A stretch of 64,000 nucleotides of DNA from a virus (taxonomy: Duplodnaviria > Heunggongvirae > Uroviricota > Caudoviricetes): the IMG/VR virus record IMGVR_UViG_2880395615_000008; one strand, written 5' to 3'. Below the pieces are notes generated by a model. The model worked only from the letters and a program-made list of their open reading frames with translations. It was not told the origin of the DNA and made no database searches. This document shows positions 1-64,000 of this stretch, one piece after another. The translations under genes were made by a program, and so were the position numbers. Numbering within the stretch: the first letter of the stretch is position 1; each line of letters opens with the position of its first letter.

Positions 1-120
1 TCAGTGTGGTACATGGATATCGATACCACGGCTAAGTATAAATCTGGTGTTACTACCGTGAAAGACTCGGTACGACTGGATCCGTGGGTGTTTATGTTCT
101 CCGCAGGATATCGTTTTTAA
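1..120 (+). other. ompW: 3' end of ompW (outer membrane protein W) reading frame, phage-borne copy at prophage 1 attL; window starts inside it
   Basis: Frame 1 translates SVWYMDIDTTAKYKSGVTTVKDSVRLDPWVFMFSAGYRF-stop (stop 118-120), matching the remembered OmpW C-terminus (...DPWVFMFSAGYRF). Same segment recurs at 54237-54356 next to the second int. Confidence 0.55.
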
Positions 121-1284
121 TTTTCTCTGCAAAACCTCTGCAAAACTGGTCATCAAATGACCAGTTTTTTTCCATTCCTTACCGCGTGCGTCGTTGTAAA
201 TATCGGTCATTTTTTGATTCGAATGGCCTAGCAAAATTTTGGTATCAACCCCCTGCTCTCTGAACAATCGCTCTGATAAAGATCTCTGCTCATGGAAAGA
301 GGGTGGGGTGCCATTAGCACGCCAGTTGTAATCCACAGAATCCCGGGCTTTTTTAAATGCAACGGTTAATGTTGCTGGCTTAACCATCCCGCCGCGCTTA
401 GCTGTCCCTTTCGCGTGATGGTGGTGCAATAGCCACGGACTAAGAACGCAATCGCGGCAGGATGACACCACATCATCTAGGGTGAGATTTAATTTATCGC
501 AACGCAGAGCCAGAGGGATGGCAATCCGGGTTCCTGTTTTTTGCTGTTCGACATGACGATAACCATCCCGGATATCCGAAAATTGCATTTTGCAAATATC
601 TGAAAGGCGCTGGCCTGTCATCAGTGCCAGCAGCATACCGCGCTGTAAAAAGTAACCATCCTTTTCCGCTGCGTTATAAATCATCATCCACTCATCAAAA
701 GTCAGTCGCTGTCTTGATATCCGCACCTGCGGTTTTTTTGCAGATTCTGCAGGGTTAAAGCCTGGCGGGACATCGCCCGTTTGCTGAGCTTCCCGGAAAA
801 CATCGATCAGTACTTTCCTGAAAATTTGTCCCATTCTGTTATGTCCTCTGGCCTTGTACTCTTCCAGTACTGATACCACATCTTTTACGGTTATGGCATC
901 TAACGGTCTGGTGCCAAAACGTTCATCAAATACCCTGAGAGGGGCCGCTTTCTGTTTCAGCGTGTTGAGTTTGATCTCGCCGTTTTCATATCTTTCCTGT
1001 TGAATTTTTCTGTAATTATTCAGAAAAATGGTAACGGTTGATGAACCGCCGGTATCACTAATAATTTTCTCCTGCAGACTGAGCATTTGTTCCATTTGCT
1101 GCCGGGCAAGACGGCTGTTCGCTTCTGCTGCAATAGTTTCTGCCAGTTTCTGGTCAATACTGCCGAGACCGTGATTTTTGCCTGTTATGGGATGCCTGTA
1201 ACGCCAGTAAACTTTGTTATTTCTTTTGTCAAAATACGGAGATAATCCCGGAACATCGGTTTTATATTTTCGCGGGCGCGCCAT
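1..1284 (-). CDS. int: Lambdoid tyrosine integrase with frameshift-extended C-terminus (427 aa versus 376 aa in copy at 54399-55529)
   Basis: ORF-track protein near-identical to the 54399..55529 copy; lambda Int-like C-terminal region (HEQRSLSERL...LGHSNQKMTDIY). A7 run here versus A6 in copy 2 removes the stop after KEWKK and adds about 51 aa. Confidence 0.85.
   Translation of the reverse strand: MARPRKYKTDVPGLSPYFDKRNNKVYWRYRHPITGKNHGLGSIDQKLAETIAAEANSRLARQQMEQMLSLQEKIISDTGGSSTVTIFLNNYRKIQQERYENGEIKLNTLKQKAAPLRVFDERFGTRPLDAITVKDVVSVLEEYKARGHNRMGQIFRKVLIDVFREAQQTGDVPPGFNPAESAKKPQVRISRQRLTFDEWMMIYNAAEKDGYFLQRGMLLALMTGQRLSDICKMQFSDIRDGYRHVEQQKTGTRIAIPLALRCDKLNLTLDDVVSSCRDCVLSPWLLHHHHAKGTAKRGGMVKPATLTVAFKKARDSVDYNWRANGTPPSFHEQRSLSERLFREQGVDTKILLGHSNQKMTDIYNDARGKEWKKTGHLMTSFAEVLQRKLKTISCGEHKHPRIQSYRVFHGSNTRFILSRGIDIHVPH
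121..146. repeat. Two direct copies of 11-bp unit CTCTGCAAAAC between ompW stop and int 3' end (three copies at the prophage 2 site)
   Basis: Direct reading of ttttctctgcaaaacctctgcaaaactgg. Confidence 0.7.
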
Positions 1285-1510
1285 CTTCCAGTATCCTCTT
1301 CAAAGCAGGGTGATCTGTGGCGATCACCTCCGGCTTGTTTACCATTCCGACAAAGCGAGCTTGCGGATCCACTCGCCAGCGTCTTCCAACTTTTTTGGGG
1401 AGAGGAAATATCATTCCGGCTTTAGCGTATTTACTTAACGTACTCGGAGTAGGGACCGGTTCACTGAATTCCTCTTTTGCCCACTCAGTGAGCAGAATAA
1501 GTCTTGCCAT
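1262..1510 (-). CDS. xis: Excisionase-like small DNA-binding protein
   Basis: 82-aa ORF overlapping int start, position typical of xis; identical copy at 55507..55755. Confidence 0.5.
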   Translation of the reverse strand: MARLILLTEWAKEEFSEPVPTPSTLSKYAKAGMIFPLPKKVGRRWRVDPQARFVGMVNKPEVIATDHPALKRILEDGAPAKI

Positions 1511-1574
1511 GAGCGTCGTTCGCTAATCATGGTCGCCGCCACTATAGCTGGTGGGCAACGACCGGGGTTGAACA

Positions 1575-4025
1575 TTAAAAATCAGCCTGATTCGGGAGCA
1601 GTTTTTGCCAGATAGTTGAAACGTATTTTGCCTGGTAACGGGCATCATCCAGCGCATTGTGGCGCTCACCTTCGAATGGGATAGCAGTTCTGGCATCGAA
1701 GTCTACGGCTTTCCCCAGCTCAACGATTGTGCGTACATCGCGATCGTTGCAGTAGCGCCACGGGCAGGGGATACCCTGTCGTTCGTATGAACGGCGCAAA
1801 ATAGTGTTGTCGAAGTTGGCCCCATTACCCCAGACCTGAACAAAAAACTCACCGGAGTTTTCGTCGATAAATTCCCGCAATTGCAGTAGTGCATCATCTA
1901 ACGGGATTTCATCGGTCATAATGGCAGACTGCGCTTCACGTGATTGCTTCAGCCACCATTTAATGACGTCACGATCAATGACTCCGCCAGCAGTATCCAG
2001 ATCGATGGTCTTGCTAAATTCTGGTCCCATATCTCCGGTTTGCGGATCGAAAAATATTGCGCCTATTGAGATAATCGGGGCATCGGGATTTTTTCCCATG
2101 GTTTCAAGGTCGATCATCAGATGAATCCCCGCTCTGCTGGTGGATGTGAGATTATGATGACTGTTCGCCTTAATTAAGGGATCTGACGCCTCGCCAGTTT
2201 CACTATCGCTGGCATGATGCTGATTGCCGCCAGTGTTCTCCTTGTGCTGATGTGCAGTACCTTCCATTTCCTCCGGATCATTTTCCTGAACTTCAGGCTG
2301 ATTCTCTTCATCGAATATTTCCTGGTATGTTGCGTCGCCCATCACCGCGCCACAATCAGGGCAGTTGCCGCCGCCGGTCTGACCGCAGGCGGTGCAGACT
2401 TTTTCCACTTCCTGTTGCGCCACTGGTTCAGGCTGTTTCGTTTCTGGCTCGTTTTGTAACGCATTTGGGCTGTTCTGTTCCGTTTCTTGCTGGTTCTGGT
2501 TCACAGAATCGCGGGTTTCAATCCCCTTCACCCATTTCGGATCATTCGGGTCGCTAATCCCTGCAACAAATTCACCACGTGATGCGGCGAGCAACTGATT
2601 GGCGTCAGGCTGGCTGATATTGGCTGCCTGCATAATTTTCTTTACTTCGTCAGCGGTAACTTTTACCGGTTCTGGTTGTTCAGAATTTTGTGCGGTATTT
2701 GCATTTTGCGGTAAGCCTGTGTATGTGCCATTTTTTCGGGCAAAATATTCTTCTTTTGTGATTTCAGTAGCCCCGGCAGCCAGCGCCTTATCCAGACCAG
2801 AAAGTTTGTTTGCGCGACCGTATTTTTCGCAATCCTTGTCGGTGAAGAGGAAGTAGAACGGCCCCTCACGCTCTACAGATGGTTCGACTTCCACTTTGCA
2901 TTCGGTTTTTTCGTTGTCCGGAATTGCCGTTTCCACTGCATCAGTTTCTGGTACTGGCGACGAGAGAGTGTCAGTTGCGCTCTGATTTGTTCCTTCATCT
3001 TCAAACACGCCCTTTGTAGTCAGGTATTCAGTAATGTATTTGTTCAGTGCCACAGGGTCTTTGTGAATGTCGATCGGACGTTCACGGACAAGGCCAAAAA
3101 TAGTCTGGCGGTCGTAGCGAAGGGCATCAGGCTGTTTGCGCATTGATGCCGAGATACGCTTCCAGTCTTCGCGGTCGTTGTCGATAACTTCATTTTTTGC
3201 CCAGCGATGGATGCTGCCGTCAATGTTTCCGGCATCCACATCACCAGGCCAGAGAGCGTAGGCCAGTTCGTCATCCAGTGTTTTCCATGTCTGCTTATAT
3301 TCGCGACGAATGACTGCAGTGACAGGGGGGATTTTTTCTGCTGAGTTTTCAGTGTGCTGTCGGTGGACTCTGGCGCGGGCGAGATCAACAACAGACGTGT
3401 ATTTTCCGGTTTCCTTGCGTTCACCTTCGCGACGTTTTTTCCAGATGCGCATTTCTGCCTGAATTTCGGGCCATTTGGCACCAGGCTTACATTTATGCTT
3501 AACCCACCCGATGGCATGCAGCTTAAGCTCCGGATACATGGCGTTAACTTCTGGCATTTTCATCAACGCTTCAACGATATGTCCGTCGAATGTTGCCATG
3601 TCTTCCTGCAACAATTCCTGCGCGCTAATCACCATATCAACGGTGATGTTTTCACATGTGTCGAACTTAACCATGACAGCGTTCTGTACTTCAGGGGCCA
3701 GCTTGTCAAAAGCGACGTTCATCGGATCTGATTCAGTCTCAACCGGGACAAAGGAAGCAGCCCCCTCATCCCAGCGGTTTTCCTGCATATATTCAGCATC
3801 CCAGGAATCGAGGGCAGGGCGGGGTATACCGGGTTTATCCTCGCAAACAAGAAATTTATAAGCGCAGTCCTGAGCAGCCGGATAATGCTCCAGGAATTGC
3901 CAGTGAAATTTTGCGCGGGCGCGACGTTCATCACCGGCTTCAATGGCAGTGGCTACAGCGACTGCACCTTCTTCCTTTATTGCCTGTTCGTCCGGAATGG
4001 CGGCGCAAATAAAGACTTTACTCAT
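1575..4025 (-). CDS. Large exonuclease-like early protein with C-terminal DEDDh (DnaQ-like) 3'-5' exonuclease domain and a CxxC...CxxC zinc-ribbon
   Basis: 816-aa ORF. C-terminal about 200 aa carries [10 protein letters not shown] and HNALDDA motifs; [16 protein letters not shown] zinc-ribbon. C-terminal third near-identical to 55820..58264, N-terminal half unrelated. Confidence 0.6.
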   Translation of the reverse strand: MSKVFICAAIPDEQAIKEEGAVAVATAIEAGDERRARAKFHWQFLEHYPAAQDCAYKFLVCEDKPGIPRPALDSWDAEYMQENRWDEGAASFVPVETESDPMNVAFDKLAPEVQNAVMVKFDTCENITVDMVISAQELLQEDMATFDGHIVEALMKMPEVNAMYPELKLHAIGWVKHKCKPGAKWPEIQAEMRIWKKRREGERKETGKYTSVVDLARARVHRQHTENSAEKIPPVTAVIRREYKQTWKTLDDELAYALWPGDVDAGNIDGSIHRWAKNEVIDNDREDWKRISASMRKQPDALRYDRQTIFGLVRERPIDIHKDPVALNKYITEYLTTKGVFEDEGTNQSATDTLSSPVPETDAVETAIPDNEKTECKVEVEPSVEREGPFYFLFTDKDCEKYGRANKLSGLDKALAAGATEITKEEYFARKNGTYTGLPQNANTAQNSEQPEPVKVTADEVKKIMQAANISQPDANQLLAASRGEFVAGISDPNDPKWVKGIETRDSVNQNQQETEQNSPNALQNEPETKQPEPVAQQEVEKVCTACGQTGGGNCPDCGAVMGDATYQEIFDEENQPEVQENDPEEMEGTAHQHKENTGGNQHHASDSETGEASDPLIKANSHHNLTSTSRAGIHLMIDLETMGKNPDAPIISIGAIFFDPQTGDMGPEFSKTIDLDTAGGVIDRDVIKWWLKQSREAQSAIMTDEIPLDDALLQLREFIDENSGEFFVQVWGNGANFDNTILRRSYERQGIPCPWRYCNDRDVRTIVELGKAVDFDARTAIPFEGERHNALDDARYQAKYVSTIWQKLLPNQADF

Positions 4026-4117
4026 TTTGTTTTACCTCATTACAGATTTAAGGGTGAACAAATCCCTGCCATTGCTGGCATATAAGAATGAAATCGGATG
4101 TTTATTACGGAACTGTT

Positions 4118-4363
4118 TTAAAGACCTGCCGGGATTTCGTTATTATCCTGGTGAATAACTTTATCGACCGGGTAACAGTTACCGGGAATTTTCTGTTCGG
4201 TTGCTGCAGTCACACACTCCTGCATTGTCCTGTGAACACTGACTGCAATATCAACTGGCTCTCCGGAAACAAGAAAAACTGTCAGAACAAGTGCAAATGC
4301 TGTATTCATTGCCAGCATCCTTTTTGTATCGGACGTAAACGGGCCAGCATTGAAAGAATGCAT
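4118..4363 (-). CDS. Hypothetical small protein with hydrophobic N-terminal segment
   Basis: 81-aa ORF (AFALVLTVFLVSGEP); diverged homologue at 58357..58545. Overlaps dicB 3' end. Confidence 0.35.
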   Translation of the reverse strand: MHSFNAGPFTSDTKRMLAMNTAFALVLTVFLVSGEPVDIAVSVHRTMQECVTAATEQKIPGNCYPVDKVIHQDNNEIPAGL

Positions 4364-4494
4364 ATTTTATTTAATAACTCCCGTTCGTGTTTTCTCTTGT
4401 TAATGGCATCTTCAGTAAATACAGGGTTACTGATAGTGACACCAATTTCAAAACAACCTTCAGACGTATTAACGTTTGGTAATAACGTTTCCAT
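4306..4494 (-). CDS. dicB: Cell-division inhibitor DicB homologue (62 aa from internal Met of ORF 4306..4599)
   Basis: METLLPNVNTSEGCFEIGVTISNPVFTEDAINKRKHERELLNKICILSMLARL... matches remembered Qin DicB; sits directly 3' of a DicF-like sequence as in the dicBF operon. Confidence 0.7.
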   Translation of the reverse strand: METLLPNVNTSEGCFEIGVTISNPVFTEDAINKRKHERELLNKICILSMLARLRPIQKGCWQ

Positions 4495-4663
4495 TATCGC
4501 GTCCTCAACAATGAATTTTGTGATGCGGTGCCTGGTGCCTCCAGGTGACGTTAACCAGTTAACAATTAACGCCGGATACAGTGAATCCCCCCATAACACT
4601 GTTTTTAGCTTTAACTGTTCCGCGTGCGCTTAGCCGCATTCACTGCATCACAAAATTCACTTT

Positions 4664-4719
4664 AAAAAGGGCGGACATCAGTTCATGGGCAAACAGATGC
4701 CGCCAAACGTCACCAGAAA
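4664..4719 (-). ncRNA. dicF: DicF-like small RNA, divergent variant
   Basis: Minus strand reads TTTCTGGTGACGTTTGGCGG-CATCTGTTTGCCCATGAACTGATGT-CCGCCCTTTTT: conserved DicF 5' end and terminator stem, replaced central/3' body. Confidence 0.55.
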
Positions 4720-5052
4720 ATTGATAACAGAGGGCGTTGCAGCGGGGTTGTCACTTAAGCGTATGGTCAACCTGACAACCCGGTGTCCTCAACGGGGAAG
4801 GAATAACCCCGCCATACTTACCGCTGCGCCATTTCGCGGAGTGCCACAACCGGAAGCGCACGGTCGACGAAAATTTAACGACAGGCTATCTATGAACCAG
4901 CAACCTCGCCGTGCGCTTTCGCGTTATGCTCTGACTTTTCAGAGAAATATCCTTTCAGTAAACTGTCAGTGCCGGATGTTCACCCGTGTCCGGCGCACGC
5001 ACTCCACTTCACCCGTGGAGAACTCCTTAATTACCAACCCTCAGGAGGGTGA

Positions 5053-5286
5053 ATGTTAAAATCAACTCTTATTGCTAAATGCCTTTATCAAAATCGCATG
5101 GTAAGCAGCATTTCAATAGGCGAGTCTGCAGTTAAAAGTATTTTCGAAGAGTACTTTCCCGGGCATGATTTTAATAAATGGAATACCAAATTACCGCCAG
5201 CAGTTTCAACGCGTATTCTGAAAGCAACCGAAAGAGCAAGTACAATTCGCGTTAACTATTTCATTAAAGATTTGTGGGATCTTTGA
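5053..5286 (+). CDS. Hypothetical 77-aa protein, AT-rich moron antisense to the leftward early operon
   Basis: ORF preceded by aggagg Shine-Dalgarno (ccctcaggagggtgaATG); visibly AT-rich; converges on ORF 5264..5671. Confidence 0.4.
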   Translation: MLKSTLIAKCLYQNRMVSSISIGESAVKSIFEEYFPGHDFNKWNTKLPPAVSTRILKATERASTIRVNYFIKDLWDL

Positions 5287-5671
5287 TATCCACAGAGCCT
5301 AAAGTATGTGCATATGGATGTGCTATTATGCGCCCTCGCAGATTTGCATCATTTTCTAAATTCACTGAACGAAACAGGGCATCAACAAGGCTCTGTACAA
5401 TGCAAAGGCAATCGAAGACTGTCGCCGTTTCTGTTTTGATTGATGAAAGAACATGGCCATTCACGCAAACAGAAATTACCCGTTTATTAACATCGCTTTC
5501 CTGCTTTTGATTATCAGAACCATATAGCCCAGAAAAAGCATTGCGCACATTACGAACCATATTATCGATGGTTTCTTTTTCTGCGGTACTAAGGTCAAGA
5601 GTAGCCAGTTGTGAACGAACTATATTCGATGCCATTTCCTGTAATGGCGTTGGTAAATCTTTAAATTCCAT
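5264..5671 (-). CDS. Hypothetical early-left operon protein
   Basis: 135-aa ORF; N-terminal about 45 aa shared with 59586..59903 (MEFKDLP...NIVRSQLATLDLST), then diverges. Confidence 0.45.
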   Translation of the reverse strand: MEFKDLPTPLQEMASNIVRSQLATLDLSTAEKETIDNMVRNVRNAFSGLYGSDNQKQESDVNKRVISVCVNGHVLSSIKTETATVFDCLCIVQSLVDALFRSVNLENDANLRGRIIAHPYAHTLGSVDIKDPTNL

Positions 5672-5693
5672 TATTAGCCTCGTTGGTTAGCTA

Positions 5694-5912
5694 TTAACGT
5701 GGGTATGTAATCATTCTGGCAATGCTTAATGCCGCTGCTTTTTCCAGATTGGTGATATCCTGCTCCAGAGCGGACAGATTTTCAGCCTGCTTAGCCCTGG
5801 CTTCATTGGCCCATTTCAGGTCCTGCACCGCCTTAATTTTCTGGTGCATCCACTCATAAAGTTCATCATCGGTATAGTCTGGCGCGATGATGACGGGGTC
5901 TCGTTTCTGCAT
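5694..5912 (-). CDS. Hypothetical early-left operon protein (72 aa)
   Basis: ORF in operon context only. Confidence 0.35.
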   Translation of the reverse strand: MQKRDPVIIAPDYTDDELYEWMHQKIKAVQDLKWANEARAKQAENLSALEQDITNLEKAAALSIARMITYPR

Positions 5913-5984
5913 GTCGGCTCCTTGTGGTTAGCGTTGCCTGCTTTTTAACCACGTCAGGCGAGGTGGTATCCTCTGAGGGGTCTG

Positions 5985-6341
5985 TTACTCGAGAGGAAAT
6001 TGGTTATGAATACAATCAAGTTTTCTTGCCCAGAATGTGGTGGCTAAGTCTTTGACACATCCTTTAAGCCGCAGGGCTCTGACAGTTTCGCGGGAGCCAT
6101 CTGCAAAAATTGTGGTCACCTTGTAACTGAAGATGAGTCCTCGCAGTTCGATGACGAAATCGTTGACAATATCTTCGGTGCACTCACCAGAGACTTTCTG
6201 AAGTAAAGGCGCATACCGCTTAGTTACCGCTCTGATAACTCTTACCTGTCCGGCAATGGCGCTGATATCAATATAAAGCGCCATCGCTGTTTCTTTGCTG
6301 ATCCCTGGACGCCTTCCATTCTGATGTTTGACTTCGCCCAC
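5985..6341 (-). CDS. Hypothetical protein, first gene of leftward early operon
   Basis: 118-aa ORF directly downstream of the putative leftward promoter region; basic N-terminus. Confidence 0.35.
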   Translation of the reverse strand: MGEVKHQNGRRPGISKETAMALYIDISAIAGQVRVIRAVTKRYAPLLQKVSGECTEDIVNDFVIELRGLIFSYKVTTIFADGSRETVRALRLKGCVKDLATTFWARKLDCIHNQFPLE

Positions 6342-6548
6342 TGAGAAATCCTCTGCTTCCCCTTAACGCCGGGTAGCGGAACTGTTTGCTGAGAACACCG
6401 TGCGGTGTCTTGATGAGTAGAATTTAGAATAGCCTAAGAGTTATGGTCAAGCTTTTTGTGTAGAAAAACCTAAGCTTCTTGATGTAAAAAACACAAGTAT
6501 TTGAAAGTTTGTGCTTTTTATTACAGAGAGTTGCGAAAAAAAGGGGGG

Positions 6549-6956
6549 TTATTTATTTGCGCTTCTTTTGCGAGCTTTGAGTAGTTCTTCAAAAAGTTTG
6601 TTGAAATTCTCAACTCGAGCACGCATCTCTGACAACAGAGCCTTTTGCTCTGACTCAGGCAGTGCGTCGAACAGTTGAAGCAACTCTTTTTGATCTTCTG
6701 TCAGATTGACTGGCTGATTATCTGGGATCGGTTCGCCTGGTTGCTTATCTTCATCTCCAAAAAGAAGCCAAGTCGGCGAGCACTGAAGCGCCTGGCTCAG
6801 TGCGAATAATCTCTTCCCCGCTGGCTGTGTTTCATCTCTTTCCCATTGAGAAATTGTTACGTGAGCCACTTTGACCAGCTTACCTAATGCGGCCTGAGAC
6901 AGTTTTAATTTTTTTCGCCTGTATAAGAGGCGAGCACCGAAGGTTTCGTTTTTCAT
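6549..6956 (-). CDS. Prophage repressor, HTH XRE family (DicA-like)
   Basis: 135 aa; N-terminal HTH (LKLSQAALGKLVKVAHVTISQWERDETQPAGKRLFALSQALQCSPTWLLFGDEDKQP) resembles remembered DicA; divergent from Cro-like gene. Confidence 0.75.
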   Translation of the reverse strand: MKNETFGARLLYRRKKLKLSQAALGKLVKVAHVTISQWERDETQPAGKRLFALSQALQCSPTWLLFGDEDKQPGEPIPDNQPVNLTEDQKELLQLFDALPESEQKALLSEMRARVENFNKLFEELLKARKRSANK

Positions 6957-7032
6957 ATTAGGTAATTCTAATTTTTCTTGACTTAGGTTTCTCTACGATC
7001 TAGTTTCCTTAGGAAAATCTAAGGGGTTCGAT
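6957..7032. promoter_or_regulatory. Divergent promoter/operator region between repressor and cro-like gene with repeated CTTAGG/CCTAAG half-sites
   Basis: cttaggtttctcta (6982-6995) and palindrome CCTTAG-gaaaat-CTAAGG (7007-7024); similar TAGAAnAnCCTAAG motifs twice in 6420-6475. Confidence 0.4.
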
Positions 7033-7260
7033 ATGTTGAAAATTGATGCTATAGCGTTTTTTGGCAGCAAAACAAAGCTTGCCAATGTCGCAGGAGTTAG
7101 GCTGGCAAGCGTTGCTGCATGGGGGGAACTGGTTCCTGAAGGTCGCGCGATGCGCCTGCAAGAGGCATCCGGCGGGGAACTTCAGTACGACCCCAAAGTT
7201 TATGACGAATATCGTAAGGCAAAGCGGGCGGGGCGGTTGAACAATGAAAATCACCACTGA
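7033..7260 (+). CDS. Cro-like small DNA-binding protein
   Basis: 75-aa ORF divergent from repressor, first gene of rightward operon. Confidence 0.5.
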   Translation: MLKIDAIAFFGSKTKLANVAGVRLASVAAWGELVPEGRAMRLQEASGGELQYDPKVYDEYRKAKRAGRLNNENHH

Positions 7261-7795
7261 ACAGGTTTGTGAGGCTCTGGATACCTGGGTATGCCGACCA
7301 GGAATGACACAGGAGCAGGCGACGATATTAATCACGGAAGCATTCTGGGCTCTGAAAGAACGCCCGAACATCGATGTTCAACGCGTCACGTTTAATGATG
7401 GCGAGGTTGATCAACGGGCGCTGGGCGTTAACCGGGTGAAGATATTCGAACGCTGGAAAGCTATCGACACCAGAGATAAGCGTGACAAATTCACGGCGCT
7501 GATTCCGGCAATTATGGAGGCTATCCGGATCAGCGATTTCAGATTGTATTGTGAAATTACTGACGGAAAAAGCATTACGTACATGATCGCCGGGTTAAAC
7601 AAAGAATATGGCGATGTGGTGGAGTCCGGGCTGCTTTTTGCGGATCCAGTTGTTGTGGAACGTGAGACTGACGAGCTTATAGAAAAAGCTATTGCTTTCA
7701 AGCACGCGTATCGTCAGCAATACCAATATTACTTTGCAGATAAACAAATGTCTGCCAGGGGTTCGTATGAGTATCGATGCACTACGATGGGCTAA
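7244..7795 (+). CDS. cII-position protein (YdaT-like family, tentative)
   Basis: 183-aa ORF between cro-like and replication genes; call is positional plus weak family resemblance. Confidence 0.4.
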   Translation: MKITTEQVCEALDTWVCRPGMTQEQATILITEAFWALKERPNIDVQRVTFNDGEVDQRALGVNRVKIFERWKAIDTRDKRDKFTALIPAIMEAIRISDFRLYCEITDGKSITYMIAGLNKEYGDVVESGLLFADPVVVERETDELIEKAIAFKHAYRQQYQYYFADKQMSARGSYEYRCTTMG

Positions 7796-8807
7796 AAAGG
7801 TGAAAACCGGCAGTTCATCCAGTAAGTCAGTATTGACCTGGCTTGCTGATATGTGCGGTGCCGATTTGTGTGCATACCCGTCTGTATCTGCACTGGCAGA
7901 AGTAACGGAACTGAACAAAAAGACTGTGCAGGACAGCTTACGACACCTGATGGAGATTGGGTTAATTGTTGATACCGGTGAGAGAAAAGGCAGAACAAAG
8001 CAAATTGTGGTGTACCGACTTATCGGTGTAGAAGAAAGTGTTGCCGAGCCTGAATACACCCAAAAACGGGAGTCTTTAAAGGTGGGTAAAATTGGTGCTG
8101 TTAATAAAAACAGTACCGAAAATGGTTATGTTTCAGCACAAAACAGACCCAAAAACAGAACTCTTAGCTGCATGGAAAATAACCAAAGACACCCAAATTT
8201 TCCATCAAAGACACCCAAAAACGGATCACGGAACCCAAAGGAACCCAAAGATCTAAACCCCACACATAACGCACGCGAGAGTGCTCCGACCAGTGAGCAG
8301 GAAGTTTTGTCGTTACAGGCAGCCCCCCCTGTATTCCTGTATGGCCTGAGCGAACCCATCGGAAAATTCCCGATGAGCGATAGCTGGTATCCGTCACGGG
8401 ATTTTCGACGACGGGCTGCGTTGTGGGGGATGGCTTTGCCGGAGACAGAATTTACACCTGCTGAACTTGCCGCCTTCCGGGACTACTGGGCAGCGGAGGG
8501 GAAAGTGTTTACGCAGATTCAGTGGGAGCAGAAATTCGCCCGTCACGTAAATCACGTCAGGGCGCAGGTTAAACCAGTCAGCAAAGGGGTAAACCATGCA
8601 GCAGCACCAGGTGGCACCGCATCACGGGCAGTTCAGGAAATTCGGGCAGCACGTGAGCAGTGGGAACGTGAAAACGGATTTATCAGCGACGGAAACGGCC
8701 TGGAAGCTGTGGGAACTCATGGGGGTGGTTTATTCGAACCGCTGGATCCAGAAGAACGGGGCCGCACCTTCGAAGCTCTGGATTGCACAGATTGGCGCGA
8801 TGACTGA
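7767..8807 (+). CDS. Replication initiation protein (O-like, N-terminal wHTH, DnaT-like C-terminal region)
   Basis: Start taken at internal Met MSIDALRWAKK of ORF 7692..8807; YPSVSALAEVTELNKKTVQDSLRHLMEIGLI wHTH; DWYPSRDFRRRAALWGMALPETEF region. Confidence 0.55.
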   Translation: MSIDALRWAKKVKTGSSSSKSVLTWLADMCGADLCAYPSVSALAEVTELNKKTVQDSLRHLMEIGLIVDTGERKGRTKQIVVYRLIGVEESVAEPEYTQKRESLKVGKIGAVNKNSTENGYVSAQNRPKNRTLSCMENNQRHPNFPSKTPKNGSRNPKEPKDLNPTHNARESAPTSEQEVLSLQAAPPVFLYGLSEPIGKFPMSDSWYPSRDFRRRAALWGMALPETEFTPAELAAFRDYWAAEGKVFTQIQWEQKFARHVNHVRAQVKPVSKGVNHAAAPGGTASRAVQEIRAAREQWERENGFISDGNGLEAVGTHGGGLFEPLDPEERGRTFEALDCTDWRDD

Positions 8808-18443: not shown

Positions 18444-18889
18444 TAAAAAAGCCAGCGACTGACCTGAAAAAGAAGACGCTGGCTAAAAGGCCTTATATGT
18501 TTGTAGAGACTTATTTTTCACAGACAGCAATGATGCCTGTCAATATATTATCAATATGCGGATTGTTTCAGTTACAGATGCCTTATTAAGGAAAAAAACA
18601 GCCAGCACTGACTTTCGGTGGAGAGGTGCTGGCTCAAAAGGATAGATGTACTTCACATGTTGCTTCTATATGGCAGTACATTTTCTGACAGACAGTGACG
18701 GATGTTGTCAAGATATTGTGTCATTTATAACCTGAATCAGGGGAGGCCGGAATGTTATCTGGCATTTTTAGCAGAGCCTGAATGCCATAATCACGGCTCC
18801 CGGCGTTGGCCGTCAGTGGGTGACACTGGCGGCTTTTTTGTTTTTCTTTACTTTCATTTTCTGTCGGCGGTGACGGAGACATACATCAG

Positions 18890-19096
18890 ATGGAAAAAAT
18901 CACAACAGGTGTGTCATACACCACGTCAGCGGTGGGGACGGGATACTGGTTACTGCAGCTGCTGGACAAAGTCTCTCCGTCCCAGTGGGTGGCAATAGGT
19001 GTGCTGGGAAGTCTGCTGTTTGGCCTGCTGACGTATCTGACAAATCTTTATTTCAAGATTAAAGAAGATAAGCGTAAGGCTGCGAGAGGTGAATAA
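18890..19096 (+). CDS. Class II holin (phage 21 S-type)
   Basis: 68 aa, two TM segments ([38 protein letters not shown]), charged C-terminus; precedes endolysin. Confidence 0.8.
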
Positions 19097-19593
19097 TGTC
19101 GCCGTCATTACGCAAGGCTGTTGCAGCTGCTATTGGTGGTGGGGCTGTTGCCATAGCGTCTGTGCTCATCACTGGTCCAGGTGGTAACGATGGTCTGGAA
19201 GGTGTCAGCTACATACCATACAAAGATATCGTTGGCGTATGGACTGTATGTCACGGACACACCGGAAAAGACATCATGCCCGGTAAAACGTATACCGAAG
19301 CAGAATGCAAAGCCCTCCTGAATAAAGACCTTGCCACGGTCGCCAGACAAATTAACCCGTACATCAACGTCGATATACCGGAAACAACGCGCGGCGCTCT
19401 TTACTCGTTCGTTTACAACGTGGGCGCTGGCAATTTCAGAACATCGACGCTTCTTCGCAAAATAAACCAGGGCGATATCAAAGGCGCATGTGATCAGCTA
19501 CGGCGCTGGACATACGCTGGCGGTAAGCAATGGAAAGGGCTGATGACTCGCCGCGAGATTGAGCGTGAAGTCTGTTTGTGGGGGCAACAATGA
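19096..19593 (+). CDS. SAR endolysin (lysozyme, phage 21 R-type)
   Basis: 165 aa, N-terminal signal-arrest-release segment ([18 protein letters not shown]) and lysozyme-like body. Confidence 0.8.
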
Positions 19594-20057
19594 GCAGGGT
19601 AACCGTTATTATCTCCGCTCTGGTTATCTGCATTATCGCCTGCCTGTCATGGGCTGTTAATCATTACCGCGATAACGCCATTACCTACAAAGCGCAACGC
19701 GATAAAAAAGCCAGTGAGCTGAAGCTGGCGAACGTGACAATTACTGATATGCAGGTACGCCAGCGTGATGTCGCTGCACTTGATGCCAGATACTCGAGGG
19801 AATTAGCCGATGCGAGAGCTGAAAATGAAACTCTGCGTGCTGATGTTGCCGCTGGTCGTAAGCGCCTGCGCATCAACGCCAACTGTCCAGGCTCCTTGCG
19901 TAAAGCCCCCATCACCTCCGGCGTGGGTAATGCAACCGGTCCCCGACTGGCAGAAGCCGCTGAACGGGATTATTTCATCCTCAGAGAACGGCTGATGGCA
20001 ATGCAGAAGCAACTGGAAGGAGCACAGGAATATATCCGTACCCAGTGTATACCGTGA
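19590..20057 (+). CDS. Rz-like i-spanin
   Basis: N-terminal TM segment, coiled-coil, C-terminal Cys; contains embedded Rz1-like frame. Confidence 0.65.
19825..19995 (+). CDS. Rz1-like o-spanin lipoprotein embedded in Rz
   Basis: [15 protein letters not shown] lipobox, proline-rich mature part. Confidence 0.6.
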
Positions 20058-20522
20058 TGTTTTGTTATGAAGATGTTACTGGTAACATTAAGGTAATTTA
20101 ACAAAGAGTCAGTTCCGGACTTTATAGTGTGCTCAGTTCATGGCCAAAAACGATTTCTGTGATAAATATTTTGAATATTATTTACAGGTAAATGGAGTGG
20201 GGCGCATGGATAGAAATATTACAATAGAGTATGAAGTATATGCCCGTATTGTATGGGCAGAGAAGGCAAAAACACGGTAATTCCGTGTGTTGCCATGATA
20301 CCTGATTGGCAGAATAGTTGTTTGGTTTTGAGTATATAGTCAGCGTTTTTTGTTCAGTAATTGCCCCCTCAAAAAATAATAAAATAAGGTGATTATTTTT
20401 GTTTATTATTTAGTTTTTTTTGTGTGTTATTTTATTGTTTTTGCGTGGTTTGTTTTTTATTGTTATTTCATTAAGGGAAGGTAAATTCAGGATGGCAGTC
20501 TGTAGATAATCGGAGGTCACTT

Positions 20523-20837
20523 ATGCTACATGATCACGTGGCAGAATGTCTGGAGAAAAAAGGACTGTACCGGAGAGCAGCTGAACGATGGGCAAAAGTG
20601 ATGGTACAGCTAAGTGATGACCAGAAAAGAAAAGTGGCGGCACAGAAACGAGCAGAGTGTTTGCGTAAGGCGCGCCGGACTCCGGTTTCACCGGTGAACC
20701 TGACCGAAATAAAACAAGCGGTCAACAGACTACATTCTGAGTTGGGAATGGGATTTGAAGAGCGGCGGGTATTCCGACGATATAAAGGGACAGGAGAACA
20801 GAATACGTCCGGAAACGCGCGGTCAAAAAAATGCTAA
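20523..20837 (+). CDS. PerC-family transcriptional regulator (Pch-like)
   Basis: 104 aa with LEKKGLYRRAAERW motif; AT/T-rich upstream region 20100-20520; location between lysis genes and terminase. Confidence 0.5.
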   Translation: MLHDHVAECLEKKGLYRRAAERWAKVMVQLSDDQKRKVAAQKRAECLRKARRTPVSPVNLTEIKQAVNRLHSELGMGFEERRVFRRYKGTGEQNTSGNARSKKC

Positions 20838-20918
20838 AAAATATCTGAGAGAGTTATTGCCTGTTACCATAAGAAAAAGCGACTTTAGTGGTCGCTTTTT
20901 GTGTCATATATAAGTCGT

Positions 20919-21143
20919 TTAAGTAAACCTGTCTGAACAGGTGCTCTGGTCGTGTTTGTCTTTGTTGGGTACAAATTGAGAATATTTTTCATTAATTAAT
21001 CTTCTTCTGCAGGCTTCAATAACCCACGCTGAAAAATTACCTGAACCTTTCTGGTCAAGAGCGATGTTAATTTGTTCAATCATCTGGTTTGGAAATCGGA
21101 TGTTGCGGGTTGTTGTTCTGCGGGTCCGGTTTTTCGGTGACAT
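20919..21143 (-). CDS. Possible ribbon-helix-helix (Arc/CopG-like) DNA-binding protein
   Basis: 74-aa ORF; RNIRFPNQMIEQINIALDQKGSGNFSAWVIEACRRRL pattern. Confidence 0.3.
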   Translation of the reverse strand: MSPKNRTRRTTTRNIRFPNQMIEQINIALDQKGSGNFSAWVIEACRRRLINEKYSQFVPNKDKHDQSTCSDRFT

Positions 21144-21184
21144 TTTCTTTCCTCTGGTGACAAGCTATATGGCGAGGATTTTAC

Positions 21185-21715
21185 ATGGCCGTGCTTCGTA
21201 CGTTACCGGGCAGAATCAAAACTCTGAATACCCGGCGGGTGAATGTCCTGAAGGGTGAACAGCGTCGGGTCAGTGGCAGTGCCCGGGTTTCCCTCAAGCG
21301 TCGTATCTGGCTGAGGGATGCCGGACAGTGCTGTCTCTGTGGGCGTGTGGTTGACCTTTGTGACAGTGAACTCGATCACCGCATTGCACTTCAGTTCGGT
21401 GGTGGTAATGAGGAGACGAATCTCTGGACGCTCTGTACCGAATGCCATCGCCAGAAGTCAGTCAGTGAAACGGCGAGTGGTATGCCGGACCCGACGCTGC
21501 CGGAGGTCATGGCAGGGCAGACGATATCATCGGACTGTGACCCGCCCCGGGGGGGGGATCATCCGGCGAAAAAAACGATCGCCCCGGACACCGCCCCCCG
21601 TCTCATGCAGAGAAAAAATTCCTGTTTCAGGCCAGTTAACATGTTAACTGGCTGCCCGGGCATTTTTTCGGTTTTTATCTTTATTATTCAGTTTGTTGTG
21701 CGAAAAAAATGTTAA
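21185..21715 (+). CDS. HNH endonuclease (terminase-associated)
   Basis: CxxC...DHRIALQFGGGNEETNLWTLCTECHRQK HNH motif; immediately upstream of terminase small subunit. 3' end of ORF may be over-extended. Confidence 0.7.
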   Translation: MAVLRTLPGRIKTLNTRRVNVLKGEQRRVSGSARVSLKRRIWLRDAGQCCLCGRVVDLCDSELDHRIALQFGGGNEETNLWTLCTECHRQKSVSETASGMPDPTLPEVMAGQTISSDCDPPRGGDHPAKKTIAPDTAPRLMQRKNSCFRPVNMLTGCPGIFSVFIFIIQFVVRKKC

Positions 21716-21758
21716 CTGGCTTTTTCAGCAAATGTTAACCAGGCAGCAGTTAACATTT
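21632..21758. repeat. Cluster of GTTAAC-centred palindromes (ATGTTAACTGG / CCAGTTAACAT), candidate terminase or HNH recognition region
   Basis: ccagttaacatgttaactgg (21632-21651), atgttaactgg (21708-21718), aaatgttaaccagg...cagttaacattt (21730-21758). Confidence 0.45.
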
Positions 21759-21830
21759 GCGGCATGAGACGCCGGGAAAAATGGGCTGAACCATACCCGG
21801 CTGAGTGCGTTATGGACCCGGGAGGAGGCT

Positions 21831-22394
21831 GTGCTGACAACGCAAAAACGAAAATTTGCGCTGGCGCTCATGTCCGGGAAAAACAAAACAGCGTCAGCCC
21901 TTGCCGCCGGTTATTCGGCGAAGACCGCCAGGATTAAAGGCTCGCAGCTGGCAAAAGATCCGGAGGTGCTCGCGTTTATAGCCCGTAAACAGTGCGAAAC
22001 GGTGGAGGTGGATGAGGTTCCTGTTTACCGGCAGAAAAAATCAGAGCAGGAGGATAAACCCCGTCGCCGTGAGGTGGCTGCAATACCACAGCCGGACGAA
22101 ACAAATCCGGAGATGCCTCCGCCCGCGGTGATATCTCATGGTATTGAATATATGGAGGATGGTCTTCCCGATCCGGTGAAAGCTATGGGGCAGATCCTGG
22201 TGGAAAACCTGATAATTGACCCGAAACTGGCACTGGATGCGGCCTGGCGACTGGCGCAGTTCACACACCATAAAAAAGGCGATGCCGGTAAAAAATCGGC
22301 AAAAGGTGATGCCGCGAAAAAAGCGGCTAACCGTTTTTCGGTGCCACCATCTCCCCGACTGGTGGTGAATAACCAGAATGAGGAAAGCGGATGA
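21831..22394 (+). CDS. Terminase small subunit
   Basis: 187 aa with N-terminal HTH (KRKFALALMSGKNKTASALAAGYSAKTA); overlaps terminase large start. Confidence 0.65.
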   Translation: MLTTQKRKFALALMSGKNKTASALAAGYSAKTARIKGSQLAKDPEVLAFIARKQCETVEVDEVPVYRQKKSEQEDKPRRREVAAIPQPDETNPEMPPPAVISHGIEYMEDGLPDPVKAMGQILVENLIIDPKLALDAAWRLAQFTHHKKGDAGKKSAKGDAAKKAANRFSVPPSPRLVVNNQNEESG

Positions 22395-24052
22395 TACCTG
22401 TATGGAGCACGGCATGTCCGGACTGGGCAGAGCGCCTGAAAAAGGGACTGTCGATTATTCCGGCTCCGATTTATCCGGACCAGGCTGCACATGCACTGGC
22501 GATTTTTAAACAACTGCGGATTGTGGATGCACCGGGTAGCCCGACGTTCGGGGAGTCCTGCGCACAGTGGGTGTTTGACCTGGTGGCGGCCCTGTTTGGC
22601 TCCTATGATGCGCAGACCGGTGTACGCCATATCAAGGAAGTTTTTATCCTTATCCCCAAGAAAAACAGTAAGTCCACGCTGGCCGCGGGGATCATGATGA
22701 CGGCGCTGTTACTGAACTGGCGGCAGGCGGCGGGCTACACCATTCTGGCCCCGACCGTGGAGGTGGCGGCTAACGCCTTCAACCCTGCCAGGGATATGGT
22801 ACGACGGGACGATGATCTGGATGACCTCTGTCAGGTGCAGACACATATCCGGACCATCACCCATCGGGTGACGGACACCACCCTGAAGGTGGTGGCAGCC
22901 GATCCGAATACGGTGTCCGGTATCAAGTCCGTGGGGACACTGATTGATGAACTGTGGCTGTTTGGCAAGCAGTACAAAGCGGAAGACATGCTACGTGAAG
23001 CCATCGGCGGGCTTGCCTCCCGTCCGGAAGGATTTGTGGTGTACACAACCACCCAGTCGAATGAACCGCCTGCCGGGGTGTTCAGACAGAAACTGCAGTA
23101 CGCCCGGGATGTCCGTGACGGCAAAATTCATGATCCGCACTTTCTGCCGGTGATTTTTGAGCATCCTCCTGAAATGGTGGAAAGCGGGGCTCACCTGCTG
23201 ATGGAAAACCTCGCCATGGTTAACCCGAATCTCGGTTATTCGGTGGATGAGGCTTTTCTGTACCGGGAGTACCGTAAAGCCCGGGAGGCTGGTGAGGAAG
23301 CATTTCGTGGCTTCATGTCAAAACACGCCAATGTGGAAATCGGTCTTGCCCTGCGTTCTGACCGCTGGGCGGGCGCGGATTTCTGGGAGCAGCAGGGCAG
23401 GCGCGTCAGCCTGGACGATATCCTGCAGCGCGCTGATGTGGTGACGGTGGGGATTGACGGCGGGGGCCTGGATGATCTGCTGGGAATGTACGTGATTGGC
23501 CGTGACAGGGAAACCCGCGAATGGCTGGGCTGGGGCCATGCCTGGGTGCATGAAACCGCGGTGGTCAGACGGAAGAGTGAGGCATCCCGGTTTCAGGATT
23601 TTGTGGCCTGTGGAGACATGACGATTGTCCGTCGGGTCGGGGATGACACGGCGGAAGTGGCGGAGTATGTGCGTCGTATTCATGAGGCTGAGTTACTGGA
23701 TCATATCGGTATTGACCCGTCAGGTGTGGGGCAGATTCTGGATTCACTGGCGGAAGCCGGGATCCCCGATGAGAGTGTGGTGGGGATAAGCCAGGGCTGG
23801 AAGCTGGGCGGGGCCATCAAAACCACCGAGCGCAAACTGGCTGAGGGAGTGCTGGTGCATGGTGGTCAGCCACTGATGGCCTGGTGCGTTGGCAATGCCC
23901 GGGTGGAGCCTAAAGGTAACGCCATTCTTATCACCAAACAGGCCAGCGGACGGGGAAAAATTGACCCGCTGATGGCGCTCTTCAATGCGGTGTCCCTGAT
24001 GTCCCTGAATCCGGAACCGAAAAAGAAAGCGTATGAGGTTTTTTTCATATAA
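22391..24052 (+). CDS. Terminase large subunit
   Basis: 553 aa, ATPase plus nuclease arrangement; position. Confidence 0.8.
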   Translation: MIPVWSTACPDWAERLKKGLSIIPAPIYPDQAAHALAIFKQLRIVDAPGSPTFGESCAQWVFDLVAALFGSYDAQTGVRHIKEVFILIPKKNSKSTLAAGIMMTALLLNWRQAAGYTILAPTVEVAANAFNPARDMVRRDDDLDDLCQVQTHIRTITHRVTDTTLKVVAADPNTVSGIKSVGTLIDELWLFGKQYKAEDMLREAIGGLASRPEGFVVYTTTQSNEPPAGVFRQKLQYARDVRDGKIHDPHFLPVIFEHPPEMVESGAHLLMENLAMVNPNLGYSVDEAFLYREYRKAREAGEEAFRGFMSKHANVEIGLALRSDRWAGADFWEQQGRRVSLDDILQRADVVTVGIDGGGLDDLLGMYVIGRDRETREWLGWGHAWVHETAVVRRKSEASRFQDFVACGDMTIVRRVGDDTAEVAEYVRRIHEAELLDHIGIDPSGVGQILDSLAEAGIPDESVVGISQGWKLGGAIKTTERKLAEGVLVHGGQPLMAWCVGNARVEPKGNAILITKQASGRGKIDPLMALFNAVSLMSLNPEPKKKAYEVFFI

Positions 24053-24115
24053 CCCTGCTCACCCTGTAACCATCATGAACCGCTGCGGCGGTTTTTTTAT
24101 TTTCAGGAGGCTGAT

Positions 24116-26053
24116 GTGACTCTTAAACGGGCCTGTTCCCTGCTGACGGTGAAATCCTTCAGTGAGGATGAACGGGTGATCACCGGGATTGCGTCAACGC
24201 CTTCTCCGGATCGGGATGGTGACATCCTGGAGCCGGAGGGGGCGGAGTTTGGCAGTACGATCCCGTTTCTCTGGCAGCATGACCATTCCCGCCCTGTAGG
24301 CCAGTGTACGGTGCGTCGGGTCAGGGAAGGGCTGGAAATCACGGCAATGCTGGTGAAGCCGGAGCCGGGGATGCCCTCCCAGATGGCAGCCCGGCTGGAT
24401 GAGGCCTGGGCTGCCATTAAGACCGGGCTGGTCAGGGGGCTTTCTGTGGGCTTCCGGCCCCATGAATACACTTATCTGGACGGAGGCGGACTGCATTTTC
24501 TGCGCTGGGAACTGATGGAGGTGTCTGCCGTCACCGTGCCCGCGAATGCGGAATGCACCATCCGGACCATTAAATCTTTCGGCAGCCCGTTTTCTGCCGC
24601 GTCCGGCAACCGGAGACCGGTGGTGAAAATCGCATCTTCTGCCGGCGCTTCGGCACAGTCAATAACCTCTTTTCATAAGGAAAAGTCAGCAATGAATACT
24701 GGTGAACAGATTAAAAGTTTTGAAAACAAGCGTGCGGCGCTGGCAGCCTCCCTTGAGGAGATCATGAACAAAGCCGCAGAGGAAGGCCGCACACTGGATG
24801 TGGAAGAGGAAGAGCACTACGACAACACCGCAGCGGAAATCCGTCAGGTGGATGCGCACCTGAAGCGTCTGCGTGAACTGGAAACCAGTAAGGCCGCCAC
24901 GGCACAGCCGGTGAAACAGGCCGGTAACGGGAATGTGGCCACGGTGGCTTCAGCGCCGGTGATCTGTGTTGAGCAGAAACTGGAGAAGGGGATTGGTTTC
25001 GCCCGCTTTGCCAAATCACTGGCCGCGGCTAAAGGTGTCCGCTCTGAAGCCCTGGAAGTGGCCCGTCGTCAGTATCCGGATGACAGTCGTCTGCATCATG
25101 TCCTGAAATCGGCGGTGGGGGCAGGGACCACCACGGACCCACAGTGGGCAGGCAGCCTGTCTGAATATCAGGAATATGCGCAGGACTTTATTGATTACCT
25201 GCGTCCGCAGACCATTATCGGGCGATTTGGTCAGGGCGGGATCCCTGCACTTCGTCTGGTGCCGTTCAATATCCGCGTGCATGCCCAGGTGTCCGGCGGT
25301 GCTGCCGGCTGGGTGGGGGAGGGTAAGGCCAGACCCCTGACGAAGTTTGATTTTGAGTCCATCACCTTCAGTCATGCGAAGGTGTCGGCCATTGCGGTAC
25401 TGACGGAAGAGCTGATCCGCTTTTCCAGTCCGGCAGCTGATGCACTGGTCCGTAATGCGCTGGCAGAAGCGGTGGTGGCGCGTCTGGACACAGACTTTGT
25501 GGACCCGAAAAAAGCTGCAGTGGCAGATGTCTCCCCGGCGTCCATCACCCATGATGTGAAGGGCACGGCATCAACCGGTAACCCGGATGCGGATGCCGAG
25601 GCCGCGTTTGGCCAGTTTGTGACGGCAAATCTGCAGCCCACTGGTGCTGTCTGGCTGATGTCCAGCACGAATGCCCTGGCGCTGTCCATGCGTAAAAATG
25701 CGCTGGGTCAGAAGGAATATCCGGACATGACCCTGCTGGGCGGGACCTTTCAGGGGCTTCCGGTGATTGTCTCCCAGTATGTGGGTGACCAGCTGGTACT
25801 GGTGAATGCACCGGATATTTATCTGGCGGATGACGGCGGTGTGGCAGTGGATATGTCCCGTGAAGCGTCACTGGAAATGCAGTCTGAGCCGGGCGGCGAC
25901 AGCACCACACCGTCGCCGGTGGAGCTGGTTTCCATGTTCCAGACCGGCAGCGTGGCCATCCGTGCGGAGCGCTGGATCAACTGGCGTCGTCGCCGTACTG
26001 CGGCGGTGGCTGTGATCACCGGTGTGAACTACGGCAGTGCGTCCGGCGGCTGA
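24116..26053 (+). CDS. Prohead protease - major capsid protein fusion (HK97 family)
   Basis: N-terminal about 170 aa resembles HK97 prohead protease (FLWQHDHSRPVGQ...VSAVTVPAN); remainder has coiled-coil then HK97-fold capsid-like sequence. Confidence 0.65.
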   Translation: MTLKRACSLLTVKSFSEDERVITGIASTPSPDRDGDILEPEGAEFGSTIPFLWQHDHSRPVGQCTVRRVREGLEITAMLVKPEPGMPSQMAARLDEAWAAIKTGLVRGLSVGFRPHEYTYLDGGGLHFLRWELMEVSAVTVPANAECTIRTIKSFGSPFSAASGNRRPVVKIASSAGASAQSITSFHKEKSAMNTGEQIKSFENKRAALAASLEEIMNKAAEEGRTLDVEEEEHYDNTAAEIRQVDAHLKRLRELETSKAATAQPVKQAGNGNVATVASAPVICVEQKLEKGIGFARFAKSLAAAKGVRSEALEVARRQYPDDSRLHHVLKSAVGAGTTTDPQWAGSLSEYQEYAQDFIDYLRPQTIIGRFGQGGIPALRLVPFNIRVHAQVSGGAAGWVGEGKARPLTKFDFESITFSHAKVSAIAVLTEELIRFSSPAADALVRNALAEAVVARLDTDFVDPKKAAVADVSPASITHDVKGTASTGNPDADAEAAFGQFVTANLQPTGAVWLMSSTNALALSMRKNALGQKEYPDMTLLGGTFQGLPVIVSQYVGDQLVLVNAPDIYLADDGGVAVDMSREASLEMQSEPGGDSTTPSPVELVSMFQTGSVAIRAERWINWRRRRTAAVAVITGVNYGSASGG

Positions 26054-26097
26054 GTCTGATGAGGAGGGCGGGAGGTGAGAGCGTCCCGCAGTAACTG

Positions 26098-26319
26098 ATG
26101 GCAAAAATCCGATATCTGCAGGGTACACATGATGCCCGGCCCGGGGATATCCGGGATGTCGCACAGCCGTGTGCGGAGGTGCTGGTTCGCCTGGGAAAGG
26201 CGGAGTACATCACAGCGCGACGTCCGGCGGGTCAGAAAAAGAAACATGATGCGGAGCATAGCGAATGTGGAACCTTTTGCGACGAACCCGAAAAAACCAG
26301 AAATCAGGACGTGATGTAA
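26098..26319 (+). CDS. Hypothetical small ORF between capsid and portal genes
   Basis: 73-aa ORF only. Confidence 0.2.
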   Translation: MAKIRYLQGTHDARPGDIRDVAQPCAEVLVRLGKAEYITARRPAGQKKKHDAEHSECGTFCDEPEKTRNQDVM

Positions 26320-27629
26320 AAGAGGTGGGCTGGACCAGCCTGTTTCAGGCGGTGGCTGAGCCCTTTGCCGGCGCCTGGCAGCAGGGTGTGAAAGCCGATC
26401 CGGAAAGTGTCCTCTCCTTTCATGCGGTGTTTTCTTGCATTTCGCTGATATCCCAGGATATCGCCAAAATGCGGCTGCGCCTGATGCAGACGGATACACA
26501 GGGGATCCGCTGTGAAAAACGGCAGGGGGATATTGCCCGTCTCTGTCGTCGTCCCAATGCACAGCAGAATCGTATCCAGTTTTTTGAACTGTGGCTGAAC
26601 GCCAAACTGCGTCACGGCAATACGGTGGTGCTGAAAATCCGTAACTCCCGGGGGCAGATCAAAGAACTGCGTATTCTGGACTGGAGCCGGGTTGAACCTC
26701 TGGTGGCGGATGACGGCGAGGTGTTCTATCGCATCACGCCGGACCGGAACTGCGGGATCACGGAGGCGGTGACGGTGCCTGCCCGGGAAGTGATCCACGA
26801 CCGGTTTAACTGTTTTTTTCATCCGCTTGTGGGGCTGCCGCCGGTGTATGCCGCCGGGCTGGCGGCCACGCAGGGGCATCATATTCAGGAAAATTCGACG
26901 TCTTTTTTCAGAAATGGCGGCAGGCCGTCCGGGGTGATTGAGATCCCCGGCAGTATTACGGAAGAAAATGCGAAAAAACTGAAGAGCAACTGGGACAGCG
27001 GGTATACCGGCGAAAATGCGGGGAAAACGGCCATTTTGAGCAACGGGGCAAAATACAACCCCACGACGTTTTCACCGGTGGATGCGCAGACGGTGGAACA
27101 ACTGAAGATGACCGCTGAAATTGTCTGTTCGGTGTTCCGTGTCCCGGCCTACAAGATTGGCGTTGGCCAGCCACCTTCCAGTGACAACGTGGAGGCGCTG
27201 GAGCAGCAGTATTATTCCCAGTGCCTGCAGACGCTGATTGAGTCCATTGAACTGTTACTGGATGAGGCGCTGGAAACGGGGGAAAACGAGAGTACGGAGT
27301 TTGACGTCACCACGCTGCTGAGAATGGACAGCGAACGGCGCATGAAAACGCTGGGTGAGTCGGTGAAAAATACGCTTCTCACGCCCAATGAGGCCCGTAA
27401 ACGTGAGAACCTGCCGCCCCTTGCGGGAGGTGATGCACTGTATCTTCAGCAGCAGAACTACAGTCTGGAGGCGCTGTCCCGTCGTGATGCCCGTGAAGAT
27501 CCGTTTGCGTCGTCCGGGAAAAGAGTTTCAGCCCAACTGCCTGACGGCGCATCTGACGGTAATAAGGCAATCAGTGAAACAGAGCATGGTGCGGTGAAAG
27601 CGATGTTGAGGGGGATACTGCGAAAATGA
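26265..27629 (+). CDS. Portal protein (HK97 family)
   Basis: 454 aa; FFRNGGRPSGVIEIPGSITEENAKKLKSNWDSGYTGENAGKTAILSNGAKY...FRVPAYKIGV typical of HK97-type portals. Confidence 0.75.
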   Translation: MWNLLRRTRKNQKSGRDVKEVGWTSLFQAVAEPFAGAWQQGVKADPESVLSFHAVFSCISLISQDIAKMRLRLMQTDTQGIRCEKRQGDIARLCRRPNAQQNRIQFFELWLNAKLRHGNTVVLKIRNSRGQIKELRILDWSRVEPLVADDGEVFYRITPDRNCGITEAVTVPAREVIHDRFNCFFHPLVGLPPVYAAGLAATQGHHIQENSTSFFRNGGRPSGVIEIPGSITEENAKKLKSNWDSGYTGENAGKTAILSNGAKYNPTTFSPVDAQTVEQLKMTAEIVCSVFRVPAYKIGVGQPPSSDNVEALEQQYYSQCLQTLIESIELLLDEALETGENESTEFDVTTLLRMDSERRMKTLGESVKNTLLTPNEARKRENLPPLAGGDALYLQQQNYSLEALSRRDAREDPFASSGKRVSAQLPDGASDGNKAISETEHGAVKAMLRGILRK

Positions 27630-52740: not shown

Positions 52741-54236
52741 TGTTGTGTCTTGCAGTATTATATAGCCTATTATTTAGATTGAAGCCATCATAATCTATTG
52801 ATGTTAATGGTTTTTATTGTTTGTTGTTCAGCTTTTTATACTAATTTGAGCGAAACAAAAAGATAAAAAGTTGTTTTTCGTGTCTTTAAGTGATACCAGA
52901 TGGTATTGCGCTAAATGTACCAATGGGTATACCAAGAGCACTAAAAACAAAGGGGCAACCACTTTGTAACCCCTTGATTATTTGCAGAAGCGCAGAAAAT
53001 CGAACTCTGGAACCCTTTCGGGGCATCCTTTTTCAAGAATGAAGAAAAAAATAACTAAAAAATCAAGTTGTTAGGAAGTTATTCATGGCTAGTGTACCAA
53101 CTCTTTTCTGGGCTAATAGCTATGATTTGTTTGTATTATTTGTCTCTGTCTCTATTATTTTTGACATCCATGCGACTTCTGATATTGATAATCTCAGTTG
53201 TGGAGTTCTGTCTGCGCTTCCGGGAGGACGCATATCAAAACTACAGGATCTTCTGTTAAACACTGTAAAGCCATCTACATTGCATGTTGTTGAGTCTAAG
53301 ATACAATTTTTAGTGTTACGATAATGCTAGGGCGGAAAGTTTCTTCCACTCACTAAAAGTCGAATGCATTTACGGCTAATATTTTATGAGTCGGGAAATA
53401 ATGCAGACGGCTGTGTTTAATTAGATCTAGTGTGATTACAATCGGTGGTGCCGACACAGTACTTGTGGCTGTCTCAGCACGGAACTGTTTTGAAAAACAG
53501 AACCTTGATTAGGGCTGTGTCCACATTACGTAGGTAGGATCACCCCACAGGCACCACATGTCATGCATGGATTAGGATTGAATGATAAATCGTAAAGAAA
53601 ACTGCAACACCTCGCGTGTAGCACCTGGTTAGCGAACTTTCGAAAGTACGAGTATTGTATGATTTCCAGCAGTTATCAATTTTACGTATTAATCAGTGAA
53701 TCAACAACTCGTCAGCAGACTCTCTTTGTTGTGGAATTTTTTGGAACGTGTATAGGGTAGAAATTTTTGTTTTGGGACATGGTTGGGACGCCGTAGTACA
53801 TACGAACTCTGCCGAATAACGTATGATATTATTTTTTAATCTCTTGGAATACATTATAGAAACAGAATGCTCTTGGGCGATTTTTAGTGATTGTTTAAAT
53901 AGCCCTGTCATGCAGTTAAAGTGGCGGGCATCCTCTTCAAGGATGGTGATCCTCAACCGCACCCATTTAGGATGCGACTATTGTGGTAGAACAATGTAAA
54001 CCATAGTTAATCTGCGTGCGGATACATGCTTCATAGATAGGATATTCTGGTTTGGGTTGTGAATGTGTTGGTCATCGAGTGGACAATAAGGTAAGAGGAG
54101 TAACTCCTGCAAAACAAAAAAAGAGTTCAACAAAATCAATCAGTTAAAAACACGAGAGATCTGTATAAAAAAGCATCGTAAATTCTGTATTTTTCCTTTA
54201 AATATAATATGTTATTGAGTTTTGTAAAATCTACCA

Positions 54237-54356
54237 GTGTGGTACATGGATATCGATACCACGGCTAAGTATAAATCTGGTGTTACTACCGTGAAAGACT
54301 CGGTACGACTGGATCCGTGGGTGTTTATGTTCTCCGCAGGATATCGTTTTTAATTT
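54237..54356 (+). other. ompW: ompW 3' end copy at the prophage 1 attR / prophage 2 attL junction
   Basis: Identical to window 1-120 from the VWYMDID codons onward; upstream 54000-54236 is AT-rich non-coding. Confidence 0.55.
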
Positions 54357-54395
54357 TCTCTGCAAAACCTCTGCAAAACCCCTCTGCAAAACTGG
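54357..54395. repeat. Three direct copies of CTCTGCAAAAC (two at the prophage 1 site)
   Basis: ttttctctgcaaaacctctgcaaaacccctctgcaaaactgg. Confidence 0.7.
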
Positions 54396-54398
54396 TCA

Positions 54399-55529
54399 TC
54401 AAATGACCAGTTTTTTCCATTCCTTACCGCGTGCGTCGTTGTAAATATCGATCATTTTTTGATTCGAATGGCCTAGCAAAATTTTGGTATCAACCCCCTG
54501 CTCTCTGAACAATCGCTCTGATAAAGATCTCTGCTCATGGAAAGAGGGTGGGGTGCCATTAGCACGCCAGTTGTAATCCACAGAATCCCGGGCTTTTTTA
54601 AATGCAACGGTTAATGTTGCTGGCTTAACCATCCCGCCGCGCTTAGCTGTCCCTTTCGCGTGATGGTGGTGCAATAGCCACGGACTAAGAACGCAATCGC
54701 GGCAGGATGACACCACATCATCCAGGGTGAGATTTAATTTATCGCAACGCAGAGCCAGAGGGATGGCAATCCGGGTTCCTGTTTTTTGCTGTTCGACATG
54801 AAGATAACCATCCCGGATATCCGAAAATTGCATTTTGCAAATATCTGAAAGGCGCTGGCCTGTCATCAGTGCCAGCAGCATACCGCGCTGTAAAAAGTAA
54901 CCATCCTTTTCCGCTGCGTTATAAATCATCATCCACTCATCAAAAGTCAGTCGCTGTCTTGATATCCGTACCTGCGGTTTTTTTGCAGATTCTGCAGGGT
55001 TAAAGCCTGGCGGGACATCGCCCGTTTGCTGAGCTTCCCGGAAAACATCGATCAGTACTTTCCTGAAAATTTGTCCCATTCTGTTATGTCCTCTGGCCTT
55101 GTACTCTTCCAGTACTGATACCACATCTTTTACGGTTATGGCATCTAACGGTCTGGTGCCAAAACGTTCATCAAATACCCTGAGAGGGGCCGCTTTCTGT
55201 TTCAGCGTGTTGAGTTTGATCTCGCCGTTTTCATATCTTTCCTGTTGAATTTTTCTGTAATTATTCAGAAAAATGGTAACGGTTGATGAACCGCCGGTAT
55301 CACTAATAATTTTCTCCTGCAGACTGAGCATTTGTTCCATTTGCTGCCGGGCAAGACGGCTGTTCGCTTCTGCTGCAATAGTTTCTGCCAGTTTCTGGTC
55401 AATACTGCCGAGACCGTGATTTTTGCCTGTTATGGGATGCCTGTAACGCCAGTAAACTTTGTTATTTCTTTTGTCAAAATACGGAGATAATCCCGGAACA
55501 TCGGTTTTATATTTTCGCGGGCGCGCCAT
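54399..55529 (-). CDS. int: Lambdoid tyrosine integrase (376 aa), prophage 2
   Basis: Near-identical to 1..1284 copy but with normal stop (KEWKKLVI-stop). Confidence 0.9.
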   Translation of the reverse strand: MARPRKYKTDVPGLSPYFDKRNNKVYWRYRHPITGKNHGLGSIDQKLAETIAAEANSRLARQQMEQMLSLQEKIISDTGGSSTVTIFLNNYRKIQQERYENGEIKLNTLKQKAAPLRVFDERFGTRPLDAITVKDVVSVLEEYKARGHNRMGQIFRKVLIDVFREAQQTGDVPPGFNPAESAKKPQVRISRQRLTFDEWMMIYNAAEKDGYFLQRGMLLALMTGQRLSDICKMQFSDIRDGYLHVEQQKTGTRIAIPLALRCDKLNLTLDDVVSSCRDCVLSPWLLHHHHAKGTAKRGGMVKPATLTVAFKKARDSVDYNWRANGTPPSFHEQRSLSERLFREQGVDTKILLGHSNQKMIDIYNDARGKEWKKLVI

Positions 55530-55755
55530 CTTCCAGTATCCTCTTCAAAGCAGGGTGATCTGTGGCGATCACCTCCGGCTTGTTTACCATTCCGACAAAG
55601 CGAGCTTGCGGATCCACTCGCCAGCGTCTTCCAACTTTTTTGGGGAGAGGAAATATCATTCCGGCTTTAGCGTATTTACTTAACGTACTCGGAGTAGGGA
55701 CCGGTTCACTGAATTCCTCTTTTGCCCACTCAGTGAGCAGAATAAGTCTTGCCAT
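55507..55755 (-). CDS. xis: Excisionase-like protein, prophage 2
   Basis: Identical to 1262..1510. Confidence 0.5.
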   Translation of the reverse strand: MARLILLTEWAKEEFSEPVPTPSTLSKYAKAGMIFPLPKKVGRRWRVDPQARFVGMVNKPEVIATDHPALKRILEDGAPAKI

Positions 55756-55819
55756 GAGCGTCGTTCGCTAATCATGGTCGCCGCCACTATAGCTGGTGGG
55801 CAACGACCGGGGTTGAACA

Positions 55820-58264
55820 TTAAAAATCAGCCTGATTCGGGATCAGTTTTTGCCAGATAGCTGAAACGTATTTTGCCTGGTAACGGGCGTCATCCAGCGC
55901 ATTGTGGCGCTCACCTTCGAATGGGATAGCAGTTCTGGCATCGAAGTCTATGGCTTTCCCCAGCTCAACGATTGTGCGTACATCGCGATCGTTGTAGTAA
56001 CGCCACGGGCAGGGGATCCCCTGCCGTTCGTATGAACGGCGCAAAATCGTGTTGTCGAAGTTGGCTCCATTTCCCCAGACCTGAACAAAAAATTCACCGG
56101 AGTTTTCGTCGATAAATTCCCGCAATTGTAACAGTGCATCATCTAACGGGATTTCATCGGTCATAATGGCAGATTGCGCTTCGCGTGATTGCTTAAGCCA
56201 CCATTTAATGGTGTCCCGATCAATGACTCCGCCAGCAGTTTCCAGATCGATAGTCTTACTAAATTCCGGTCCCATATCTCCGGTTTGCGGATCGAAAAAT
56301 ATTGCACCTATTGAGATAATCGGGGCATCAGGATTTTTTCCCATGGTTTCAAGGTCGATCATTAGATGGTCACACGTCCTGCTGGTGGATGTGATAATGC
56401 GATGACCGTTCACCGTAATTAAGGGATCTGCCGTCTCGCCAGTTTCACTATCGCTGGCGTGGTCCTGAGCGCTGCCAGCATTCTCCTTGTGTGGATGTTC
56501 AGCGCCTTCCATTTTCTCCGAATCGTCTTCCTGAACTTCAACCAGGTTCTTGTCATCGAATGTTTCCTGGTATGTTGCGTCGCCCATCACCGCGCCACAA
56601 TCAGGGCAGTTGCCGCCACTCCTCTGACCGCAGGCGGTGCAGATCTTTTCCGGTTCCTGTTGCACTACTGGTTCAGGTTGTTTCGTTTCTGGCTCGTTTT
56701 GTAACGCATTTGGGCTGTTCTGTTCCGCTTTCTGGTCGTTCTGTTCCGTTTCTGGCTGATTCTGGTACACAGAATCGCGGGTCTGGATCCCCTTAATCCA
56801 TTTCGGATCATTCGGGTCGCTAATCCCTTCAACAAATTCTCCGCGAGAGGCAGCCAGTAATTTGTCTGCATCGACAGGATTTTGGGGCGGAATGTTTTTC
56901 CGGGCTTCATGGAGTTCTGCCCGCAGTTTCTGATATTTCGCATCAACAGAATTTATCTGTGGCTGAGCATCCATCGACTGCGTGTCCTGATTATGTTCAG
57001 TTGTATCCGGTTCCACTGCTTCAGTCGTTGCCTGTTCATCTGCCATTGCGCCAGATGGCTGCGGTTTTTCTTCATCATCCTGTTTTCCTTCTTTTGTTAC
57101 ACGCTGCGGCATTGGAGCAGAGGAGCGACCGCAGGCAATATCCACGATTTCTGGATCAGGGTTGGCATGGTCGGTTTCGGTCAGTACTTTGTTCAGATAT
57201 TCGGTAACACGGTGGGGAGTAGCCTCGATACCAATTGGTGCTTCTTTCACGGACGCAACCACTATCGCGCGGGAATAATCCAGGTGACCAGGCATGGCGA
57301 TGAATTTGTCACGAAAAACAGAAAAGGGCGGCTTATTATCTGAAACGATTTCTTCAATGCGTTTGGCGTGTGCCGGATGTGGATTGTAAATATCGATGTC
57401 CATTGAACGGGCCAGAACGCCAGCGGCAACGTCACGTTCCACTGACGCATCATCGTGGACAAAACCTTCACCGCGATCGGTAAGAATTCCTCCGCCAGCA
57501 TTAGCGCCGGATGGCGTGCGGCTGATGCGTAAAACACGATTTCCTTTCATCCACTCTTTTGTCAGCAGACCTCGATCGGTATAGTCAGCGTCCAGGTATG
57601 CTTCGAAAAAAGCAGTCATTAACCCCAGACTGGAATTAACGGGATTAGGGAAAACTTTGTCTGTGTCGCGTACCAGTTTGTGAAGGTCGCGAATCTCCAG
57701 CGGGTCGAGCAGCTTTGTGTTGTGGGAAATAGCCAGGGCAGTAACAGCAGGCAGTTCTTCAGCTCGTGCGATATGTAATGCCTGAAGTTCTTCCCGTGAA
57801 ACGTGCGTTACCGGTTTTTCGCTGCCATGTTGCGCAAGCCAGCGAATGGGCAGTTCCTGACCGGAAATCGGCAGGAGCATATTATCCTCAATCTCAGCCA
57901 TGTCTTCGCCATTGACGTTGGTATTGTCAGTGCTGGCTGGTTTGTCCTGAACTGAGGGGGAAGGCGCTATAAATATCATTGTGATGCCATCTTCTCCGCC
58001 TTTTTCATAGCGGTTGCAGAATTCAGTATCGAACACACCTTCAGGCGGCAGGTCATTAACAATGGGCAAATTCACGCGAACAGGTTTTTTGAAATCCTCT
58101 TCGTCAAATCCAGCATCGTCCATTGCGACAACACCCCGTGATATTGCAACCGATAATTTTTTTGCTGTGCGCCAGTAAAAACCGCCTTTAATCCCAAGGC
58201 GTTTTCTGACTTTGTCATTTTTGGCTTCGTAATACAGTGCAATTTCTTCTTTATCAGTGCTCAT
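55820..58264 (-). CDS. Large exonuclease-like early protein (C-terminal DEDDh exonuclease, zinc-ribbon), prophage 2 variant
   Basis: 814 aa; C-terminal third near-identical to 1575..4025; N-terminal about 400 aa unrelated. Confidence 0.6.
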
Positions 58265-58356
58265 TGATAAACCTCATAACTATTTTAAGGTTGTACGAAT
58301 CCCTGCTATTGCTGGCATGCTTAATCAACGGGTATGGCGTTAATACGGCTGGCGGG

Positions 58357-58545
58357 TTATCCAGCCGGTATTTCGTTATTCAGGTACAGCGATACTTTGT
58401 TTAACGGGAGACATTCACCGGAAATTTTTTGCTCGTCTCTTGCCTGATGGCAGGATTCTTTACTGGCATAAATTCCGGTAATCACATTCTGTGGCTCACC
58501 TGTTATAAGAAAAACCGTCATCATCAGTGCAAACGCTGAACTCAC
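58357..58545 (-). CDS. Hypothetical small hydrophobic protein
   Basis: 62-aa ORF, homologue of 4118..4363. Confidence 0.3.
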   Translation of the reverse strand: MSSAFALMMTVFLITGEPQNVITGIYASKESCHQARDEQKISGECLPLNKVSLYLNNEIPAG

Positions 58546-58730
58546 TGCTGCCCTCCGAAAATGCCAAGTTCAAGAAGGGCAATTCTGGAGAGTATGGAAT
58601 TATCATTGAGAAGATAAGGCTCATATTTTCTCATCCTGATGGCGTCTTCAGTAAACTCCCGGTTACTGAGCAGAATACCAATATTAAAACACCCTTCAGA
58701 CGTATTAACGTTTGGTAGTGACGTTTCCAT
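58542..58730 (-). CDS. dicB: DicB-like cell-division inhibitor, diverged C-terminus
   Basis: METSLPNVNTSEGCFNIGILLSNREFTEDAIRMRKYEPYLLND...; N-terminal half conserved with prophage 1 copy. Confidence 0.6.
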   Translation of the reverse strand: METSLPNVNTSEGCFNIGILLSNREFTEDAIRMRKYEPYLLNDNSILSRIALLELGIFGGQQ

Positions 58731-58899
58731 TATCGCGTCCTCAACAATGAATTTTGTGATGCGGTGCCTGGTGCCTCCAGGTGACGTTAACCAGTTAACA
58801 ATTAACGCCGGATACAGAGAATCCACCCATAACACTGTTTTTGGTTTTAACTGTTCCGCGTGCGCTGAGCCGCATTCACCGCATCACAAAATTCACTTT

Positions 58900-58957
58900 A
58901 AAAAGGGCGGCAGAGCAGCCACGGAGTAAAACTGATACCGCCAAACGTCACCAGAAA
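58900..58957 (-). ncRNA. dicF: DicF small RNA (canonical-type)
   Basis: Minus strand reads TTTCTGGTGACGTTTGGCGGTATCAGTTTTACTCCGTGGCTGCTCTGCCGCCCTTTTT, about one substitution from remembered K-12 DicF. Confidence 0.8.
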
Positions 58958-59293
58958 ACTGATAACAGAGGGCGTTGCAGTGGGGTTGTCACTTAAGCGT
59001 ATGGTCAACCTGACAACCCGGCGTCCTCAAGGGGGAACAGAATAACCCCGCCACACTTACCGCCGCGCCATTTCGCGGATTGCCACAACCGGAAGCGCAC
59101 GGTCGAACTAAATTTAACGACACCGTACAGAGAGACCAATTTCGCCGTGCGCTTTCGTGTTATGCCCTGACTTTTCAGGGAAAGAGCCTTTCAGTAAACT
59201 GTCAGTACCGGATTCTTATCCGTGTCCGGCGCACGACCACACGTGACAGCGTGTTGGTCTCCATTTTTAACCCAGCCCTTAATGGAGGATAAA

Positions 59294-59599
59294 ATGCACT
59301 CTAAATCAATCAATCGATATTATGTCCATGTGCAGTTATTTGAAGCAACAATGGAACAGGAGAAAAAGTTCGAGACTCTGATGCCAAATTTTAAATACTC
59401 CAGGATGATTAATGAAGGTGACATTGAATATAAATTATTGCCAGGGGCATACGTTATTCAGTCAACGCTTAATGCGAATCAAATACTTGAACAAACCTTT
59501 TCTATTGCTAATTCAGTTGGTGCTAATGCTCACATTTTTGTTTGCCCTTATGATGAAAGTGCAACCCTTTTGCCTTGTGCTGATTTTAGCACTTACTAA
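59294..59599 (+). CDS. Hypothetical 101-aa protein, AT-rich moron antisense to leftward operon (prophage 2)
   Basis: ATG preceded by ggagg (aatggaggataaaATG); visibly AT-rich; converges on 59586..59903; unrelated in sequence to the equivalent ORF at 5053..5286. Confidence 0.4.
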   Translation: MHSKSINRYYVHVQLFEATMEQEKKFETLMPNFKYSRMINEGDIEYKLLPGAYVIQSTLNANQILEQTFSIANSVGANAHIFVCPYDESATLLPCADFSTY

Positions 59600-59903
59600 C
59601 TAAATTTAATTTATGTTCAAGTTCGGCTATTTGCATACGTAGTGCTTTAACCATTGTTTCATGATAAATCTCACTCACTCCACCTGGGTGTGGGGTGAAT
59701 TTAGGTGAATCATCTTTGTTTTCAGAACTCAGATTCTCTTCGTACAGCTTAATAAAGGAATTACGCACATTATGGGATATATTGTCGATGGTTTCTTTTT
59801 CTACGGTACTCAGGTCAAGAGTCGCCAGTTGGGAACGAACTATATTCGCTGCCATTTCCTGGAATTGCATTGGTAAATCTTTAAATTCCATCGTCAACCT
59901 CAT
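59586..59903 (-). CDS. Hypothetical early-left operon protein
   Basis: 105-aa ORF sharing N-terminus with 5264..5671. Confidence 0.4.
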   Translation of the reverse strand: MRLTMEFKDLPMQFQEMAANIVRSQLATLDLSTVEKETIDNISHNVRNSFIKLYEENLSSENKDDSPKFTPHPGGVSEIYHETMVKALRMQIAELEHKLNLVSKC

Positions 59904-60151
59904 CAGTCAGTGTTTCTGGCTAACCAGCGACGCGCGCCAGCTTCAGTTTTAAACGTTTTGCTTCTGGTATACGTCATCGCGGTAAACGTGCCGTCCAGGT
60001 TGGGGAATACTCCGTATACCAGAGATTCGTTGTTGCCAAGATTGAGCGTATCCATGTTGACCTCATTTGCCCTTAACGCCGGGGGGGCGGAACTAAGACC
60101 TGTCGCACCGTTGTGCTTTGATGGGATATATTGTTCTCTTAAGATGAACAT
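59903..60151 (-). CDS. Hypothetical early-left operon protein
   Basis: 82-aa ORF only. Confidence 0.35.
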   Translation of the reverse strand: MFILREQYIPSKHNGATGLSSAPPALRANEVNMDTLNLGNNESLVYGVFPNLDGTFTAMTYTRSKTFKTEAGARRWLARNTD

Positions 60152-60223
60152 ATGTCAACATTGTGAATGCGCAAGAGGCAAAAAAAACCGCCTTCCGGCG
60201 GTATTGTTTTGTAAAATAAAGAA

Positions 60224-60613
60224 TTATTTTTGTCGCGTTATTGGGTCAACGTATTCTGAGTAAAATTCGGTCAGTTTTTGAAGGCGCATTTGAAAAGCTG
60301 CCAGCATATTTCTACGCTCTACAGGTGGCAGGTTTCTGTAAACATCAAGCAGGGCTTTCTCATCATCATCAAGCGCCTCTCTGTTTGTATCTTCTTTTCC
60401 TGTCAGTAGCCAGGAAAGGGAAACATTTGTCGCTTCTGCAATTTTGGCTGCGGAATCTTTACTGATTGTCCCTCTTTTTTTCCAGGCGTTGACTGATGAG
60501 CGTCCTACACCAGCGATGCGCGCTAAATCTGAACCGCTTAAATGATGCTGTTGCGAGATCGTATCTAACCTTTCTGCCAGCGGGGTGTCGTATTGCTTTT
60601 TTCTCATGTCCAT
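60224..60613 (-). CDS. Prophage 2 repressor, HTH XRE family (different immunity type)
   Basis: 129 aa with HTH (LSGSDLARIAGVGRSSVNAWKKRGTISKDSAAKIAEATNVSLSWLL); divergent from cro-like gene. Confidence 0.65.
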   Translation of the reverse strand: MDMRKKQYDTPLAERLDTISQQHHLSGSDLARIAGVGRSSVNAWKKRGTISKDSAAKIAEATNVSLSWLLTGKEDTNREALDDDEKALLDVYRNLPPVERRNMLAAFQMRLQKLTEFYSEYVDPITRQK

Positions 60614-60715
60614 TTAGCAATTATAACCGTTCAGTGAACACTAACAATTCCTCGTAGTGTTGACTTATGTTCTCTTTAAGTGAACAATGTTGTGGCTGAT
60701 TGAATTGGAGGTTGT

Positions 60716-60991
60716 ATGACAGCATTGGACAAGGCAATAAAGATTGCTGGTGGTATTCGTCCGCTAGGGCGTGCAATAGGGGCTTGGCCGTCTCAAATAC
60801 ACAAATGGGCAAATGAATACAATGGTCGAGTGCCGACAGGGGAGCGGGTTCGTCAAATTTATATTGCAACTGGGGTGACTCCTCATGAATTGCGACCAGA
60901 TTTATATCCGAATCCAACCGACGGGTTGCCTGCTGGAGATAAGGCTAACACACAAAATACACCGGAGTTGATTCATGAAAATCAAGCATGA
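60716..60991 (+). CDS. Cro-like DNA-binding protein (prophage 2)
   Basis: 91 aa; ...GVTPHELRPDLYP motif; first rightward gene. Confidence 0.5.
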   Translation: MTALDKAIKIAGGIRPLGRAIGAWPSQIHKWANEYNGRVPTGERVRQIYIATGVTPHELRPDLYPNPTDGLPAGDKANTQNTPELIHENQA

Positions 60992-61400
60992 ACACATCCG
61001 CATGGCGATGAATGCCTGGGCGCGTCCTGATGGCGAAAAAGTTCCAGCAGCTGGAATAACCCAGGCTTATTTTGAGTTGGGTATGACGTTCCCAGAACTG
61101 TATGACGACAGCCATCCGGAAGCCCTGGCTCGCAATACCCAGAAAATTTTCCGCTGGGTAGAGAAAGACACCCCTGATGCTGTTGAAAAAATGCAGGCTC
61201 TGTTACCGGCGATCGAAAAGGCGATGCCGCCTTTGCTGGTGGCCCGTATGCGCAGCCACAGTTCTGAATATTACCGTGAGATCGTCGAACGGAGGGATCG
61301 GCTGGTGAAGGATGTCGATGATTTTGTTGCGTCAGCGGTTGTTTTGTATGACCAGATGAATCGCGGCGGCCCGGCAGGGAATGCTGTGGTGATGCACTAA
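60975..61400 (+). CDS. YdaT-like protein (cII-position)
   Basis: 141 aa starting MKIKHEHI, resembling remembered Rac YdaT N-terminus. Confidence 0.45.
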   Translation: MKIKHEHIRMAMNAWARPDGEKVPAAGITQAYFELGMTFPELYDDSHPEALARNTQKIFRWVEKDTPDAVEKMQALLPAIEKAMPPLLVARMRSHSSEYYREIVERRDRLVKDVDDFVASAVVLYDQMNRGGPAGNAVVMH

Positions 61401-61422
61401 AAGCACGGTGTTCGGGGGTTTT

Positions 61423-62376
61423 ATGAGCAGCAAGCTTCATGGTCTTGTCTGGGAAGGGTGCGCCTTCACCGGCATGATCTTATCCAGGGTGGCGGTTATG
61501 GCCCGTCTTGCAGACTACAGCAATGACGAGGGCGTGTCATGGCCTGCCATTGAAACTATCCGGCGTCAGATCGGTGCAAGAAGTGAATCCACAGTGAAAT
61601 CGGCTATTGCAGAACTGGCGAAAGAGGGCTGGCTGACGAAGGAAGAGCGTAAGGTCGGTGGGCGTAACGTAAGCAATATCTATCGGCTTAATGTGGAAAA
61701 ACTTGAAGCAGCTGCAGCGGCGGCGCGTGAGGCATATAAACCAAAAAGAAAAATTAGCCAGGCAAAAAATGACCCGTCAAATATTGCCCCCTCAACGGTT
61801 GGCCCGTCAAATGTTGATGGATCAACTGTTGATAAAAAACTGCGGATTAGGGGGGCGATGATTGACCCCGATCCGTCAGTATTAAAACCTGATCCGTCAG
61901 ATAAAAGATCTTCTTGTCCGGACGTTTCACTGCCGGACGAAAAACAATCATCACCAGTTGAGCGATTTCTGGAGAAACACCCGGATGCGCATACCTGGAA
62001 TGTACCGAAGCGACAGTGGGGAACCCGGGAGGATTTGACGTGTGCACAGTGGATCTGGGGACGGGTTGTTGCGTTGTATGAACAGGCCGCCAGTGATGAT
62101 GGGGAGGTATCACGCCCCAGAGAGCCTAACTGGACGACCTGGGCGAATGATGTGCGCATGATGCGTATGCTGGATGGACGTAGTCACCGACAGATTTGTG
62201 AAATGTTTGGGCGTGTTCAACGGGATTCGTTCTGGGTAAAAAACATCATGAGTCCGGCAAAACTCCGGGAAAAATGGGATGAGCTGGTTATTCGCCTGGG
62301 GCGTTCGCCCGCGCAGCGTTGCGTGAATCATATTTCTGAACCGGATACCGAAATTCCGCCGGGGTTCAGGGGGTAG
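61423..62376 (+). CDS. Replication initiator (wHTH, O-like functional analogue)
   Basis: Start at MSSKLHGL; wHTH region SWPAIETIRRQIGARSESTVKSAIAELAKEGWL; upstream of DnaC-like gene. Confidence 0.5.
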   Translation: MSSKLHGLVWEGCAFTGMILSRVAVMARLADYSNDEGVSWPAIETIRRQIGARSESTVKSAIAELAKEGWLTKEERKVGGRNVSNIYRLNVEKLEAAAAAAREAYKPKRKISQAKNDPSNIAPSTVGPSNVDGSTVDKKLRIRGAMIDPDPSVLKPDPSDKRSSCPDVSLPDEKQSSPVERFLEKHPDAHTWNVPKRQWGTREDLTCAQWIWGRVVALYEQAASDDGEVSRPREPNWTTWANDVRMMRMLDGRSHRQICEMFGRVQRDSFWVKNIMSPAKLREKWDELVIRLGRSPAQRCVNHISEPDTEIPPGFRG

Positions 62377-62382
62377 CGCATC

Positions 62383-63123
62383 ATGAAAAACATTACGTCA
62401 GGTGGTGTTCTGGCAAGAATCAGCAGATTTGTGCCGCAGGATGCAATCCCTCCGTACCGTACGGTGGCGGAGTGGCGGGAATGGCAGCTTGCTGAAGGGC
62501 GTAAGCGAAGCGAGGAGGTTAATCGTCTGAATCATCAGACGCGGGTTGAAAAAATCATTAACCGCTCCGGTATCCAGCCGCTTCACCGGAAGTGTACGTT
62601 CTGTAACTACCGGGTGCAGAACGCTGGTCAGCGCCATGCCCTGAGTCAGGCGAAATCCATTGCGGCAGAGCTGGAAGGCGGCTGTACGAATTTTGTGTTC
62701 AGTGGCCGGCCTGGCACAGGAAAAAACCACCTGGCGGCGGCGATAGGCAATCGGCTGATGGAGAAGGGGCGCAGCGTAATTATCATCACTGTGTCTGATG
62801 TCATGAGTGTGTTGCACGACAGTTACGACAACGGCAAATCAGGTGAAAAATTTTTACAGGAGCTTTGCGGGGTGGATTTGCTGGTCCTGGATGAAATTGG
62901 CATGCAGCGGGATACGCGTAATGAGCAGGTCACGCTTAATCAGATTGTTGACCGCAGAACGGCATCGTTACTCAGTGTGGGGATGCTGACAAATCTTAAT
63001 CATGCAGCGATGAATACACTTCTCGGCGAGCGGGTGATGGACCGCATGTCCATGAACGGAGGTCGCTGGGTGACGTTTAACTGGGAGAGCTGGCGTCCGA
63101 ACGTCAGCCAGCACAGGAACTGA
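62383..63123 (+). CDS. DnaC-like helicase loader (AAA+ ATPase)
   Basis: Walker [16 protein letters not shown], Walker B LLVLDEIG. Confidence 0.75.
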
Positions 63124-63152
63124 GAAGTAATTTTTATCCGGAGGAAATTTTA

Positions 63153-64000: not shown

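What the first reader, a model, noticed from the sequence alone, without database searches (positions are those of the whole stretch)
4664..4719. Divergent DicF sRNA variant in prophage 1
Prophage 2 carries a near-canonical DicF. The prophage 1 copy keeps the first about 20 nt and the terminator but has a replaced central and 3' body. Remembered DicF biology places mRNA-pairing regions in both ends, so this variant may have an altered target set.
Basis: partly seen in the sequence, partly recalled or inferred. Interest (0 to 1): 0.55.

Follow-up and report, generated by a model that had tools for sequence, protein, structure and literature searches.

The report
Unannotated mosaic DicF small-RNA allele
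A prophage in this O157:H7/O55:H7-type E. coli carries a real but unannotated second form of the DicF small RNA that keeps DicF's front pairing region but has a different hairpin, so it probably no longer silences the cell-division gene ftsZ.

Summary
Window 4664-4719 (-) encodes a 56-nt DicF-like RNA. Its first 20 nt, stem base and U-tail match the canonical DicF at 58905-58957 (-). Nt 21-45 are replaced. Against K-12 dicF, 101/101 upstream positions are identical versus 13/28 in the centre (p~2e-12).

It is a discrete allele, not decay. The identical 57-mer occurs in 289 of 5,426 complete E. coli genomes (EDL933, Sakai Sp9, 86-24, O55:H7) and in E. albertii. It scores below Rfam's DicF threshold (43.5 vs 48 bits). 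It is absent from the four DicF loci published for EDL933.

The slot upstream of dicB/kilR holds a family of hairpin RNAs with a conserved stem and variable loops and 5' regions. KilS, a validated sRNA of prophage Rac, is one member. The variant joins the DicF 5' seed to a KilS-class 3' stem arm and a loop of its own.

Pairing calculations reproduce published DicF sites. They predict loss of ftsZ, manX and pykA pairing and retention of xylR pairing.

Expression and targets are untested. No variant-specific read appeared in the one EHEC interactome table I could search.

Verdict: new variant of a known kind, moderate interest.

The parts
4664..4719 (-). Variant DicF-family sRNA gene, 56 nt. Nt 1 = 4719; the U-run is 4664-4668.
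   Evidence: Sequence. RF00039 match at 43.5 bits, E = 3e-8. Exact 57-mer in 289 of 5,426 E. coli genomes.
4700..4719 (-). 5' module, nt 1-20, identical to canonical DicF. Nt 1-15 are predicted single-stranded and form the seed used for xylR.
   Evidence: The xylR duplex (nt 4-15, hybrid -15.8 kcal/mol) is identical for both alleles.
4675..4699 (-). Variant-specific region, nt 21-45: CAUCUGUUUGCCCAUGAACUGAUGU. It comprises the upper stem, a 6-nt loop (GCCCAU) and a KilS-class 3' arm.
4670..4704 (-). Terminator-type hairpin, nt 16-50, followed by C and U5.
   Evidence: Fold energy -17.3 kcal/mol, z = -4.7, 0 of 200 shuffles fold as well.
4720..4800 (-). Upstream leader, identical to the K-12 dicF upstream region. 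It includes AUCAA just before nt 1, which is the published RNase E-dependent 5' end in K-12.
   Evidence: 101/101 positions identical to K-12. Biogenesis from PMC9438474.
4495..4663 (-). Leader between the sRNA and dicB. It is conserved in Qin-type and Rac-type loci and contains the hairpin CACCUGGAGGCACCAGGCACC.
   Evidence: Alignment A3. Weak STnc100-like hits here and in all related loci.
4306..4494 (-). dicB, encoding the cell-division inhibitor protein (62 aa).
   Evidence: ORF. RefSeq annotation of identical loci.
4118..4309 (-). ydfD-like gene (DUF1482).
6549..6956 (-). DicA-like HTH repressor on the same strand, at the head of the early-left operon. A divergent Cro/DicC-like gene lies at 7033-7260 (+).
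   Evidence: ORFs. Annotation in strains 86-24 and EDL933.
58905..58957 (-). Canonical DicF (G38 allele) in the second prophage, used as the comparator.
   Evidence: RF00039 at 75 bits.
20523..20837 (+). pch gene, nucleotide-identical to Sakai pchA (the published EHEC DicF target), in the same prophage as the variant.

Best explanation
This is a second, discrete allele of the DicF-family small RNA. It sits in the early-left operon of the lambdoid prophage integrated next to ompW (Sp9 in Sakai): DicA-like repressor, small ORFs, ydfC, sRNA, dicB, ydfD.

Inferred mechanism. When the operon is derepressed, the transcript is cut at the same AU-rich site as K-12 DicF, because the upstream sequence is identical. 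It ends at the hairpin plus U5, giving a ~56-nt Hfq-type sRNA. Its single-stranded 5' seed (nt 1-15) is identical to DicF's, so it should still act on 5'-seed targets such as xylR. The second pairing module, which canonical DicF uses on ftsZ, manX and pykA (about nt 26-54), is replaced. The replacement has a 3' arm identical to that of KilS, the Rac-prophage sRNA, plus a unique loop. The variant should therefore not repress ftsZ, manX or pykA through that route. In this prophage, division inhibition would be left to the DicB protein encoded downstream.

Shown here: the sequence anatomy, its distribution, family membership of the hairpin, and predicted loss or retention of the known duplexes.

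Inferred, not shown: transcription, processing, Hfq binding, and activity in trans.
For: Anatomy:
- 20/20 identity at the 5' end, shared CCGCCC-U5 and flank, and a sharply localised replacement.
- Stable hairpin: -17.3 kcal/mol, z = -4.7.
- Same operon context as K-12 dicF.

Discreteness and spread:
- Exact 57-mer in 289 genomes, 287 of them at 99% identity or more.
- Present in E. albertii and in 26 fetched loci, always with the DicF 5' module.
- No intermediates among the loci captured by the exact-match scans.

Family:
- The slot holds many alleles sharing GGCGGCAUC..CUGAUGUCCGCCC-U5 and the same downstream flank.
- One of them is KilS (b4833), which was verified by northern blot and recovered by RIL-seq with Hfq.
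- The variant hairpin is 83% identical to slot types H6 and H7, against 74% for canonical DicF.

Targets:
- My scan recovers DicF nt 35-54 on manX +35..+53, matching the published footprint G150-C167 with a 115-nt UTR.
- It recovers nt 32-53 on the ftsZ Shine-Dalgarno region and nt 26-43 on the pykA Shine-Dalgarno region, consistent with the DicF9 and DicF23 genetics.
- All three duplexes are absent for the variant. The xylR duplex (nt 4-15) is unchanged.
- A DicF-rpmI chimera in EHEC RNase E CLASH data contains AAACGUCACC, complementary to DicF nt 6-15, so the shared 5' seed is used in vivo.
Against: - There is no expression evidence for this allele. No CLASH chimera in the held supplement of PMC5286369 carries variant-specific bases, although DicF reads there are very few.
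- Nothing is listed at the locus in the Hfq-CRAC supplement for Sakai or in the EDL933 ncRNA tables.
- Stem covariation across the family is almost nil because the stem is nearly invariant. The structure is supported by conservation and energy only.
- The near-perfect identity across genomes may reflect recent prophage spread rather than selection.
- A simple terminator scan did not call the hairpin, because of its internal mismatch and bulge.
- Loss of pairing is predicted in silico only.
Confidence: 0.55

Rival explanations
1. It acts only in cis. The hairpin is just the intrinsic terminator or attenuator in the dicB leader. Loop and upper-stem differences are neutral drift or patchwork recombination, and the released RNA has no trans function distinct from DicF.
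For: Across the slot family the stem base and U-run are invariant, while the variation lies in the loop and in the region 5' of the stem. That is what relaxed constraint on a terminator would give. No variant-specific reads were found in the searchable interactome tables.
Against: The 5' seed and the processing context are fully preserved (101/101). Two members of the same slot, DicF and KilS, are experimentally supported Hfq-associated sRNAs. The 25-nt replacement keeps, and slightly strengthens, a hairpin rather than degrading it.
Confidence: 0.25
2. It is a silent relic. The prophage operon is never derepressed in these strains, so the allele is carried passively with Sp9-type prophages.
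For: The DicA-type repressor gene is intact immediately upstream. In EDL933 RNA-seq, even the annotated DicF copies had 0-118 reads.
Against: Canonical DicF from equivalent operons is detectable in EHEC. The operon, including dicB, ydfD and the repressor, is intact, not decayed.
Confidence: 0.12
3. It has gained a function. The new loop (UUUGCCCAU) retargets the sRNA to new mRNAs, possibly the pch (PerC-family) mRNA encoded in the same prophage.
For: AUGGGCAAA at pch +66..+74 is a perfect 9-nt complement of the variant loop and lies 14 nt from the segment complementary to the canonical allele. The pch copy at 20523-20837 is in the same prophage. The 9-mer occurs 5 times in the window against about 0.5 expected.
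Against: In a shuffle test, 126 of 400 shuffled 25-mers gave an equal or better duplex with pch mRNA. The predicted energy is modest (hybrid -12.2, total about -8 kcal/mol). I could not read the published DicF-pchA pairing model, because PMC6628830 is not held.
Confidence: 0.08

Closest known systems
DicF sRNA (Rfam RF00039; Qin prophage, K-12 b1574)
   Same: Identical nt 1-20. Identical 101-nt upstream leader and processing context. Same GGCGG/CCGCC stem base and U5. Same position between ydfC and dicB. Same downstream leader.
   Different: Nt 21-45 are replaced, with 15 of 28 aligned columns differing. It scores below the Rfam gathering threshold (43.5 vs 48 bits). The anti-Shine-Dalgarno loop ACUCC and the GCUCUGCCGCC arm, which pair with ftsZ, pykA and manX, are absent.
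KilS sRNA (K-12 b4833; Rac prophage, 5' UTR of kilR; PMC8175672)
   Same: Shares the 5' stem arm start GGCGGCAUC and has an identical 3' arm CUGAUGUCCGCCC plus U5. Same downstream flank AAAGUGAAUUUUGUGAUGC.... Same kind of location, directly upstream of a prophage division-inhibitor gene.
   Different: KilS is 98 nt with an unrelated 5' region (..AUUGCUGUGUGUAGUCCU) and a longer loop. It precedes kilR, not dicB. It may have its own promoter.
EcOnc01-03 / AsxR / AgvB prophage sRNA group in EHEC (PMC4104026)
   Same: A precedent for prophage sRNA families with a conserved terminator-proximal module and variable pairing regions.
   Different: An unrelated sequence family at a different prophage position (late region or moron sites). 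Those act as anti-sRNAs.

Membership tests
DicF (Rfam RF00039) | Covariance-model score at or above the curated gathering score (48 bits) | tested here: not met
   43.5 bits, E = 3e-8 in a 601-nt scan. Not reported at the gathering threshold.
DicF (Rfam RF00039) | 5' single-stranded pairing region UUUCUGGUGACGUUU | tested here: met
   20/20 identical. Unpaired in the minimum-free-energy fold.
DicF (Rfam RF00039) | Position in the dicBF-type operon: after ydfC, before dicB, downstream of a DicA-type repressor | tested here: met
DicF (Rfam RF00039) | 3' terminator hairpin followed by a U-run | tested here: met
   -17.3 kcal/mol, z = -4.7, followed by U5.
DicF (Rfam RF00039) | 3'-region complementarity to the ftsZ ribosome-binding site (the division-inhibitor function) | tested here: not met
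   Canonical: hybrid -22.7, total -9.1 kcal/mol at ftsZ -28..-7. Variant-specific region: best hybrid -7.8, total -1.2.
DicF (Rfam RF00039) | Hfq-dependent stable ~53-nt RNA made by RNase E processing and termination | not testable with these tools
   Only the sequence context is conserved. No reads were found in the held supplements.
KilS / 'CAUC..GAUGU' hairpin class of the dicB/kilR-leader slot | Stem GGCGGCAUC ... CUGAUGUCCGCCC, then U5 and the flank AAAGUGAAUUUU | tested here: met
   The 3' arm and flank are identical. The 5' arm differs from KilS at one position (A25 to U).
KilS / 'CAUC..GAUGU' hairpin class of the dicB/kilR-leader slot | KilS-type 5' region and location upstream of kilR | tested here: not met
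   The 5' region is DicF-type and the downstream gene is dicB.

The most novel reading that the evidence does not exclude
The leader of prophage division-inhibitor genes (dicB, kilR) is a modular, hypervariable sRNA slot. Lambdoid prophages recombine 5' seeds, loops and stems there to retarget host genes. DicF and KilS would be two sampled members. The O157:H7/O55:H7 variant would be a natural mosaic that uncouples DicF's 5'-seed regulon from ftsZ repression. It would also be an overlooked fifth DicF-family gene in EHEC that remains in 'all-dicF' deletion strains.
Probability: 0.3. Interest if true: 0.65.

Novelty: new variant of a known kind. Interest (0 to 1): 0.5.

Why it matters
DicF is the classic prophage sRNA. 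In EHEC it is reported to link low oxygen to virulence through pchA. EHEC work counts four dicF copies, and I could not confirm which four.

The allele described here is present in EDL933, Sakai and 86-24. It is missed by Rfam's threshold and is not annotated in the RefSeq records I examined. It is also not among the four loci tabulated for EDL933. If it is expressed, it has the DicF 5' seed without the ftsZ/manX/pykA module. That makes it a natural separation-of-function allele, useful for dissecting which DicF phenotypes come from which pairing region. It is also a possible confounder in multi-copy deletion studies.

The wider observation is that DicF and KilS are homologous occupants of a variable slot. 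I found no mention of this in the papers I could search. It gives a concrete system for studying how sRNA target sets evolve by module exchange.

Tried and rejected
1. The simple terminator and promoter scan did not call the variant hairpin and gave promoter counts no higher than shuffles. Uninformative.
2. Covariation on 18 slot hairpins: the stem is nearly invariant, with only one pair showing a double change. There is no statistical power, so I make no covariation claim.
3. The variant loop versus pch mRNA: a perfect 9-mer complement exists, but 126 of 400 shuffles do as well. I kept this only as a low-probability rival.
4. Full-length duplexfold gave unrealistically long looped duplexes. 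I replaced it with a windowed, accessibility-corrected scan (after a time-out).
5. Expression look-ups: nothing at the locus in the EDL933 RNA-seq/RIBO-seq tables, the Sakai Hfq-CRAC supplement or the RNase E CLASH supplement.
6. A full-text search for the variant sequence found no papers. A search for DicF-like, variant or paralog terms found nothing relevant.
7. Melson & Kendall 2019, Murashko & Lin-Chao 2017 and Faubladier & Bouche 1994 are not held. I could not verify the identity of the 'four copies' in 86-24 or the published DicF-pchA duplex.
8. The metagenome scan for the variant loop found only a chance coding-sequence match. GenBank phage records have no match.
9. Genome-wide target prediction for nt 21-45 was not possible, because no whole genome is available to the script.
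10. The opposite-strand ORF at 4685-5059 (+), which starts inside the hairpin, is unannotated in every RefSeq locus I examined. I dismissed it.

Caveat on the allele surveys: they used exact 20-24-nt anchors, so alleles with seed point changes are missed by those scans. One example is Sakai Sp4 DicF with A at position 11.

Full report
**Observation.** The minus strand of 4664-4719 reads UUUCUGGUGACGUUUGGCGGCAUCUGUUUGCCCAUGAACUGAUGUCCGCCCUUUUU. Rfam at gathering thresholds finds one DicF in the window, at 58905-58956 (-), scoring 75 bits. The 4664-4719 element matches the same model only in a permissive local scan: 43.5 bits against a gathering score of 48, E = 3e-8. The DicF 5' 20-mer and the 3' end plus flank CCGCCCUUUUUAAAGUGAAUUUU each occur exactly twice in the window, with none expected by chance. 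Aligning 200 nt around each copy shows about 97% identical flanks around a replaced centre. Against the K-12 dicF region the pattern is sharper still: 101/101 identical upstream including the seed, 13 matches and 15 mismatches for nt 21-46, and 175/184 downstream, Fisher p = 2e-12. Both RNAs fold with a free 5' 15 nt and a terminal hairpin. The variant hairpin is a little more stable (-17.3 vs -15.4 kcal/mol; hairpin alone z = -4.7). The one refinement is that the terminator keeps only its stem base and U-run.

**Context.** On the minus strand the order is: DicA-like repressor (6549-6956), small ORFs including a ydfC homologue, the sRNA, dicB (4306-4494), a ydfD-like gene, exonuclease, xis and int. 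A divergent Cro/DicC-like gene lies at 7033-7260. This is the same operon layout as K-12 Qin dicA-ydfABC-dicF-dicB-ydfD. The 800-nt region is 100% identical to O55:H7 strains and 99.8% identical to O157:H7 strains. In 86-24, EDL933 and Sakai the element lies in the lambdoid prophage integrated next to ompW, which is Sp9 in Sakai at 1,762,216-1,762,272. None of these RefSeq records annotates an RNA there.

**Distribution.**
- The exact 57-mer is found in 289 of 5,426 complete E. coli genomes, 287 of them at 99% identity or more, and never on plasmids. Named serotypes among the listed rows are mostly O157:H7 and O55:H7. At least one O121 strain also carries it.
- Canonical-type DicF is found in 3,822 genomes, with up to 6 places per genome.
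- It also occurs, identically, in the E. albertii type strain and in 20-odd IMG/VR prophage contigs.
- Wherever the variant loop occurs in a DicF context, it carries the DicF 5' module. The minor alleles are a one-base deletion in the seed (3 loci) and U45C (1 locus).
- GenBank phage records have no match.

**Is it one of the known EHEC copies?** Reviews state that EHEC has four dicF copies. The EDL933 ncRNA table of Neuhaus et al. lists four Rfam DicF loci in the old assembly, at 1,255,006, 1,881,271, 2,159,230 and 2,325,956. In the newer EDL933 assembly the canonical copy of the neighbouring prophage is at 1,894,339. That corresponds to the listed 1,881,271 with an offset of about 13 kb. The variant is at 1,847,321, which corresponds to none of the four. 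O157:H7 strain TR01 has four canonical-type places plus the variant. In these strains the variant is therefore a fifth, unlisted DicF-family locus. That the published four-fold deletion left it intact is an inference. I could not read that paper.

**The slot family.**
- I scanned IMG/VR with the shared 3' end and flank while excluding the canonical base before CCGCCC. This returned more than 120 loci.
- Classifying them shows many alleles at the same position. They share the stem GGCGGCAUC(A/G)G...CUGAUGUCCGCCC, U5 and the same downstream flank. They differ in their loops and in their 5' regions.
- All tested representatives are sub-threshold DicF hits in Rfam, at 28.6-42.8 bits.
- The commonest type is identical to the annotated K-12 ncRNA kilS (b4833) upstream of kilR in prophage Rac. 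Bar et al. predicted KilS from Hfq RIL-seq and verified it by northern blot. Their paper does not mention DicF. The KilS type occurs in 1,428 of 5,426 genomes.
- The DicF and KilS loci are also homologous through the roughly 170-nt leader down to dicB or kilR.
- The variant's 3' arm is identical to the KilS class. Its 5' arm differs by one base from both classes. Its loop is unique. Overall hairpin identity is 83% to slot types H6 and H7, 74% to canonical DicF and 71% to KilS.
- 5' modules and hairpins occur in several combinations. One 5' module is seen with two hairpins, another with at least four, and the DicF 5' module with three. This is consistent with module exchange.
- The stem itself is almost invariant, so covariation gives no independent support.
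- Caveat: these surveys used exact anchors. Alleles with point changes in the anchor are missed, for example Sakai Sp4 DicF with A at position 11.

**Consequences for pairing.** Published genetics place xylR pairing at the DicF 5' end. They place ftsZ, pykA and manX pairing in the 3' region. I ran a windowed duplex scan with opening-energy correction (ViennaRNA):

| Target | Canonical DicF nt | Target position | Hybrid (kcal/mol) | Total (kcal/mol) |
|---|---|---|---|---|
| manX | 35-54 | +35..+53 | -33.4 | -15.0 |
| ftsZ | 32-53 | -28..-7 | -22.7 | -9.1 |
| pykA | 26-43 | -18..+1 | -22.4 | -12.1 |
| xylR | 4-15 | +9..+21 | -15.8 | -14.2 |

The manX site matches the published footprint, G150-C167 of a transcript with a 115-nt UTR. 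For the variant, the ftsZ, manX and pykA duplexes disappear. What remains are the weak 5'-end contacts common to both alleles (-5.5 to -8 kcal/mol total). The xylR duplex is unchanged. Most other slot types, KilS included, also lack a convincing ftsZ duplex; type M2H6 is the exception, with hybrid -13.5 and total -8.4 kcal/mol through its 5' region. In RNase E CLASH data from Sakai, DicF-rpmI chimeras contain AAACGUCACC, the complement of the shared 5' seed. However, the sRNA halves of those reads carry canonical-specific bases, and no read in the held table has variant-specific sequence.

**pch.**
- The window carries a pch gene (20523-20837, +) in the same prophage. It is nucleotide-identical to Sakai pchA over the coding sequence and 80 nt upstream.
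- All strong predicted sites for canonical DicF on this mRNA use nt 31-58, including one overlapping the segment predicted to sequester the Shine-Dalgarno sequence.
- The variant keeps only nt 1-9 on +97..+106. It gains a perfect 9-nt loop match at +66..+74.
- That match is not significant by shuffling: 126 of 400 shuffles do as well. I treat it as a lead only.

**Interpretation.** The element is real and is a DicF-family allele. It is most simply described as a mosaic of the DicF 5' module with a KilS-class 3' stem arm and its own loop. The sharply bounded replacement, with no differences in 101 nt upstream, points to patch recombination or gene conversion within the slot family, or else to very strong local diversification. 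The two tandem prophages in the window share 100%-identical segments. Many genomes also carry KilS-type loci. Templates for such exchange are therefore available.

The most likely function is an Hfq-type sRNA with the DicF 5'-seed regulon but without the ftsZ/manX/pykA module (confidence about 0.55). The rivals are:
- a purely cis-acting terminator with neutral loop variation (about 0.25);
- a silent relic (about 0.12);
- loop-mediated retargeting, for example to pch (about 0.08).

**Verdict.** This is a new variant of a known kind. Interest is moderate (0.5). It is a ready-made separation-of-function allele in major pathogens and is probably an overlooked fifth DicF-family gene. It also exposes an apparently undescribed homology between DicF and KilS. 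Expression and targets remain untested.

Noticed in passing
window 20523-20837 (+): A 104-aa PerC-family pch gene, nucleotide-identical to Sakai pchA (coding sequence plus 80 nt upstream). It lies about 16 kb from the variant DicF in the same prophage. Its mRNA has separate short complements to the shared DicF seed (+98..+105), to the canonical EHEC allele (+52..+59) and to the variant loop (+66..+74).
   Followed up: partly
L272 8406-8503 (-), i.e. K-12 kilS b4833; also IMG/VR loci L157-L271: KilS (Rac prophage) and DicF (Qin prophage) share the terminator stem base, the U-run and about 170 nt of downstream leader. At least eight hairpin types and several 5' modules occupy this slot upstream of dicB or kilR. 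All are sub-threshold Rfam DicF hits.
   Followed up: partly
window 4475-4680 (-); also L274 15569-15718 and loci: A weak STnc100-like match (27-34 bits, gathering score 47) lies directly downstream of every DicF-slot element. It contains the conserved hairpin CACCUGGAGGCACCAGGCACC. A full STnc100 match lies at window 16283-16455 (+). It could be a nut-like or RNase III element of the dicB/kilR leader.
   Followed up: no
window 32552-32674 and 44806-44928 (-): Two identical isrC (Hfq-binding RNA) copies at 150 bits, inside 100%-identical direct repeats of at least 300 nt spaced 12,254 nt apart. A second repeat pair lies at 30262-30561 and 43739-44038.
   Followed up: no
window 166-465 and 54411-54710: A 100%-identical 300-nt direct repeat spaced 54,245 nt apart, essentially the same spacing as the two DicF loci (54,238). 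The two tandem prophages have homologous left arms, which gives scope for gene conversion between the two dicF regions.
   Followed up: no
window 4685, 9120, 20588, 58062, 60805 (+): The 9-mer ATGGGCAAA, the complement of the variant loop, occurs five times on the + strand against about 0.5 expected. One occurrence is the antisense of the variant itself and one is in pch. The others were not examined.
   Followed up: partly
window 11836-11985 (+); 15270-15342 and 15436-15509 (+): A sok antitoxin RNA (104 bits), with a hokD gene annotated at the equivalent position in EDL933 and 86-24, and two prophage tRNA genes. These are ordinary lambdoid cargo.
   Followed up: no
L274 15732-15783 (-), Sakai Sp4: The canonical-type DicF in Sp4 has A instead of G at position 11 of the 5' seed (76.9 bits). 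Seed point variants therefore exist among the 'canonical' EHEC copies and could also differ in 5'-seed targets.
   Followed up: no
PMC5286369 supplement file 5 (Sakai CLASH): DicF-rpmI chimeric reads, in which rpmI AAACGUCACC is complementary to DicF nt 6-15. This suggests a 5'-seed target in EHEC that I did not see listed among the validated DicF targets.
   Followed up: no

What the first reader, a model, noticed from the sequence alone, without database searches (positions are those of the whole stretch)
5053..5286. Same dicF-adjacent slot in prophage 1 holds a different antisense AT-rich ORF
At the position equivalent to 59294-59599, prophage 1 carries an unrelated 77-aa ORF, also antisense, also with an aggagg ribosome-binding site and AT-rich. 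Two unrelated cargo genes at one conserved location in two otherwise homologous arms indicate an exchangeable moron slot, the pattern seen at phage defence hotspots.
Basis: partly seen in the sequence, partly recalled or inferred. Interest (0 to 1): 0.6.

Follow-up and report, generated by a model that had tools for sequence, protein, structure and literature searches.

The report
Two-gene insert in variable prophage slot
The 77-codon ORF is a real, conserved phage gene of unknown function that travels with an oppositely oriented partner gene and sits in a spot where related E. coli prophages carry many different small genes or none, so it is a good but unproven candidate for a gene that helps the lysogen against other phages.

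Summary
Window 5053-5286 (+) is a 77-aa ORF with AGGAGG 4 nt upstream and 36% GC. It runs against the minus-strand early-left (dicBF-type) operon of an E. coli O157:H7 prophage, 335 nt from a DicF variant. Homology between the two arms breaks around it and around the unrelated ORF at 59294-59599.

It is a real gene: pN/pS is 0.31 in its own frame, homologs in many Enterobacterales are almost all 77 aa, and the model is a five-helix bundle at pLDDT 97. It has no Pfam, PADLOC, PDB or BFVD relative outside its own family.

Window 5040-5673 is a precise 634-bp insertion relative to K-12 Qin. It holds ORF77 and the 135-aa minus-strand gene. The C-terminal ~75 aa of that gene accompany ORF77 homologs in at least ten genera, convergent, with 3' ends overlapping by 20-51 bp, mostly 23.

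The slot is hypervariable. Of 115 usable loci, 48 had intact cargo in 14 unrelated families, and 57 were empty. Rac sieB and e14 ymfI occupy the same architectural position.

A defence role is plausible but untested. My preferred mechanism is a lysogen-expressed antisense protein countered by a partner expressed on induction. That is inference, at about 0.35.

The parts
5053..5286 (+). ORF77: 77-aa protein-coding gene (WP_000920491, phrog_10348), predicted five-helix bundle
   Evidence: Purifying selection in its own frame.
5043..5048 (+). Shine-Dalgarno AGGAGG, 4 nt before the ATG. It is part of the insertion and is absent from empty loci.
5264..5671 (-). 135-aa gene of the early-left operon: a conserved N-domain plus the ORF77-associated partner domain
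5267..5491 (-). Partner domain (aa 61-135). It is homologous to stand-alone 69-87-aa proteins that lie convergent to ORF77 homologs in other genera. It carries the conserved tail LExEANxxGKTIxH.
   Evidence: The AF2 model is poor, with a disordered tail.
5519..5671 (-). N-domain (MEFKDLP..., aa 1-51). It is shared by proteins with many different C-termini and is the right-hand recombination anchor.
5264..5286 (.). 23-bp overlap of the two convergent 3' ends, the same 23 bp (26 in the 78-aa forms) in most related loci of other genera
5040..5673 (.). 634-bp two-gene insertion relative to K-12 Qin and to empty IMG/VR loci
   Evidence: GC about 0.40.
4925..5039 (+). Conserved leader upstream of the cargo ORF. 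On the minus strand it is the start of the long untranslated region that precedes DicF. It is the left-hand recombination anchor and holds a sub-threshold -35/-10 (TTTTCA-17-TAAACT, 4936-4964).
   Evidence: The promoter is not supported by the scan.
4669..4718 (-). DicF sRNA variant
   Evidence: 43.5 bits, E = 7.9e-8, below the gathering score of 48.
4306..4494 (-). dicB (cell division inhibitor), downstream gene of the operon
5694..5912 (-). ydfC, the upstream neighbour. In empty loci its 3' end abuts the leader.
59294..59599 (+). Sibling cargo in prophage 2: 101-aa YmfI-like ORF (phrog_8894)
59586..59903 (-). Sibling sense gene in prophage 2 (105 aa): the same N-domain with a YmfJ-like C-terminus, overlapping ORF101 by 14 bp

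Best explanation
ORF77 is a genuine small phage protein of about 77 aa, predicted as a five-helix bundle with no known relatives. It is half of a mobile two-gene cassette. The other half is the C-terminal ~75-aa domain of the convergent minus-strand gene, here fused to a conserved N-domain. The cassette is a 634-bp insertion between ydfC and the untranslated leader of DicF in the early-left operon of a lambdoid prophage. That place is hypervariable among E. coli prophages, and it corresponds architecturally to sieB in Rac and ymfI in e14.

The following mechanism is inferred, not shown. The partner lies in the repressor-controlled early-left transcript, so it is made only on induction or infection. 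ORF77 is read from the opposite strand, from its own signals, and can therefore be made in the lysogen. Convergent transcription with overlapping 3' ends makes the two expression states mutually antagonistic. The conserved, disordered tail of the partner binds and neutralises ORF77. The lysogen thereby carries an ORF77-dependent activity, most likely exclusion or abortion of superinfecting phages, that the prophage switches off for itself when it is induced.

Sub-confidences: real gene 0.95; co-inherited convergent pair 0.85; hypervariable slot 0.95; direct ORF77-partner interaction 0.45; anti-phage role 0.3.
For: Coding and conservation. pN/pS is 0.31 in frame against 1.0-1.6 in four other frames. 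Of 33 homologs, 20 are exactly 77 aa, at 55-72% identity, in Klebsiella, Dickeya, Xenorhabdus, Salmonella, Morganella, Yersinia and Serratia. The wider family has 163 clusters in 1.84 billion representatives. The AF2 model has pLDDT 96.8.

Pairing. Of 87 ORF77 loci parsed, 79 show a convergent partner with a 23- or 26-bp overlap. The Proteus partner, which starts at GTG, was confirmed separately. All 7 partner-anchored loci from Erwinia, Citrobacter, an Enterobacter-like host and Pectobacterium hold an ORF77-family gene. A distant member, P0164, has a partner with a 20-bp overlap.

Insertion. The break against K-12 Qin is precise.

Slot diversity..

Architecture. Rac has racR-ydaG-ydaF-sieB(+)-kilS-kilR. 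e14 has ymfK-ymfJ-ymfI(+).

Own promoter outside E. coli. TGnTAnnnT lies at -43 to -39 in 10 of 10 leaders.

Analogy for expression. On SOS induction of e14, ymfJ rises by log2 4.8 and ymfI by only about 1-2 (PMC11002266).

Partner tail. It is conserved but predicted disordered.

Decay pattern. ORF77 is frameshifted while the partner stays intact in L089 and L170. The partner domain is kept without ORF77 in the 201-aa variant. No intact ORF77 of the enterobacterial subfamily was seen without a partner.
Against: There is no functional data of any kind. ORF77 and the partner match nothing in PADLOC, Pfam or NCBIfam. No credible sigma-70 promoter was found upstream of ORF77 in the E. coli copies, so expression in the lysogen is an assumption. 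One distant family member (P0212, possibly also P0168) has no recognisable partner. Within E. coli, co-variation of cargo with the sense-gene C-terminus may be plain linkage between two recombination anchors. The cargo proteins are much smaller than typical defence systems.
Confidence: 0.35

Rival explanations
1. The pair is a toxin-antitoxin-like addiction or stabilisation module. One protein is harmful and the other neutralises it. Its role is to keep the prophage, or to kill cells in which early-left expression goes wrong, not to exclude other phages.
For: The two small genes are tightly co-inherited. The partner is predicted as a short beta hairpin, a helix and a conserved disordered tail, which resembles many antitoxins. 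ORF77 decays while the partner is retained. A parE/paaA2 pair sits nearby in a related prophage.
Against: The genes are convergent and not co-transcribed, unlike type II systems. Neither protein matches a toxin or antitoxin family. No DNA-binding domain was detected in the partner. ORF77 is found on only one plasmid record.
Confidence: 0.2
2. ORF77 is a regulator of the prophage's own development. Its transcription and protein modulate the early-left operon (DicF, DicB, the partner gene) by convergent transcription or antisense pairing. It has no role against other phages.
For: ORF77 lies antisense within the transcript that is processed to DicF. Its leader is complementary to the start of the long untranslated region upstream of DicF. 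The leader is conserved across cargo types. DicB and DicF are toxic and their expression is tightly restrained (PMC10448788 abstract).
Against: Unrelated proteins occupy the same place, and many prophages have none. That is hard to reconcile with an essential regulatory role. The ORF77/partner pair also occurs where Rfam detects no DicF. Protein-level selection shows that the product matters, not only the act of transcription. The SD-sequestering hairpin in the leader is not significant for the window copy (P = 0.29).
Confidence: 0.2
3. The cargo is an ordinary small early gene used in lytic growth, for host takeover or anti-defence. It merely happens to be on the other strand. The diversity reflects the usual mosaicism of lambdoid early regions.
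For: Early-left regions of lambdoid phages are full of small, variable accessory genes. The cargo proteins are 57-101 aa, a size typical of phage anti-defence and takeover proteins. No promoter is evident in E. coli.
Against: The antisense orientation inside a strong early operon is conserved for all cargo types. That is the arrangement of known lysogen-expressed genes such as sieB. In e14, ymfI is not induced along with ymfJ.
Confidence: 0.2
4. The ORF is a chance reading frame in AT-rich filler.
For: It is short, AT-rich, annotated only as hypothetical, and matches no Pfam family.
Against: pN/pS is 0.31 in frame only. Length and N-terminus are invariant across genera. It matches phrog_10348 over its full length. 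The confident fold prediction also argues against chance.
Confidence: 0.02

Closest known systems
sieB of the Rac prophage and phage lambda/P22 (superinfection exclusion protein B)
   Same: The architectural position and orientation match. It is a gene read against the early-left operon, lying between the small genes next to the repressor and the sRNA and cell-division inhibitor (kilS/kilR in Rac, DicF/dicB here). Its 3' end overlaps the preceding sense gene. From my own knowledge, in lambda and P22 sieB is expressed in the lysogen, and P22 escapes its own SieB through Esc and an antisense RNA. That resembles the self-immunity logic proposed here.
   Different: There is no sequence similarity: SieB is phrog_6399, 162 aa, with membrane segments, while ORF77 is phrog_10348, 77 aa and soluble. 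The partner here is a separate protein domain on the other strand, not an internal product of the same gene.
Morons of lambdoid phages (the concept of Juhala/Hendrix)
   Same: It is a precise insertion between genes that are adjacent in related prophages, with a presence/absence polymorphism and lower GC than its surroundings.
   Different: The unit is two convergent genes, one of which joins the host operon. An own promoter and terminator are not demonstrable in the E. coli copies.
Prophage and satellite defence hotspots (P2/P4, Rousset et al. 2022, PMC9122126) and BstA with cognate self-immunity (Owen et al. 2021, from my own knowledge)
   Same: Conserved flanks surround highly diverse cargo, in a position close to the immunity region. 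The proposed logic is a lysogen activity that the prophage can switch off for itself.
   Different: The cargo here is single ORFs of 57-148 aa of unknown function, not recognisable multi-gene defence systems. None matches PADLOC convincingly. No phenotype is known.
ymfI/ymfJ of the K-12 prophage e14
   Same: It has the same convergent sense/antisense arrangement next to the repressor. It is the direct relative of the sibling cargo at 59294-59599 and its sense partner.
   Different: It is unrelated in sequence to ORF77 and its partner. The function of YmfI and YmfJ is also unknown.

Membership tests
PHROG 10348 (phage protein family of unknown function) | Full-length match to the family profile | tested here: met
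   E = 1.1e-47, residues 1-77 against profile positions 1-77 of 77.
SieB superinfection exclusion (phrog_6399 / Pfam SieB) | Sequence match to the SieB profile | tested here: not met
   ORF77 gives no hit in Pfam or in PHROGs other than 10348. Rac SieB does hit phrog_6399, at 5e-70.
SieB superinfection exclusion (phrog_6399 / Pfam SieB) | Position and orientation: antisense in the early-left operon, between the repressor-proximal genes and the division inhibitor | tested here: met
   Comparison of the window with K-12 Rac.
SieB superinfection exclusion (phrog_6399 / Pfam SieB) | Aborts the lytic growth of superinfecting phages | not testable with these tools
   Needs plating assays.
Moron | Insertion between genes that are adjacent in related phages (presence/absence polymorphism) | tested here: met
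   A 634-bp insertion relative to K-12 Qin and to L182/L184. 57 of 115 loci are empty.
Moron | Nucleotide composition differs from the neighbours | tested here: inconclusive
   The insertion is about 40% GC against 51% for the window and 52-54% for the leader, but nearby dicB is equally AT-rich.
Moron | Own promoter and terminator, expressed from the repressed prophage | tested here: inconclusive
   No promoter passes the scan upstream of 5053. An extended -10-like motif is present only in the non-E. coli homologs. A weak terminator-like hairpin lies at 5717-5744. Expression cannot be tested here.
Known anti-phage defence systems (PADLOC-DB v2) | Match to a defence protein model | tested here: not met
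   ORF77 and the 135-aa protein match no family.
Defence hotspot (conserved flanks, diverse cargo that includes known defence genes) | Diverse unrelated cargo between conserved flanks | tested here: met
   14 families among 48 intact cargo ORFs, plus further types from other samples.
Defence hotspot (conserved flanks, diverse cargo that includes known defence genes) | Known defence genes among the cargo | tested here: inconclusive
   There is only a weak SLATT hit (E = 0.002), a GhoS-like hit at the Pfam cutoff, and SieB at the analogous place in Rac, which has different flanks.
Type II toxin-antitoxin | Two adjacent genes co-transcribed as one operon | tested here: not met
   The genes are convergent with overlapping 3' ends.
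Type II toxin-antitoxin | Match to a known toxin or antitoxin family | tested here: not met
   No match in Pfam, NCBIfam, PADLOC or PDB.

The most novel reading that the evidence does not exclude
The dicF-adjacent (sieB-equivalent) slot of enterobacterial lambdoid prophages holds a whole class of convergent two-protein switches. Each has a small antisense protein made in the lysogen and a cognate sense-strand module made on induction. ORF77/partner and YmfI/YmfJ are two examples. These switches would provide phage exclusion with built-in self-immunity through an architecture not described for defence systems.
Probability: 0.2. Interest if true: 0.75.

Novelty: new variant of a known kind. Interest (0 to 1): 0.5.

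Why it matters
The flanks of this slot occur in 4422 of 5426 complete E. coli genomes, with a median of two copies per genome, and the ORF77 cassette itself in 644 of them. These include O157:H7 and O121 prophages that sit next to Stx2a phages. The slot concentrates at least 15 families of small proteins with no known function, at the place where the only characterised occupant, SieB, excludes other phages. If the antisense proteins act in the lysogen and the sense modules counter them, the locus would be a compact, easily testable source of new phage-phage interference mechanisms. It would also be a new example of self-immunity wired into the lysis-lysogeny switch. The cassettes are inserted into the precursor of DicF, so they may also affect DicF and DicB expression, which matters for EHEC physiology.

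Tried and rejected
1. ORF77 as a chance frame: rejected by pN/pS and by length conservation.
2. ORF77 as a SieB, lipoprotein or membrane protein: no profile match, and the model is a soluble helical bundle.
5. Structure of the 135-aa protein: pLDDT 44, which is unusable for a fold search.
6. A conserved SD-sequestering hairpin in the leader: the anti-SD complement varies along with the SD (CTCCT/AGGAG, CTCCAT/ATGGAG, TCTTGG/CCAAGA). However, per-sequence shuffles give P = 0.02-0.86, and 0.29 for the window copy. Fold z-scores are -0.4 to -2.6. This is not claimed.
7. DicF next to the pair in other genera: Rfam gave no hit at E <= 0.01.
8. Universality of the partner: it is absent next to at least one distant family member.
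9. Literature: the accession returned nothing, and no paper held here describes this slot.

Full report
WHAT IS THERE. The window is E. coli O157:H7; the 1.1 kb around the finding is 100% identical to strains TR01, PV15-279 and others. Prophage 1 is the one integrated next to ompW, called 'PPompW' in GenBank phage records. Its early-left operon runs on the minus strand. In order it holds an HTH repressor (6549-6956), a hypothetical gene, ydfC (5694-5912), a 135-aa hypothetical gene (5264-5671), a DicF variant (4669-4718), dicB (4306-4494), a DUF1482 gene, an exonuclease, xis and int. The DicF variant scores 43.5 bits, E = 7.9e-8, just under the Rfam gathering score of 48.

The finding is the only plus-strand gene in this stretch. 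It spans 5053-5286, encodes 77 aa and starts at ATG, with AGGAGG at 5043-5048. PGAP annotates it as hypothetical protein WP_000920491. Its GC is 36% against 51% for the window. The whole 5000-5700 tract and dicB are similarly AT-rich.

The two prophage arms align at 4390-4999 = 58626-59235 and at 5534-5671 = 59754-59891, both at 88%. Nothing aligns in between. ORF77 and the 101-aa ORF at 59294-59599 are unrelated: BLASTP gives E = 0.24, and they belong to PHROGs 10348 and 8894. The variable segment is larger than the ORFs. It also includes the 3' part of the minus-strand gene on the right.

IT IS A REAL GENE. The first search returned 33 homologs, 20 of them exactly 77 aa. At 55-72% identity they come from Klebsiella, Dickeya, Xenorhabdus, Salmonella, Morganella, Yersinia and Serratia, and they share an invariant N-terminus, MLKSTLIAKCL. 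Among nine diverse DNA sequences, pN/pS is 0.31 in the annotated frame. Four of the other frames give 1.0-1.6. The fifth gives 0.42; it is the reverse frame that shares wobble positions with the annotated one. A profile search of 1.84 billion representative proteins finds 163 clusters, nearly all 74-80 aa. None of ten distant members tested reaches a Pfam cutoff.

THE CARGO IS A CONVERGENT GENE PAIR. In Dickeya and Serratia prophages the ORF77 homolog again lies against the early-left operon. There it overlaps, by exactly 23 bp, the 3' end of a 77-79-aa minus-strand gene. That protein is homologous to residues ~61-135 of the window's 135-aa protein.

I parsed 87 loci that hold an ORF77 homolog. 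In 79 of them a convergent partner overlaps by 23 bp, or by 26 bp in the 78-aa forms. The exceptions are frameshifted or truncated ORF77 copies and one distant marine homolog. Proteus, which the script missed, has a partner that starts at GTG.

The reverse test gives the same answer. A profile of the partner domain finds 107 clusters, adding Hafnia, Erwinia, Pectobacterium, Citrobacter, Enterobacter, Leclercia, Providencia and Raoultella. All seven loci fetched from four of these groups contain an ORF77-family gene, at 29-66% identity, convergent to the partner. Gene callers had missed two of them. A distant family member, P0164, also has a partner, with a 20-bp overlap. At least one other distant member, P0212, does not.

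The partner domain occurs alone (69-87 aa) or fused to various N-termini. These include two kinds of MEFKDLP domain, a Cys-rich 156-aa form and a 193-aa form. Its AF2 model is poor, at pLDDT 44. The secondary structure reads as a hairpin, a long helix, then a tail that is predicted disordered although it holds the most conserved motif, LExEANxxGKTIxH.

THE PAIR IS AN INSERTION. The window aligns with K-12 Qin and with 'empty' IMG/VR loci up to 5039 and again from 5674 (5655 for the IMG/VR loci). In K-12 the two subject coordinates are adjacent, at 939 and 940. So 5040-5673 is a 634-bp insertion. It carries ORF77 with its SD, and the 135-aa gene with its start region. It sits between ydfC and what the DicF literature calls the long untranslated region that contains dicF (PMC5069750).

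THE SLOT IS HYPERVARIABLE. I anchored first on the N-domain, using 80 IMG/VR loci. The sense gene ends in at least six different C-termini (101-212 aa). The antisense strand holds ORF77, the YmfI-like ORF, a 148-aa two-TM protein, a 91-aa ORF, a 73-aa ORF, a 69-aa ORF, or nothing.

I then anchored on a 16-mer of the conserved leader, which is an unbiased sample of 120 loci:

| State of the slot | Loci |
|---|---|
| Intact cargo ORF (14 unrelated families, 57-101 aa) | 48 |
| Empty, leader abuts the ydfC 3' end, as in K-12 | 42 |
| Empty, leader abuts the end of a 124-aa N-domain gene | 15 |
| Frameshifted cargo, TTG start or a different junction | 10 |
| Too short to score | 5 |

A further type is a 201-aa sense protein that keeps the partner domain. 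It replaces ORF77 with a 63-aa ORF plus a 66-aa sense extension, again with a 23-bp overlap.

Cargo family and sense-gene C-terminal type go together almost one to one. Within E. coli this could be plain linkage between two recombination anchors, the leader and the N-domain. For two pairs, however, the association holds on unrelated backgrounds. One is ORF77 with its partner, as described above. The other is the YmfI-like ORF with a YmfJ-like C-terminus, found both in the window's prophage 2 and in K-12 e14.

WHAT IS KNOWN AT THIS POSITION. K-12 Rac has the same architecture: racR, ydaG, ydaF, sieB (plus strand, with a 4-bp 3' overlap with ydaF), the kilS sRNA, then kilR. In e14, ymfI lies convergent to ymfJ next to the repressor ymfK. 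K-12 Qin is an empty example. SieB is the only occupant with an assigned function (phrog_6399).

Among the other cargo, the 148-aa protein gives a weak SLATT hit (E = 0.002). A relative of the YmfI family reaches the Pfam cutoff for GhoS (21.2 bits against a cutoff of 21). Everything else is unknown. No paper in the library describes this slot.

EXPRESSION SIGNALS. No sigma-70 promoter passes the scan upstream of 5053. The best candidate is a sub-threshold TTTTCA-17-TAAACT at 4936-4964, in the conserved leader. All ten non-E. coli leaders examined carry an extended -10-like TGnTAnnnT at -43 to -39 from the ATG. None of the E. coli leaders does. So the family has its own promoter-like element elsewhere, but the E. 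coli copies remain unresolved.

A possible SD-sequestering hairpin changes in step with the SD, but it is not statistically supported for the window copy.

By analogy, SOS time-course data for e14 show ymfJ rising by log2 4.8 late in the response and the YmfJ protein detected. ymfI rises by only about 1-2 (PMC11002266).

HOW IT MOST LIKELY WORKS. This section is inference. The partner is part of the repressor-controlled early-left transcript and should be made only on induction or infection. ORF77 is read from the other strand and can be made in the lysogen. The conserved 3' overlap means that each transcript runs into the other gene, so the two states antagonise each other. The conserved disordered tail of the partner is a plausible binding motif for the ORF77 bundle.

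The decay pattern points the same way, although the numbers are small. ORF77 is frameshifted while the partner stays intact in L089 and L170. The partner domain is kept without ORF77 in the 201-aa variant. The reverse was never seen in the enterobacterial subfamily. This suggests that ORF77 is the active, dispensable component and the partner is the protective one.

I therefore favour a lysogen activity that the prophage neutralises for itself on induction, most likely interference with superinfecting phages. Position and logic are those of sieB. I put this at about 0.35.

The rivals are:
- a TA-like stabilisation pair (0.2);
- a regulator of the prophage's own early-left, DicF and DicB expression (0.2);
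- an ordinary lytic accessory gene (0.2);
- a chance ORF, which is excluded.

VERDICT. The 'exchangeable slot' interpretation is confirmed and extended: the unit is two genes, there are at least 15 cargo types, empty states exist, and the position is equivalent to sieB and ymfI. The 'defence' interpretation remains a reasonable but untested hypothesis. The gene itself is an annotated hypothetical in a known PHROG. What is new is the definition of the slot and of the convergent pairs.

Noticed in passing
window 4669-4718 (-): A DicF variant scores 43.5 bits (E = 7.9e-8), below the Rfam gathering score of 48. The default scan therefore reports only the prophage-2 copy at 58905-58956.
   Followed up: yes
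window 5519-5671 (-) and 59754-59891 (-); loci L007-L086: The MEFKDLP N-domain of about 50 aa is shared by proteins with many unrelated C-termini (101-216 aa). It behaves as a conserved recombination anchor or adaptor. Its function is unknown.
   Followed up: partly
window 59294-59599 (+) and 59586-59903 (-); L297:4998-5585: The sibling cargo is a YmfI-family protein (NCBIfam 107 bits, below the cutoff of 140). Its sense neighbour ends like YmfJ of e14. A 94-aa relative in the same PHROG reaches the Pfam cutoff for the GhoS endoribonuclease.
   Followed up: partly
L173:3001-3775 (also L174, L175): A 201-aa variant keeps the partner domain but continues into a 66-aa extension. That extension overlaps, again by 23 bp, a different 63-aa antisense ORF. 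This looks like nested replacement of ORF77 by another cassette.
   Followed up: partly
L025:3454-3900 (-): One alternative cargo is a 148-aa protein with two predicted membrane segments and a weak SLATT match (PADLOC RTasSLATT, E = 0.002).
   Followed up: no
Leaders of L002, L003, L087, L155-L157, L162, L165, L168, L169 (-43 to -39 from the ATG): An extended -10-like motif, TGnTAnnnT, lies at a fixed distance upstream of every non-E. coli ORF77 homolog examined. It is absent from all E. coli leaders of this slot.
   Followed up: partly
window 5717-5744 (+): A weak terminator-like hairpin followed by a T run lies on the cargo strand inside the 3' end of ydfC. In empty loci it sits about 70 nt downstream of the leader, so a short antisense RNA could be made there.
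   Followed up: no
window 5021-5039 and 5655-5673: The homologies to empty loci L182 and L184 overlap by 19 bp at the insertion junction. This suggests an imperfect short direct repeat or microhomology at the two ends of the 634-bp insertion.
   Followed up: no
L301-L307, L003-L006: In many non-E. coli prophages the partner/ORF77 pair lies directly downstream of the cI-like repressor gene, the neighbourhood where rexAB and bstA-type genes sit in other phages. In L003 a 307-aa gene lies between the repressor and the pair.
   Followed up: no
window 32552-32674 and 44806-44928 (-); 11836-11985 (+); 16283-16455 (+); 15270-15342 and 15436-15509 (+): Rfam finds two identical isrC copies 12 kb apart, a sok antitoxin RNA, STnc100 and two tRNA genes elsewhere in the window.
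   Followed up: no
L306:about 3300-3360 (+): Downstream of the ORF77 leader in an Enterobacter-like prophage there is a hairpin plus T run (TTTGGCGGCATCTG...GATGCCGCAATTTTTTT) that resembles the 3' stem of DicF. Rfam did not call it.
   Followed up: partly

Follow-up and report, generated by a model that had tools for sequence, protein, structure and literature searches.

The gene analyzed here, denoted pch, lies within a 64,000-nt stretch of virus DNA (hereinafter, the window), where it is preceded by the genes for a P21-type holin, a lysozyme, and an Rz protein and followed by those for an HNH endonuclease and for the small and large terminase subunits (Table 1), so that the placement between lysis and packaging genes given in the initial annotation, which was made from the sequence alone, holds. 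The Rz gene and pch are separated by a long non-coding, AT-rich spacer, the 3′ part of which encompasses a T-rich core and a conserved leader, and pch itself is followed by an intrinsic terminator and by a gene of the YlcI/YnfO family on the opposite strand. Position 20100, from which the initial annotation had started the feature, falls inside the spacer, which occupies 20058–20522, and coincides with no feature.

Table 1 Features of the pch locus and the two dicF copies in the window (positions are those of the window).
Feature	Positions	Strand	Remarks
Diverged dicF copy	4669–4718	-	Rfam DicF, 43.5 bits (gathering score 48), E 8.5e-8 on 1.6 kb
P21-type holin	18890–19096		Upstream of pch
Lysozyme	19096–19593		Upstream of pch
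Rz	19578–20057		Upstream of pch; Pfam Phage_lysis, E 2e-46
Cargo (moron) segment	20036–21008	+	Without homology to K-12 prophage DLP12
Non-coding AT-rich spacer	20058–20522	+	465 nt, Rz stop to pch start; presumed regulatory region and 5′ leader
T-rich core	20330–20475	+	146 nt; GC 24%, T 52.7%, A 23.3%
Conserved leader	20453–20522	+	Shine-Dalgarno GGAGG at 20512–20516; E. albertii pch homology starts at 20453
pchA-type gene	20523–20837	+	ATG start, 104 aa; PerC-family transcriptional activator
ACCAGAAA	20620–20627	+	In the pch CDS, complementary to DicF nt 1–8; candidate part of the published pairing site
Bidirectional intrinsic terminator	20874–20900	.	A5-GCGAC-loop-GUCGC-U5; 11-bp hairpin with flanking A and T tracts
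YlcI/YnfO-family (DUF3950) gene	20919–21143	-	Pfam DUF3950, E 9.7e-20; NCBIfam YlcI_YnfO_N
HNH endonuclease gene	start 21185		Downstream of pch
Small terminase gene	21831–22394		Downstream of pch
Large terminase gene	22391–24052		Downstream of pch
Canonical dicF sRNA gene	58905–58956	-	Rfam DicF, 75 bits, full length

The product of the ORF contains the RRAAERW-type motif that had been noted initially: residues 15–24 read LYRRAAERWA and belong to an N-terminal conserved PerC block (GLYRRAAERWA, residues 14–24) which, in a comparison of the sequences, is unaltered in the homologs from E. albertii and Escherichia sp. The assignment to the PerC/Pch family made on that occasion was confirmed by the profile search proposed along with it as a check. 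The product matches the Pfam family PerC (PF06069) with 149.3 bits (cut-off 22.6; E 3.8e-44), and the match spans residues 1–89 on profile positions 1–89 of 90, that is, the whole domain. Among the PHROGs families, the best assignment is phrog_994, with weaker matches to “transcriptional activator” families; in NCBIfam, there is no model for this product. A search of the PDB at E<=1 yielded no sequence relatives, and a single-sequence AlphaFold2 model of the 104-aa protein (mean pLDDT 51, pTM 0.33, four helices) is too poor for a fold search.

The allele was assigned by comparison with the group 1 pch genes of E. coli O157:H7 Sakai, namely, pchA (ECs_1091, prophage Sp4), pchB (ECs_2182, Sp11), and pchC (ECs_2737, Sp14). 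The protein encoded in the window is 100% identical to PchA, without a single nucleotide difference in the CDS, and differs from PchB by one amino acid (V6L) and from PchC by two (V6L and V58M). The exact protein is found on at least 1000 contigs of a public collection, where one source lists it under the name “PchABC family transcriptional regulator”, and the O55:H7 ortholog in RefSeq (WP_001303878.1) is annotated as a PerC family regulator. Judged by its sequence, the ORF belongs to the group 1 pch genes (pchA/pchB/pchC) as an allele of the pchA type; no result speaks against this assignment, and both the family and the allele are already known, annotated, and extensively studied.

The surroundings of pch match those of a late-region cargo gene in a lambdoid prophage. 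When the window was compared by blastn with DLP12, a prophage of E. coli K-12, only two segments of this region could be aligned, 18890–20035 (87%) and 21009–21143 (88%). Between the corresponding Rz and ylcI flanks, DLP12 carries borD, ybcV, and ybcW, whereas the window carries the pch segment instead; given that DLP12 has other cargo in this place, the interval between Rz and ylcI can be considered a cargo slot, and pch the cargo of this particular prophage. The ylcI-like gene, the 5′ part of which is homologous to K-12 ylcI, is a neighbor from the phage backbone and lies outside the cargo. The cassette that consists of Rz, the spacer, pch, the terminator, and ylcI (homology over 19651–21143) is also present in Sakai prophages Sp11 and Sp14, where the packaging modules that follow are different. 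The initial annotation had called pch a moron, and this designation gains support from the swap of the slot content relative to DLP12, the deviant composition of the spacer, the presence of a terminator, and the occurrence of the same cassette before different packaging modules, all of which point to a gene carried as a moron in the late region of a lambdoid prophage.

The terminator, a strong hairpin, is common to pch on the plus strand and the convergent ylcI-like gene on the minus strand. The minimum free energy is −17.3 kcal/mol for the 83-nt plus-strand stretch 20838–20920 and −12.3 kcal/mol for the 66-nt minus-strand stretch 20925–20860. A consensus terminator scan missed this element, as its T tract is incorporated into the stem.

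Over its whole length, the spacer contains 33.1% GC, 38.5% T, and 28.4% A, compared to 50.7% GC, 24.9% T, and 24.4% A in the whole window, and only 0.8% of the 465-nt frames in the window are enriched in either A or T to this extent. The distal part (20058–20329, 272 nt; 36.1% GC, 33% T, 31% A) is AT-rich without a T skew, and the strong T-richness is confined to the core, which surpasses every other 146-nt frame of the window in T or A content and includes five runs of 5–8 T (at 20346, 20396, 20414, 20438, and 20453). Of the “about 400 bp” of T-rich upstream DNA described initially, the AT-rich spacer is real, but only about 150–200 nt are strongly T-rich. Such a composition (24–33% GC, T tracts) is by itself consistent with an H-NS-silenced pch promoter, which is a plausible interpretation of the T-rich DNA. 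ChIP-chip data exist for Sakai (PMC4764244). Closer to the gene, the leader motif GATAA..GGAGGT.A.TTATG is invariant or nearly so across six loci.

A promoter scan of the spacer returned 2 sites, compared with 3.1 expected in shuffled sequences, so that none rose above chance; the sole sigma-70-like site on the plus strand is located at 20290–20318 (9 of 12 matches). An Rfam search of 19900–21300 at E<=1 gave no matches. A candidate antisense sRNA of about 100 nt (20405–20262, minus strand), delimited by a sigma-70-like site at 20405–20376 and a terminator-like hairpin with a T-rich tail at 20288–20272, was rejected: neither element is above chance, conservation of the promoter-like site does not extend to pchB, and single uncompensated changes occur in the hairpin in pchB and pchC.

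The spacer and the gene taken together (861 nt) are present in 672 of the 5426 complete E. coli genomes, at a coverage of at least 80% of the 861 nt and with a median of 3 copies per genome, and the annotation is always “PerC family transcriptional regulator”. Across the 873 nt that stretch from the Rz stop to a point 93 nt beyond the pch stop, a single position distinguishes the window from E. coli O55:H7 RM12579, and the 20-kb stretch around pch is about 100% identical to the O55:H7 strains DEC5A and CB9615 over 18–19 kb. The genomes nearest to the window are those of O55:H7, not O157:H7, so that the window most likely derives from the O55:H7 lineage or a very close relative. The LEE island is absent from the 64-kb window. 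The O55:H7 lineage is LEE-positive; from the match to O55:H7 and this general knowledge, we infer that the LEE target is present in the host. We consider it nearly certain that the locus represents a group 1 pchA allele, carried as late-region cargo by a lambdoid prophage with closest matches in O55:H7 and encoding a protein published as an activator of the LEE.

The initial proposal of a Pch regulator of the LEE island is borne out in so far as the protein is identical to the experimentally characterized PchA of O157:H7 Sakai, and it is because of this identity that we apply the published function of PchA to the gene in the window. Group 1 Pch proteins are required for ler and espA to be fully expressed and for adherence (Iyoda and Watanabe 2004, as summarized in PMC6265319 and PMC4456613). 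According to PMC4764244, PchA increases LEE1 promoter activity 110-fold in K-12, this activation is wholly dependent on H-NS/StpA (with Hha), and Pch lowers the occupancy of LEE1 by H-NS both in vivo and in vitro, that is, acts as an anti-silencer, in addition to enhancing the action of Ler at other LEE promoters. The gene in the window would then be expected to activate the LEE1/ler promoter and type III secretion-dependent adherence, as described for the identical protein in PMC4764244 and PMC6265319. Mechanistically, PchA would bind low-GC DNA at the LEE1 (ler) promoter and displace the H-NS/StpA/Hha silencing complex, and the Ler protein produced as a result would switch on the entire LEE type III secretion island together with the associated effectors. 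With pchA being a master switch of attaching-and-effacing virulence, its presence marks the prophage as contributing to LEE activation in the host. Publications from 2004 onward already cover the gene, its family and prophage position, the anti-H-NS mode of action (de-silencing), and multiple levels of its control; the window adds annotation value only.

Among the named Pch and PerC systems, the closest counterpart is Sakai pchA, which also follows the Rz gene of a lambdoid prophage and differs from the window at 8 of the 873 nt (7 differences in the spacer, none in the CDS, and none in the 93 nt before the ATG). In Sakai Sp4 (22131–26376 of the Sp4 sequence analyzed), however, the block that consists of the holin, lysozyme, Rz, and pchA genes is inverted relative to the late region and bounded by IS629, whereas the window retains the uninverted (ancestral) arrangement, with pch followed by ylcI, the HNH endonuclease gene, and the terminase genes. 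PchB and PchC are also 104 aa long, and their genes likewise follow Rz in Sp11 and Sp14, but with different packaging modules downstream. Within the 873 nt, pchB differs from the window at 47 positions, 45 of these in the spacer, and pchC at 30 positions, 26 of these in the spacer. The differences are unevenly distributed: the divergence from pchB and pchC, respectively, is 0.3 and 1.0% in the CDS, 2.1 and 3.8% in the distal spacer (20058–20346), and 22 and 8.5% in the promoter-proximal segment (20347–20522) that holds the T-rich core. The paralogs diverge in the regulatory DNA, not in the protein. This segment-specific divergence fits the differential regulation of pchA and pchB by LrhA reported by Honda et al. 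(2009), as cited in PMC4456613.

PerC of EPEC, encoded by perABC on the pEAF plasmid, belongs to the same family (PF06069) and is also an activator of LEE1/ler; PerC and Pch are interchangeable (Porter et al. 2005, as cited in PMC4764244 and PMC6265319). The two systems differ in that perC is plasmid-borne and is the third gene of an operon under the control of PerA, whereas pch in the window, a prophage moron, is monocistronic and has a spacer and a terminator of its own; according to PMC4764244, the LEE of EPEC leans less on perC than the LEE of EHEC does on pch. Ler, which is encoded in LEE1, similarly relieves H-NS silencing on AT-rich horizontally acquired DNA, as stated in the same paper, but it comes from an unrelated family (being a paralog of H-NS) and is a downstream target of Pch rather than its homolog. 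A more distant relative of pch is found in E. albertii NBRC 107761 (454–2791 of the sequence analyzed; 91% aa identity), at a distance of about 1.7 kb from fliE and outside a setting of phage lysis and terminase genes. Given this location, the family is not restricted to the late-region slot of lambdoid prophages. The homology of the E. albertii locus to the window starts only 70 nt before the ATG, but the 200 nt upstream of the gene there contain 27% GC and 42% T, so that AT/T-rich upstream DNA travels with the pch family even where the sequence differs.

All five Pch proteins match PF06069, so that the profile match alone cannot separate the groups, and the copy in the window could conceivably be of the PchD/PchE type in function. 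These proteins, which represent groups 2 and 3 of EHEC, are also PerC-family members encoded on prophages or prophage-like elements, but they belong to other sequence groups, have other sizes, and exert little or no effect on the LEE; instead, they influence curli, flagella, or biofilm, with PchE serving as a repressor of both curli and flagella (PMC6265319, PMC7369912). The gene in the window lies outside these groups and shares with the group 1 genes the 104-aa length and the prophage position; the sequence identity to PchA and the distance of at most two amino acids from PchB and PchC rule out a PchD/PchE-type function, which we accordingly regard as extremely improbable. It is also very unlikely, in our view, that the spacer holds a second small gene, a 46-aa ORF at 20140–20280 on the plus strand, which would turn the cargo into a two-gene moron. 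Its reading frame is uninterrupted in the window as well as at all three Sakai loci (pchA, pchB, and pchC), and there is a full-length match to phrog_2157 (E 2.3e-37), but PHROGs families take in ORF calls from prophages, and this match may reflect nothing other than DNA conservation. The ATG of the ORF lacks a Shine-Dalgarno sequence, the changes between its copies are 1 synonymous and 9 non-synonymous, a tblastn search of phage records found a pch-upstream fragment as the sole match, there is no such ORF upstream of the E. albertii pch gene, and RefSeq leaves it unannotated in both O55:H7 and Sakai. The 46-aa ORF is probably an ORF-calling artifact that was propagated into PHROGs, not a gene, and the spacer is treated here as non-coding.

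An alternative of greater weight, although still a rather unlikely one, concerns the route of expression: pch might be primarily a passenger of the late operon, expressed by Q-antiterminated read-through from pR′ after SOS induction, in which case the T-rich spacer would be insertion-junction DNA rather than an autonomous H-NS-silenced promoter. The Q gene, the lysis genes, the terminase genes, and pch all lie on one strand, the scan found no plus-strand terminators between Rz and pch and, as indicated above, no promoter above chance in the spacer, and group 1 pch transcripts have been reported to rise on SOS induction (PMC6265319). Such a scheme is at odds with the response of pchA, in uninduced lysogens, to LrhA, which activates pchA and pchB (PMC4456613, PMC13012123), to NtrC/sigma-S (PMC10714755), and to butyrate via Lrp/LeuO (PMC4456613); regulation by LrhA and the other factors implies that a pch promoter exists, and a local one is needed. 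It is also at odds with the AT/T-rich DNA upstream of pch in E. albertii, near fliE and outside any late operon. In a lysogen, transcription of pch would start in the spacer and would be modulated by LrhA, the NtrC/sigma-S pathway, Lrp/butyrate, and other factors. Since pch has the orientation of the late operon and is not separated from Rz by any plus-strand terminator, prophage induction should also raise pch expression by read-through, which is likely to be a second expression route, consistent with the SOS data. Probably, both the spacer promoter and the read-through operate.

An additional layer of control involves translation. As relayed in PMC7769764, PMC7873438, and PMC11774850, Melson and Kendall (2019) described an anti-Shine-Dalgarno sequence in the CDS that sequesters the Shine-Dalgarno sequence of pchA; the sRNA DicF pairs at this site and opens the Shine-Dalgarno sequence under low oxygen. 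We accept this mechanism for pch in the window because the leader (93 nt) and the CDS are identical to those of Sakai pchA; translation would then be held back by the structure in the mRNA until DicF opens it under low oxygen. Folding of the leader with the early CDS (20490–20700) produced a z-score of −0.61 against shuffled sequences, with a Shine-Dalgarno partner that shifts with the chosen boundaries, and the published anti-Shine-Dalgarno sequence was not located independently by folding. The longest exact Watson–Crick matches between canonical DicF and the pch mRNA are a tie between ACCAGAAA and AGAGCAGC (at 20574), an 8-mer alone not being significant; the ACCAGAAA site is conserved in pchB, pchC, and E. 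albertii. An extended DicF:pch duplex was discarded as evidence: RNAduplex predicts −49.8 kcal/mol and 44 pairs over nearly all of DicF, which is only about 2 sd below shuffled sequences (mean −42, sd 3.5), and tiles of the window as duplex partners of DicF average −43 kcal/mol (sd 7).

The window encodes two copies of dicF, with identical first 20 nt. The diverged copy is located in the prophage that also carries pch, in its early-left region, and it is possible that it functions as a trans-activator of pch translation. A weak second match to STnc100 (4475–4680, minus strand; 32 bits, below gathering) adjoins this copy. As a separate observation, the sRNA dicF and its published target pchA appear to share one element. 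One can further speculate that the prophage is a self-contained regulatory module, comprising pchA and its own diverged dicF, and that the near-invariant CDS of the paralogs, together with a T-rich promoter-proximal segment diverging up to 20-fold faster, would suggest selection for different signals, not mere dosage; we consider this joint interpretation improbable.

Several other RNA elements were detected in the window. A tRNA cluster is located at 15270–15510 on the plus strand, downstream of a Q-like gene, in which ARAGORN identifies a Met-type tRNA (CAT), a Lys tRNA (TTT), and an Arg tRNA (TCT); at the matching place in Sakai and O55:H7, the Met-type CAT tRNA is annotated as ileZ, a tRNA-Ile. 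At the gathering score, Rfam reports only the outer two tRNAs of this cluster, and the middle one (15347–15422) may be degenerate or else a variant of the argN that Sakai has in this place. A match to STnc100 (16283–16455, plus strand) lies just ahead of a nanS-p-like esterase gene (16593–18443), and a sok antitoxin RNA is found at 11836–11985 (plus strand). The Hfq-binding sRNA isrC is matched twice on the minus strand, at 32552–32674 and 44806–44928, both times with 150.2 bits and 12.3 kb apart, which means that the window contains either a duplicated segment or two related elements.
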